Assembly: GCF_016026235.1 (NCBI RefSeq)
Contig: NZ_CP065613.1
From: Escherichia coli
Lineage (GTDB): Bacteria > Pseudomonadota > Gammaproteobacteria > Enterobacterales > Enterobacteriaceae
Length of the DNA stretch: 64,000 bases
Reading direction: 5' to 3' (one strand)
Positions 1 through 64,000 of this stretch are shown here, piece by piece (the stretch's first letter is position 1; every line of letters starts with the position of its first letter). Made by a program: the position numbers and the translations under genes. The notes below the pieces were generated by a model, which searched no databases, had not been told where the DNA came from, and saw only the letters and a program-made list of their open reading frames with translations.

Positions 1-420
1 GCTAACGAAATGGCAGAGTTGCTGTTCGGGCAGTTGGTGATGTTGCTGAATCGCCATCGTTACACCAGTGATTCGTTGCCGCCAACATCCAGCGAAACGT
101 TGCTGGATAAGCTGATTACCCGGTTGGCGGCTAGCCTGAAAAGTCCCTTTGCGCTGGATAAATTTTGTGATGAGGCATCGTGCAGTGAGCGCGTTTTGCG
201 TCAGCAATTTCGCCAGCAGACTGGAATGACCATCAATCAATATCTGCGGCAGGTCAGAGTGTGTCATGCGCAATATCTTCTCCAGCATAGCCGCCTGTTA
301 ATCAGTGATATTTCGACCGAATGTGGCTTTGAAGATAGTAACTATTTTTCGGTGGTGTTTACCCGGGAAACCGGGATGACGCCCAGCCAGTGGCGCCATC
401 TCAATTCGCAGAAAGATTAA
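1..420 (+). CDS. rhaR: AraC-family rhamnose operon activator RhaR, C-terminal part (5' end lies outside the window)
   Basis: In-frame reading from window edge to TAA at 418-420; translation is an AraC-type HTH C-terminus; lies beside rhaT as in E. coli. Confidence 0.85.
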
Positions 421-1451
421 TTCGCCATGCCGATGCCGACGATGTTAGCGGCGACAATAATCACCACACAACCGAGGCTCAACACCGTTACCGGACGGCG
501 TCCTGCATTGTTCCACTCTTTCAGCACCAGCCCGACGATACCGCCGCACAATACATAGAAACTCATATGCAGCATCCAACTGATGTAGTCATACTGCGCC
601 GGAATGCGGGCGTGGCCCCAGGCATAGAAAAAGAATTGCAGATACCACATCAACCCGCCCAGTGCCGAGAGTAACACATTGTGAATGATCAGCGGTTTTG
701 CCAGCGAGAAGTCGGCTTTTAGCGACAAATCCTTCACTTTTGCCAGACGAATAAAACAGAAACCGAGGTTAATGATCGCGCCGCCGCCCATGATGACAAC
801 ATAGCTTGGCAGAGCGACATACAGTGGATCGACGCCTGGTGCGGCAGCGGCTTCATGCATCGGTTTTGCGGCGTTCATCGCAAAGGACATCCCGGCAGAG
901 AAAATGCCGCACATCACCGCCAGCACCAGTCCTTTTTTCAGATTGAACTCTTCGGCTTTAATGCCCATCTTGCGCTCTTTCAACTGCCCGGCTCGAGTTA
1001 CAATCCCTACGCCAATCAGCGCCACCAGAACGCCGAGCAACGTCATGCGTCCGCCTTCGGTGCTAATCAACACATCGAAATTGCCGTTGATAATTGGCGT
1101 CATCAGCGTACCGACAATCAACGTAATGCCAATGGCGATGCCAATTCCCATCGACATGCCGAGATAACGCATGGTCAGGCCGTAGTTGATATTACCGATC
1201 CCCCACATAGCGCCGAACAGAAAAACAGGCAGCAGCGTAGAGAGACTAAACGAGCTGTAATACGCCCAGAAATTCGGTAGTAACAGGGCGCTGATGGCCC
1301 ACGGCAGAATAATCCACGAAACAATCCCACCGACTGACCACATGGTTTCCCATGACCATTTTTTTACTTTTTTGAACGGAGCGTAAAAACAGGCTGCACT
1401 GGCCGCGCCGATCAAATGCCAAAATATCCCCATCGTAATCGCGTTACTCAT
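417..1451 (-). CDS. rhaT: L-rhamnose-proton symporter
   Basis: 344-aa ORF, highly hydrophobic multi-TM protein, length and sequence match RhaT as recalled; position between rhaR and sodA. Confidence 0.93.
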
Positions 1452-1620
1452 CTTCTTATCCTCATCATTTTTCGTCGCGTCACATCTCCGACGAGATGAG
1501 TGTAAAAATCGTGCTGTCGATTAACCTTTCGCCTGTTGCCGCCGTTGTCGATTTACTGGCAATCACGGCATTAAGTGGGTGATTTGCTTCACATCTCGGG
1601 CATTTTCCTGCAAAACCATA
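1452..1620 (-). promoter_or_regulatory. rhaT promoter region (RhaS/CRP-dependent in E. coli)
   Basis: Non-coding stretch immediately upstream of rhaT start; individual sites not resolved by eye. Confidence 0.35.
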
Positions 1621-1642
1621 CCCTTACGAAAAGTACGGCATT

Positions 1643-1665
1643 GATAATCATTTTCAATATCATTT
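1643..1665 (+). promoter_or_regulatory. Fur box in sodA promoter
   Basis: gataatcattttcaatatcattt resembles the GATAATGATAATCATTATC Fur consensus; tataat -10 follows at 1674-1679. Confidence 0.6.
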
Positions 1666-1735
1666 AATTAACTATAATGAACCAACTGCTTACGCGGCAT
1701 TAACAATCGGCCGCCCGACAATACTGGAGATGAAT

Positions 1736-2356
1736 ATGAGCTATACCCTGCCATCCCTGCCGTATGCTTACGATGCCCTGGAACCGCACTTCGATAAGCA
1801 GACCATGGAAATCCACCACACCAAACACCATCAGACCTACGTCAACAACGCCAACGCGGCGTTGGAAAGCCTGCCAGAATTTGCCAACCTGCCGGTTGAA
1901 GAGCTGATCACCAAACTGGACCAGCTGCCAGCAGACAAGAAAACCGTACTGCGCAACAACGCTGGCGGTCACGCTAACCACAGCCTGTTCTGGAAAGGTC
2001 TGAAAAAAGGCACCACCCTGCAGGGTGACCTGAAAGCGGCTATCGAACGTGATTTCGGTTCCGTAGATAACTTCAAAGCAGAATTTGAGAAAGCGGCAGC
2101 TTCCCGCTTTGGTTCCGGCTGGGCATGGCTGGTGCTGAAAGGCGATAAACTGGCGGTGGTTTCTACTGCTAACCAGGACTCCCCGCTGATGGGTGAAGCT
2201 ATTTCTGGCGCATCCGGCTTCCCGATTCTGGGCCTGGATGTGTGGGAACATGCTTACTACCTGAAATTCCAGAACCGCCGCCCGGACTACATCAAAGAGT
2301 TCTGGAACGTGGTGAACTGGGACGAAGCAGCGGCACGTTTCGCGGCGAAAAAATAA
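1736..2356 (+). CDS. sodA: Manganese superoxide dismutase
   Basis: ORF track 1730..2356; start moved to ATG 1736 ([20 protein letters not shown]...) giving 206 aa; Mn/Fe-SOD signature throughout. Confidence 0.96.
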
Positions 2357-2412
2357 TCATTTGCCGTCTGCTGCAATGAGGCGTTTACGCCGCATATCAG
2401 CTTAAAAAATGA

Positions 2413-2440
2413 ACCATCGCCAATGGCGGTGGTTTTTTTT
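2413..2440 (+). terminator. sodA intrinsic terminator
   Basis: Hairpin accatcgcc-aat-ggcggtggt followed by an 8-T run. Confidence 0.75.
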
Positions 2441-2477
2441 GTGATCAATTTCAAAATAAAAACAATGATCCGATAAA

Positions 2478-2497
2478 AATAAAACAGCGTTTCAATT
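2478..2497 (+). promoter_or_regulatory. Putative KdgR operator upstream of kdgT
   Basis: aataaaacagcgtttcaatt is a near-palindrome resembling the KdgR box; kdgT is a known KdgR regulon member. Confidence 0.45.
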
Positions 2498-2616
2498 GAT
2501 GTGGTTTTGATCACTTTTATTGATTAAATGAATGTCTATCTTCGTTTCCATCAACACTGATGCTCCATTGAGGAATTACGCATCAGCCCTTAAAAATATG
2601 CCGACAGGTGATGGAA

Positions 2617-3600
2617 ATGCAGATAAAACGCTCGATTGAGAAAATCCCGGGGGGGATGATGCTCGTCCCGCTATTCCTTGGCGCACTGTGCCACACCTTC
2701 TCGCCGAGGGCGGGGAAATATTTTGGATCATTCACCAACGGGATGATTACCGGTACGGTGCCCATTCTGGCGGTGTGGTTTTTTTGCATGGGGGCGTCAA
2801 TAAAATTAAGCGCGACGGGAACGGTACTGCGTAAATCCGGTACGCTGGTGGTAACTAAAATTGCCGTCGCGTGGGTGGTTGCGGCAATTGCCTCGCGTAT
2901 TATTCCGGAACATGGTGTTGAAGTTGGATTCTTTGCCGGACTTTCAACGCTGGCGCTGGTGGCGGCGATGGATATGACCAACGGCGGACTTTACGCTTCC
3001 ATCATGCAGCAGTACGGCACAAAAGAAGAAGCTGGGGCATTTGTGTTGATGTCGTTGGAGTCCGGGCCGCTCATGACGATGATTATTCTGGGCACTGCAG
3101 GGATTGCCTCGTTTGAACCGCATGTTTTCGTCGGCGCAGTATTACCGTTCCTGGTGGGCTTTGCCCTTGGGAACCTTGACCCTGAATTACGAGAATTTTT
3201 CAGCAAAGCGGTGCAGACGCTGATTCCATTCTTTGCCTTCGCGCTGGGCAATACCATTGATTTGACTGTGATTGCCCAGACTGGTTTGCTGGGGATCCTG
3301 TTGGGTGTGGCAGTAATTATCGTGACCGGTATTCCGTTGATTATCGCCGATAAATTGATTGGCGGTGGCGATGGCACTGCCGGAATTGCCGCTTCCAGTT
3401 CCGCAGGGGCCGCGGTAGCGACACCTGTGCTGATTGCAGAAATGGTGCCTGCGTTTAAACCGATGGCTCCGGCAGCAACTTCGCTGGTAGCGACGGCAGT
3501 CATTGTGACTTCGATTCTGGTGCCAATTCTTACCTCTATCTGGTCACGTAAAGTCAAAGCCAGAGCGGCGAAAATCGAAATTTTAGGTACGGTGAAATAA
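2617..3600 (+). CDS. kdgT: 2-keto-3-deoxygluconate permease
   Basis: ORF track 2608..3600; start set at ATG 2617 ([13 protein letters not shown]...) giving 327 aa; multi-TM transporter. Confidence 0.92.
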
Positions 3601-3748
3601 ACCTGCTTCCTTAATCCCCACCGCCGGATGAACTAACGTTCGTCCGGTTTGCTATTGAGTTCCTGCCTGGATACTTACCGCGAAAACAGCACGCCTGACA
3701 TAAAATAAATATGGTCTAATGGGGAAATTTCTCGTGGAGAGGGAACAG

Positions 3749-4423
3749 ATGCGATATCCGGTTGATGTATACACAGGCAAGATTCAGGCTTATCCCGAAG
3801 GCAAACCCAGCGCAATTGCCAAAATCCAGGTTGATGGTGAGTTGATGCTGACGGAGCTGGGGCTGGAAGGTGACGAGCAGGCGGAGAAAAAGGTTCACGG
3901 CGGACCAGACAGAGCGCTGTGTCATTATCCTCGTGAGCATTATCTCTACTGGGCGCGGGAATTTCCGGAACAGGCGGAGTTGTTTGTGGCGCCTGCGTTT
4001 GGCGAAAATCTCTCAACCGACGGTCTGACGGAAAGTAATGTTTATATGGGCGATATTTTCCGCTGGGGAGAGGCATTAATTCAGGTCAGCCAGCCGCGCT
4101 CGCCTTGCTATAAACTCAATTACCATTTTGATATCAGCGATATAGCGCAGTTGATGCAAAACACGGGTAAAGTGGGATGGTTGTATAGCGTGATAGCGCC
4201 AGGGAAAGTGTCTGCGGACGCGCCGCTGGAGTTGGTTTCCCGTGTCAGCGATGTGACCGTGCAGGAGGCTGCCGCCATCGCATGGCATATGCCGTTTGAT
4301 GACGATCAGTATCACCGTTTACTCTCCGCCGCCGGGTTATCGAAAAGCTGGACGCGGACGATGCAAAAGCGCCGACTGAGCGGCAAGATCGAAGATTTTT
4401 CCCGCCGGTTGTGGGGAAAATAA
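3749..4423 (+). CDS. yiiM: MOSC-domain protein YiiM
   Basis: ORF track 3719..4423; start set at ATG 3749 (MRYPVDVYTGK...) with a GGAG-rich RBS upstream; 224 aa. Confidence 0.9.
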   Translation: MRYPVDVYTGKIQAYPEGKPSAIAKIQVDGELMLTELGLEGDEQAEKKVHGGPDRALCHYPREHYLYWAREFPEQAELFVAPAFGENLSTDGLTESNVYMGDIFRWGEALIQVSQPRSPCYKLNYHFDISDIAQLMQNTGKVGWLYSVIAPGKVSADAPLELVSRVSDVTVQEAAAIAWHMPFDDDQYHRLLSAAGLSKSWTRTMQKRRLSGKIEDFSRRLWGK

Positions 4424-4433
4424 CCCTCGGAGT

Positions 4434-4517
4434 GTAGGCCTGATAAGACGCTATCAGCGTCGCATCAGGCATCCTGCTCAAATGCCGGATGCGGCGTAAA
4501 CGCCTTATCCTGCCTAC
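4434..4517. repeat. BIME: two inverted REP elements
   Basis: gtaggcctgataagacgc...cgcatcaggc and gccggatgcggcgtaaacgccttatcc...ctac. Confidence 0.85.
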
Positions 4518-4528
4518 AAATGCGGAGT

Positions 4529-5902
4529 TTAACTCCGCTTATACAGCGGCAACCAAATCACCAGCCGTAAACCGCCCAGCGGGCTGTCTTCTGCTTTAAC
4601 CCAGCCACGATGCTGCTGAATGGCGGTTTCAACAATCGCCAGCCCCAATCCTGTACCGCCAGATTCACGATCGCGTGCTTCATCGGTCCGATAGAACGGA
4701 CGGAAAATCTGTTCGCGATCTTCCGGGCTAACGCCAGGACCATCGTCGTCCACCGTAATGGTGATACCGTCTTTATCTACCGCAAAGCCCACTTCAATCT
4801 TCGTATGGGAATAACGCAGAGCATTACGAACAATGTTTTCCAGCGCACTTTCCAGGGCGTTCGGATTGCCGTACAGCGGCCACGGCCCAGGCGGGAAGTT
4901 AACTGTCAACGACTTGCCCATTTGCTCGGCTTCGAACGCCGCGTTATCCAGCACTTCACTCCACAACTGGTTGGCTTTGATGGTTTCGCTAACCAGCGCG
5001 TTTTTTTGCTGATTACGTGACATCACCAACAGATCGTTGATCATGCTGTCCAGACGTTGCGCTTCGGTTTCAATACGCTCCAGTTCCTTGCTTTCACCGC
5101 TACGACGGCGCAGTAACGCCGTACCCAGTTGCAGACGCGTCAGCGGGGTGCGCAGCTCGTGAGAGATATCAGAAAGCAGACGCTGCTGAGAGGTCATCAT
5201 GCGCTCCAGCGCGGTGACCATCTGGTTAAAACTGGCACCTGCGGCAAGGAATTCCTGTGGCCCCGCTTCCAGTTCCGGGTGCTGGCGTAAGTTTCCCTGG
5301 GCAACTTCATCGGCAGCGTTTTTCAGCTTACGCGCCGGTTTTGCCAGACTCCAGGCCAACCACAACAGCAGCGGCGTACTGACCAACATGGTGACAATCA
5401 GCAGTAATAGCGGGCGGTCAAACAGTAAGTTAATGAAATCGGATTGAGAACTGCTGGCCGGACGAATCAGATAAAGTTGGTAATTATCTTCGCCATCACG
5501 CACGGAGAACGGACCGACCAGTTCCACGCGGCCATACTTTTTCTTCTGCGGATGATCGGCGTTATCGGCCTGACCAATAAAGTTACGAATGATCTGCATT
5601 TCGCTGCGTTCAGCGCCGATCACGCGGCCTTCGGTGGTCACCAATAACAAACGCTGTCCTGGCGGTGCCCACTTATCAATCGCCCGGAACAGACGCCGCC
5701 ACCACATTAAATCGTTGGGCGGATCGTTCGCCAGCTCCGCTTCAACATGCTGCTCAATCATCAGCCCCTGACGCTGTTCGCTATCCAGAAGCTCGGTCAT
5801 CTGGCGTGAATCGAGCTTGGGTAACATCAAAACCAACATCAACACCAGCGCCAGCGTCAGCCAGAAGATGGCGAAGATGCGCGCGGTTAAGCTGCCTATC
5901 AT
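4529..5902 (-). CDS. cpxA: Envelope-stress sensor histidine kinase CpxA
   Basis: 457-aa ORF; TM segments, HAMP and histidine kinase motifs; overlaps cpxR by 4 bp. Confidence 0.96.
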   Translation of the reverse strand: MIGSLTARIFAIFWLTLALVLMLVLMLPKLDSRQMTELLDSEQRQGLMIEQHVEAELANDPPNDLMWWRRLFRAIDKWAPPGQRLLLVTTEGRVIGAERSEMQIIRNFIGQADNADHPQKKKYGRVELVGPFSVRDGEDNYQLYLIRPASSSQSDFINLLFDRPLLLLIVTMLVSTPLLLWLAWSLAKPARKLKNAADEVAQGNLRQHPELEAGPQEFLAAGASFNQMVTALERMMTSQQRLLSDISHELRTPLTRLQLGTALLRRRSGESKELERIETEAQRLDSMINDLLVMSRNQQKNALVSETIKANQLWSEVLDNAAFEAEQMGKSLTVNFPPGPWPLYGNPNALESALENIVRNALRYSHTKIEVGFAVDKDGITITVDDDGPGVSPEDREQIFRPFYRTDEARDRESGGTGLGLAIVETAIQQHRGWVKAEDSPLGGLRLVIWLPLYKRS

Positions 5903-6597
5903 GAAGCAGAAACCATCAGGTAGCCGCGACCACGCAAGGTTTTAAACCACGGGTGACCATCTTTACGATCCGGCAGTTTACGACGCAGGTTGGAAATGTG
6001 CATATCGATAGCGCGGTCGAAAGGCGTCAGGCGTTTGCCCAGCACTTCCTGGCTTAAATGTTCACGGGAAACCACCTGACCCAGATGCTGTGCCAGCAAA
6101 TAGAGCAGGGTAAACTCAGTACCGGTTAACTCCAGCGTTTGCCCGTCGAAGCTGGCTTCCTGACGGCCTGGATTCAGCACTAAGGCATCAACTTCCAGTG
6201 TCGGTGAACCGTTGTCGTTGTTTTGCTGTTGCTCGCTCCAGTGCGAACGGCGCAGGATCGCGCGAATACGTGCCACCAGCTCACGATCATTAAACGGTTT
6301 CGGGAGATAGTCATCTGCGCCCAGCTCAAGGCCGAGAACGCGATCAAGTTCACTGCCGCGCGCCGTCAACATAATGACAGGCGTCTGGTGTGTCTGGCGA
6401 AGTGCTTTTAATGTGTCGATACCATTTTTCTTCGGCATCATTACGTCAAGCAAAAGTAAATCAATGCTGTCGTCCAGAAGATCAAGCGCCTGTTCCCCAT
6501 CGTGGGCAACAATCACGTTGAAGCCTTCCATCTCGAGCAGCTCCTTTAATAGGGAAGTCAGCTCTCGGTCATCATCAACTAACAGGATTTTATTCAT
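5899..6597 (-). CDS. cpxR: OmpR-family response regulator CpxR
   Basis: 232-aa ORF; receiver domain (MNKILLVDDD...) plus winged-helix C-terminus. Confidence 0.96.
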   Translation of the reverse strand: MNKILLVDDDRELTSLLKELLEMEGFNVIVAHDGEQALDLLDDSIDLLLLDVMMPKKNGIDTLKALRQTHQTPVIMLTARGSELDRVLGLELGADDYLPKPFNDRELVARIRAILRRSHWSEQQQNNDNGSPTLEVDALVLNPGRQEASFDGQTLELTGTEFTLLYLLAQHLGQVVSREHLSQEVLGKRLTPFDRAIDMHISNLRRKLPDRKDGHPWFKTLRGRGYLMVSAS

Positions 6598-6652
6598 TGT
6601 TTAAATACCTCCGAGGCAGAAATTACGTCATCAGACGTCGCTAATCCATGAC

Positions 6653-6667
6653 TTTACGTTGTTTTAC
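6653..6667 (-). promoter_or_regulatory. CpxR box in divergent cpxRA / cpxP promoter region
   Basis: Bottom strand reads gtaaaacaacgtaaa, i.e. GTAAA-N5-GTAAA. Confidence 0.7.
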
Positions 6668-6746
6668 ACCCCCTGACGCATGTTTGCAGCCTGAATCGTA
6701 AACTCTCTATCGTTGAATCGCGACAGAAAGATTTTGGGAGCAAATG

Positions 6747-7247
6747 ATGCGCATAGTTACCGCTGCCGTCATGGCCTCAACGCTGGCAGTCAGTTCATTA
6801 AGCCACGCTGCTGAAGTCGGTTCAGGCGATAACTGGCATCCGGGTGAAGAACTTACGCAGCGCAGTACGCAGAGCCATATGTTCGACGGCATAAGTTTAA
6901 CCGAACATCAGCGTCAGCAGATGCGAGATCTTATGCAACAGGCCCGGCACGAACAGCCTCCTGTTAATGTTAGCGAACTGGAGACAATGCATCGCCTTGT
7001 CACCGCAGAAAATTTTGATGAAAACGCTGTGCGCGCACAGGCAGAAAAAATGGCGAATGAGCAAATTGCTCGTCAGGTTGAGATGGCAAAAGTCCGCAAC
7101 CAAATGTATCGCCTGTTAACGCCGGAGCAGCAAGCGGTTTTAAACGAGAAACATCAACAACGAATGGAGCAGTTGCGCGACGTGACGCAATGGCAAAAAA
7201 GTTCATCGTTGAAGCTATTGAGTAGTAGCAACTCACGTTCCCAGTAG
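6747..7247 (+). CDS. cpxP: Periplasmic Cpx-pathway adaptor/inhibitor CpxP
   Basis: ORF track 6744..7247; start at second ATG ([11 protein letters not shown]...) giving 166 aa; signal peptide plus LTXXQ motifs. Confidence 0.93.
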
Positions 7248-7256
7248 TAAACCCTG

Positions 7257-7314
7257 TTTTCCTTGCCATAGACACCATCCCTGTCTTCCCCCACATGATG
7301 TGGGGGTTTTTTTT
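7257..7314 (+). ncRNA. cpxQ: CpxQ sRNA (processed from cpxP 3' UTR), inferred
   Basis: cpxP 3' UTR ending in strong hairpin cccccacatgatgtggggg (7288-7306) plus T-run; CpxQ is known to derive from this 3' UTR; 5' end not determinable here. Confidence 0.45.
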
Positions 7315-7315
7315 A
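7288..7315 (+). terminator. cpxP intrinsic terminator
   Basis: Perfect 8-bp GC-rich stem with 3-nt loop followed by 8 T. Confidence 0.85.
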
Positions 7316-7395
7316 TCCTCAATTTGCCTGCTGCTTAATGCATTGCGGATGATTTGCTTCCGTTATACTAGCGTCAGTTGATAGCGGGAGTATTT

Positions 7396-8298
7396 ATGAA
7401 TCAATCTTATGGACGGCTGGTCAGTCGGGCGGCGATTGCTGCGACGGCGATGGCTTCGCTGCTATTGCTGATTAAAATTTTTGCATGGTGGTATACCGGG
7501 TCGGTGAGTATTCTCGCCGCGCTGGTGGATTCGCTGGTGGATATCGGCGCGTCGTTGACGAATTTATTGGTAGTGCGATATTCCCTGCAACCTGCCGACG
7601 ATAATCACTCGTTTGGTCACGGTAAAGCTGAGTCCCTCGCGGCGCTGGCGCAAAGTATGTTTATCTCCGGTTCGGCACTATTCCTGTTTTTGACAGGCAT
7701 TCAACATCTGATATCTCCAACACCGATGACAGATCCAGGCGTCGGGGTTATCGTGACAATTGTGGCGCTAATTTGTACGATTATCCTTGTCTCGTTTCAG
7801 CGTTGGGTGGTGCGCCGGACGCAAAGCCAGGCGGTGCGGGCTGATATGCTACATTACCAGTCTGATGTTATGATGAACGGCGCAATTCTGCTGGCGCTGG
7901 GGTTGTCCTGGTACGGCTGGCATCGCGCCGATGCTCTGTTTGCATTGGGAATCGGCATCTATATTTTATATAGCGCGTTACGCATGGGATATGAGGCGGT
8001 ACAGTCATTACTGGATCGCGCATTACCTGATGAGGAACGGCAAGAAATTATTGATATCGTGACTTCCTGGCCGGGTGTTAGCGGCGCTCACGATCTTCGC
8101 ACGCGGCAGTCAGGGCCGACCCGCTTTATTCAGATTCATTTGGAAATGGAAGACTCTCTGCCTTTGGTTCAGGCACATATGGTGGCGGATCAGGTAGAGC
8201 AGGCTATTTTACGGCGTTTTCCGGGATCGGATGTGATTATCCATCAGGACCCCTGTTCCGTCGTACCCAGGGAGGGTAAACGGTCTATGCTTTCATAA
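7396..8298 (+). CDS. fieF: Cation-diffusion facilitator Fe/Zn efflux protein
   Basis: ORF track 7378..8298; start at ATG 7396 ([19 protein letters not shown]...) giving 300 aa. Confidence 0.93.
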
Positions 8299-8478
8299 TC
8301 AGTATAAAAGAGAGCCAGACCCGCATTTTGTGTATAAAATACCGCCATTTGGCCTGACCTGAATCAATTCAGCAGGAAGTGATTGTTATACTATTTGCAC
8401 ATTCGTTGGATCACTTCGATGTGCAAGAAGACTTCCGGCAACAGATTTCATTTTGCATTCCAAAGTTCAGAGGTAGTC

Positions 8479-9441
8479 ATGATTAAGAAAATCGGTGTGT
8501 TGACAAGCGGCGGTGATGCGCCAGGCATGAACGCCGCAATTCGCGGGGTTGTTCGTTCTGCGCTGACAGAAGGTCTGGAAGTAATGGGCATTTATGACGG
8601 CTATCTGGGTCTGTATGAAGACCGTATGGTACAGCTAGACCGTTACAGCGTTTCTGACATGATCAACCGTGGCGGTACGTTCCTCGGTTCTGCGCGTTTC
8701 CCGGAATTCCGCGACGAGAACATCCGCGCCGTGGCTATCGAAAACCTGAAAAAACGTGGGATCGATGCGCTGGTGGTTATCGGCGGTGACGGTTCCTACA
8801 TGGGTGCAATGCGTCTGACCGAAATGGGCTTCCCGTGCATCGGCCTGCCGGGCACTATCGACAACGACATCAAAGGCACTGACTACACTATCGGTTTCTT
8901 CACTGCGCTGAGCACCGTTGTAGAAGCGATCGACCGTCTGCGTGACACCTCTTCTTCTCACCAGCGTATTTCCGTGGTGGAAGTGATGGGCCGTTATTGT
9001 GGCGATCTGACGTTGGCTGCGGCCATTGCTGGTGGCTGTGAATTCGTTGTGGTTCCGGAAGTTGAATTCAGCCGTGAAGACCTGGTAAACGAAATCAAAG
9101 CGGGTATCGCGAAAGGTAAAAAACACGCGATCGTGGCGATTACCGAACATATGTGTGATGTTGACGAACTGGCGCATTTCATCGAGAAAGAAACCGGTCG
9201 TGAAACCCGCGCAACTGTGCTGGGCCATATCCAGCGCGGTGGTTCTCCGGTGCCTTACGACCGTATTCTGGCTTCCCGTATGGGCGCTTACGCTATCGAT
9301 CTGCTGCTGGCAGGTTACGGCGGTCGTTGCGTAGGTATTCAGAACGAACAGCTGGTTCACCACGACATCATCGACGCTATCGAAAACATGAAGCGTCCGT
9401 TCAAAGGCGACTGGCTGGACTGCGCGAAAAAACTGTATTAA
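8479..9441 (+). CDS. pfkA: 6-phosphofructokinase I
   Basis: ORF track 8383..9441 starts too far upstream; ATG 8479 ([23 protein letters not shown]...) gives 320 aa. Confidence 0.96.
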
Positions 9442-9497
9442 TGATTTCGGAAAAAGGCAGATTCCTTTAGCCTGAAACCGATGACAGAAGCAAAAAT

Positions 9498-9595
9498 GCC
9501 TGATGCGCTTCGCTTATCAGGCCTACGTGAATTCTGCAATTTATTGAATTTACAAACTTTTGTAGGCCGGATAAGGCGTTCGCGCCTCATCCGGC
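9498..9595. repeat. BIME: two inverted REP elements
   Basis: gcctgatgcgcttcgcttatcaggcctac ... gtaggccggataaggcgttcgcgcctcatccggc. Confidence 0.85.
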
Positions 9596-9760
9596 ATCGA
9601 TAAAGCGCACTTTGTCAGCAATATGAGGCGGATTTCTTCCGCCTTTTTAACCCCTCAACATATACCCGCAAGTTATAGCCAATCTTTTTTTATTCTTTAA
9701 TGTTTGGTTAACCTTCTGGCACGCTTTGCTCATCACAACACAACATAAGAGAGTCGGGCG

Positions 9761-10750
9761 ATGAACAAGTGGGGCGTAGGGTTAACATTTTTGCTGGCGG
9801 CAACCAGCGTTATGGCAAAGGATATTCAGCTTCTTAACGTTTCATATGATCCAACGCGCGAATTGTACGAACAGTACAACAAGGCATTCAGCGCCCACTG
9901 GAAACAGCAAACTGGCGATAACGTGGTGATTCGTCAGTCACACGGTGGTTCAGGCAAACAAGCGACGTCGGTAATCAACGGTATTGAAGCTGATGTTGTC
10001 ACGCTGGCTCTGGCCTATGACGTGGACGCGATTGCGGAACGCGGGCGGATTGATAAAGAGTGGATCAAACGTCTGCCGGATAACTCCGCACCGTACACTT
10101 CCACCATTGTTTTCCTGGTGCGTAAGGGCAATCCGAAGCAGATCCATGACTGGAACGATCTGATTAAACCGGGTGTTTCAGTGATCACGCCTAATCCGAA
10201 AAGCTCTGGTGGCGCGCGCTGGAATTACCTGGCTGCCTGGGGCTACGCGCTGCATCACAACAACAACGATCAGGCAAAAGCACAGGATTTTGTTCGGGCA
10301 CTGTATAAAAACGTCGAAGTTCTGGATTCTGGCGCGCGCGGCTCCACTAATACCTTTGTCGAGCGCGGGATTGGCGATGTACTGATCGCCTGGGAAAACG
10401 AAGCTCTGCTGGCAGCGAATGAACTGGGGAAAGATAAATTCGAAATCGTCACGCCGAGTGAGTCTATCCTCGCAGAGCCAACCGTGTCGGTGGTCGATAA
10501 AGTGGTCGAGAAAAAAGGCACCAAAGAGGTGGCGGAAGCCTACCTGAAATATCTCTACTCGCCAGAAGGTCAGGAAATTGCCGCGAAAAACTACTACCGT
10601 CCGCGCGACGCTGAAGTAGCGAAAAAGTACGAAAATGCGTTTCCAAAGCTGAAGTTATTCACCATTGATGAAGAGTTCGGCGGCTGGACGAAAGCGCAAA
10701 AAGAGCATTTTGCTAACGGCGGTACGTTCGATCAGATCAGCAAACGCTGA
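9761..10750 (+). CDS. sbp: Periplasmic sulfate-binding protein
   Basis: 329-aa ORF with signal peptide; matches Sbp. Confidence 0.94.
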
Positions 10751-10856
10751 TTTCCCCTGGATAATTATCAAACCCGGTGGTTTCTCGCGACCGGGTTTTT
10801 TATTTGTCACGATTTTGCGTTACCCTTGCATCTCTTTGAGGTACAGGGAAAAAAAG

Positions 10857-11612
10857 ATGAAAAAAGCGGGTCTTCTTTTTTTGGTGATGATAGTTATCGC
10901 CGTTGTGGCTGCCGGTATTGGTTACTGGAAATTAACCGGTGAAGAGTCGGATACATTACGTAAGATTGTCCTTGAGGAATGTTTGCCCAATCAGCAGCAA
11001 AATCAAAATCCTTCGCCATGTGCGGAAGTCAAACCCAATGCCGGATACGTGGTTTTAAAAGATCTTAATGGTCCACTGCAATATCTGTTGATGCCAACGT
11101 ATCGTATTAACGGTACTGAAAGTCCTTTGTTGACCGATCCTTCAACGCCGAACTTCTTTTGGTTGGCCTGGCAGGCGCGTGATTTTATGGGCAAAAAATA
11201 CGGCCAGCCGGTTCCCGATCGCGCGGTTTCTTTGGCGATCAACTCCCGCACCGGGCGTACGCAAAACCATTTTCATATTCATATCTCTTGTATTCGTCCT
11301 GATGTGCGCGAACAACTGGATAAAAATCTGGCGAACATCAGCAGCCGCTGGTTGCCACTGCCAGGTGGTTTGCGCGGGCATGAATACCTGGCGCGTCGGG
11401 TAACGGAAAGCGAACTGGTACAACGCAGCCCATTTATGATGCTTGCAGAAGAAGTGCCTGAAGCGCGGGAACATATGGGAAGCTACGGGCTGGCGATGGT
11501 ACGGCAGAGTGATAATTCGTTTGTGTTGCTGGCGACACAACGAAATCTACTGACGCTGAACCGTGCTTCAGCCGAGGAAATTCAGGATCATCAGTGTGAG
11601 ATTTTGCGTTAA
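10857..11612 (+). CDS. cdh: CDP-diacylglycerol pyrophosphatase
   Basis: ORF track 10665..11612; start at ATG 10857 ([25 protein letters not shown]...) giving 251 aa. Confidence 0.92.
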
Positions 11613-11666
11613 GGCGAAGAGTTAAGGAAAGTAAGTGCCGGATATGAAATCCGGCACCTGTCAGAC

Positions 11667-12434
11667 TTAAGCCTGTTTAGCCGCTTCTGCAGCTTTAACG
11701 ATTACTGCGAAGGCGTCAGCTTTCAGAGAAGCACCACCAACCAGCGCGCCGTCGATATCCGGCTGAGCGAACAGTTCTGCAGCATTAGAAGCATTTACAG
11801 AACCGCCGTACTGAATGATCACTTGTTCAGCGATGTTAGCGTCAACTTTAGCGATGTGGTCACGAATGAATTTGTGAACAGCCTGTGCCTGAGCCGGAGT
11901 TGCAGATTTGCCAGTACCGATTGCCCATACAGGTTCGTAAGCGATAACCGCACCTTCGAATGCCGCAGCACCCTGAGTTTTCAGTACCGCGTCGATCTGA
12001 CGTGCGCAAACTTCTTCAGTTTTGCCCGCTTCGTTTTCAGCTTCGGTTTCACCGATGCACAGAACCGGAGTCAGGCCCTGCTCTTTCAGCACCGCGAATT
12101 TTTTCGCGATCAGTTCGTCAGATTCTTTGTGGTAAGTACGACGTTCAGAGTGACCGATGATGATGTACTGTGCGCCGATGTCTTTCAGCATAGCAGCAGA
12201 GGTTTCACCGGTGAATGCGCCGGACAGGTTCAGGTCCACGTTTTGCGCACCCAGCATGATGTGGCTGCCTTCAGCTTCACGCTTCGCCATATCGATGTAC
12301 ATTTCCGGTGGTGCGATTGCAACCGCACAGCCAGCAACACCTGCCAGCTCTTTACGCAGGTTAGAAACCAGCTCGTGAACCATGTGGCGGCTGCCGTTCA
12401 GTTTCCAGTTACCCATCACTAAAGGATGTCGCAT
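11667..12434 (-). CDS. tpiA: Triosephosphate isomerase
   Basis: 255-aa ORF ([15 protein letters not shown]...). Confidence 0.97.
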
Positions 12435-12541
12435 TTTAATTCTCCACGCTTATAAGCGAATAAAGGAAGATGGCCGCCCCGCAGGGCAGCAGGTCTGTGA
12501 AACAGTATAGAGATTCATCGGCACAAAGGCTTTGCTTTTTG

Positions 12542-13141
12542 TCATTTATTCAAACCTTCAAGCGATTCAGATAGCGCCAGCTTAATCGGTTCAACAGCGA
12601 AGGTCAGCCCCTTTTCGCCGTTGTCCGCGACAACATAACGCAGTGCACCTTCTGTCTCGGTGTAATAACGTTTGTTTTTCCCCGCCGTTAGCAGCGACTG
12701 CAGTTTTTTCTGGCTTTGTGTTTTGGTCATTAATGGGGTGAGTGTGCGGATCACTGCTGCCATGTATTCCTGAGCTTTCGCTTTCGCTGCTTTTTGCTCT
12801 GGCCCCTGGATGGGTAGCCAGGTCATTTGAATGCTTTTGATTTTTAAGGTACCGCGCTCCAGCGCTGTAGAAGCATACAAGTTCTCGTTAATTTTACTTG
12901 CAGCACGAGTGAGATTGGCTTTGTCGGGACTGCTGTCGATGGCACGAAATTCGTTCAGTGGCAGGCTAGGATTCTGGCTGTTAAAGTCTTCTCGAAACTG
13001 GCTGATGGAGAGATCGAAAGTAGGGGCTCCAGCCAGCAGATAAGGCGCGGTCGTTGCCGTATCTGGTGTTTGTGCATGCGCCGTTGTTGTAACGGTTAAT
13101 GCAGAACATAAGAGAAAAAACAGCGTACACCCTGGCTTCAT
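12542..13141 (-). CDS. yiiQ: Secreted DUF1454-family protein YiiQ
   Basis: 199-aa ORF with N-terminal signal peptide. Confidence 0.88.
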   Translation of the reverse strand: MKPGCTLFFLLCSALTVTTTAHAQTPDTATTAPYLLAGAPTFDLSISQFREDFNSQNPSLPLNEFRAIDSSPDKANLTRAASKINENLYASTALERGTLKIKSIQMTWLPIQGPEQKAAKAKAQEYMAAVIRTLTPLMTKTQSQKKLQSLLTAGKNKRYYTETEGALRYVVADNGEKGLTFAVEPIKLALSESLEGLNK

Positions 13142-13241
13142 TGACAGTACCTTTTGTTATGACTGGCTCCGATTAAAACGATATCTGTCGCCCTTGTCAA
13201 AAGGGTAGAATCCTGGAAAAGACAACCATCAAGGAACTTAC

Positions 13242-13682
13242 ATGACCATACAGCAATGGTTATTCTCATTTAAAGGGCGTATTGGACGCCGTGATTTCTG
13301 GATTTGGATAGGCCTGTGGTTAGCAGGCATGCTGGTGCTTTTCTCACTGGCGGGTAAAAATTTACTCGATATTCAGACCGCGGCGTTTTGCCTGGTGTGC
13401 TTGCTTTGGCCAACAGCGGCAGTAACCGTTAAGCGCTTGCATGATCGCGGGCGTTCCGGCGCATGGGCATTTTTGATGATTGTGGCGTGGATGCTGCTGG
13501 CGGGTAACTGGGCGATTTTACCGGGTGTCTGGCAATGGGCGGTGGGGCGTTTTGTCCCGACGTTGATTTTGGTGATGATGCTTATCGATCTTGGTGCGTT
13601 TGTTGGCACACAAGGCGAAAATAAATATGGTAAAGATACCCAGGATGTGAAGTATAAAGCCGACAATAAATCAAGTAATTAA
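13242..13682 (+). CDS. yiiR: DUF805-family inner membrane protein YiiR
   Basis: 146-aa hydrophobic ORF. Confidence 0.88.
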   Translation: MTIQQWLFSFKGRIGRRDFWIWIGLWLAGMLVLFSLAGKNLLDIQTAAFCLVCLLWPTAAVTVKRLHDRGRSGAWAFLMIVAWMLLAGNWAILPGVWQWAVGRFVPTLILVMMLIDLGAFVGTQGENKYGKDTQDVKYKADNKSSN

Positions 13683-13893
13683 CCTTTAATATATCTCTTA
13701 CTGCTATTTTTTTCCGGGATTGTTATTTCCACGATGCAAATGACAATACCCGGAAAATCCTTCTGAACTCTTCACCTTAAGCAATATCAAAAAAAATGGT
13801 AATCCATAAGATCATTACTTGTTTGTTCTTCCCTTAACGGCGCATTATTCTTAAGTCGTAATCGACAGAGAGGCGAATATACAGAGGTGCCCT

Positions 13894-14193
13894 ATGAAAG
13901 ATGTCGTAGATAAATGCAGTACTAAAGGATGTGCGATTGATATCGGTACGGTGATTGATAACGACAACTGTACCAGTAAGTTTTCGCGCTTTTTTGCCAC
14001 CCGCGAAGAAGCAGAGTCTTTTATGACCAAACTGAAAGAGCTTGCCGCCGCTGCATCCTCTGCAGATGAAGGGGCCAGCGTGGCCTATAAGATTAAGGAT
14101 CTGGAGGGGCAAGTTGAGCTTGATGCGGCCTTCACTTTCTCATGCCAGGCCGAGATGATTATTTTTGAGTTATCACTGCGTTCGTTAGCTTGA
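13894..14193 (+). CDS. yiiS: UPF0381 protein YiiS
   Basis: 99-aa ORF with RBS; conserved position before uspD. Confidence 0.85.
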
Positions 14194-14219
14194 TGGAGTT
14201 GCTTTAGAAGGAGTTAAAC

Positions 14220-14648
14220 ATGGCTTATAAACACATTGGCGTGGCAATTTCCGGGAATGAAGAAGATGCCTTACTGGTGAATAAAGCCCTGGAGCTCGCC
14301 AGACATAATGACGCTCACCTGACGTTAATTCATATTGATGATGGCTTAAGCGAGTTGTATCCGGGTATCTACTTCCCTGCAACAGAAGATATTCTTCAAT
14401 TGTTGAAGAATAAGTCGGATAACAAGCTGTATAAACTGACGAAAAATATTCAATGGCCGAAGACAAAACTGCGTATTGAACGCGGAGAAATGCCGGAAAC
14501 ACTGCTGGAAATTATGCAAAAAGAGCAGTGCGACCTCCTTGTCTGTGGTCATCACCACTCATTTATCAACCGTTTGATGCCGGCATATCGCGGGATGATC
14601 AATAAGATGAGTGCGGATTTGCTCATCGTACCGTTTATCGATAAGTAA
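14220..14648 (+). CDS. uspD: Universal stress protein D
   Basis: 142-aa ORF; UspA-family fold features. Confidence 0.92.
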
Positions 14649-14652
14649 CCGC

Positions 14653-15399
14653 TTACCAGTAATGCTCCGCTGTCATATAGCCCGGTCGGCGACGTAAATG
14701 TTTCGTCATCTGCCGGGTCTCTTTTAGCAACTGTTGTGTATCGCGCACCATCTGTGGATTGCCGCACAGCATCACATGGCTGGTTTCTTTATTCATCGGC
14801 AGGCCAACCGCGCTTTCCAGTTCACCACTTTCAATTAACGCTGGTATCCGCCCGGTGAGTGACCCCGCCGCCGTTTCCCGACTGACCACCGTCTGAATGC
14901 GCAGTTTCCCTTCGTAGCGTTTTTCCAGTTCTTGCATCAGTGGCAAATAGCTTAAGTCGGCGGCATAACGTGCGGCGTGAACCAGGACCAGATTTTTGAA
15001 GCGATCTAAATCTTTGCCTAGTTGTAGAATCGATAAATAAGGGCCAATCGCTGTACCGGTTGCCAGCATCCATAGCGTTTCGCAATCTGGTACTTCATCC
15101 AGAACAAAGAAGCCAGCTGCTTCGCTAACCACCTGCACTTCATCGCCCGGTTTCAGTGCCGCCAATCGTGGGCTTAATTTGCCATCGGGGACGGTGACCA
15201 GGTAAAACTCCAGATCAGGATTATCGGGCGAGTTAACATAGGAGTAGGCGCGCTGGACGCGTTCGCCGTCAATTTCAAGGCCAAGTTTAGTAAATTGCCC
15301 GGCGGTAAACGGATGCACAGGGGCGTGAACGGTGAGACTAAACAGGGCGTCGGTCCAGTTCTGCACTTTAGTGACTTTGCCTGTTACCCAATCAGCCAT
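14653..15399 (-). CDS. fpr: Ferredoxin/flavodoxin-NADP+ reductase
   Basis: 248-aa ORF (MADWVTGKVTKVQNWTDALFSL...). Confidence 0.95.
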   Translation of the reverse strand: MADWVTGKVTKVQNWTDALFSLTVHAPVHPFTAGQFTKLGLEIDGERVQRAYSYVNSPDNPDLEFYLVTVPDGKLSPRLAALKPGDEVQVVSEAAGFFVLDEVPDCETLWMLATGTAIGPYLSILQLGKDLDRFKNLVLVHAARYAADLSYLPLMQELEKRYEGKLRIQTVVSRETAAGSLTGRIPALIESGELESAVGLPMNKETSHVMLCGNPQMVRDTQQLLKETRQMTKHLRRRPGYMTAEHYW

Positions 15400-15446
15400 G
15401 TTTTTCTCCTGTTTTGATTGACTTGCCTTATCTTCGTTCTCCGAAC

Positions 15447-15475
15447 AAAAAAATTCCAGTCCCGAAGGACTGGAA
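15447..15475 (-). terminator. glpX intrinsic terminator
   Basis: Hairpin ttccagtcc-cgaa-ggactggaa preceded on the top strand by a 7-A run (U-tract on the minus-strand transcript). Confidence 0.8.
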
Positions 15476-15495
15476 GGCTCAATCGATCAAATCAA

Positions 15496-16506
15496 TCAGA
15501 GGATGTGCACCTGCATTTCCGGGTCTTTGCGATCCAGGTAGTGGATGGACTGAATGCGGCGAATGGTGCGTGACTTGCCGCGGATCAGCAGCGTTTCGGT
15601 AGTCGCGATATTGCCTTTGCGGCTAATGCCTTCCAGCAGATCGCCTTTGGTAATACCGGTGGCAGAGAAGATGACGTTATCGCTGCGCGCCATATCGCCC
15701 AGACGCAATACTTTACCGGCTTCGATGCCCATCGCTTTGCAGCGTGCCAGCTCCTGCTCGCCAATGCGACGATTCTCTTCGTTGTCGCCTTTGACGTCAT
15801 GACGCGCCAGCAGACGACCGTTCATGTCGCCATCTAATGCGCGGATCACCGCCGCAGAAACCACGCCTTCCGGCGCGCCACCAATACCGTACAGCACGTC
15901 AACTTCGCTGTCTGGCATACAGGTGAGAATTGAGGCCGCAACGTCGCCATCCGGAATAGCAAATACGCGTACGCCGAGTTGCTGCATTTCAGCGATAACG
16001 GCATCGTGGCGTGGTTTAGCCAGAATCGTTACCGTCAGTTCGCTCAACGGTTTGCCGAGCGCCGCCGCGACATTGCGCAGGTTATCCGCCAGCGGCAGGT
16101 TCAGATCAATGGTGCCTTTGGCTCCCGGTCCGACGATCAGCTTCTCCATATACATATCTGGCGCGTTGAGGAAACAGCCTTTATCGCCTACTGCCAGCAC
16201 CGCCAGCGCGTTAGCCTGACCCATCGCCGTCATGCGCGTGCCTTCAATCGGATCAACAGCAATATCTACTGCGTCGCCGCGACCGGTACCGACTTTTTCA
16301 CCAATGTAGAGCATCGGTGCTTCGTCGATTTCACCTTCACCAATGACGATGGTGCCGTCAATGTTGACCTGGTTGAGCATAATACGCATGGCGTTTACCG
16401 CCGCGCCGTCCGCGGTGTTTTTATCGCCGCGTCCTAACCATTTGTAGCCAGCCAGCGCCGCTGATTCGGTGACGCGGGAAAATTCGATGGCAAGTTCTCG
16501 TCTCAT
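15496..16506 (-). CDS. glpX: Fructose-1,6-bisphosphatase class II
   Basis: 336-aa ORF (MRRELAIEFSRVTESAALAGYKWLGRGDKN...). Confidence 0.96.
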   Translation of the reverse strand: MRRELAIEFSRVTESAALAGYKWLGRGDKNTADGAAVNAMRIMLNQVNIDGTIVIGEGEIDEAPMLYIGEKVGTGRGDAVDIAVDPIEGTRMTAMGQANALAVLAVGDKGCFLNAPDMYMEKLIVGPGAKGTIDLNLPLADNLRNVAAALGKPLSELTVTILAKPRHDAVIAEMQQLGVRVFAIPDGDVAASILTCMPDSEVDVLYGIGGAPEGVVSAAVIRALDGDMNGRLLARHDVKGDNEENRRIGEQELARCKAMGIEAGKVLRLGDMARSDNVIFSATGITKGDLLEGISRKGNIATTETLLIRGKSRTIRRIQSIHYLDRKDPEMQVHIL

Positions 16507-16612
16507 AGCAAACTCTAAGCAGTAAGGAATGGCGCGAAGTGTAGCACAGGGGAAGGGAGGGATTATTGATGTGTGCGGGGTTGCCCCCGCACGGTTTCAG
16601 AGTCTGCGTGAT

Positions 16613-16700
16613 GCCGGATGCGGCGTGAACGCCTTATCCCGCCTACACAAAATGGCATTGGCTCGTAGGCCTGATAAGACGCGTAAGCGTCGCATCAGGC
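16613..16700. repeat. BIME: two inverted REP elements
   Basis: gccggatgcggcgtgaacgccttatcccgcctac ... gtaggcctgataagacgcgtaagcgtcgcatcaggc. Confidence 0.85.
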
Positions 16701-16735
16701 GAGCAGCATCAGGCAATCGATTCAGGTGCCTGACA

Positions 16736-19112
<2,377 letters not shown>

Positions 19113-19290
19113 AATCGGATCCTGAAGAGTTAATGTTTGTTGTATGCGTGAAAGTCACGGACCTCCACGATGCTTGTAGGCATGCTGTAAACTTATCGTT
19201 AACGAGCAAAAACGAGAAATATCGAACTTAAAATGTGTGTGCTTCGTCATAAAATGAGCGTTATCGCGCCATTTATTCCATCTGATTGTA
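19113..19290 (-). promoter_or_regulatory. glpFK promoter / GlpR-CRP control region
   Basis: Sequence upstream of glpF matches the glpFK control region as recalled (tcgttaacgataagtttacagcatgcctacaagcatcgtgg on the minus strand); individual operators not delimited. Confidence 0.5.
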
Positions 19291-19474
19291 CATGATGCAT
19301 GTTTGTTAGATCATTCGCGCAACAAATTTATTAACATTTTCGATTGATGTGGATTATGTCACCAGGAGAAGGATGAAAAGTGTGGCAAACCGTAATCTGC
19401 AAGGCGTGCCGCTGGACAGCGATGGCGCGGCTTCATACAATCGGAGCTAACTAAAGTGCGCTCGTATTTATTAA

Positions 19475-19783
<309 letters not shown>

Positions 19784-19797
19784 TCTCTTCCATGCAG

Positions 19798-19823
19798 AGG
19801 CGCCGCAAGGCGCCTTATTTTTT
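19798..19823 (+). terminator. zapB intrinsic terminator
   Basis: Hairpin aggcgcc-gcaa-ggcgcct then tattttttac. Confidence 0.85.
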
Positions 19824-20538
19824 ACTTCACTGTATTTTTAGCAGACAACATAATCTCCATCGCCTGTTGGCGATATTTATCTGCCGTATCTGGCTCCATT
19901 AATGCAATGATCCCCACAGCCCTGGGGGTGTCTTCAAGATAAACACTGATGGTTCTTTTCTGCTGACCATCAAAATTTATCAACACATCCTGATACTTAC
20001 AGGTGAAATGTTTGGCATTACAATCATGAAACTGGAAGGTTTCTTCATTGTATTGATCCTTGAGATTGTCTCGCTGCATCTTCTTTAACTCTTCCAGCGA
20101 GTCATCGGCGCTACGTCCTGCGGGCAGGCGGAAAGCAGAAATAAAGACGCTATTATCTTCACTTCTTATATCAATGGTTTTATCAGTACTAATAGAAACC
20201 GTATTCCAGTGTCGGTTTGGGACAGTCACGGAAATAGCTGCCTTCTCAAACGTATAGTGCCACGGGGTGAACAGACGAAACGTATTGCCGACGTTGGATA
20301 AAAGCAGGACTCCCAATACCCAACAGCACCCGCGAGTAAAACTGGCGAAGTTACGCGTTTTTTTAGTGAATGTGCACAGAATACCTGACACAAGCACGGG
20401 AAGTAATAACGGCCCAAGAAGTACTGAACCGATATACTCGCCAACCATCCCAGGATCTCCAGTAAGCAAGTTACTGTGCTGAAGATGACTAAGAAAAATG
20501 GTTATTATCCATAGTATTAATAAGATAACGTATCTCAT
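19822..20538 (-). CDS. Uncharacterised integral membrane protein, islet paralog B (3 predicted TM helices plus ~150-aa C-terminal domain with CX6C pair)
   Basis: 238-aa ORF; hydrophobic segments near residues 3-18, 34-56, 70-84; about one-third identical to the upstream ORF; AT-rich; not part of the K-12 gene order as recalled. Confidence 0.75.
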   Translation of the reverse strand: MRYVILLILWIITIFLSHLQHSNLLTGDPGMVGEYIGSVLLGPLLLPVLVSGILCTFTKKTRNFASFTRGCCWVLGVLLLSNVGNTFRLFTPWHYTFEKAAISVTVPNRHWNTVSISTDKTIDIRSEDNSVFISAFRLPAGRSADDSLEELKKMQRDNLKDQYNEETFQFHDCNAKHFTCKYQDVLINFDGQQKRTISVYLEDTPRAVGIIALMEPDTADKYRQQAMEIMLSAKNTVK

Positions 20539-20570
20539 ATCAATCCATTATTATTAACATGCACATCAGA

Positions 20571-21257
20571 TCATTGACGAGCAGAAAGCATCATTTTCAT
20601 TACTTCTTCTTGATATTCGTCCAAATAATCTGGGTCGATAGCTGCGACCAGTTGTATCAAATTAGTGTTATCCAGTAGAGTCATGAAAATAGCATGTCTT
20701 ACTTTGCCATCACTCATTGTTTGCACTCCTTCCTGATAAGCGCAGGCAAATCCCTGAACATCACAAACATGCATTTCTGCAGTTCCGTTTTGAGTCGCGG
20801 TAAGTTCCTCGATTGAATGCACACCGAGTTCATTTTGTGAGAAGGCAACAATAGCTAAAATAGCATGGGCATCCCGGGTCACCAGGGTTGGTCCTTGTTT
20901 TACTATATTGGCAACCCACTGTTTGCTCGGAACCGTGACGGTGATACCTGGCTCCGGGAAAGTATAATCCCATATGCTGTGTCGTTCCCACACCGTATAG
21001 CTGCTATAGATAAGAAATAATCCCATTAACCAACAAGTGCCGCGAATAAAGCTGCGGCTGCTTCTTTTTTTTATCGTTATACAGATTATTGTGGCGATAA
21101 TAAATGATAAGGCAAGTGGGTTAAAAAATACGTTAGCAAAATATAAAATCATTTCACCCGCGTTGCCAGATAAAAGAAATTTGTAGCGGAAATGGTTAAC
21201 GGCTATAAGTAATAAATATATAAATAAAAGAATAATATTCTGCATGAATACGTCCAT
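20571..21257 (-). CDS. Uncharacterised integral membrane protein, islet paralog A (3 predicted TM helices plus ~150-aa C-terminal domain with CX6C pair)
   Basis: 228-aa ORF; alternative start at ATG 21245 (MQNIILL...) has a slightly better GGA spacer; paralogous to 19822..20538; AT-rich. Confidence 0.75.
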   Translation of the reverse strand: MDVFMQNIILLFIYLLLIAVNHFRYKFLLSGNAGEMILYFANVFFNPLALSFIIATIICITIKKRSSRSFIRGTCWLMGLFLIYSSYTVWERHSIWDYTFPEPGITVTVPSKQWVANIVKQGPTLVTRDAHAILAIVAFSQNELGVHSIEELTATQNGTAEMHVCDVQGFACAYQEGVQTMSDGKVRHAIFMTLLDNTNLIQLVAAIDPDYLDEYQEEVMKMMLSARQ

Positions 21258-21263
21258 GTATAA

Positions 21264-21288
21264 AAAAGGGGAATTTAATTCCCCTTTT
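21264..21288 (-). terminator. rraA intrinsic terminator (bidirectional hairpin)
   Basis: Perfect 11-bp stem aaaaggggaat-tta-attcccctttt; on the minus-strand transcript it is followed by a U-tract. Confidence 0.8.
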
Positions 21289-21304
21289 AACGCATGGCAG
21301 ATAC

Positions 21305-21790
21305 TTATTCAATATCCAGCGGATCTTCTGAAAGAATAATCCCGGTATTGTCGGCATAAAGATGGTCGCCGGAGAAGAAGGTAACACCGCCAAAATTGAC
21401 GCGGACATCGCTTTCGCCAATGCCTTCGCCAGCGGCACCAACCGGAATTGCCGCCATCGCCTGGATGCCGATATCCAACTCTTCCAGGTCATCTACCTGA
21501 CGCACCGCGCCGTAAATGACCAGACCTTCCCATTCATTTTGTACTGCCAGACGCGCCAGTTCAGCATCGACCAGTGCGCGACGAACAGAACCACCGCCAT
21601 CGACGACAAGAACACGACCACGGCCATTCTGTTCGAGCAGATCGTACAGCAACCCGTTGTCCTCGAAACATTTTACCGTGATTATTTGTCCGCCAAACGA
21701 CGCCCGTCCGCCAAAGTTGGAGAACAGCGGTTCCACGACGTTAACATCTTCTTGATAGATGTCACAAAGCTCGGAAGTATCGTATTTCAT
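21305..21790 (-). CDS. rraA: RNase E inhibitor RraA
   Basis: 161-aa ORF ([28 protein letters not shown]...). Confidence 0.95.
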
Positions 21791-21882
21791 AGGCTTAACA
21801 TTCAGTTGCTGCGAGAATTTTCAGTATATCGCGCTATGTGGTCTGTTGGCAAAATCATCAATTGTTAATTGATATTTGTCAG

Positions 21883-22809
21883 TTATGCTGCCCACTGGCT
21901 TAGGAATATCCCTACAACAAACAGCAGGTTAGTCAGTAACGCTCCCTTGACAGTGCGTTCCAGCATCGGTCGCATCGCCACCGGGTCCATTTCCCGCATC
22001 ACATAACGGGCTTGCTTCACCAGCAACGGTGCCGCCAGCAGGAACAGCCAGCCCCACAGGCTATGCAGCGAAAAGAGATTAAACAGCGCCAGACATACCA
22101 GAGAGCCCATCAGCAGGCAGGCATGATAACGACGCGCGTTCACTTCACCTAAGCGCACCACCAGCGTGTTTTTGCCGTTTTCGCGGTCGCTATTGATATC
22201 ACGCAGGTTATTAATGTTCAGTACTGCCGTTGCCAGCAGGCCGCATGCGGTCGCCGGAAGGATCAGTGCCGGAATCAATGTATGAGCCTGTAAATACCAG
22301 CTCCCCATGACGCTTAACCAGCCAAAGAAAACCAGTACGGAAATATCACCCAGACCGATATAACCATAAGGACGATTGCCCACGGTGTAGGTGATAGCGG
22401 CAATGATCGACAACCCGCCAAGAATCAGGAAACCGACAAAATCAGCCAGCGTATGGCATGCCACTGCAACCAGTGCCAGCCCGGAGAGACAGATGAGCAC
22501 GACGGTAATAATGAGCGCCCGTTTCATCTCTTGCTGGGTAATGACCCCTTTTTGCATGCCGCGTAGCGGCCCAATGCGGTCAGGTTTATCGCTGCCTTTT
22601 ACTGCATCGCCGTAATCATTGGCGAGGTTAGAAAGGATCTGTAATAGCCCGGCGGTAATCAGTGCCAGCAGGGCGACCAGCGGATCGAAGTGACCTTGCC
22701 ACCATGCCAGCGCTGTCCCGACGATAATTGCAGCAAAGGCGAGGGGGAGGGTTTTAGGTCGTAAACTTTCCAGCCACGCCTGAGTTCGGCTAATTTGTTG
22801 TTCAGTCAT
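21883..22809 (-). CDS. menA: 1,4-dihydroxy-2-naphthoate octaprenyltransferase
   Basis: ORF track 21883..22821; start at ATG 22809 (MTEQQISRTQAWLESLRPKTLPLAF...) giving 308 aa; UbiA-family polytopic protein. Confidence 0.93.
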   Translation of the reverse strand: MTEQQISRTQAWLESLRPKTLPLAFAAIIVGTALAWWQGHFDPLVALLALITAGLLQILSNLANDYGDAVKGSDKPDRIGPLRGMQKGVITQQEMKRALIITVVLICLSGLALVAVACHTLADFVGFLILGGLSIIAAITYTVGNRPYGYIGLGDISVLVFFGWLSVMGSWYLQAHTLIPALILPATACGLLATAVLNINNLRDINSDRENGKNTLVVRLGEVNARRYHACLLMGSLVCLALFNLFSLHSLWGWLFLLAAPLLVKQARYVMREMDPVAMRPMLERTVKGALLTNLLFVVGIFLSQWAA

Positions 22810-22875
22810 AATACGCGCCAATAAAAATGGGGCCTTTCAGCCCCATCAAACAATGATGAAAATGATTGAACGCGA

Positions 22876-24207
22876 TTATAGGATAAAACGGCTCAGATCT
22901 TCATCTGCCACCAACGCATCCAGATGTTTGCTCACATAATCTGCGTCAATAGTGATATTTTGACCGCTTAAATCGCTGGCGTCGTAGGAAATCTCTTCCA
23001 TTAAACGCTCCAGAACAGTGTGTAAACGACGAGCACCGATGTTTTCGGTAGATTCGTTCACCTGCCATGCCGCTTCCGCGATGCGTTTAATACCGGAGTC
23101 GGTAAACTCGATATTTACGCCTTCAGTCGCCATCAGTGCTTTGTACTGCACGGTGATAGAGGCATTCGGCTCGGTCAGAATACGCTCGAAGTCGCTGGTG
23201 GTCAGCGCCTGCAGTTCAACGCGGATTGGCAGACGACCTTGCAGTTCCGGGATCAGGTCAGACGGTTTCGCAATCTGGAACGCGCCAGAAGCGATAAACA
23301 GAATGTGGTCAGTTTTGACCATCCCGTGTTTGGTGGAAACGGTGCAACCTTCTACCAGCGGCAGCAGGTCACGCTGAACACCTTCACGAGAAACATCCGG
23401 ACCGGAAGACTCGCCGCGCTTACAGATTTTGTCGATTTCGTCGATAAACACGATCCCGTGCTGCTCAACAGCGTCGATAGCGTCTTGCTTCAGCTCTTCC
23501 GGGTTCACCAGTTTCGCCGCTTCTTCTTCAATCAGCAGCTTCATGGCGTCTTTGATTTTCAGCTTACGCGCTTTTTGCTTCTGACCGCCCAGGTTCTGGA
23601 ACATGGACTGCAGCTGGCTGGTCATCTCTTCCATGCCCGGAGGAGCCATAATTTCAACGCCCATCGGTGCTGCGGCAAGATCGATCTCGATTTCTTTGTC
23701 ATCAAGCTGGCCTTCACGCAGTTTTTTGCGGAATGCCTGACGAGCAGCGGACGGTTCCTGCTGCTGTTCGGTCTGTCCCCAGTTGTTTTTAGCCGGTGGG
23801 ATCAGCACGTCGAGAATACGTTCTTCTGCCAGTTCTTCAGCGCGATAACGGTTTTTCTCGATAGCCTGGACGCGTACCATTTTTACGGCGGCATCGGTCA
23901 GATCGCGAATAATAGAATCCACTTCCTTACCGACGTAGCCCACTTCGGTGAATTTGGTCGCTTCAACTTTGATGAACGGCGCATTCGCCAGCTTAGCCAG
24001 ACGACGGGCGATTTCAGTTTTACCGACACCGGTCGGGCCGATCATCAGGATATTTTTCGGGGTCACTTCATGGCGCAGCTCTTCGTTGAGCTGCATGCGA
24101 CGCCAGCGGTTACGCAGAGCAATCGCCACAGAACGCTTGGCGTTGTCCTGGCCGATGATGTGCTTATCCAGTTCGCTGACGATTTCGCGTGGGGTCATTT
24201 CAGACAT
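22876..24207 (-). CDS. hslU: ATP-dependent protease ATPase subunit HslU
   Basis: 443-aa ORF; Walker A GPTGVGKT. Confidence 0.97.
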
Positions 24208-24216
24208 GGGAGATCC

Positions 24217-24747
24217 TTACGCTTTGTAGCTTAATTCTTCGATGGTGTGGAAATGGTTGGTATAGATGCAAATGTCGCCTGCAATATCCAACGCCTTTTC
24301 AGCAATTTCACGGGCGCTAAGTTCAGTGTTTTCTAACAGCGCGCGCGCCGCAGCCTGGGCGTAAGGGCCGCCGGAGCCGATAGCAATAAGATCGTTTTCT
24401 GGCTGCACCACGTCACCGTTACCGGTGATGATAAGCGATGCAGTTTCATCCGCGACTGCCAGCAGTGCTTCAAGTTTGCGCAGCATGCGATCGGTACGCC
24501 AGTCTTTTGCCAGCTCAACGGCGGCTTTAACCAGATGGCCCTGATGCATTTCCAGTTTACGTTCAAACAGTTCGAACAGCGTAAAAGCATCCGCAGTACC
24601 GCCCGCAAAGCCCGCGATGACTTTGTCGTTGTACAGACGGCGGACCTTTTTCACGTTGCCTTTCATTACGGTATTGCCCAACGTGGCCTGACCATCACCA
24701 GCGATGACCACATGGCCGTTACGGCGTACGCTTACTATAGTTGTCAC
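24217..24747 (-). CDS. hslV: ATP-dependent protease subunit HslV
   Basis: 176-aa ORF ([31 protein letters not shown]...). Confidence 0.97.
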
Positions 24748-24816
24748 GAGCTGACCCCTTGGTTACGAATACAGAGTACAAACCCCGTACAAAAGTACGG
24801 GGCATAATGCAATTAT

Positions 24817-24843
24817 AGATGGGGGGGATTTTGAGGGTTTCAA
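24817..24843 (-). promoter_or_regulatory. Sigma-32 heat-shock promoter of hslVU
   Basis: Minus strand reads TTGAAA-ccctcaaaatccc-CCCCATCTA, matching the sigma-32 -35/-10 consensus; the -35 overlaps the ftsN stop codon. Confidence 0.7.
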
Positions 24844-25799
24844 CCCCCGGCGGCGAGCCGAATGCAGTTTGTATGACCCGCCATCTTCAACCGATTGAGG
24901 GTGCTGTCTGCGTTCTCTTTGCCTTTCACCGGGCCAATGACCACACGATTCCAGCCATTGTTGGTGGTAATTTTTGAGTCAAAGCCTTCGAACGCCAGCT
25001 GAGCACGTACCGTCTCTGCCTGTTCCGCGCCTCTGAACGAACCGCACTGCACCATCCAGCGGCGTTCGTCTTTTTTCTCCGCCGTCGGTTTTGGCGCGTC
25101 AGCGGCACGAGTAACCGGCGCAGCTTGCTGCGGCTTCGACTGCGCGGTCGTGTGCGCAGGGGTTTGCAGCAGATCCTGGTACGGCTGCTGAGTAGAAGCC
25201 GGTTTAGACTGGCGCGGTTGCGCTTGTACCGGCGCGGCTTGCGACGTACGCGTCTGCTGCTGCCAGCTTTGTTCAGTCGTACGCGACTGCTGAGCCAGGC
25301 GTTGCTGTTCCGCTAATTGCTGCGCCTGACGTTGGCGCTGTAGCGTTTGCTGACGCTGTTCCGGCGTCTGTTCATTCCACGGAACCTCAACCAGCTGCGT
25401 TGGCTGCTGGCGCATATCAGCCTGCATTTGTTCAAGAAGCTGACGTTGTTCTGGTGTCAGTTGCTCCGGCGTTTTCACTTCACCACCAGCAGAAGGTTCT
25501 GTGGGCGCACGCACACCCGGCTGGCGACTTTCCAGCTCTTTGATGTAGCGCCAGCGTTCTTCTGGTTTTGGTGGTAGTCCGTTTCCGGTCACTTTCTGGC
25601 TTTGCAGCGTCTCGGACTCTTCTTTCTTGTGATGCGTAATGAAGTACAGACCACCGATAAAGGTCACAAGAACGGCGGCAGCAATAGCGACCATAGCGGG
25701 AGAAACCGCAGGCAGATTTCGTTGCTTTTTCCGTGAGGTGCTCTTTTTTCGCCGCGAAGGTGCCGGTTGGCTGCGGCGTACATAATCTCGTTGTGCCAC
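24840..25799 (-). CDS. ftsN: Divisome protein FtsN (SPOR domain)
   Basis: 319-aa ORF; N-terminal TM segment, Gln/Pro-rich linker, C-terminal SPOR domain. Confidence 0.95.
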   Translation of the reverse strand: MAQRDYVRRSQPAPSRRKKSTSRKKQRNLPAVSPAMVAIAAAVLVTFIGGLYFITHHKKEESETLQSQKVTGNGLPPKPEERWRYIKELESRQPGVRAPTEPSAGGEVKTPEQLTPEQRQLLEQMQADMRQQPTQLVEVPWNEQTPEQRQQTLQRQRQAQQLAEQQRLAQQSRTTEQSWQQQTRTSQAAPVQAQPRQSKPASTQQPYQDLLQTPAHTTAQSKPQQAAPVTRAADAPKPTAEKKDERRWMVQCGSFRGAEQAETVRAQLAFEGFDSKITTNNGWNRVVIGPVKGKENADSTLNRLKMAGHTNCIRLAAGG

Positions 25800-25890
25800 T
25801 ATCGTTTCGCTGTATTTATTCGTTCGTCAGCCCGCCATGTTACTTAAGCGGCGGGCCTTTGACCAGTCACGGCAGTCTTAAAGGTTTACT

Positions 25891-26916
25891 TTAAGGTAAC
25901 GCGCGTGTTGATCCCCGGATGATAAGTTCGCAGTCCATTAAACGAGAGCCACTGCCAACGTGTTGCCCCTGCATTTGATCAAGCAATAACAGCATAGCTT
26001 CCCGACCGATTTCGTAACGCGGCTGCGCGATGGTTGTCAGCGGCGGATCACAAAATTGCGTCAGGTCGATGTTATCAAAACCGATTATGGAAAGGTCTTC
26101 CGGGACTTTCAGCCCCTGGCGTTTTGCCTGAGAAAGTGCGCCGAGCGCCATCACATCGCTATGGCAGAAGACAGCAGTAGGCGGTTGTGGAAGATCAAGC
26201 AGCTGCTGCATCGCTTTGCTTCCGGCTTCGAAGGTGAAGTCGCCACGGGCGATGTATTGCGGATCAACCATAATGCCGCAGCGACGCAGCGCCTGAACGT
26301 AACCTTGCAGGCGGTAGTGACACAGCGGCATCTCTTCGGGACCGGCTATACAGCCAATCCGTTTATGCCCTTGCTCATATAAATAATTTACTGCATCAAA
26401 TGCGGCGGTCAGATTGTCGATATGAACGGTAGGCAGCTCCAGTTCCGGTGCAAATTCGTTCGCCATCACCATCGGCGGCAGATTACGCTGTTCCTCAATG
26501 CTGGCATCAAACGGCAGCCTTGAACCCAGCAGCAACATGCCATCAATTTGCTTGGTGATGATCAAATCGATAAAGGTTTTTTCCTGCTGATTTTGATGCG
26601 CACAGTCGCCTATCAGCACCAGATATCCGTGATTTGCCGCCGTAACTTCGATACCGCGAATAATTTCGCTAAAGAAGGGATCGCAGATATCCGGGACAAT
26701 CACCAGAATGGTGCGGGATTCATTACGCTTGACGTTGCGCCCCATAGGCTGCGGTAAATAACCCACTTCCCGGGCCGCTTTTTCAACCCGATTACGGGTG
26801 GCATGGGAGACTTTATCGGGATTCATTAATGCTCGGGAGACAGTCGCTGTAGAGACTTTTGCCTTGAGGGCAACGTCTTTCATGGTCGCGGCAGTTTCCT
26901 GCTTCTTCGCTTTCAC
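25891..26916 (-). CDS. cytR: LacI-family nucleoside regulon repressor CytR
   Basis: ORF track 25891..26922; annotated length 341 aa implies the GTG start at 26914-26916 (VKAKKQETAATMKDVALKAKVSTATVSRAL...). Confidence 0.9.
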   Translation of the reverse strand: MKAKKQETAATMKDVALKAKVSTATVSRALMNPDKVSHATRNRVEKAAREVGYLPQPMGRNVKRNESRTILVIVPDICDPFFSEIIRGIEVTAANHGYLVLIGDCAHQNQQEKTFIDLIITKQIDGMLLLGSRLPFDASIEEQRNLPPMVMANEFAPELELPTVHIDNLTAAFDAVNYLYEQGHKRIGCIAGPEEMPLCHYRLQGYVQALRRCGIMVDPQYIARGDFTFEAGSKAMQQLLDLPQPPTAVFCHSDVMALGALSQAKRQGLKVPEDLSIIGFDNIDLTQFCDPPLTTIAQPRYEIGREAMLLLLDQMQGQHVGSGSRLMDCELIIRGSTRALP

Positions 26917-27071
26917 ACTCACTCCTCGCCTGGCACGTCAGGCGTACTACATCCATGTTTACTTCACATCGGCAACATTTTTAGCAGATAGCGCGTGAAA
27001 ACGGTTACAGAATTTTCATGAAAAGTGTGATGAATATTGAATTTTTCGATCCGCCTCGCATCGTGAGCGGT

Positions 27072-29429
<2,358 letters not shown>

Positions 29430-29433
29430 TTAG

Positions 29434-29685
<252 letters not shown>

Positions 29686-29695
29686 GACCGGATTT

Positions 29696-29725
29696 CCGAA
29701 AAAAGCGCCGCACGGCGCTTTTTTT
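29696..29725. terminator. Bidirectional intrinsic terminator between rpmE and yiiX
   Basis: Hairpin aaagcgccg-ca-cggcgcttt flanked by an A-run on the left and T-run on the right. Confidence 0.8.
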
Positions 29726-29745
29726 GTGCCTGAATTTTGGTCGTA

Positions 29746-30354
29746 TCACCACGAAAACAGCGGCCATTCTTTGGCGACAGTGGTGAGTTGTGGCGCATCG
29801 AAAACGGCTTGTGGTGAGACCACCGTTTCCTCAAGCGGGATATTTTTGCCGTAGCGTTCTTTGAGCTTTGCCTGAACCAGCGGGTTGCTGAGATCGAACT
29901 CTTTCAACTTCTGCTGCTCGCCCACGCGCATTCCCAGCGCGTTCTGGTAAACCTTCCACACCACTTCCGAACAGTACTGGCGATCGTCGCTCCATGAGAA
30001 GCTGAAATCATACGGTTTACCGAGATAACGTTTTGTCGTTTGCGCCAGTTTTTGCTGTTGTTCAACACTCAGTCCGCCTTCAACGCGGCGAACGACGTAT
30101 TTGCCCTTTTCACCATGGGCGATCCACTGCTTGAGCGGGGTGTATTTCACCGGGCCGACCGCTTCAAAAACGTAGGGCTTTTTGTTGCGTATCACCAGCA
30201 TACCGGTGTGGCTGTAATCGGAATGGGTCGCCAGTTGGATCGCTTTACTTTGCGATGAGCGAGAGATTTGAAAGATGATGTCGCCGGTTTGCGGCTGCCA
30301 GGCAAAGGCAGGTACAGAAACCAGCAGGCTGAGGATCAGCAGCCTGTTTTTCAT
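29746..30354 (-). CDS. yiiX: Putative lipid-binding hydrolase YiiX
   Basis: 202-aa ORF with signal peptide. Confidence 0.88.
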   Translation of the reverse strand: MKNRLLILSLLVSVPAFAWQPQTGDIIFQISRSSQSKAIQLATHSDYSHTGMLVIRNKKPYVFEAVGPVKYTPLKQWIAHGEKGKYVVRRVEGGLSVEQQQKLAQTTKRYLGKPYDFSFSWSDDRQYCSEVVWKVYQNALGMRVGEQQKLKEFDLSNPLVQAKLKERYGKNIPLEETVVSPQAVFDAPQLTTVAKEWPLFSW

Positions 30355-30411
30355 AGTTAAACGTCCATGTATAAAAAGCGGTGGGTCGCAGACAACGTGC
30401 TCGTTGTTTAT

Positions 30412-30508
30412 GCCGGATGCGGCGTGAACGCCTTATCCGGCCTACAAGTTCGTGCAAATTCAATAAATTGCAATATGACGTAGGCCTGATAAGCGTAGCG
30501 CATCAGGC
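30412..30508. repeat. BIME: two inverted REP elements with AT-rich spacer
   Basis: gccggatgcggcgtgaacgccttatccggcctac ... gtaggcctgataagcgtagcgcatcaggc. Confidence 0.85.
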
Positions 30509-30537
30509 GATTCCACTCCGCGCCGCTCATTTCCGCT

Positions 30538-30855
30538 TTAGTATTCCCACGTCTCCGGGTTAATCCCCATCTCACGCATGATCTCTTTTGCCGCTTCCGG
30601 GATTTCGTCGCTGCGCTCTTTACGCAGATCGGCATCATCCGGCAAAGGTTGCCCGGTAAAGGCATGCAGAAACGCTTCGCACAGCAGCTCGCTGTTGGTA
30701 GCGTGACGCAGGTTGTTCACCTGACGACGCGTGCGTTCATCGGTGAGGATTTTTAACACCTTAAGAGGAATGGAAACCGTAATCTTTTTGACTTGTTCAC
30801 TCTTCTTGCCGTGCTCAGCGTATGGGCTGATATATTCGCCGCTCCATTCAGCCAT
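30538..30855 (-). CDS. metJ: Methionine repressor MetJ
   Basis: ORF track 30538..30993; start at ATG 30855 ([35 protein letters not shown]...) giving 105 aa. Confidence 0.95.
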
Positions 30856-31044
30856 GAGATACTTAATCCTCTTCGTCAATAAATTGAGATCAGACCACAC
30901 AATTAATGTAGGTACTGACCGTAAACCCGCATAGTTTACCGTACAGGCGTTACCGTGACATCGTGTAATGCACCTGTCGGCGTGATAATGCATATAATTT
31001 TAACGGCTATTTGGGATTTGCTCAATCTATACGCAAAGAAGTTT

Positions 31045-31068
31045 AGATGTCCAGATGTATTGACGTCC
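31045..31068. promoter_or_regulatory. Tandem met boxes (MetJ operator) in metJ-metB divergent region
   Basis: agatgtcc agatgtat tgacgtcc: tandem 8-bp repeats close to AGACGTCT. Confidence 0.7.
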
Positions 31069-31131
31069 ATTAACACAATGTTTACTCTGGTGCCTGACAT
31101 TTCACCGACAAAGCCCAGGGAACTTCATCAC

Positions 31132-32292
31132 ATGACGCGTAAACAGGCCACCATCGCAGTGCGTAGCGGGTTAAATGACGACGAACAGTATGGTTGCGTT
31201 GTCCCACCGATCCATCTTTCCAGCACCTATAACTTTACCGGATTTAATGAACCGCGCGCGCATGATTACTCGCGTCGCGGCAACCCAACGCGCGATGTGG
31301 TTCAGCGTGCGCTGGCAGAACTGGAAGGCGGTGCTGGTGCAGTACTTACTAATACCGGCATGTCCGCGATTCACCTGGTAACGACCGTCTTTTTGAAACC
31401 TGGCGATCTGCTGGTTGCGCCGCACGACTGCTACGGCGGTAGCTATCGCCTGTTCGACAGTCTGGCGAAACGCGGTTGCTATCGCGTGTTGTTTGTTGAT
31501 CAAGGCGATGAACAGGCATTACGGGCAGCGCTGGCAGAAAAACCCAAACTGGTATTGGTAGAAAGCCCAAGTAATCCATTGTTACGCGTCGTGGATATTG
31601 CGAAAATCTGCCATCTGGCAAGGGAAGTCGGGGCGGTGAGCGTGGTGGATAACACCTTCTTAAGCCCGGCATTACAAAATCCGCTGGCATTAGGTGCCGA
31701 TCTGGTGTTGCATTCATGCACGAAATATCTGAACGGTCACTCTGACGTGGTGGCTGGCGTGGTGATTGCTAAAGAACCGGACGTTGTCACTGAACTTGCC
31801 TGGTGGGCAAACAATATTGGCGTGACGGGCGGCGCGTTTGACAGCTATCTGCTGCTACGCGGGTTGCGAACGCTGGTGCCGCGTATGGAGCTGGCGCAGC
31901 GCAACGCGCAGGCGATTGTGAAATATCTGCAAACCCAGCCGTTGGTGAAAAAACTGTATCACCCGTCGCTGCCGGAAAATCAGGGGCATGAAATTGCCGC
32001 GCGTCAGCAAAAAGGCTTTGGCGCAATGTTGAGTTTTGAACTGGATGGCGATGAGCAGACGCTGCGTCGTTTCCTGGGCGGGCTGTCGTTGTTTACGCTG
32101 GCGGAATCATTAGGGGGAGTGGAAAGTTTAATCTCTCACGCCGCAACCATGACACATGCAGGCATGGCACCAGAAGCGCGTGCTGCCGCCGGGATTTCCG
32201 AGACGCTGCTGCGTATCTCCACCGGTATTGAAGATGGCGAAGATTTAATTGCCGACCTGGAAAATGGCTTCTGGGCTGCAAACAAGGGGTAA
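31132..32292 (+). CDS. metB: Cystathionine gamma-synthase
   Basis: ORF track 30955..32292; start at ATG 31132 (MTRKQATIAVRSGLNDDEQYG...) giving 386 aa; PLP-enzyme motifs. Confidence 0.96.
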   Translation: MTRKQATIAVRSGLNDDEQYGCVVPPIHLSSTYNFTGFNEPRAHDYSRRGNPTRDVVQRALAELEGGAGAVLTNTGMSAIHLVTTVFLKPGDLLVAPHDCYGGSYRLFDSLAKRGCYRVLFVDQGDEQALRAALAEKPKLVLVESPSNPLLRVVDIAKICHLAREVGAVSVVDNTFLSPALQNPLALGADLVLHSCTKYLNGHSDVVAGVVIAKEPDVVTELAWWANNIGVTGGAFDSYLLLRGLRTLVPRMELAQRNAQAIVKYLQTQPLVKKLYHPSLPENQGHEIAARQQKGFGAMLSFELDGDEQTLRRFLGGLSLFTLAESLGGVESLISHAATMTHAGMAPEARAAAGISETLLRISTGIEDGEDLIADLENGFWAANKG

Positions 32293-32294
32293 AA

Positions 32295-34727
32295 ATGAGT
32301 GTGATTGCGCAGGCAGGGGCGAAAGGTCGTCAGCTGCATAAATTTGGTGGCAGTAGTCTGGCTGATGTGAAGTGTTATTTGCGTGTCGCGGGCATTATGG
32401 CGGAGTACTCTCAGCCTGACGATATGATGGTGGTTTCTGCCGCCGGTAGCACCACTAACCAGTTGATTAACTGGTTGAAACTAAGCCAGACCGATCGTCT
32501 CTCTGCGCATCAGGTTCAACAAACGCTGCGTCGCTATCAGTGCGATCTGATTAGCGGTCTGCTACCCGCTGAAGAAGCCGATAGCCTCATTAGCGCTTTT
32601 GTCAGCGACCTTGAGCGCCTGGCGGCGCTGCTCGACAGCGGTATTAACGACGCAGTGTATGCGGAAGTGGTGGGCCACGGGGAAGTATGGTCGGCACGCC
32701 TGATGTCTGCGGTACTTAATCAACAAGGGCTGCCAGCGGCCTGGCTTGATGCCCGCGAGTTTTTACGCGCTGAACGCGCCGCACAACCGCAGGTTGATGA
32801 AGGGCTTTCTTACCCGTTGCTGCAACAGCTGCTGGTGCAACATCCGGGCAAACGTCTGGTGGTGACCGGATTTATCAGCCGCAACAACGCCGGTGAAACG
32901 GTGCTGCTGGGGCGTAACGGTTCCGACTATTCCGCGACACAAATCGGTGCGCTGGCGGGTGTTTCTCGCGTAACCATCTGGAGCGACGTCGCCGGGGTAT
33001 ACAGTGCCGACCCGCGTAAAGTGAAAGATGCCTGCCTGCTGCCGTTGCTGCGTCTGGATGAGGCCAGCGAACTGGCGCGCCTGGCGGCTCCCGTTCTTCA
33101 CGCCCGTACTTTACAGCCGGTTTCTGGCAGCGAAATCGACCTGCAACTGCGCTGTAGCTACACGCCGGATCAAGGTTCCACGCGCATTGAACGCGTGCTG
33201 GCCTCCGGTACTGGTGCGCGTATTGTCACCAGCCACGATGATGTCTGTTTGATTGAGTTTCAGGTGCCCGCCAGTCAGGATTTCAAACTGGCGCATAAAG
33301 AGATCGACCAAATCCTGAAACGCGCGCAGGTACGCCCGCTGGCGGTTGGCGTACATAACGATCGCCAGTTGCTGCAATTTTGCTACACCTCAGAAGTGGC
33401 CGACAGTGCGCTGAAAATCCTCGACGAAGCGGGATTACCTGGCGAACTGCGCCTGCGTCAGGGGCTGGCGCTGGTGGCGATGGTCGGTGCAGGCGTCACC
33501 CGTAACCCGCTGCATTGCCACCGCTTCTGGCAGCAACTGAAAGGCCAGCCGGTCGAATTTACCTGGCAGTCCGATGACGGCATCAGCCTGGTGGCAGTAC
33601 TGCGCACCGGCCCGACCGAAAGCCTGATTCAGGGGCTGCATCAGTCCGTCTTCCGCGCAGAAAAACGCATCGGCCTGGTATTGTTCGGTAAGGGCAATAT
33701 CGGTTCCCGTTGGCTGGAACTGTTCGCCCGTGAGCAGAGCACGCTTTCGGCACGTACCGGCTTTGAGTTTGTGCTGGCAGGTGTGGTGGACAGCCGCCGC
33801 AGCCTGTTGAGCTATGACGGGCTGGACGCCAGCCGCGCGTTAGCCTTCTTCAACGATGAAGCGGTTGAGCAGGATGAAGAGTCGTTGTTCCTGTGGATGC
33901 GCGCCCATCCGTATGATGATTTAGTGGTGCTGGACGTTACCGCCAGCCAGCAGCTTGCTGATCAGTATCTTGATTTCGCCAGCCACGGTTTCCACGTTAT
34001 CAGCGCCAACAAACTGGCGGGAGCCAGCGACAGCAATAAATATCGCCAGATCCACGACGCCTTCGAAAAAACCGGGCGTCACTGGCTGTACAATGCCACC
34101 GTCGGTGCGGGCTTGCCGATCAACCACACCGTGCGCGATCTGATCGACAGCGGCGATACTATTTTGTCGATCAGCGGGATCTTCTCCGGCACGCTCTCCT
34201 GGCTGTTCCTGCAATTCGACGGTAGCGTGCCGTTTACCGAGCTGGTGGATCAGGCGTGGCAGCAGGGCTTAACCGAGCCTGATCCGCGTGACGACCTCTC
34301 CGGCAAAGACGTAATGCGCAAGCTGGTAATTCTGGCGCGTGAAGCGGGTTACAACATTGAACCGGACCAGGTACGTGTGGAATCGCTGGTGCCTGCTCAT
34401 TGCGAAGGCGGCAGCATCGACCATTTCTTTGAAAATGGCGATGAACTTAACGAGCAGATGGTGCAACGGCTGGAAGCGGCCCGCGAAATGGGGCTGGTGC
34501 TGCGCTACGTGGCGCGTTTCGATGCCAACGGCAAAGCGCGTGTGGGCGTGGAGGCGGTGCGTGAAGACCATCCGCTGGCATCACTGCTGCCGTGCGATAA
34601 CGTCTTTGCCATCGAAAGCCGCTGGTATCGCGACAACCCGCTGGTGATCCGTGGGCCTGGCGCGGGGCGCGACGTCACCGCCGGGGCGATTCAGTCGGAT
34701 ATCAACCGGCTGGCACAGTTGTTGTAA
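32295..34727 (+). CDS. metL: Bifunctional aspartokinase II / homoserine dehydrogenase II
   Basis: 810-aa ORF starting 2 bp after the metB stop. Confidence 0.96.
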   Translation: MSVIAQAGAKGRQLHKFGGSSLADVKCYLRVAGIMAEYSQPDDMMVVSAAGSTTNQLINWLKLSQTDRLSAHQVQQTLRRYQCDLISGLLPAEEADSLISAFVSDLERLAALLDSGINDAVYAEVVGHGEVWSARLMSAVLNQQGLPAAWLDAREFLRAERAAQPQVDEGLSYPLLQQLLVQHPGKRLVVTGFISRNNAGETVLLGRNGSDYSATQIGALAGVSRVTIWSDVAGVYSADPRKVKDACLLPLLRLDEASELARLAAPVLHARTLQPVSGSEIDLQLRCSYTPDQGSTRIERVLASGTGARIVTSHDDVCLIEFQVPASQDFKLAHKEIDQILKRAQVRPLAVGVHNDRQLLQFCYTSEVADSALKILDEAGLPGELRLRQGLALVAMVGAGVTRNPLHCHRFWQQLKGQPVEFTWQSDDGISLVAVLRTGPTESLIQGLHQSVFRAEKRIGLVLFGKGNIGSRWLELFAREQSTLSARTGFEFVLAGVVDSRRSLLSYDGLDASRALAFFNDEAVEQDEESLFLWMRAHPYDDLVVLDVTASQQLADQYLDFASHGFHVISANKLAGASDSNKYRQIHDAFEKTGRHWLYNATVGAGLPINHTVRDLIDSGDTILSISGIFSGTLSWLFLQFDGSVPFTELVDQAWQQGLTEPDPRDDLSGKDVMRKLVILAREAGYNIEPDQVRVESLVPAHCEGGSIDHFFENGDELNEQMVQRLEAAREMGLVLRYVARFDANGKARVGVEAVREDHPLASLLPCDNVFAIESRWYRDNPLVIRGPGAGRDVTAGAIQSDINRLAQLL

Positions 34728-34808
34728 TTTCAGAAATTTAATAATGCCCGGTACTCATGTTTTCGGGTTTATGGTTTCTAATGAAATATATTGAATTATC
34801 ATAGGATT

Positions 34809-34838
34809 AGGCCGGATTAAGCGTTTACGACGAATCCG
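34809..34838. repeat. REP-like palindromic remnant downstream of metL
   Basis: gccggatt...aatccggc 8-bp stem with 14-nt loop; partial resemblance to REP; no T-run. Confidence 0.3.
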
Positions 34839-35004
34839 GCAAGAAGCAATAAGTACATGGTTAGTTTATATTTGCAGTCCGGTTTGCTTTGCATACCGGA
34901 TTTTCTTTTTCTTACCATCCTGAAGTTTTTTCATCTTCCCTGATTTTTCCTCACCATCATTGGTCATTTTTCGGTTGACGCCCTTCGGCTTTTCCTTCAT
35001 CTTT

Positions 35005-35036
35005 ACATCTGGACGTCTAAACGGATAGATGTGCAC
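35005..35036 (+). promoter_or_regulatory. Tandem met boxes (MetJ operator) upstream of metF
   Basis: acatctgg acgtctaa acggatag atgtgcac: four tandem 8-bp met-box-like repeats. Confidence 0.7.
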
Positions 35037-35072
35037 AACACAACATATAACTACAAGCGATTGATGAGGTAA

Positions 35073-35966
<894 letters not shown>

Positions 35967-36179
35967 ATAGTGTGGCTTTTGTGAAAATCACACAGTGATC
36001 ACAAATTTTAAACAGAGCACAAAATGCTGCCTCGAAATGAGGGCGGGAAAATAAGGTTATCAGCCTTGTTTTCTCCCTCATTACTTGAAGGATATGAACC
36101 TAAAACCCTTTTTTATAAAGCATTTGTCCGAATTCGGACATAATCAAAAAGCTTAATTACGATCAATTTGATCTACATC

Positions 36180-38474
<2,295 letters not shown>

Positions 38475-38483
38475 TCTGACCTT

Positions 38484-38520
38484 CTTCAGCGACTGCCTTT
38501 CAGGCAGTCGCTGAAGTTTC
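38484..38520 (+). terminator. katG intrinsic terminator
   Basis: Perfect 14-bp stem cttcagcgactgcc-ttt-caggcagtcgctgaag followed by tttcttt. Confidence 0.85.
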
Positions 38521-38567
38521 TTTACCGGCGTATAGTGTCCACAGGAAAACTACACACTGGATCTCTC

Positions 38568-39473
38568 ATGTCTGCCGCAGGAAAGAGCAACCCACTGGCA
38601 ATCAGTGGCCTGGTTGTGCTCACACTTATCTGGAGTTATAGCTGGATTTTCATGAAGCAAGTCACCAGCTACATCGGTGCCTTCGACTTTACCGCCTTAC
38701 GCTGCATTTTCGGCGCTCTCGTTTTATTCATCGTCCTTTTATTACGTGGTCGCGGAATGCGCCCGACACCGTTTAAATACACCTTAGCCATTGCCCTGTT
38801 ACAAACCTGCGGGATGGTTGGCCTGGCGCAGTGGGCGCTGGTCAGCGGCGGAGCGGGGAAGGTGGCGATCCTAAGCTATACCATGCCGTTCTGGGTGGTG
38901 ATTTTCGCCGCGTTGTTTCTCGGTGAACGCCTGCGACGTGGGCAATATTTCGCGATACTGATTGCCGCTTTCGGCTTATTTTTGGTGTTGCAGCCGTGGC
39001 AACTCGATTTCTCTTCGATGAAAAGTGCCATGCTGGCAATCCTCTCCGGCGTCAGTTGGGGGGCGAGCGCGATTGTTGCTAAACGTCTGTATGCCCGTCA
39101 TCCGCGCGTGGATTTATTGTCGTTAACATCCTGGCAGATGCTCTATGCGGCGCTGGTGATGAGTGTGGTCGCTTTACTGGTGCCGCAACGTGAAATTGAC
39201 TGGCAGCCCACCGTGTTCTGGGCGCTGGCCTACAGTGCGATTCTGGCGACGGCACTGGCGTGGAGCTTATGGTTGTTTGTATTGAAAAACTTGCCTGCCA
39301 GTATTGCCAGCTTAAGCACACTGGCCGTTCCCGTTTGCGGCGTACTCTTTTCCTGGTGGCTGCTCGGCGAGAATCCGGGGGCCGTTGAAGGTAGCGGTAT
39401 TGTGCTGATTGTGATGGCACTGGCGCTGGTGAGCCGTAAGAAAAAAGAAGCCGTTAGTGTAAAAAGGATCTGA
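38568..39473 (+). CDS. yijE: EamA/DMT-family transporter YijE
   Basis: ORF track 38535..39473; start at ATG 38568 ([26 protein letters not shown]...) giving 301 aa. Confidence 0.9.
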
Positions 39474-39499
39474 ATTTTTTCTTCATGTGGGGCGATCGC

Positions 39500-40117
39500 T
39501 TATTTAACAAAATAACGATAATGCCCCACCATCCGCCAGCTAAACAGCACATCTTCTTCCTGCGCACCTGCGCCAATGTTATGTATCACCAGCGGCGTAC
39601 CGTCGCGGGCGAAGCCATCTGAAACCACCCCAATATGTGCCAGCCCGTTATCTAATCGCCAGGAGACAATATCGCCCGCTTGATAGTCACTGGGGTTCTT
39701 GCTGATGGGGCGTGTTTTATCGTGGCGGGTAAACCAGGTTTCCAGATTAGGCACCCGACGGTGATCGATGTTGCTGTCCGGGCGCTTTAACTGCCATTTT
39801 TGCGGGTACTCGGCAAAATTCTTCGCCATATCTTCGTGCACCAGTTTCTGCAAATCGACCTTCTGGCTGCGCAATGCACGGATCACCACATCGGAACATA
39901 CCCCGCGTTCTTGCGGGACATCACCGCCAGGATAGGTAAGCTGCATATACGCCGGATCGTAAAATAGCGTGCTGCCGATTTGCTGTCTGGCACCGTCTGC
40001 GATGGCAAGGTTGGTATTGGCCTGGATTTGTACCACGGTTGGTGGAACGGCGGGAGATTTTAAGGAGTGGCTGGTAAATGCCGTTAGCAGGCTGAGCAGC
40101 GCCAGTGAAGCTTTCAT
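39500..40117 (-). CDS. yijF: DUF1287-family protein YijF
   Basis: 205-aa ORF with signal peptide. Confidence 0.88.
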   Translation of the reverse strand: MKASLALLSLLTAFTSHSLKSPAVPPTVVQIQANTNLAIADGARQQIGSTLFYDPAYMQLTYPGGDVPQERGVCSDVVIRALRSQKVDLQKLVHEDMAKNFAEYPQKWQLKRPDSNIDHRRVPNLETWFTRHDKTRPISKNPSDYQAGDIVSWRLDNGLAHIGVVSDGFARDGTPLVIHNIGAGAQEEDVLFSWRMVGHYRYFVK

Positions 40118-40248
40118 CTGGTTCGTCCGTGAAAATAAGAGTCACAGATTCGACCTTCCGGGCTAACGATTGTTCTGTGGAGAAAATGTCCAGAAGCGGA
40201 TAAAAAACTCCTGAACAACGTGGGAGTTTCAGATTACTGGCACAGAGT

Positions 40249-40346
40249 GCCGGATGCGGAGTGAACGCCTTATCCGGCCTACAAAAGCACGCAAATTCAA
40301 TATATTGCAGAGATTGCGTAGGCCTGATAAGCGTAGCGCATCAGGC
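40249..40346. repeat. BIME: two inverted REP elements with AT-rich spacer
   Basis: gccggatgcggagtgaacgccttatccggcctac ... gtaggcctgataagcgtagcgcatcaggc; near-copy of the BIME at 30412-30508. Confidence 0.85.
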
Positions 40347-40391
40347 AATTTTGCGTTCAAACTCCCGGACAAGCCGGGAGTTTGGAGTAGG

Positions 40392-41495
40392 TTATTCCCA
40401 CTCTTGCAGGAAACGCTGACCGTACTGGTCAGCTACCAGCAGTGCGGCGTAAACCTGATCTGGCGTCGCGCCGCCAGGCATGTTGTGGATGGTTTCACCT
40501 TCTGCACAAGATGCTTTTGCAACAATGCGCATTTTCGCCGGGACATCTTCTTTAATATCCAGTTGAGCGAGAGTTATTGGCAAACCTACCGCATGGCTAA
40601 GTGCAGCTACGGTTTCGATTTCCTCCACCGGCGCGTTTTCCAGTACCAGCTGCGTCAGCGTACCAAATGCCACTTTTTCACCGTGATAATAGTGATGCGC
40701 GTCCGGGATAGCGGTCAGGCCGTTATGCACCGCGTGAGCCGCCGCCAGCCCGCCGCTTTCAAAACCAACGCCGCTCAAATAGGTGTTCGCTTCAATCACG
40801 CGCTCCAGCGCCGGGGTTACTACATGCTGTTCGGCGGCAAGCATCGCTTTTTCGCCTTCTTCCAGCAGGGTGTTGTAGCACAGTTCAGCCAGTGCCAGCG
40901 CCGCCTGGGTGCACTTGCCGCCCGCCATGGTGGTCGCGCCGCTACGAGAGCAAGCACGCGCTTCAAACCAGGTTGCCAGCGCATCGCCGATACCCGCTGC
41001 TAACAGACGTGCAGGTGCGCCCGCGACGATTTTGGTGTCGACAATGACCATATTCGGGTTATTTGGCAACAGCAGATAGCGGTCAAACTCACCCTCATCG
41101 GTGTAGATAACAGACAATGCGCTGCACGGTGCATCGGTAGAGGCGATAGTCGGTGCGATCGCTACCGGAACACCCATGAAATGTGCCAGTGCTTTGGCAG
41201 TATCGAGGGTTTTTCCGCCACCGATACCGAGAATTGCGCCACACTGCGCAGTCTCCGCGATGCCACGCAGACGGTCGATCTCATTTTGCGAACATTCACC
41301 GCCAAACGGCGCAATTTCTACTACCAGTCCAGCATCTTTAAAGCTTTTCTCGACAGTGGATTGAGCAAAACCTAAAACAAATTTGTCACCTACCACTAAC
41401 CAGCGTTCTGCCAGCGGCTTCAGGTATTCGCCCAGACGATTAATCACATCAGCGCCCTGGATGTATTTACCCGGTGATTGAATAATGCGGTCCAT
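40392..41495 (-). CDS. gldA: Glycerol dehydrogenase
   Basis: ORF track 40392..41534; start at ATG 41495 ([28 protein letters not shown]...) giving 367 aa. Confidence 0.95.
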
Positions 41496-41505
41496 AATTG
41501 CTCCT

Positions 41506-42168
41506 TTAGAGATGAGTAGTGCCAAATGCGGCATTCCAGTCGTGTTCGAACTTCTCTATAGCTGACTCTACCGCAGGGGTGTTGAGCATTTGTTGCGCTA
41601 CATCTAAGGGCAGGGTGATGGATTCACATCCTGCCAGTAAACAGTCCAGCGCCTGACGCGGCGTTTTAAAGCTGGCTGCCAGCACCATGCTTTCTGGCGC
41701 GTGCATTTCTAACAGCGCTTGCAGCTCCTGAACCGTACGAATGCCGTCTCCGCCCTGGGCATCTACGCGGTTAACATACGGAGCAACGTATTTTGCCCCT
41801 GCCAGCGCGGCCAGTAACCCTTGTGCAGCACTGTACACTGCGGTGCCAAGCGTAGTAATACCCTCTTTTTTCAGCATCTTAATGGCGGCCAGACCTTCGG
41901 AAGTCACCGGGATTTTCACCACAATGCCCAGAATGGCATCACGCAGACGCTTCGCTTCTTCCACCATCCCCTGCGCGTCGCGGCTCATAGTCTGAGCAAA
42001 CAGAATGCCCTCATCACCAATCGTTTTTTGCAGACGCGGCAGCACTTCCCAGATGGACTCCTTGCTGGCAGCGATAATGCTCGGGTTAGTTGTCACCCCG
42101 GCAATCGGGAATATGCGTGCCAGACGTTCGACTTCTGCGACGTTAGCGGTGTCCAGATACAGTTCCAT
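41506..42168 (-). CDS. fsaB: Fructose-6-phosphate aldolase 2
   Basis: 220-aa ORF ([31 protein letters not shown]...). Confidence 0.95.
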
Positions 42169-42179
42169 GATGTTTCCTT

Positions 42180-44681
42180 TTACAGTTCCAGTTCATGTTG
42201 CAGCAGGCTGGCGATAGCGTCGGCAGAGGCGGCGTTAACCAGCGCGTTACGGAATTCTTCGTGCATGATGCGACGAGCGAGGCGCGAGAAAATGCGCATA
42301 TGCTGATCGCCCGCAGCGTGTTTGTTCAGGGTTAACATAATGATGAATTGCGCTTCATCATCGCCCCAGCGCACTGGCGCTTGCAGGCGCGCTACACTGA
42401 TGGTGGATTGCTCAATGTGTTCTGATTTGCTGTGTGGAATGGCAAAACTAAAGCCCAGACCGGTAGAGAAAACGGCCTCGCGCGCCCACAAGTCGGCTTC
42501 CAGTTTACGCGGATAGCGGCAGCGCCCTGCCAGCAGCAGGTTATCGGTCATGCCTTTGAGCACTTCTTCTTTGCTGCGCCAGTCGCTTTCCAGCGTGATG
42601 CACTCGGCGGTGACCAGTGGTGCGTCCTGTTGGGTCATGCGGAATTGCGCCAGCAGGTGTTCCACTTCCAGCGAAGTACGGCAGGCCATTGCCTGGTTGA
42701 GCAACTTGCGGCACTCACGGCTATCAAGTTGCGCCATCCGCGCTTTCGCCGCCGGAATTGATGGTGCGCTCATGCTGAGTTCATCCAGCCCTAAGCCGAC
42801 CAGCAACGGCAGCACGGAACCTTTCGCTCCCAGCTCACCGCACAGACCAATCCATTTGCCTTGGCGATGCACCGCTTGCACGGCGTAATCGAGCGCCCGC
42901 AAGAATGCCGGATTCAGGCTGTTGTAGTGACGAGTAACCTTAGCGTTATCGCGATCCACTGCCAGCAGATATTGCGTCAGGTCATTACTACCAATACTAA
43001 AGAAATCAATCTCTTCGCAGCATTGATCGATGATGAACATCACCGACGGCACTTCCAGCATGATGCCGAGCTGGATCTTCTCATCAAACGGAATGTGTTC
43101 GTTACGTAGTTGCTGTTTGGCTTCCGCCAGTTTTTCTTTCACCCATAAGATCTCTTCCATTGAAGAGATCATCGGGATCATGATTTTCAGGCTGCCGTGA
43201 GCGGAGGCACGGAGGATCGACCGTAGTTGTGTGGTAAATAACGACGCGTACTCTTCATAAATACGCACAGCGCGATAACCGAGGAACGGGTTAGCTTCTG
43301 CCGGAATGTTCAGATAATCAACGGGTTTGTCGCCGCCAATGTCCATAGTGCGCACAATAATGCTGCGTCCGTTGGCAGACTCCAGCGCCTGACAAAAAAT
43401 GTTGTACAGCTCGCTTTCGCCCGGTGCACTGGTGCGATCCATATAGAGCATTTCAGTGCGGAACAAACCAACGCCTTCCGCACCGTTGCCGAATGCGGCC
43501 TGCGCTTCCACGGAGTGAGCGATGTTAGCGGCAATTTCAATGCGGATACCGTCAGCGGTACGGGCTTGTTGGGTCAGCCAGACACGCTGTTGCTCACGCA
43601 GGGCGTCCTGTACGCGGGCTTCTTGCTGATAATAACGAGCTACGGCTTCTCCTGGCTCAACCACAATCGCCCCGGCGTTGCCGTCGATATAAATCGTTTG
43701 ATGCTGCCACGGAGTAAGGGCATCAATATCTACACCAACCAGTGTCGGAATGTTGAACGAACGGGCAAGAATTACGGTATGTGAGGTGGTGCCGCCACTT
43801 TTCAGTAACAGACCTTTGAGGTGATTTTTATCCAGTTCGAGGAACTGGCTGGGGGTTAGTTCATCAGCCATACAAATGGCGGGCTGCGTCAGTTTGCCCG
43901 GTGCCGGGAAGCGTTGCTCACCGTAGATTTGCTGAAGCAGCTGGAAGCAGACATCGCGTACGTCCAGGGCACGTTCTTGCAGGTAGCTGCTGCTGGAACG
44001 GGAAAACTCTTCACAAAAGTGATTCGCACTGGCGACAATCGCTTCGGCGCAGCTTAATCCGGCGCTGACGCCTGCCAGTAAATGTTCGTGCAGGGAAGTA
44101 TCGCCAGCCAGGGATCGGTGCGCTTCCAGAATCGCGCTGGTGGCACCGTCGCTATCCAGCAGACGAAACTCAATGTTTTTCAGTACCAGCGTCAGGCCGT
44201 TTTCCAGTGCGGATTGCTCGGCGTCAACGTCTTTGGCTGCGGGAAGATTACCCAGCGCATTGAGATCTAAAGAAGAGATCGGCGTCAGAATGCCACCTGC
44301 GCTACCGCTGCACACGGTGCGGGCGCGAATAATGCGCGGATTCAAATTAGTGAGTGAAACCGGTAGCGGCTCCAGTTCGTCAGATTTTACTTCCGCCAGC
44401 GGTGCGTCGCAGTGGGGAAATTCATCGCGCAGCCATTGGCTTAAACGCTGGTGCGCTTCCTGTTCGTCGGCCCCGGAAATCAGTAACTGGCAGTTATCGC
44501 CCGCCAGCGTGTCGGTGCCAATCAGCGCAAGGGCGCTTTTGGCGTTGCCCTTGCGGTCAGTGCGCAGGTTATGCCACTCAATTTGTGATGAAAAAGTATT
44601 ACACAGCGTTTCAACGTGGCTTGCCGGACGTGCATGTACGCCGTTAGGTAGCTCACAAATAAATTCCACAATCAGGGCCAT
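42180..44681 (-). CDS. ptsA: Multiphosphoryl transfer protein (EI-HPr-EIIA fusion) of the frw PTS
   Basis: 833-aa ORF with HPr-like N-terminus and Enzyme I-like PEP-utilising domain. Confidence 0.92.
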
Positions 44682-44989
44682 TGCCTCTCTCCCGGTACGG
44701 TTTTCTGTTTACAGGATAAGAGCGCACGGCAACGGCCTGCCATGTGACAAATCTGCCAAAAGCTGGACAAATGTAATGTAACCGTCAATTTGCGACGCGT
44801 CTCACAAGACGCCGTTTTGCGGCATGCTTCCGGATTATCGCAAGTTATGAGGCGGATCGCATTTTTGTACTGATATTACAAAAGTCCAGTAAATGGCCTT
44901 TTTATCCACTGTTTGCTCCGCCTGCGATTGCCTATTGTTTCCTCCATCAAAAATATGGACATGGGCTTTCGCAAGCCCGGGAGCAGCTT

Positions 44990-46069
44990 ATGAATGAGTT
45001 GGTGCAGATCCTGAAAAATACCCGTCAGCATTTAATGACGGGCGTTTCACACATGATTCCCTTCGTGGTATCGGGCGGTATTTTGCTGGCGGTTTCCGTC
45101 ATGTTGTATGGCAAAGGCGCAGTGCCGGATGCCGTCGCCGATCCGAATCTGAAAAAACTGTTTGATATCGGCGTTGCAGGTTTGACGCTGATGGTGCCTT
45201 TCCTCGCCGCTTACATCGGTTACTCCATTGCAGAGCGTTCTGCGCTGGCCCCGTGCGCTATCGGTGCCTGGGTTGGTAACAGCTTTGGTGCGGGCTTCTT
45301 TGGTGCGCTGATCGCCGGGATTATTGGCGGCATCGTGGTGCATTACCTGAAGAAAATTCCGGTGCATAAAGTTCTGCGCTCGGTGATGCCTATCTTCATC
45401 ATTCCTATCATCGGCACACTGATTACCGCAGGCATCATGATGTGGGGCTTGGGCGAGCCTGTAGGGGCGTTGACCAACAGCCTGACTCAGTGGCTTCAGG
45501 GGATGCAGCAGGGCAGCATTGTTATGCTGGCGGTGATCATGGGTCTGATGCTGGCGTTCGATATGGGCGGTCCGGTTAACAAAGTGGCCTATGCCTTCAT
45601 GCTGATTTGCGTTGCTCAGGGTGTTTATACCGTGGTGGCCATTGCTGCCGTGGGTATTTGTATCCCGCCGCTGGGGATGGGGCTGGCGACGCTGATTGGT
45701 CGTAAAAATTTCTCCGCAGAAGAGCGCGAAACCGGTAAAGCGGCGCTGGTGATGGGGTGCGTTGGGGTTACTGAAGGGGCGATTCCTTTCGCCGCTGCCG
45801 ATCCGTTACGTGTAATTCCTTCCATCATGGTTGGTTCAGTTTGTGGTGCAGTAACTGCGGCGCTGGTCGGTGCGCAGTGCTATGCAGGCTGGGGTGGTCT
45901 GATTGTGCTGCCGGTGGTTGAAGGTAAGTTGGGTTATATCGCAGCAGTGGCTGTCGGGGCGGTTGTGACGGCAGTCTGCGTGAACGTGCTGAAAAGTCTG
46001 GCGCGTAAAAATGGGTCTTCGACTGATGAGAAGGAAGACGACCTGGATCTGGATTTTGAAATTAATTAA
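44990..46069 (+). CDS. frwC: Fructose-like PTS EIIC component
   Basis: 359-aa polytopic ORF. Confidence 0.92.
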   Translation: MNELVQILKNTRQHLMTGVSHMIPFVVSGGILLAVSVMLYGKGAVPDAVADPNLKKLFDIGVAGLTLMVPFLAAYIGYSIAERSALAPCAIGAWVGNSFGAGFFGALIAGIIGGIVVHYLKKIPVHKVLRSVMPIFIIPIIGTLITAGIMMWGLGEPVGALTNSLTQWLQGMQQGSIVMLAVIMGLMLAFDMGGPVNKVAYAFMLICVAQGVYTVVAIAAVGICIPPLGMGLATLIGRKNFSAEERETGKAALVMGCVGVTEGAIPFAAADPLRVIPSIMVGSVCGAVTAALVGAQCYAGWGGLIVLPVVEGKLGYIAAVAVGAVVTAVCVNVLKSLARKNGSSTDEKEDDLDLDFEIN

Positions 46070-46083
46070 TTGAGGAACGAGCC

Positions 46084-46404
46084 ATGACGAAAATTATTGC
46101 AGTAACCGCATGTCCATCTGGTGTTGCCCATACCTATATGGCGGCAGAGGCGCTGGAAAGTGCCGCAAAAGCGAAAGGCTGGGAAGTGGAAGTAGAAACC
46201 CAGGGCTCGATTGGTCTGGAAAACGAACTGACTGCGGAAGATGTGGCGAGCGCCGATATGGTGATTCTGACCAAAGATATCGGCATCAAGTTTGAAGAGC
46301 GTTTTGCTGGCAAGACCATTGTGCGCGTCAACATCAGCGACGCGGTAAAACGCGCTGACGCCATTATGAGCAAAATTGAAGCTCACCTGGCGCAAACCGC
46401 TTAA
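46084..46404 (+). CDS. frwB: Fructose-like PTS EIIB component
   Basis: 106-aa ORF (MTKIIAVTACPSGVAHTYMAAEALE...). Confidence 0.92.
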   Translation: MTKIIAVTACPSGVAHTYMAAEALESAAKAKGWEVEVETQGSIGLENELTAEDVASADMVILTKDIGIKFEERFAGKTIVRVNISDAVKRADAIMSKIEAHLAQTA

Positions 46405-46454
46405 GTTCTTCTCCCGCTCGCAAGGGCGGGTTCGCTTTCCCACAGGAGTTCCTC

Positions 46455-48306
46455 ATGACGAATCGTATCTCTCGCCTCAAAACTGCACTGTTTGCCAATA
46501 CCCGTGAAATCTCGCTGGAGCGGGCGCTGCTTTATACCGCCAGCCATCGGCAAACCGAAGGCGAACCGGTGATATTGCGCCGGGCGAAAGCAACAGCGTA
46601 TATCCTTGAACATGTTGAAATTTCGATTCGTGATGAAGAACTGATTGCCGGTAACCGCACCGTAAAACCGCGCGCCGGGATTATGTCGCCGGAAATGGAC
46701 CCTTACTGGCTGCTGAAAGAGCTGGATCAATTCCCGACGCGTCCGCAGGACCGCTTTGCTATCAGCGAAGAAGATAAACGTATCTACCGTGAAGAGTTGT
46801 TCCCGTACTGGGAAAAACGTTCGATGAAAGATTTCATCAACGGGCAGATGACAGATGAAGTAAAAGCCGCGACCAACACGCAGATTTTCAGCATCAACCA
46901 GACGGATAAAGGCCAGGGGCACATTATTATTGATTACCCACGCCTGTTGAATCACGGTCTGGGTGAGCTGGTGGCACAGATGCAGCAACATTGTCAGCAA
47001 CAGCCGGAGAATCACTTTTATCAGGCCGCGTTGTTACTGCTGGAAGCCTCGCAGAAACACATTTTGCGTTACGCCGAACTGGCGGAAACGATGGCGGCAA
47101 ACTGCACAGATGCCCAGCGTCGCGAAGAACTGCTGACTATTGCGGAGATCTCTCGCCATAACGCCGAACATAAGCCGCAGACGTTCTGGCAGGCGTGCCA
47201 GTTATTCTGGTACATGAACATCATTCTGCAATACGAATCCAACGCCAGTTCGCTATCGCTGGGGCGCTTCGACCAGTATATGTTGCCGTTCTATCAGGCA
47301 TCATTAACCCAGGGCGAAGATCCGGCGTTCCTGAAAGAACTGCTCGAATCTTTATGGGTGAAATGCAACGACATCGTGCTGTTGCGCTCCACCAGCAGCG
47401 CGCGTTATTTCGCAGGTTTCCCGACCGGCTATACCGCACTGCTCGGCGGGTTAACCGAGAACGGACGTAGCGCGGTGAACGTGCTTTCGTTCCTTTGCCT
47501 TGATTATCAGCGATTGTCTGGAAAAAGGTCGCGATATTACCGATGGCGGCGCGCGTTATAACTTCTCCGGCGTACAGGGGATCGGTATCGCCAACCTGAG
47601 CGATTCTCTCCATGCGTTGAAAGGGATGGTTTTTGAGCAACAGCGTTTAAGTTTTGACGAATTGCTGTCGGTATTAAAAGCCAACTTTGCAACGCCAGAA
47701 GGCGAAAAAGTCCGTGCTCGCTTAATTAACCGCTTCGAGAAATACGGTAACGATATCGACGAGGTGGATAACATCAGCGCCGAACTGTTACGCCACTACT
47801 GCAAAGAAGTGGAAAAATACCAGAACCCGCGCGGCGGTTACTTCACGCCGGGATCGTATACCGTTTCTGCTCACGTCCCGTTGGGATCGGTGGTTGGCGC
47901 GACGCCAGACGGTCGTTTTGCCGGGGAACAACTGGCAGACGGCGGCTTGTCACCTATGCTGGGCCAGGACGCACAAGGGCCAACAGCGGTACTGAAGTCA
48001 GTCAGTAAGCTCGATAATACGCTGCTGTCTAACGGTACGTTGCTGAACGTGAAATTCACTCCGGCGACCCTGGAAGGTGAAGCGGGATTACGCAAACTGG
48101 CCGACTTCTTACGGGCGTTTACCCAGCTTAAGTTGCAGCATATTCAGTTTAACGTGGTGAACGCCGACACGTTGCGGGAAGCGCAACAGCGCCCACAAGA
48201 TTATGCCGGGCTGGTGGTGCGCGTTGCCGGATACAGCGCCTTCTTTGTCGAACTGTCGAAGGAGATCCAGGATGACATCATCCGCCGGACAGCGCATCAG
48301 CTGTAA
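46455..48306 (+). pseudogene. pflD: pflD (glycyl-radical formate acetyltransferase 2 homologue) disrupted by an internal deletion and frameshift
   Basis: N-terminal 350 aa read in frame 0 to ...NVLSFLCLD, then switch to frame +1 at about 47505 (ISDCLEKGRD...) through the glycyl-radical motif RVAGYSAFF to the normal stop; total 1852 bp versus about 2298 bp expected for the 765-aa protein. Confidence 0.75.
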
Positions 48307-49150
48307 CGTTGTGGAAACGCGCCGCGATGATGTGGCGCGCATTTTCAACATTCAGCGTTATTCACTGAATGACGGCGAGGGCATTCGTACGGTGGTCTTT
48401 TTTAAAGGCTGTCCGCATCTTTGCCCGTGGTGTGCTAATCCGGAGTCGATCTCCGGCAAAATCCAGACGGTACGCAGAGAGGCGAAATGTCTGCACTGTG
48501 CGAAATGTTTGCGTGATGCGGATGAATGCCCCTCCGGGGCGTTTGAACGGATTGGTCGCGATATCAGCCTTGACGCGCTGGAACGGGAAGTGATGAAAGA
48601 TGACATTTTCTTTCGCACGTCCGGCGGCGGCGTCACGCTTTCTGGCGGCGAAGTGTTAATGCAGGCGGAGTTTGCTACCCGTTTTTTACAGCGACTGCGG
48701 CTGTGGGATGTCTCATGTGCCATTGAAACTGCCGGAGACGCACCAGCCAGCAAGCTGTTACCGCTGGCGAAATTGTGCGATGAAGTGTTGTTCGATTTAA
48801 AAATTATGGACGCGACTCAGGCGCGGGATGTGGTGAAGATGAACCTGCCACGCGTACTGGAGAACCTGCGTTTGCTGGTGAGTGAGGGTGTCAACGTGAT
48901 CCCGCGTTTGCCGCTGATCCCCGGTTTCACACTCAGCCGGGAGAATATGCAGCAGGCGCTGGACGTGCTGATCCCGCTGAATATCAGGCAGATCCATCTG
49001 TTGCCGTTTCATCAGTACGGCGAGCCGAAATACCGCCTGCTGGGGAAAACATGGTCGATGAAAGAGGTGCCTGCGCCGTCGTCAGCCGATGTGACAACGA
49101 TGCGCGAAATGGCAGAACGGGCCGGATTTCAGGTTACCGTGGGAGGTTAA
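48272..49150 (+). CDS. pflC: Glycyl-radical enzyme activating protein (radical SAM)
   Basis: ORF track 48203..49150; start at ATG 48272 (MTSSAGQRISCNVVETRR...) giving 292 aa; CxxxCxxC cluster motif; overlaps pflD 3' end by 35 bp. Confidence 0.93.
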   Translation: MTSSAGQRISCNVVETRRDDVARIFNIQRYSLNDGEGIRTVVFFKGCPHLCPWCANPESISGKIQTVRREAKCLHCAKCLRDADECPSGAFERIGRDISLDALEREVMKDDIFFRTSGGGVTLSGGEVLMQAEFATRFLQRLRLWDVSCAIETAGDAPASKLLPLAKLCDEVLFDLKIMDATQARDVVKMNLPRVLENLRLLVSEGVNVIPRLPLIPGFTLSRENMQQALDVLIPLNIRQIHLLPFHQYGEPKYRLLGKTWSMKEVPAPSSADVTTMREMAERAGFQVTVGG

Positions 49151-49151
49151 A

Positions 49152-49493
49152 ATGGCATACCTGGTGGCAGTAACCGCCTGCGTAAGCGGCGTGGCGCATA
49201 CTTATATGGCGGCGGAACGGCTGGAAAAGTTGTGCCAGTTAGAGAAGTGGGGCGTCAGCATTGAAACTCAGGGCGCGCTGGGAACGGAGAATCGTTTAGC
49301 GGACGAGGATATCCGTCGGGCGGATGTTGCTCTGTTGATTACGGATATCGAGCTTGCCGGTGCCGAGCGATTTGAACATTGCCGCTATGTGCAATGCAGC
49401 ATCTACGCATTCCTGCGTGAGCCGCAGCGGGTAATGAGCGCGGTGCGCAAAGTGCTTTCTGCGCCGCAGCAAACCCATCTTATTCTGGAGTAG
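49152..49493 (+). CDS. frwD: Fructose-like PTS EIIB component 2
   Basis: 113-aa ORF paralogous to frwB. Confidence 0.9.
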   Translation: MAYLVAVTACVSGVAHTYMAAERLEKLCQLEKWGVSIETQGALGTENRLADEDIRRADVALLITDIELAGAERFEHCRYVQCSIYAFLREPQRVMSAVRKVLSAPQQTHLILE

Positions 49494-50331
49494 TCGGTTT
49501 TTCTGTCAGTTGGCTGTGGTACTGCCGGCGATATTCCGACGGCGAGCGTTCGGTGTTTTTACGAAACAGACGGCAGAAGTAGTTGCTGTCGACAAAGCCG
49601 CAGGCGTGCGCCACTTCTTTTACCTTCAGGTCATAGCCTTTCAATAACGTCTTAGCGTGCTCCAGTCGCGTGTGATTCAGGTATTCGTTAAAACCAATGG
49701 CCCCCGTTTTTTGAAACAGGTGCGAGAGATAGTTTGGTGAAATATAGAATGCCTGTGCGACAGATTCGCGGGTAAGCGCGGAGGCATAGCGTTCGTCGAT
49801 ATAATCGCGAATAGCTTCAAATAGTGCCTGGCTGCGTGAGGCGGTCTGGATTTGGCTGCCGAGCAAATCGCGGCAGTGGCTAATCAGGCTGGCTACGATA
49901 AGCCTTGCCGTTTGCTGCTCCTGCGGCTGCATTTGCATTTCATTGAGCGTTTGTAGCAGAAAAGAACCTATACGTGGGCCGCGTCGGGCGACGTGTTGCT
50001 TCGCCAGATTTTGATATTGTTTGCCATCCCATTGCACGACGCTGAAGCCGAGTTGCTGTTTGCCAAACAGCACGCTAAAGGTGGTAGCGGGTGTTTTCCA
50101 TTGTGGGAAATTCCAGCCACCAGCGGCAACGTACAGCACATCGCCGGGAACTAACGTTGCTCCAGCGCCGGTATCAACAAACTCACCTTCCAGCACAATT
50201 TCCAGCCGTGGAAAATCGACCTGATACGCAAGATCGGGCACCGGGCCGTTACTGCTGGCAAAGTAAATCTGGCGCAGGGACAGCGGGCCGTTGATCAGGC
50301 GGGAGAGCAGATAGCTGACGTCGTGATACAT
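49480..50331 (-). CDS. yijO: AraC-family transcriptional regulator YijO
   Basis: 283-aa ORF with C-terminal AraC HTH. Confidence 0.9.
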   Translation of the reverse strand: MYHDVSYLLSRLINGPLSLRQIYFASSNGPVPDLAYQVDFPRLEIVLEGEFVDTGAGATLVPGDVLYVAAGGWNFPQWKTPATTFSVLFGKQQLGFSVVQWDGKQYQNLAKQHVARRGPRIGSFLLQTLNEMQMQPQEQQTARLIVASLISHCRDLLGSQIQTASRSQALFEAIRDYIDERYASALTRESVAQAFYISPNYLSHLFQKTGAIGFNEYLNHTRLEHAKTLLKGYDLKVKEVAHACGFVDSNYFCRLFRKNTERSPSEYRRQYHSQLTEKPTTPE

Positions 50332-50443
50332 GTTATTCCCTTAGGTATGTAGACGGGAAAACAGTAACTGGCATTATTAAAAAAGGCCACCTGAAAAGTG
50401 TGGCCTGAGGGGAGTTCGATGTAAACATTGCGGCAGTTGTATT

Positions 50444-50525
50444 GCCGGATGTGGCGTAAACGCCTTATCCAGTCTACCGCCGCGATCTGTAGGCCGGATA
50501 AGACGCGTCAAGCGTCGCATCCGGC
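50444..50525. repeat. BIME: two inverted REP elements
   Basis: gccggatgtggcgtaaacgccttatccagtctac ... gtaggccggataagacgcgtcaagcgtcgcatccggc. Confidence 0.85.
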
Positions 50526-50545
50526 AAATAGCGCCTGGCTGATAA

Positions 50546-52279
50546 TTACTGATTACCTACCTGGTCGCCATACGGCAGTGTGTCGTAATCGATCAGCGCG
50601 TTTTTCTTGTACGGGTTACCAATCCAGCGGGTAGTTTCTTTGAACTGCGGATTCACCACTGAACGGGTTGGATCGTAACCGTCGTAAGATAAGCCTGCTA
50701 AATCTGACCAGGTGTGGATCAGTTCCGCAAGGCTGTATTTACGATCAACATCCTGCGAGAAATCACGCGGATGAGTCGCTTGCCATTTTTCTGACGTCCA
50801 CAGCAGGAACGGAATGGTGTACATATGACGCGTCGGGTTGTCCTCATTACGCCCCTGGGTTTTATGAGGCGGCGTGTCGTAAACCTCTTCACCGTGGTCA
50901 GAGAAGTAAACCAGGAAACCGTTCGGGTCTGCTGCTTTAAAGTCTTTAATCAGGCTGGCAACCACATGATCGTTATACAGGTTAGCGTTGTCATAATCGT
51001 TATATGACTCCAGCTCTTCCGCGTTTAATCCCGGCGGAACATGATCGGTATTGCCATCAAACTTGCCCTGATTTTCCGGGTAGCGGTATTTGTATTTGAT
51101 ATGCGTACCCAGCAGATGAACAATGATCAGTTTCTTCGGCGCAGGGTCCTTCAGCACTTCCTGGAACGGCTTCAGCACGTTAGTGTCGTATTCACGCGCA
51201 CTCTGCGTACGTTGCTGGTTCATGTAGTACTGCTTGTCGGTCTGGCGCGAAAATACCGTCAGCATGGTATTGCGGGCGGTCATCGTCTGCTGGTTGGTGA
51301 TCCAGAAGGTTTTATAACCCGCCTGTTTCATCATGTTCATCAGCGACGGCTGCGTCAGATACAGATCTGGGTTCTTTTCATTGGCAAAGGTCAGCGCCTG
51401 TTGCAGGATTTCAATGGTGTACGGACGAGACGTAACTACGTTATTAAACACGGTTAGATTCGGATCGGTTTTATGCAGCGCATCCAGCTCCGGCGTGGTT
51501 TCACGCGGATAACCGTACAGACTCATGCGTCCACGCTGGGTTGACTCGCCAATCACCAGCACTAAGGTGCGCGGTTCGTTACCCGATTCATCTTTGAAAT
51601 TAGCCAGCGGCGGCAAGGCATTATTTTCATTCAGTAGCTTTGTTAGCGAGTTTAGTTGCTGACGATACTGATAATAGCCGGTCAGGAATTGCCACGGTGC
51701 GGCAGGCTCCATACGCGAGGCCAGGTTATCCAACGTTTTCTCAAACGGCTTGTTTTTGATAAACGTATTCATGGCGATCGGATGCAGAATCAAGCCATAA
51801 AGCAGGGCAAAAGAGACAACATAACGCCACGGCTTTGGAATATAGACCGGGCGCAGGCGTGTCCACAGCAGAACTGCCACCGCCGTATAGGCCAGCGCGA
51901 TAAGCACAATTTTCAGGCTGAAATACTGGCTTAAATACTCGCTGGCTTCGTTGGTGTTGGTTTCGAACATCACAAACAGAACGCTCTGCGAGAACTCCTG
52001 ACCGTAGATGACGTAGTAGCACAGCGCCGCCAGAGAGGCCGCCCATAGCACCACGCCGATCACTGCGGCAATAATTTTGATCCGCTTCGGAAAGAGGAAT
52101 ACCGGAATTAACCACAGCGAGCTGAATAACAGCGAGTCGCGAATGCCGTTGGTGCCACTATAACCACTGATGTAAATAATGGCCTGTAGCAGAGTAGAGA
52201 AAAACCAAAAGTAGAGCAGTGCCCAACCCAGGGCTTTCCAGCTAAAAAGAGGTTTAGCCTGGACTTCTGTGGAATGCAT
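50546..52279 (-). CDS. eptC: Phosphoethanolamine transferase (LPS core modification)
   Basis: ORF track 50546..52324; start at ATG 52279 (MHSTEVQAKPLFSWKALGW...) giving 577 aa; TM N-terminus plus sulfatase-like domain. Confidence 0.93.
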   Translation of the reverse strand: MHSTEVQAKPLFSWKALGWALLYFWFFSTLLQAIIYISGYSGTNGIRDSLLFSSLWLIPVFLFPKRIKIIAAVIGVVLWAASLAALCYYVIYGQEFSQSVLFVMFETNTNEASEYLSQYFSLKIVLIALAYTAVAVLLWTRLRPVYIPKPWRYVVSFALLYGLILHPIAMNTFIKNKPFEKTLDNLASRMEPAAPWQFLTGYYQYRQQLNSLTKLLNENNALPPLANFKDESGNEPRTLVLVIGESTQRGRMSLYGYPRETTPELDALHKTDPNLTVFNNVVTSRPYTIEILQQALTFANEKNPDLYLTQPSLMNMMKQAGYKTFWITNQQTMTARNTMLTVFSRQTDKQYYMNQQRTQSAREYDTNVLKPFQEVLKDPAPKKLIIVHLLGTHIKYKYRYPENQGKFDGNTDHVPPGLNAEELESYNDYDNANLYNDHVVASLIKDFKAADPNGFLVYFSDHGEEVYDTPPHKTQGRNEDNPTRHMYTIPFLLWTSEKWQATHPRDFSQDVDRKYSLAELIHTWSDLAGLSYDGYDPTRSVVNPQFKETTRWIGNPYKKNALIDYDTLPYGDQVGNQ

Positions 52280-52461
52280 AGTAAGAACCTGTCTTGAAAA
52301 AAATATCGCCGAATGTACCGACAATTCCTTAAGGATATCTGAAGGGATATCCAGAATTTGAATAAAATGCAGACAGAAATATATTGAAAACGAGGGTGTT
52401 AGAACAGAAGTATTTCAGAAAACCCTCGCGCAAAAGCACGAGGGTTTGCAGGAGAGGAAGA

Positions 52462-55113
52462 TTAGCCGGTATTACGCATACCTGCCGCAATCCCGGCAAT
52501 AGTGACCATTAACGCCTGCTCGACGCGAGGATCCGGTTCCTGGCCTTCTTTTTCTGCCTGGCGGGAGCGGTGCAGCAACTCGGCTTGCAATACGTTCAGC
52601 GGGTCGGTGTAAATATTCCGTAGCTGAATAGACTCTGCAATCCACGGCAGATCGGCCATCAGATGGGAATCGTTGGCAATCGCCAGCACCACTTTGATGT
52701 CTTCTTCTTGCAGATTGCGTAACTCTTTACCTAACGGCCACAGTGCTTTGTCTACCAGGCGTTGGTCATAGTATTCCGCCAGCCACAGGTCTGCTTTGGC
52801 GAAGACCATCTCCAGCATGCCGAGACGCGTCGAGAAGAATGGCCAATCGCGGCACATAGCCTCCAGCTCGCTCTGTTTGCCATCTTCGACCACTTTTTGC
52901 AGCGCCGTACCTGCACCCAGCCAGGCGGGGAGCATCAGACGGTTTTGCGTCCAGGCGAAGATCCACGGAATGGCGCGTAGTGACTCGACGCCGCCGGTTG
53001 GGCGACGTTTCGCCGGACGTGAACCCAACGGCAGTTTGCCCAGTTCTTGTTCCGGCGTAGCGGAGCGGAAGTAAGGCACAAAATCTTTGTTTTCACGTAC
53101 GTAGCCACGGTAGAGATCGCAGGAGATGACTGATAGTTCATCCATAATGCGACGCCAGCTCTCTTTCGGCTCAGGTGGTGGCAGCAGGTTGGCTTCCAGA
53201 ATCGCCCCGGTGTAAAGCGACAGGCTGCTGACGGTGATTTCTGGCAGACCATATTTAAAGCGGATCATCTCGCCCTGTTCAGTCACGCGCAGGCCACCTT
53301 TCAGGCTTCCTGGCGGTTGTGACAGCAGCGCCGCATGAGCAGGTGCGCCGCCGCGACCAATGGAACCGCCGCGACCGTGGAACAACGTCAGCTCAATACC
53401 CGCTTTTTCGCAGGTTTTGATTAATGCATCCTGTGCCTGATATTGCGCCCAGGAAGCTGCCATCACGCCCGCATCTTTTGCTGAGTCGGAATAGCCAATC
53501 ATCACCATCTGTTTGCCCTGAATCAGGCCGCGATACCAGTCGATATTGAGCAGCTGGGTCATGACATCGTTGGCGTTGTTCAGGTCATCGAGAGTTTCAA
53601 ACAGCGGAGCAACCGGCATCGCAAACCCGATACCCGCTTCTTTCAGCAGCAGGTGGACAGCCAGTACGTCGGACGGCGTTTTCGCCATCGAGATCACGTA
53701 GGCGGCAATGGAGCCTTGCGGCGCTTCGGCAATCACCTGGCAGGTATCGAGCACTTCGCGCGTTTCGGCGCTTGGTTGCCAGTTGCGCGGCAGAAGCGGA
53801 CGTTTGGAGTTCAGTTCGCGGATCAGGAACGCCTGTTTGTCGGCCTCTGACCAGCTTTCGTAGTCGCCGATACCGAGGTAGCGGGTCAGCTCGCCCAGCG
53901 CTTCGGTATGGCGGGTGCTCTCCTGACGGATATCAATACGGACCAGCGGTACGCCGAAACATTTCACGCGGCGCAGGGTGTCGAGCAGATCGCCGTTGGC
54001 GATAATACCCATGCCACACGCCTGAAGTGACTGGTAGCAAGCGTAGAGCGGTTCCCACAGTTCTTCGTTTTGTGTCAGCAGGCCTTCTGGTTTTGGCAGT
54101 TCTTCGCCTTTCAGGCGCGCTTCCAGCCATGCCTGTGTCGCCATCAGGCGAGAACGCAGGTTTTTCATCAGATAGCGATACGGTTCTGCGGCACCTTCTT
54201 CGCCAACCAGCGCCAGCAGTTCAGGGGTCGCTTCAACCATCGACAGTTCAGAAACCAGAACCTGAATATCTTTCAGGAACAGATCGGTGGCTTTCCAGCG
54301 GCTGAGCAGCAGGACGTGGCGGGTGATATCGGCAGTGACGTTCGGGTTGCCGTCGCGGTCACCGCCCATCCACGAGGTAAAACGTACCGGAACAAATTCG
54401 ACGGGCAGTTTGTAGCCGAGGTTCTCTTCCAGTTGTTCGTTCAGTTCGCGCAGGTAATTCGGTACGCCTTGCCACAGGCTGTTTTCTACTACGGCAAAGC
54501 CCCATTTGGCTTCATCTACCGGGCTTGGACGCAGCTTACGGATTTCATCGGTATGCCATGACTGGGCGATCAACTGGCGCAGGCGGCGCATCAGCTGGTT
54601 GTGTTCGTAGTCAGCGATATCTTTGTTATCGAGCTGTTTTAAGCAGGCGTTCACTTCCACCATTTTGTGGATCAGTGTACGACGGGTAATTTCGGTTGGG
54701 TGAGCCGTGAGGACCAGTTCCAGCGACAGCGATTCCACTGCTTTTTTGATGGTGTCTTCGCTCAGTTCCGGCTGGTTTTTCAGTTTACGCAGGGTGCGGG
54801 CGATCACTTCCGGGTTGCTGGCAGCTTCGCCTTTCGGCGAAATGCTGTGGTATTGCTCGGCGGTGTTGGCCAGGTTCAGGAACTGACTAAACGCACGCGC
54901 AACGGGCAGCAGCTCGTCGTTCGACAAATTTTGTAAGGTGGTGAGTAACTCCTGGCGGTTAGCATCATTGCCAGCGCGTGAAGATTTGGACAACTTACGG
55001 ATAGTTTCTACGCGTTCAAGAATGTGTTCTCCCAACGCATCCTTGATGGTTTCTCCCAGCACTTTGCCGAGCATACTGACATTACTACGCAATGCGGAAT
55101 ATTGTTCGTTCAT
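52462..55113 (-). CDS. ppc: Phosphoenolpyruvate carboxylase
   Basis: 883-aa ORF ([28 protein letters not shown]...). Confidence 0.97.
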
Positions 55114-55361
55114 ATTACCCCAGACACCCCATCTTATCGTTTGATAGCCCTGTATCCTTCACGTCGCATTGGCGCGAATATGCTCGGGCTTTGCTTTTCA
55201 TCGTCTTTTATAAAGCCACGTAAAAGCGATGACGTCAAATGCTGCGAAATCGCTTCAGCAAACGAATAAATAGCAGGAATTTACGTCATTAAATTCACGA
55301 CGCTTTAAATAAGCGTAACTTATGGGAATGTTAAAAAATCGCCTCAAGTAACACCAAAGGT

Positions 55362-55461
55362 GTAGGTCGGATAAGATGCGCAAGTATCGCATCCGACATT
55401 ATTGCGGCACTGGAGTTTGGCAACAGTGCCGGATGCGGCGCAAGCGCCTTATTCGGCCTAC
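55362..55461. repeat. BIME: two inverted REP elements
   Basis: gtaggtcggataagatgcgcaagtatcgcatccgac ... gccggatgcggcgcaagcgccttattcggcctac. Confidence 0.85.
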
Positions 55462-55464
55462 GTT

Positions 55465-56616
55465 TTAATGCCAGCAAAAATGATGAATGACCTGGGTTAT
55501 CAGTTCGCGGGTGGGCTTGATAAACCGTGTTTCCAGATATTCATCAGGCTGATGAGCCTGATTAATTGAGCCAGGCCCCAGAACCAGCGTCGGGCATAAC
55601 GTTTGAATAAACGGCGCTTCGGTACAGTAATTCACCACTTCGGTCTTTGCTCCGAGCAATTTCTCAACCACTTCAACCAGTTGATGATTCGGTGGGCATT
55701 CATAGCCAGGGATCGGCGGATGCAGCTCGTCGACCGTCAGACGACCCGGCCAGCGTTCGCTCACCGGAGCCAATGCATCGTTGAGCAAACCATTAAGTTC
55801 ATTGAGTGTCATGCCAGGCAGCGGACGAATATCCATATGCAACTCACAGCAAGCGCAAATACGGTTAGAAGCGTCGCCACCGTGAATATGCCCGAGGTTG
55901 AGCGTAGGGTATGGCACGGTAAACGCGTCGTAGTGATAACGTTCTTTCAGGTTATCGCGCAATTGCAAAATATGCCCGATAGCGTCGTGCATTAGTTCGA
56001 TAGCGTTAACTCCGCGTGCTGGATCGCTGGAGTGCCCCGACTGGCCCTGAATACGGATGGCGTTAGAGATATGACCTTTATGTGCGCGTACCGGTTGTAG
56101 TGACGTCGGTTCGCCAATGATGGCGCAATCCGGGCGCAGGGCAGTAGTTTCGGCAAAATAACGCGCTCCGGCCATACTGGTTTCTTCATCAGCAGTCGCC
56201 AGAATGTAGAGCGGTTTTTTCAGTTTCGTGACGTCGACATCGCGTAGCGCATCAAGGATAAATGCAAAAAAGCCTTTCATGTCGGCGGTGCCTAAGCCGT
56301 AAAGCTTGCCGTCATGCTCCGTCAGTGTAAACGGATCGCGCGTCCAGCGACCGTCATCAAATGGCACCGTATCGGTATGCCCCGCCAGCAACAAGCCGCC
56401 AGCCCCTTGTCCGGTACTTGCCAGCATATTGAATTTGTTGCGAGTTCCTGGCACAGGCTGCACTTCCACATTGAAGCCTAAATCTTTAAACCAGTCCGCC
56501 AGCAGAGTGATTAAATCTGCATTGCTTTGATCGAGTGCCTCTTCCGTGGCGCTTATTGAAGGTGTGGCAATCAGAGCACGATAAATCTCGATAAATGGCG
56601 GTAATTTGTTTTTCAT
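55465..56616 (-). CDS. argE: Acetylornithine deacetylase
   Basis: ORF track 55465..56655; start at ATG 56616 ([22 protein letters not shown]...) giving 383 aa. Confidence 0.95.
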
Positions 56617-56642
56617 TGTTGACACACCTCTGGTCATGATAG

Positions 56643-56682
56643 TATCAATATTCATGCAGTATTTATGAATAAAAATACACTA
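56643..56682. promoter_or_regulatory. ARG boxes (ArgR operator) in divergent argE / argCBH control region
   Basis: tatcaatattcatgcagtatttatgaataaaaatacac contains two adjacent TGAAT-AT-rich-ATTCA-like boxes. Confidence 0.65.
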
Positions 56683-56769
56683 ACGTTGAGCGTAATAAAA
56701 CCCACCAGCCGTAAGGTGAATGTTTTACGTTTAACCTGGCAACCAGACATAAGAAGGTGAATAGCCCCG

Positions 56770-57774
56770 ATGTTGAATACGCTGATTGTGGGTGCCAGCG
56801 GCTACGCTGGCGCAGAGCTAGTGACCTATGTAAATCGCCATCCGCATATGAACATAACCGCTTTGACTGTTTCAGCGCAAAGCAATGATGCGGGAAAGTT
56901 AATCTCCGATTTGCATCCGCAGCTAAAAGGCATCGTTGAGCTGCCGTTGCAGCCGATGTCGGATATCAGCGAGTTTAGCCCAGGGGTGGACGTAGTGTTT
57001 CTCGCCACCGCCCATGAAGTTAGCCACGATTTAGCGCCGCAGTTTCTTGAAGCGGGCTGCGTGGTGTTCGACCTTTCCGGCGCGTTTCGTGTTAACGACG
57101 CCACCTTCTATGAAAAATATTACGGCTTTACCCATCAATACCCGGAACTGCTGGAACAGGCAGCCTACGGTCTGGCGGAGTGGTGCGGTAATAAATTAAA
57201 AGAAGCGAATTTGATTGCGGTGCCAGGCTGTTATCCGACGGCGGCACAGCTGGCGCTGAAACCGTTGATTGATGCCGATCTTCTTGACCTCAATCAGTGG
57301 CCGGTGATCAACGCCACCAGCGGCGTGAGCGGTGCAGGACGTAAGGCAGCGATTTCAAATAGTTTTTGTGAAGTTAGCCTGCAACCGTATGGCGTCTTTA
57401 CTCATCGCCATCAACCAGAGATCGCCACACACCTCGGTGCTGACGTTATCTTCACCCCACATCTGGGCAATTTCCCGCGCGGCATTCTCGAAACCATTAC
57501 CTGCCGCCTGAAATCGGGTGTGACCCAGGCGCAAGTCGCGCAAGTGTTACAGCAGGCGTATGCCCATAAACCGCTGGTGCGGCTGTATGACAAAGGCGTT
57601 CCGGCGCTGAAAAATGTCGTTGGGCTGCCATTTTTCGATATCGGGTTTGCCGTTCAGGGCGAGCATCTGATTATTGTGGCGACCGAAGACAACTTACTGA
57701 AAGGCGCGGCGGCACAAGCGGTACAGTGCGCCAATATTCGTTTCGGCTATGCGGAAACGCAGTCTCTTATTTAA
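56770..57774 (+). CDS. argC: N-acetyl-gamma-glutamyl-phosphate reductase
   Basis: 334-aa ORF ([26 protein letters not shown]...). Confidence 0.96.
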
Positions 57775-57781
57775 GGGTGCA

Positions 57782-58558
57782 ATGATGAATCCATTAATTA
57801 TCAAACTGGGCGGCGTACTGCTGGATAGTGAAGAGGCGCTGGAACGTCTGTTTAGCGCACTGGTGAATTATCGTGAGTCACATCAGCGTCCGCTGGTGAT
57901 TGTGCACGGCGGCGGTTGCGTGGTGGATGAGCTGATGAAAGGGCTGAATCTGCCGGTGAAAAAGAAAAACGGCCTGCGGGTGACGCCTGCTGATCAGATA
58001 GACATTATCACCGGAGCACTGGCGGGAACGGCAAATAAAACCCTGTTGGCATGGGCGAAGAAACATCAGATTGCGGCCGTAGGTTTGTTTCTCGGTGACG
58101 GCGACAGCGTCAAAGTGACCCAGCTTGATGAAGAGTTAGGTCATGTTGGACTGGCGCAGCCAGGTTCGCCTAAGCTTATCAACTCCTTGCTGGAGAACGG
58201 TTATCTGCCGGTGGTCAGCTCCATTGGCGTAACAGACGAAGGGCAACTGATGAACGTCAATGCCGACCAGGCGGCAACGGCGCTGGCGGCAACGCTGGGC
58301 GCGGATCTGATTTTGCTCTCCGACGTCAGCGGCATTCTCGACGGCAAAGGGCAACGCATTGCCGAAATGACCGCCGCGAAAGCAGAACAACTGATTGAGC
58401 AGGGCATTATTACTGACGGCATGATAGTGAAAGTGAACGCGGCGCTGGATGCGGCCCGCACGCTGGGCCGTCCGGTAGATATCGCCTCCTGGCGTCATGC
58501 GGAGCAGCTTCCGGCACTGTTTAACGGTATGCCGATGGGTACGCGGATTTTAGCTTAA
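57782..58558 (+). CDS. argB: Acetylglutamate kinase
   Basis: ORF track 57749..58558; start at ATG 57782 ([24 protein letters not shown]...) giving 258 aa. Confidence 0.95.
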
Positions 58559-58618
58559 GTTTTGTTGGCCGGAGGCGCAGCTTTCCGGCATTGAATTTCA
58601 AAATAAGGAAACAGAGTT

Positions 58619-59992
58619 ATGGCACTTTGGGGCGGGCGTTTTACCCAGGCAGCAGATCAACGGTTCAAACAATTCAACGACTCACTGCGCTTTGATTACC
58701 GTCTGGCGGAGCAGGATATTGTTGGCTCTGTGGCCTGGTCCAAAGCCCTGGTCACGGTAGGCGTGTTAACCGCAGAAGAGCAGGCGCAACTGGAAGAGGC
58801 GCTGAACGTGCTGCTGGAAGATGTTCGCGCCAGGCCACAACAAATCCTTGAAAGCGACGCCGAAGATATCCATAGCTGGGTGGAAGGCAAACTGATCGAC
58901 AAAGTGGGCCAGTTAGGCAAAAAGCTGCATACCGGGCGTAGTCGTAACGATCAGGTAGCGACTGACCTGAAACTGTGGTGCAAAGATACCGTTAGCGAGT
59001 TACTGACGGCTAACCGACAGCTGCAATCGGCGCTGGTGGAAACCGCACAAAACAATCAGGACGCGGTCATGCCAGGTTACACTCACCTGCAACGCGCCCA
59101 GCCGGTGACGTTCGCGCACTGGTGCCTGGCCTATGTTGAGATGCTGGCGCGTGATGAAAGCCGTTTGCAGGATGCGCTTAAGCGTCTGGATGTCAGCCCA
59201 TTAGGCTGTGGCGCGCTGGCGGGAACGGCCTATGAAATCGACCGTGAACAGTTAGCGGGCTGGCTGGGATTTGCTTCAGCAACCCGTAACAGTCTCGACA
59301 GCGTTTCTGACCGTGACCACGTGCTGGAACTGCTTTCTGCTGCCGCTATCGGCATGGTGCATCTGTCGCGTTTTGCTGAAGATCTGATTTTCTTTAACAC
59401 CGGCGAAGCGGGGTTTGTGGAGCTTTCGGACCGCGTGACTTCCGGTTCATCATTAATGCCGCAGAAGAAAAACCCGGATGCGCTGGAGCTGATTCGCGGT
59501 AAATGCGGTCGGGTGCAGGGGGCGTTAACCGGCATGATGATGACGCTGAAAGGTTTGCCGCTGGCTTACAACAAAGATATGCAGGAAGACAAAGAAGGTC
59601 TGTTCGACGCGCTCGATACCTGGCTGGACTGCCTGCATATGGCGGCGCTGGTGCTGGACGGCATTCAGGTGAAACGTCCACGTTGCCAGGAAGCGGCTCA
59701 GCAGGGTTACGCCAACGCCACCGAACTGGCGGATTACCTGGTGGCGAAAGGCGTACCGTTCCGCGAGGCGCACCATATTGTTGGTGAAGCGGTGGTGGAA
59801 GCCATTCGTCAGGGCAAACCGCTGGAAGATCTGCCACTCAGTGAGTTGCAGAAATTCAGCCCGGTGATTGGCGAAGATGTCTATCCGATTCTGTCGCTGC
59901 AATCGTGCCTCGACAAGCGTGCGGCAAAAGGCGGCGTCTCACCGCAGCAGGTGGCGCAGGCGATTGCTTTTGCAAGGGCGCGGTTGGGGTAA
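58619..59992 (+). CDS. argH: Argininosuccinate lyase
   Basis: 457-aa ORF ([33 protein letters not shown]...). Confidence 0.97.
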
Positions 59993-60015
59993 GAACATTT
60001 ATATGTACAAATTTG

Positions 60016-60041
60016 AGCCTGGCTTATCGCCGGGCTTTTTT
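60016..60041 (+). terminator. argH intrinsic terminator
   Basis: Hairpin agcctggc-ttatc-gccgggct followed by tttttt. Confidence 0.75.
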
Positions 60042-60045
60042 ATGG

Positions 60046-60163
60046 CAAAAAAAAGCGGATCCTGGAGATCCGCAAAAGTTCACGTTGGCTTTAGTTATTC
60101 GAGTTGAGAAACTCTCGAAACGGGCAGTGACTTCAAGGGTTAAAAGAGGTGCCGCTCCGTTTC
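60046..60163 (-). ncRNA. oxyS: OxyS oxidative-stress small RNA
   Basis: Minus strand reads gaaacggagcggcacctcttttaacccttgaagtcactgcccgtttcgagag..., matching oxyS as recalled; ends in hairpin gcggatc-ctgga-gatccgc plus U-tract. Confidence 0.85.
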
Positions 60164-60258
60164 TGTGAGCAATTATCAGTCAGAATGCTTGATAGGGATA
60201 ATCGTTCATTGCTATTCTACCTATCGCCATGAACTATCGTGGAGATGGAGGATGGATA
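60164..60258. promoter_or_regulatory. Divergent oxyS / oxyR promoter region with OxyR autoregulatory site
   Basis: Intergenic segment between oxyS 5' end and oxyR start; individual sites not resolved. Confidence 0.5.
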
Positions 60259-61176
60259 ATGAATATTCGTGATCTTGAGTACCTGGTGGCATTGGCTGAA
60301 CACCGCCATTTTCGGCGTGCGGCAGATTCCTGCCACGTTAGCCAGCCGACGCTTAGCGGGCAAATTCGTAAGCTGGAAGATGAGCTGGGCGTGATGTTGC
60401 TGGAGCGGACCAGCCGTAAAGTGTTGTTCACCCAGGCGGGAATGCTGCTGGTGGATCAGGCGCGTACCGTGCTGCGTGAGGTGAAAGTCCTTAAAGAGAT
60501 GGCAAGCCAGCAGGGCGAGACGATGTCCGGACCGCTGCATATTGGTTTGATTCCCACGGTTGGACCGTACCTGCTACCGCATATTATCCCGATGCTGCAC
60601 CAGACCTTTCCAAAGCTGGAAATGTATCTGCATGAAGCACAGACCCACCAGTTACTGGCGCAACTGGACAGCGGCAAACTCGATTGCGTGATCCTCGCGC
60701 TGGTGAAAGAGAGCGAAGCATTCATTGAAGTGCCGTTGTTTGATGAGCCAATGTTGCTGGCTATCTATGAAGACCACCCGTGGGCGAACCGCGAATGCGT
60801 ACCGATGGCCGATCTGGCTGGGGAAAAACTGCTGATGCTGGAAGATGGTCACTGTTTGCGCGATCAGGCAATGGGTTTCTGTTTTGAAGCCGGGGCGGAT
60901 GAAGATACACACTTCCGCGCGACCAGCCTGGAAACTCTGCGCAACATGGTGGCGGCAGGTAGCGGGATCACTTTACTGCCTGCGCTGGCTGTGCCGCCGG
61001 AGCGCAAACGCGATGGGGTTGTTTATCTGCCGTGCATTAAGCCGGAACCACGCCGCACTATTGGCCTGGTTTATCGTCCTGGCTCACCGCTGCGCAGCCG
61101 CTATGAGCAGCTGGCAGAGGCCATCCGCGCAAGAATGGATGGCCATTTCGATAAAGTGTTAAAACAGGCGGTTTAA
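60259..61176 (+). CDS. oxyR: LysR-family hydrogen peroxide sensor OxyR
   Basis: ORF track 60229..61176; start at ATG 60259 ([40 protein letters not shown]...) giving 305 aa. Confidence 0.97.
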
Positions 61177-62559
61177 ACCGTTTAACGCAGCTACCCGATA
61201 GGCTTCCGCCATCGTCGGGTAGTTAAAGGTGGTGTTGACGAAGTACTCAATAGTGTTGCCGCCACCTTTCTGTTCCATAATCGCCTGACCGATATGAATA
61301 ATCTCGGCAGCGCGCTCGCCAAAGCAGTGAATGCCCAGAATCTCTTTTGTTTCCCGATGGAACAAAATTTTCAGCGTGCCCACGTTCATGCCGACGATTT
61401 GTGCACGTGCCAGATGTTTGAACTGGGCGCGGCCCACTTCATATGGCACTTTCATCGCGGTCAGCTGCTGTTCGGTTTTGCCCACAGAGCTGATTTCCGG
61501 GATGGTGTAAATGCCTGTAGGGATATCTTCAATCAGATGCGCGGTGGCTTCGCCTTTTACCAGCGCCTGCGCGGCAATGCGCCCCTGGTCATAGGCCGCT
61601 GATGCCAGGCTCGGATAACCAATCACGTCGCCCACCGCGTAAACGTGCGGCTGTGCGGTCTGATACATGCTGTTGACCTTCAGCTGTCCGCGACTGTCAG
61701 TTTCCAGCCCAATGTTCTGTAACGCCAGCGAATCGGTATTACCGGTACGACCGTTGGCATAGAGCAGGCAGTCAGCTTTCAGTTTTTTACCCGACTTCAG
61801 ATGCATGATCACACCGTCGTCACAGCCTTCGATCTTCTCGTACTCTTCGTTGTGACGAATCACTACGCCACTGTTCCAGAAGTGATAGGAGAGAGAATCT
61901 GACATCTCTTGATCGAGAAATGCCAGCAGGCGATCGCGGGTGTTGATCAGATCCACTTTTACATCCATACCGCGGAAGATCGACGCATATTCACAGCCGA
62001 TCACTCCAGCACCATAGATAAGTACATGGCGCGGTTCGTGGTGCATGCTGAGAATTGAGTCGCTGTCGTAAATGCGTGGATGGGTGAAATCAACATCTGT
62101 TGGATGATATGGACGAGAGCCGCAGGCAATAACAAATTTTTCAGCGGTTAGTGTTTCAACGCTGCCGTCCGGGCAATCCAGCGCCAACGTATGCTCGTCA
62201 ACAAAGCGAGCGTTCCCCTGCAATATTTCACAGTGATTACGTTCGTAAAATCCCTGACGCATGCGCGTTTGTTGATTAATCACGTTATCGGCATGGTTAA
62301 GGATATCGGCAAAAGAAGAGCGGAGCAGTCGGGAATGGTCGCTGTATAGTGGGTTTTGATTGAATTCTATAATGCGGCTGACGGCGTGACGGAGAGCTTT
62401 CGACGGGATGGTGCCCCAGTGGGTGCAACCGCCGCCAACATTTTGATAACGCTCGATAACTGCGACGCGCGCACCTTGCTTAACTAGGCCCATTGCAGCG
62501 CCTTCGCCGCCGGGGCCGGAACCTATTACTATGGCATCGTAATCGTAGGAATGTGGCAT
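61159..62559 (-). CDS. sthA: Soluble pyridine nucleotide transhydrogenase
   Basis: 466-aa ORF ([24 protein letters not shown]...); 3' end overlaps oxyR convergently by 18 bp. Confidence 0.96.
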
Positions 62560-62809
62560 GGTAGGGCTTACCTGTTCTTATACATAAAAGCAACAGAATG
62601 GTAACATTTTATCGCGGGTAAGCCAATTGATCCCCGTCATTAATCTGGCTATAGCGTGAGCGGCCTTTGCTTTGTCTGCCTCCTTCTTAACCCATTTATT
62701 CACTATTAATCGCTTTTTATTATGGCTGATAGTTTTATCTTGCCGAAGCGTGCTTTTTTGTTATTGTCTTTATGAAATCTTCTTATAAAACAAACATATA
62801 AATATTTTA

Positions 62810-62843
62810 TATTGATGGGTTATTTGTATTTATACCATCAATA
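62810..62843. promoter_or_regulatory. Candidate operator: 9-bp perfect inverted repeat upstream of the M20D hydrolase gene
   Basis: tattgatgg-N16-ccatcaata in an AT-rich region, 46 bp upstream of ATG 62889. Confidence 0.35.
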
Positions 62844-62888
62844 AAATCCGTTAATTAGCCTGTTTATAAGTGAATAAAGGAATAGCCG

Positions 62889-64000
62889 ATGATCGAACAC
62901 TATATTCGAGGGTTTGAGGAAGAACTGCGTGAGATCCGCCATCAGATCCACGAAAACCCGGAGCTGGGATTACAAGAATTTAAAACCAGTGCTTTGGTTG
63001 CGGAAAAGCTGCGTCAGTGGGGCTATGAAGTAGAGCAAGGACTGGCGACGACGGGGATAGTGGCCACGTTAAAAGTGGGCGACGGAGAGAAAAGTATTGG
63101 CCTGCGGGCGGATATGGATGCGCTGCCGATTTATGAAAATAGTGGCAAGCCCTGGGCCAGTAAACATCCTGGTTTAATGCACGCCTGCGGGCATGACGGG
63201 CATACCACCATACTGCTGGGGGCCGCGCGTTATTTTGCCGAAACCCGCCGTTTTAACGGCACGTTACGTCTTATCTTCCAGCCTGCGGAAGAGATGATTA
63301 ATGGCGGTGAGATCATGGTTAAAGAGGGGCTTTTTGATCATTTCCCCTGCGATGTCATTTTCGGCATGCATAACATGCCCGGTCTGCCGGTGGGTAAGTT
63401 TTATTTCCAGCCAGGGGCACTGATGGCGTCAATGGATCAGTTCCATATTACAGTTCGTGGTTGTGGCGGACACGGTGCGATCCCGCACAAAGCCATCGAT
63501 CCGGTGCTAGTTGCCGCACATATCACCACCGCATTACAAAGCATTGTGTCACGCAATGTCGATCCGCTGGAAGCGGCGGTAATTACCGTCGGCAGCATTG
63601 TTGCGGGTGAGGCGGCTAACGTCATTCCTGACAGTGCTGAGATGAAAATCAGCGTCCGCTCTCTTAGCCGCGATACCCGACAACTTCTTCTGACCCGTAT
63701 TCCTGCTCTGGCACAAGCCCAGGCTGCCAGCTTTGGCGCTACGGCTGAGGTTACGCATGTTAACGGTACACCAGTATTAGTAAATGACGAGGAGATGGCG
63801 CGCTTCGCCTGGCAGGTGGCGTGTAAAACGTTTGGTGAAGATCGGGCCGAGTTTGGCATCAAGCCTCTGATGGGCAGTGAAGATTTCTCTTTCATGCTGG
63901 AAGCCCAACCCAAAGGCGGTTTCCTGTTATTCGGTAATGGCGATGTCGGGGAAGGTTCCTGCATGGTGCATAACCCGGGTTACGACTTCAACGATGCAAG
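62889..64000 (+). CDS. M20D-family amidohydrolase (aminoacylase / hippurate-hydrolase-like), 3' end outside window
   Basis: ATG 62889 with aagga RBS; no stop before window end; translation MIEHYIRGFEEELREIRHQIHENPELG...MHACGHDGHTTILLGAARYF... carries the metal-binding signature typical of peptidase M20D; missed by the ORF track because it is open-ended. Confidence 0.8.
   Translation, partial: MIEHYIRGFEEELREIRHQIHENPELGLQEFKTSALVAEKLRQWGYEVEQGLATTGIVATLKVGDGEKSIGLRADMDALPIYENSGKPWASKHPGLMHACGHDGHTTILLGAARYFAETRRFNGTLRLIFQPAEEMINGGEIMVKEGLFDHFPCDVIFGMHNMPGLPVGKFYFQPGALMASMDQFHITVRGCGGHGAIPHKAIDPVLVAAHITTALQSIVSRNVDPLEAAVITVGSIVAGEAANVIPDSAEMKISVRSLSRDTRQLLLTRIPALAQAQAASFGATAEVTHVNGTPVLVNDEEMARFAWQVACKTFGEDRAEFGIKPLMGSEDFSFMLEAQPKGGFLLFGNGDVGEGSCMVHNPGYDFNDA

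Follow-up and report, generated by a model that had tools for sequence, protein, structure and literature searches.

Gene content of the locus

The window, by which we mean the whole stretch of 64,000 nucleotides of Escherichia coli DNA that was analysed, contains between argH and oxyR a run of 243 apparently non-coding bases (60016-60258) that is the main subject of this work. The features identified in and around it are the following.

58619-59992, plus strand: argH (argininosuccinate lyase), the last gene of argCBH; an open reading frame of 457 aa with its stop codon at 59990-59992
60015-60043, plus strand: argH intrinsic terminator; a 9-bp stem with a 5-nt loop (60015-60037) and a T6AT tail (T run 60036-60041, A 60042, T 60043)
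60044-60046, no strand: GGC, which separates the tails of the two terminators; read off the sequence
60047-60163, minus strand: oxyS (OxyS sRNA), with its 5′ end at G60163 and its 3′ end inside the U8 tail (60047-60054); from the Rfam match and identity to K-12
60047-60073, minus strand: OxyS stem-loop 3, which is the oxyS intrinsic terminator; stem-loop 60055-60073 (GCGGAUCUCCAGGAUCCGC) plus U8 (60047-60054)
60080-60114, minus strand: OxyS nt 50-84, comprising stem-loop 2 (nt 50-63, 60101-60114) together with the A-rich linker, which is single-stranded; published positions mapped onto the Rfam alignment
60117-60163, minus strand: OxyS stem-loop 1 (nt 1-47); from the Rfam structure and the minimum free energy (MFE) fold
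60172-60177, minus strand: probable oxyS -10 hexamer GATAAT, at positions -14 to -9; read from the sequence
60192-60237, no strand: OxyR operator, three overlapping 15-bp ATAG-n7-CTAT-like repeats (IR3 60192-60206, IR2 60201-60215, IR1 60223-60237)
60221-60248, plus strand: 12-bp hairpin predicted for the oxyR leader or the operator DNA, with the central pair G60226-C60243; at its base, the pairs involve the two leading G of the Shine-Dalgarno sequence GGAGGA (60247-60252)
60243, plus strand: private substitution, A for C, at -80 from the oxyS start and -16 from the oxyR ATG, 6 nt outside IR1
60259-61176, plus strand: oxyR (LysR-type peroxide sensor), 305 aa, divergent from oxyS
61159-62559: sthA, a convergent open reading frame identified with an NCBIfam equivalog model

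The flanking genes could be assigned with confidence. The product of argH, which is preceded by argC and argB, scored 861.7 bits with NCBIfam model NF008964 and 715.5 bits with TIGR00838, and that of oxyR scored 632.9 bits with NF008361 (cut-off 329), the alignment covering residues 1-305 of 305. The oxyR ATG lies 95 nt from the oxyS 5′ end and on the opposite strand, in agreement with the divergent arrangement given in a preliminary description of this DNA, whose right edge for the region, 60258, is indeed the base preceding that ATG. An upstream in-frame ATG at 60229, which would yield a 315-aa product, was considered as the oxyR start and rejected, given that it is not conserved (Citrobacter, Pseudocitrobacter and some E. 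coli have GCG or ACG instead); the NF008361 alignment from residue 1 at 60259 also argues against it. Were that frame the true one, the change at 60243 would be a synonymous GGC-to-GGA.

The same gene order is annotated in O157:H7, K-12 and FDAARGOS_943. The last of these is the closest genome, differing by 7 SNPs in 16.5 kb. Because all four of the coding SNPs are synonymous third-position changes, the differences appear to be natural strain divergence, and sequencing error or artificial damage was rejected as their source.

Identity of the small RNA gene

A search with the Rfam OxyS model, the check that had been proposed for this region, returned RF00035 on the minus strand at 60054-60163 with 139.5 bits (gathering score 75, E value 6.5e-30), covering model positions 1-110 of 110 with posterior probabilities maximal throughout. 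It was the strongest Rfam match in a scan of the entire 64 kb. Of the tail, the model includes a single U, the first; in the window the U8 run extends to 60047, which corresponds to the annotated 3′ end of oxyS in K-12. Over these 117 nt (60047-60163) the window is 100% identical to K-12 MG1655 b4458, its aligned counterpart at K-12 4158278-4158394 being annotated as "small regulatory RNA OxyS". The gene had previously been placed on the minus strand at 60046-60163: its identity holds, but its left edge has to be moved by one base to 60047, since 60046, one base past the U8 tail, already belongs to the GGC spacer (its C).

The likeness to K-12 OxyS (b4458; RF00035) goes beyond the RNA itself and takes in promoter, operator, terminator and the argH and oxyR neighbours, with 60047-60242 identical throughout. 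The only nearby positions at which window and K-12 differ are 60243 in the leader of oxyR (C to A) and 60008 in the spacer between argH and oxyS (T to C), plus two further bases at the argH 3′ end (59980 and 59986). A location in the oxyR-argH intergenic region is the published one for oxyS in Enterobacteriaceae (PMC8825220).

The oxyS region was present in 5,425 of the 5,426 complete E. coli genomes. Four records of the PLSDB plasmid collection (NZ_CP141089.1, NZ_OL790696.1, NZ_CP134663.1 and CP061233.1) also carry oxyS-oxyR at 97-99% identity; they are 1.0-4.9 Mb long and look like chromosomes, or pieces of chromosomes, entered as plasmids. The matches in this collection, either chromosome-sized E. 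coli records or lower-identity records from other species, are uninformative as to the mobility of oxyS.

The oxyS-oxyR control region

We scanned both strands of the 64 kb with the OxyR consensus of four ATAG elements spaced by 10-11 bp, which we took to be ATAGnTnnnAnCTAT-n7-ATAGnTnnnAnCTAT, and the best match fell at 60201-60237 (16 of the 20 specified positions). This 37-bp four-element site abuts the oxyS -35 region. The four-ATAG operator goes back to Toledano et al. 1994, as summarised in two later sources (PMC5002191, PMC3378865); the motif itself is described in PMC3378865, the ATAG-n7-CTAT repeats in PMC5002191, and a palindromic OxyR site of approximately 37 bp in the oxyS-oxyR intergenic region in PMC8825220. 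Counted from the start of oxyS, the repeat centres have been reported at -66, -44 and -35 (PMC5002191), equivalent to window positions of approximately 60229, 60207 and 60198, and our scan agrees with these within one base. Compared with the known divergent oxyR-oxyS control region, the window keeps all three inverted repeats and their spacing relative to the oxyS start. The core of the operator is invariant across Enterobacteriaceae (some 10 genera in our comparison), and the window departs from it only by its private A60243, 6 nt beyond IR1.

As for promoters, GATAAT at 60172-60177 is probably the -10 element of oxyS, judging from its sequence and position. A sigma-70 scan gave no complete minus-strand promoter, and oxyS has no good -35, a pattern that fits an activator-dependent promoter. 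On the side of oxyR the scan gave two candidates, TTATCA-18-GATAAT ending at 60202 and TTGATA-18-TATTCT ending at 60218. The OxyR footprint at oxyR presumably spans -27 to +21, a range given no evidential weight here. The control region had been described beforehand as looking intact, and for its known elements this is accurate; one base, 60243, departs from it.

A private substitution in the oxyR leader

Position 60243 is the sole difference from O157, K-12 and FDAARGOS_943 within 60016-60258. The base sits past the OxyR operator and ahead of the ribosome-binding site of oxyR, and belongs neither to any of the three OxyR repeats nor to the oxyS promoter. K-12, O157, FDAARGOS_943 and a further 36 enterobacterial species all have C at the equivalent base; in a comparison of 38 sequences from about 10 genera it is C in 38 of 38, while the neighbouring positions 60244-60246 vary. 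The exact 59-mer around A60243 occurred in none of 5,425 complete E. coli genomes, and with a 31-nt query no 28-mer seed carrying the A was matched in 5,426 complete E. coli genomes.

Such a change at an otherwise invariant base invites the reading that it alters control, either by weakening a leader hairpin that adjoins the ribosome-binding site of oxyR or by changing the edge of the OxyR footprint, so that the amount of OxyR and the oxyS response would differ from those of K-12. Besides the conservation of the C and the absence of the A allele from the complete genomes, the predicted hairpin at 60221-60248 speaks for it. A60243 breaks the central G60226-C60243 pair, which is invariant in a helix that is 94.7% paired across species, and the ViennaRNA folding energy goes from -29.1 kcal/mol with C to -23.4 kcal/mol with A, a cost of about 5.7 kcal/mol. 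Against it, the base lies outside the repeats and the oxyS promoter, as said above, and the covariation of the hairpin (one pair changed on both sides) does not rise above shuffle controls (48/500); given that the hairpin overlaps the palindromic operator at IR1, its conservation could stem from the operator instead. In addition, with two of the three start sites assumed, the Shine-Dalgarno and AUG are predicted to be almost equally accessible with either base, the predicted hairpin may be only partly transcribed, and the other SNPs relative to FDAARGOS_943 look neutral, as the coding ones attest. On balance we consider such a change of control unlikely, and a measurable effect of A60243 would be expected with the same low probability or slightly less. 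The more specific proposal, that the hairpin would be an undescribed cis-element of the oxyR leader acting on mRNA stability or translation, or 60243 an OxyR contact, either of them shifting the OxyR set-point and with it the OxyS response, is a shade more doubtful. A natural variant at an otherwise invariant base could nevertheless serve to test the role of base and hairpin in OxyR dosage.

Two convergent terminators between argH and oxyS

A two-strand scan of 59900-60400 yielded exactly two terminator-like sites, compared with 0.4 +/- 0.7 from shuffled sequences. The first, on the plus strand, has its stem at 60015-60037 (GAGCCTGGCTTATCGCCGGGCTT, then TTTTAT; 9 pairs, 6 of them G-C) and is identical in K-12 and O157. 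The argH 3′ region that contains it folds at -17.6 kcal/mol (z = -4.7), with none of 200 shuffles equally good. The second, on the minus strand, has its stem at 60073-60055 (GCGGATCTCCAGGATCCGC, then TTTTTTTT, a T8 run; 8 pairs, 5 of them G-C) and is the terminator hairpin that oxyS had been said to possess of its own. Both show the G+C-rich hairpin directly followed by a U run that characterizes intrinsic terminators.

Although the two were supposed to share an A/T tract, only the convergent and adjoining arrangement of the terminators was upheld. Between the stems, which are 17 nt apart, the plus strand reads T6-A-T (60036-60043), GGC (60044-60046) and A8 (60047-60054), i.e. the tails are separate runs with GGC between them and not one common tract. 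The argH and oxyS RNAs should therefore not overlap, and their ends should fall 3-10 nt apart.

The argH side of this arrangement is not found everywhere. Of 5,425 complete E. coli genomes, 1,871 align to the window only from about 60047 onward, where the U-tail of oxyS has its distal end. Two such genomes were inspected (strains H3 and CUVET19-1704), and in both a gene for an MFS transporter separates argH from oxyS; the junction region lies at 1161-1201 in inspected locus L003 and at 1149-1201 in L004, the junction itself corresponding to window position 60047. From there on this haplotype resembles the window, with the same oxyS, hairpin, U8/A8 tail and oxyR. The difference lies on the other side: the window has the K-12/O157-type arrangement, in which argH and its terminator abut oxyS, whereas the transporter haplotype lacks the argH terminator at this place. 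No obvious plus-strand intrinsic terminator was seen after the transporter gene in the two inspected genomes. Locus L004 also shows, at 1149-1201, a 5-nt duplication (GCGGA) at the base of the oxyS terminator. Longer argH-oxyS gaps (2.5-3.1 kb) were found in E. whittamii, Escherichia sp. E1V33, C. braakii and C. amalonaticus. Tail-to-tail argH and oxyS terminators are consequently restricted to some lineages, and in about a third of E. coli a transporter gene lies beside the oxyS tail.

One could also regard the two hairpins as a single bidirectional module that stops transcription in both directions by means of a common A/T tract. The short distance between the stems is in favour of this, as is the fact that T6AT-GGC-A8 gives each hairpin, in its wider context, an A-rich and a T-rich side. 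However, the scan called each hairpin on one strand only, and the opposite strands lack what would be needed: after the oxyS hairpin the plus strand reads AAAAGTTCACG, without a T run (opposite-strand tail AAAAGTTC), and after the argH hairpin the minus strand reads AAATTTGTAC, with three T only (opposite-strand tail AAATTTGT). By scan and by direct reading, neither hairpin combines an A run upstream with a T run downstream, as a bidirectional terminator would. The distinct tails with GGC between them point the same way, and so do the 1,871 genomes, in which the argH terminator is missing here and the oxyS hairpin with its A8/U8 tail is unchanged, which makes oxyS termination independent of the argH hairpin. 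We have accordingly rejected a single bidirectional terminator, on the one-strand calls and the direct reading, as quite improbable.

Conserved structure of the OxyS RNA

The RNA encoded in the window has the architecture of RF00035, namely a long 5′ stem-loop, a small second stem-loop, a single-stranded linker and a 3′ terminator stem-loop. Its MFE fold (-32.9 kcal/mol, z = -2.6) reproduces the three expected stem-loops. To follow these across species we collected related loci by an exact-pattern scan with the conserved OxyS linker, using one genome per species, which gave 37 loci from some 10 genera. Synteny was retained: the 35 loci whose flanks were long enough all have oxyR in divergent orientation at a distance of 81-106 nt, and in most loci argH is convergent.

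When the Rfam structure was projected on the alignment, 78.3% of the cells were standard pairs, in comparison with 32-45% when the partners were slid, and 11 pairs had changed on both sides; the covariation score was higher than in all of 500 shuffles. Stem-loop 1 had 76.5% of its cells paired over the 37 species, and 6 of its 15 pairs were changed on both sides. The helix of stem-loop 3 was paired in 95.8% of cells in 37 species, with compensatory U-A/C-G changes at two pairs. For stem-loop 2 the figure was 46.7% in what is a crude MAFFT alignment of the 37 species, probably owing to indels within its variable loop. The A-rich linker was invariant in the 37 species, in part because it had served as the search pattern.

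A decayed remnant or chance likeness, leaving no functional sRNA gene here, is practically excluded by the full-length RF00035 match (E 6.5e-30), the identity to the experimentally studied oxyS of K-12, and the synteny and covariation kept across genera; no evidence in its favour turned up, and no observation ran counter to the identification as oxyS. We conclude, with a probability of roughly 97%, that the interval 60016-60258 is the canonical enterobacterial oxyS gene with its surroundings. Its 243 bases are fully explained by an sRNA that ranks among the best studied in bacteria, an OxyR-controlled promoter and two terminators, and need not be flagged as unexplained. The sequence thus holds known biology, as had been stated from the outset: this is the textbook oxyS of K-12 with the same neighbours, and its identification is ordinary and already known.

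Proposed mechanism and relation to known systems

Carrying the published work on K-12 over to this identical sequence, a course of events can be proposed for the window strain, for which peroxide induction, Hfq dependence and the targets are likewise inferred. Under peroxide stress, a tetramer of oxidised OxyR would bind the four-ATAG operator at 60201-60237 and, from this position next to the weak -35 of oxyS, activate leftward transcription from G60163. Because the same operator overlaps the oxyR promoter, OxyR would also repress its own gene. Activation of oxyS and repression of oxyR by oxidised OxyR from a shared operator are documented (PMC5002191, PMC3378865).

The product would be an RNA of 109-117 nt consisting of the 5′ stem-loop, the small second stem-loop, the single-stranded A-rich linker and the terminator hairpin with its U8 tail. 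The argH mRNA would stop at an intrinsic terminator of its own; with both terminators convergent, tail to tail and 3 nt apart, the transcripts would remain without overlap.

Together with Hfq, OxyS would then pair with and repress the fhlA, nusG and mepS mRNAs and lower rpoS translation. The published pairing sites for mepS, nusG and fhlA, those for fhlA lying in loops of the RNA, are present in the window, the sequence being identical to that of K-12. For fhlA, repression by OxyS with Hfq takes place by a bipartite interaction (PMC10578473). For nusG, it is nt 50-84 that repress, C76 and C77 being required (PMC10798246), and these two bases are window positions 60088 and 60087. The A-rich linker is the Hfq-binding region, next to its share in the nusG-pairing nt 50-84 (PMC10798246, PMC10578473). 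Pairing with mepS uses nt 25-33 (PMC10798246), located in the loop of stem-loop 1 at window 60131-60139. The lowering of rpoS translation has been attributed to competition for Hfq (PMC6524683). Repression of nusG and mepS together is described as halting division and elongation during repair (PMC10798246, PMC5793797); OxyS mechanism and targets are covered further in PMC11572966. The expected outcome would be less peroxide production and an arrest of division while DNA is repaired.

A related arrangement exists in Serratia and Dickeya, in which a peroxiredoxin-glutaredoxin gene is divergent from oxyR and its 3′ end has been proposed as the ancestor of oxyS, the oxyS terminator descending from the intrinsic terminator of that gene (PMC8825220). 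Like oxyS in the window, the peroxiredoxin-glutaredoxin gene is divergent from oxyR and has an OxyR site upstream; the difference is that in the window the peroxidase coding sequence is gone and the sRNA alone is present.

Other observations in the window

The four-ATAG consensus had two further matches worth recording. One of 14/20 at 36198-36234, 60-96 nt ahead of the ATG of katG (about 36294), is presumably the known katG OxyR site, in which case the window holds two OxyR-regulon promoters. Another of 15/20 lies at 35025-35061, just upstream of metF (ATG at 35076). Between metF and katG, BLAST showed a single-base deletion at about 36145 relative to FDAARGOS_943, some 150 nt upstream of katG.

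Near the end of the window, genes for an M20 aminoacylase and a citrate-proton symporter lie between sthA and fabR in the FDAARGOS_943 and O157 matches (window 62889-64000 onward; locus L005 28890-31415). In K-12 we take sthA to be directly beside fabR, and the segment may be another lineage-specific insertion.

A larger change affects pflD (formate C-acetyltransferase, 765 aa; open reading frame 46455-47561). Relative to FDAARGOS_943 the window lacks 446 nt at 47503/47504, and its reading frame is shifted and stops at 368 aa. A 100-nt query over this junction found, among the matches listed, complete E. coli genomes in two pieces spanning 546 nt. The deletion accordingly looks private or rare, as the junction query matched the listed genomes only in this split form.

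Apart from OxyS, Rfam matches above the gathering score sit at 4437-4514, 9519-9560, 24745-24802, 29414-29466 and 30446-30487; they comprise naRNA4 (78.6 bits), ES036/CssrF twice (44.6 and 39.6 bits), a ClpQY promoter element (63.6 bits) and an L31 ribosomal-protein leader (60.1 bits).

Follow-up and report, generated by a model that had tools for sequence, protein, structure and literature searches.

Sequence comparison points to an M20D amidohydrolase-MFS transporter gene pair between sthA and fabR that the ancestor of Escherichia already had and the K-12 lineage lost by deletion

In E. coli K-12, the transporter AbgT has as its partner a cytoplasmic M20D hydrolase of an N-acyl amino acid, AbgA/AbgB, and the gene pair described here would follow the same logic. 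M20D enzymes of solved structure include Bacillus subtilis YxeP (1ysj), Arabidopsis ILL2 (1xmb), a Corynebacterium N-alpha-acyl-glutamine aminoacylase (6slf) and Staphylococcus aureus Sapep (4ewt). The transporters that matter for comparison are the metabolite:H+ symporters, i.e., the family of TcuC, CitA/CitH, KgtP, ProP, and ShiA. The locus itself, between sthA and fabR, is already known as a common, annotated presence/absence difference from comparative-genomics and transcriptome papers. Its genes correspond to CFT073 c4924-c4926, to ECs4892/ECs4893 of Sakai and to RefSeq WP_000569560.1 and WP_000125471.1, which are named "M20 aminoacylase family protein" (the M20D enzyme) and "citrate-proton symporter" (the MFS transporter). 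The CFT073 genes have been listed under "citrate metabolism" as an uncharacterised set that K-12 lacks (PMC2831201), and hipO (K01451) has been used as a clade marker (PMC4819403). Table 2 of the former paper lists the set as "absent" in O157, contrary to the direct O157:H7 sequence considered here; these calls probably reflect the rule of that paper that all three genes of the set be present (PMC2831201), and they were left out of account here. A literature search on the locus, using O157 and UPEC gene names and product names, found no functional study.

The window, i.e., the whole stretch of 64,000 nucleotides that was analysed, covers the left part of the locus (Table 1), with sthA as conserved flank and left anchor. 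The original prediction had stated that fabR is divergent from sthA in K-12 and had reported, where fabR was expected, an M20D amidohydrolase gene divergent from sthA and starting at 62889. Both statements are correct: in K-12 MG1655 fabR is directly divergent from sthA and the M20D gene is lacking, as is the MFS gene. The intergenic region between sthA and the M20D gene is 329 bp long and AT-rich as predicted, with a GC content of 0.34 versus 0.523 for the whole window, and only 0.2% of 329-bp windows are as AT-rich. AAGGAA lies 7 nt ahead of the M20D start codon, an ATG, and an in-frame stop is found one codon before this ATG. The frame stays open up to the window edge, again as predicted, over 370 codons; the M20D reading is not a frame error. 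Full-length relatives of the enzyme have 388 aa, and thus 18 codons and the stop codon fall outside the window.

Table 1. Features of the sthA side of the locus, in window positions
Feature	Position	Strand	Remarks
sthA (soluble pyridine nucleotide transhydrogenase)	61159..62559	-	466-aa ORF; annotated sthA in 99.7-99.9% identical genomes
K-12-shared spacer part (sthA leader/promoter side)	62560..62679		116/119 identical to K-12; GC 0.45
AT-rich leader/regulatory region of the M20D-MFS pair	62680..62888	+	absent from K-12; GC 0.278
Inverted repeat ATTGATGG-N16-CCATCAAT	62810..62841		read from sequence
Predicted M20D metallo-amidohydrolase gene, codons 1-370 of 388	62889..64000	+	truncated by window edge

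Over positions 62400-64000, many complete E. coli genomes, O157:H7 included, share 99.7-99.9% identity with the window. The gene order in O157:H7 493/89 and in the best match, FDAARGOS_943, is oxyR, sthA (on the minus strand), M20D (388 aa), MFS (438 aa), fabR-yijD, and trmA. This answers, for near-identical genomes, the question of the original prediction whether a transporter or a regulator lies downstream: it is an MFS transporter, followed by fabR-yijD-trmA. The MFS gene starts 42 bp 3' of the M20D gene on the same strand, in a 99.9% identical genome as well as in O157:H7, and fabR lies about 100 bp beyond it. As the window stops before the MFS gene, its presence in this strain is deduced from the genomes that are 99.7-99.9% identical over 62400-64000.

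Judged from its sequence, the product of 62889-64000 is an M20D metallo-amidohydrolase. It matches PF01546 (1.2e-43, residues 72-384) with the inserted dimerisation domain PF07687 (1.8e-12, residues 184-279), i.e., the same two-domain architecture as in YxeP, ILL2, 6slf, and 4ewt, and it scores 358.9 bits with TIGR01891 "amidohydrolase", above the cut-off of 153.75. Matches to solved relatives are nearly full length for YxeP (1.9e-71) and ILL2 (4.7e-69), and with 6slf and 4ewt (1.5e-64) included the E-values range from 1e-64 to 1e-71. The family assignment of the original prediction, which had been based on the MHACGHDGH signature, is thus borne out by profiles and structures alike. This motif (residues 97-105, window 63177-63203) aligns with MHACGHDFH of YxeP, and QPAEE (131-135), GMHN (159-162), and VHNP (360-363) align with QPAEE, GMHN, and HHP, respectively. 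The residues aligned with the YxeP motifs are C100/H102, E134/E135, H161, and H361, and these Cys/His/Glu/His/His residues are presumably the metal ligands, by analogy with the family. The N-terminus aligns with those of soluble relatives and has no extension, which suggests a cytoplasmic location. Similarity to the four solved enzymes is only moderate, and as acyl/amino-acid specificity differs among them a substrate cannot be transferred from any of them. None of the equivalog-level NCBIfam models scored above its cut-off; the N-acetyl-diaminobutyrate deacetylase DoeB2 (NF038260), for example, gave 321.8 bits against a cut-off of 550, and no ectoine genes are found near the M20D gene in near-identical genomes.

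Outside Escherichia the closest relatives among 50%-identity cluster representatives are only 51-59% identical. The closest one seen, from Pantoea ananatis (59%; L087:195-3464), sits between a gene of the choloylglycine hydrolase family (CBAH) and a PF03458 "Gly_transporter" gene, next to IS fragments. This neighbourhood may hint at N-acyl-glycine substrates in that branch.

The MFS fold of the transporter is supported by Pfam Sugar_tr and MFS_1. Its best NCBIfam resemblance, over the full length, is to the metabolite/H+ symporters (TIGR00883, 325.5 bits against a cut-off of 443.45), followed by the tricarballylate/proton symporter TcuC (285.3 bits against 445). As the protein falls below all curated NCBIfam cut-offs, its class is to be read as a best resemblance only. 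The RefSeq name "citrate-proton symporter" (L001:13699-15015) has no NCBIfam model above cut-off behind it. The pairing itself is also seen elsewhere, as M20D relatives of 51-52% identity adjoin the same kind of MFS gene in a Burkholderia genome and in one other contig, where the transporters are 33-37% identical to the Escherichia MFS over the full length; the Burkholderia pair is accompanied by a LysR regulator. The MFS protein next to a Neisseria homologue belongs to a different family and was not counted as conserved pairing.

Because the transporter resembles organic-anion proton symporters and its partner is an M20D hydrolase, proton-coupled import followed by hydrolysis seems the most economical reading of the pair. 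The MFS transporter would import an anionic amide-linked compound together with a proton, with an N-acyl-L-amino acid as the most probable substrate, and the M20D enzyme would cleave the amide bond in the cytoplasm to release a free amino acid and a carboxylic acid as nutrients.

Three other functions may be considered. First, the enzyme could be a small-peptide carboxypeptidase or dipeptidase, like CpsA or Sapep, that scavenges peptides instead of N-acyl amino acids. The score with the CpsA equivalog (NF040868, 335.4 bits) and the match to the S. aureus M20 peptidase 4ewt (1.5e-64) speak for this, but the CpsA cut-off is 500 bits and peptide uptake in bacteria usually goes through ABC transporters of the Opp/Dpp type or carriers of the POT family and not through carriers resembling carboxylate symporters, and we find a peptidase rather unlikely. 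Second, the enzyme could specifically be a hippurate hydrolase, i.e., a HipO orthologue that produces benzoate and glycine from imported hippurate. Hippurate is an anionic N-acyl glycine that would suit a carboxylate:H+ symporter, the Pantoea homologue adjoins a PF03458 gene, and databases use the names "Hippuricase" and "hippurate hydrolase" and the KO assignment K01451 (PMC4819403). These names, however, derive from similarity, the curated equivalog models score below cut-off, and similarity to the best characterised relatives, which act on other substrates, is only moderate. E. coli is also regarded as negative in the hippurate hydrolysis test, and we therefore consider this specific assignment improbable. 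Third, a citrate or tricarboxylate utilisation module is suggested by TcuC as second-best family of the transporter (285 bits) and by the names "citrate-proton symporter" in RefSeq and "citrate metabolism" in the literature (PMC2831201). It is very unlikely, as the TcuC score stays below the cut-off of 445 bits, no citrate lyase or tcu genes are adjacent, and the partner is an amide hydrolase for which free citrate, having no amide bond, is no substrate.

Of 5426 complete E. coli genomes, 1507 have the 2701-bp M20D-MFS segment at the sthA-fabR junction, O157:H7 and UPEC among them, and 1505 of these copies are full length and collinear. A K-12-type junction is present in 3912 genomes (72%). 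A FabR scan of species-representative genomes gave 80 loci. The pair is present at the same site in all five non-K-12-type Escherichia lineages retrieved, namely E. albertii, Escherichia sp. E1V33, E. coli E69, Escherichia sp. MOD1-EC7003, and one E. fergusonii genome, and it is absent from all 75 loci of other Enterobacterales, among these Citrobacter, Salmonella, Klebsiella, Enterobacter, Kluyvera, Yersinia, and Serratia. In those non-Escherichia loci whose contig extends to sthA, sthA and fabR are directly adjacent and about 190-200 bp apart (74 of 74). The outgroup spacer contains a short GC-stemmed hairpin-like sequence (e.g., L011:5803-6000 and L033:5803-6000), which at the Citrobacter amalonaticus locus L011 reads GTGCTTTTTTGCGAAGCTGAAGCAC; the Escherichia-specific segment occupies the position of this sequence.

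The direction of change can be read from the K-12 junction. K-12 is identical or nearly so to segment-bearing genomes up to window position 62679, and the match resumes 35 bp ahead of the stop codon of the MFS gene; in between, K-12 has 73 bp where segment-bearing genomes have 2701 bp. In the alignment with outgroups, two stretches of the 330-bp K-12 spacer have no outgroup counterpart, a left one of about 50 bp and a right one of about 55 bp, and both are contiguous with the segment in genomes that have it. The left stretch is the last ~50 bp of the K-12-shared spacer part, i.e., the retained, Escherichia-specific left end of the inserted segment (outgroup homology stops at about ...CCAATT). 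The right-hand remnant encodes YVKEPAKELQ-stop, which is the last 10 codons and the stop codon of the MFS gene, and related transporters likewise terminate at about this point beyond their last membrane helix. K-12 thus retains both ends of the segment and outgroups have neither, which shows an insertion in the ancestor of the genus and a later deletion in K-12-type genomes, and one scar common to 3912 genomes points to a single deletion event. By this comparison of sequences the M20D-MFS pair is an ancestral trait of Escherichia that the K-12 lineage has lost.

Some features of the scar and its surroundings may be added. No origin was found for the 73-bp filler of K-12 (L002:4911-4983) in six Escherichia segments, as local scores of 15-17 compare with a shuffle maximum of 15-19, and the filler has no detectable similarity to outgroup spacers either. 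E. coli SCPM-O-B-8794 (L009) has a more diverged copy of the K-12-type scar, which suggests that the deletion is old. The fabR start in the K-12 annotation is an ATG that lies 54 nt before the GTG chosen by PGAP (L002:5068 versus L001:15119), and this ATG is not conserved in outgroup spacers.

The original prediction had suggested a strain-specific insertion or replacement at the sthA-fabR junction. It is right in that fabR is displaced and in that an insertion took place, although in the genus ancestor; relative to K-12 there is no insertion, as K-12 carries a deletion scar, and with the distribution given above the locus is not strain-specific. A recent horizontal event would fit the lack of the M20D gene in K-12, the AT-rich leader and the lack of any relative above ~59% identity outside Escherichia among 50%-identity cluster representatives. 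Nevertheless we regard it as extremely unlikely. The collinear segment is present in 28% of complete E. coli genomes and at the same site in every other Escherichia species retrieved, and both of its ends are retained in K-12. The two genes are the only ones between sthA and fabR, where neither mobility genes nor a tRNA is found; neither the left boundary nor the leader shows meaningful repeats, and the leader has short AT-rich matches only. The coding GC content of the pair (0.53) equals that of the core genome, AT-richness being confined to the 209-bp leader. Finally, dS relative to the O157 allele is 0.17-0.67 across the genus, whereas recent transfers from E. coli would show values near zero.

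Both genes are under strong purifying selection. Across the genus the enzyme gene has dN/dS values of 0.03-0.08 and the transporter gene values of 0.02-0.05 relative to the O157 allele, and each of the seven lineages examined has both frames intact except for an early stop in the E. albertii enzyme. In E. albertii NBRC 107761 (L008:3371-4537) this stop lies three codons early (W386 to stop) in an otherwise intact gene. A decaying, functionless relic heading for loss, as the loss in 72% of complete genomes and the apparently poor expression unless a nucleoid antagonist is overproduced could suggest, is hardly credible given dN/dS values of 0.02-0.08, intact frames in seven lineages (E. albertii three codons short in the enzyme) and 1505 full-length copies out of 1507.

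Within E. coli the segment alleles fall into three identity classes, at least 99% (321 genomes), 95-99% (100 genomes), and 90-95% (1086 genomes). Between the O157-type allele and the commoner 90-95% allele (L001:13699-15015 versus L094:4420-5736 for the transporter) the transporter DNA differs by 8.4% and the enzyme gene by 3.9%, mostly at synonymous positions, against only 1.7-1.8% for sthA and fabR on either side. As the pair diverges more than its flanks, a deeper allelic split of the segment is indicated. The E. fergusonii locus (CP095843.1, L003) is 96-98% identical to O157 in oxyR, sthA, and fabR and 86% in yijD, an unevenness that suggests a mosaic, recombined locus.

The leader of the pair lies in the lowest 0.06% of 209-bp windows for GC content, and its identity across Escherichia species is 89-97%, about as high as that of coding DNA. 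The arms of an 8-nt perfect inverted repeat in it, ATTGATGG-N16-CCATCAAT, are invariant in seven Escherichia sequences, and we propose the repeat as a candidate operator. In the leader, scanning for promoters gave no sigma-70 match on the plus strand, matches in promoter and terminator scans were no more numerous than in shuffled sequence, and an Rfam scan of 62300-64000 gave nothing at E <= 1. Escherichia sp. MOD1-EC7003 has a 124-bp insertion in the leader (L010:3213-3336), immediately before the M20D Shine-Dalgarno sequence (...GTGAATCCCCAGGAGCTTACATAAGTAAGTGGCTGGG...), which we take to resemble an ERIC/IRU repeat element.

Such a conserved AT-rich leader is probably bound by nucleoid proteins, which would probably keep expression low. 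Upon overproduction of TosR, c4924 ("putative hippuricase") was among the most induced genes with a log2FC of 6.6; TosR is a PapB-family regulator predicted by the authors to bind AT-rich DNA and to antagonise H-NS and Lrp (PMC5956150). This induction is consistent, if indirectly, with silencing through the leader. ECs4893 of Sakai was 2.09-fold up at entry into stationary phase (PMC2241611).

Taken together, we think it very likely that the locus represents an ancestral M20D-MFS uptake and hydrolysis unit that was lost by one deletion in the K-12 lineage. As the sequence comparison shows, the sthA-fabR spacer of the Escherichia ancestor acquired the unit, purifying selection has kept it since, and in one E. 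coli lineage, comprising K-12 and 72% of complete genomes, a single deletion put 73 bp in place of the 2701 bp. It is tempting to speculate further that the pair serves a genus-specific salvage of a host N-acyl amino acid, normally silenced through the leader and activated by antagonists of H-NS such as those of the PapB family. Substrates could then be hippurate, phenylacetylglutamine, or N-acetyl-aspartate of gut contents or urine. We consider this extended proposal possible but unlikely; if true, commensal-type strains would, through the K-12-type loss, differ in metabolism from O157- or UPEC-type strains.

The locus illustrates that K-12 is a poor reference for the "expected" gene order, as the K-12 state is the derived one. 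It also presents a metabolic module, conserved and under strong constraint, that O157:H7- and UPEC-type E. coli have and K-12 lacks. Assignment of a substrate would be a modest but useful gain for E. coli metabolism, and otherwise there is little here beyond bookkeeping.

Compared with described systems, the transporter is closest, over its full length, to the metabolite:H+ symporter family, but with scores below the cut-offs it is an orthologue of none of the characterised members. The p-aminobenzoyl-glutamate hydrolase AbgA/AbgB of K-12, although also M20D, is far more distant from the enzyme than YxeP is (2e-35 for the Abg-type structure 3io1 versus 1e-71). Unlike the Abg system, the pair has a gene for a single enzyme subunit and an MFS transporter in place of AbgT.
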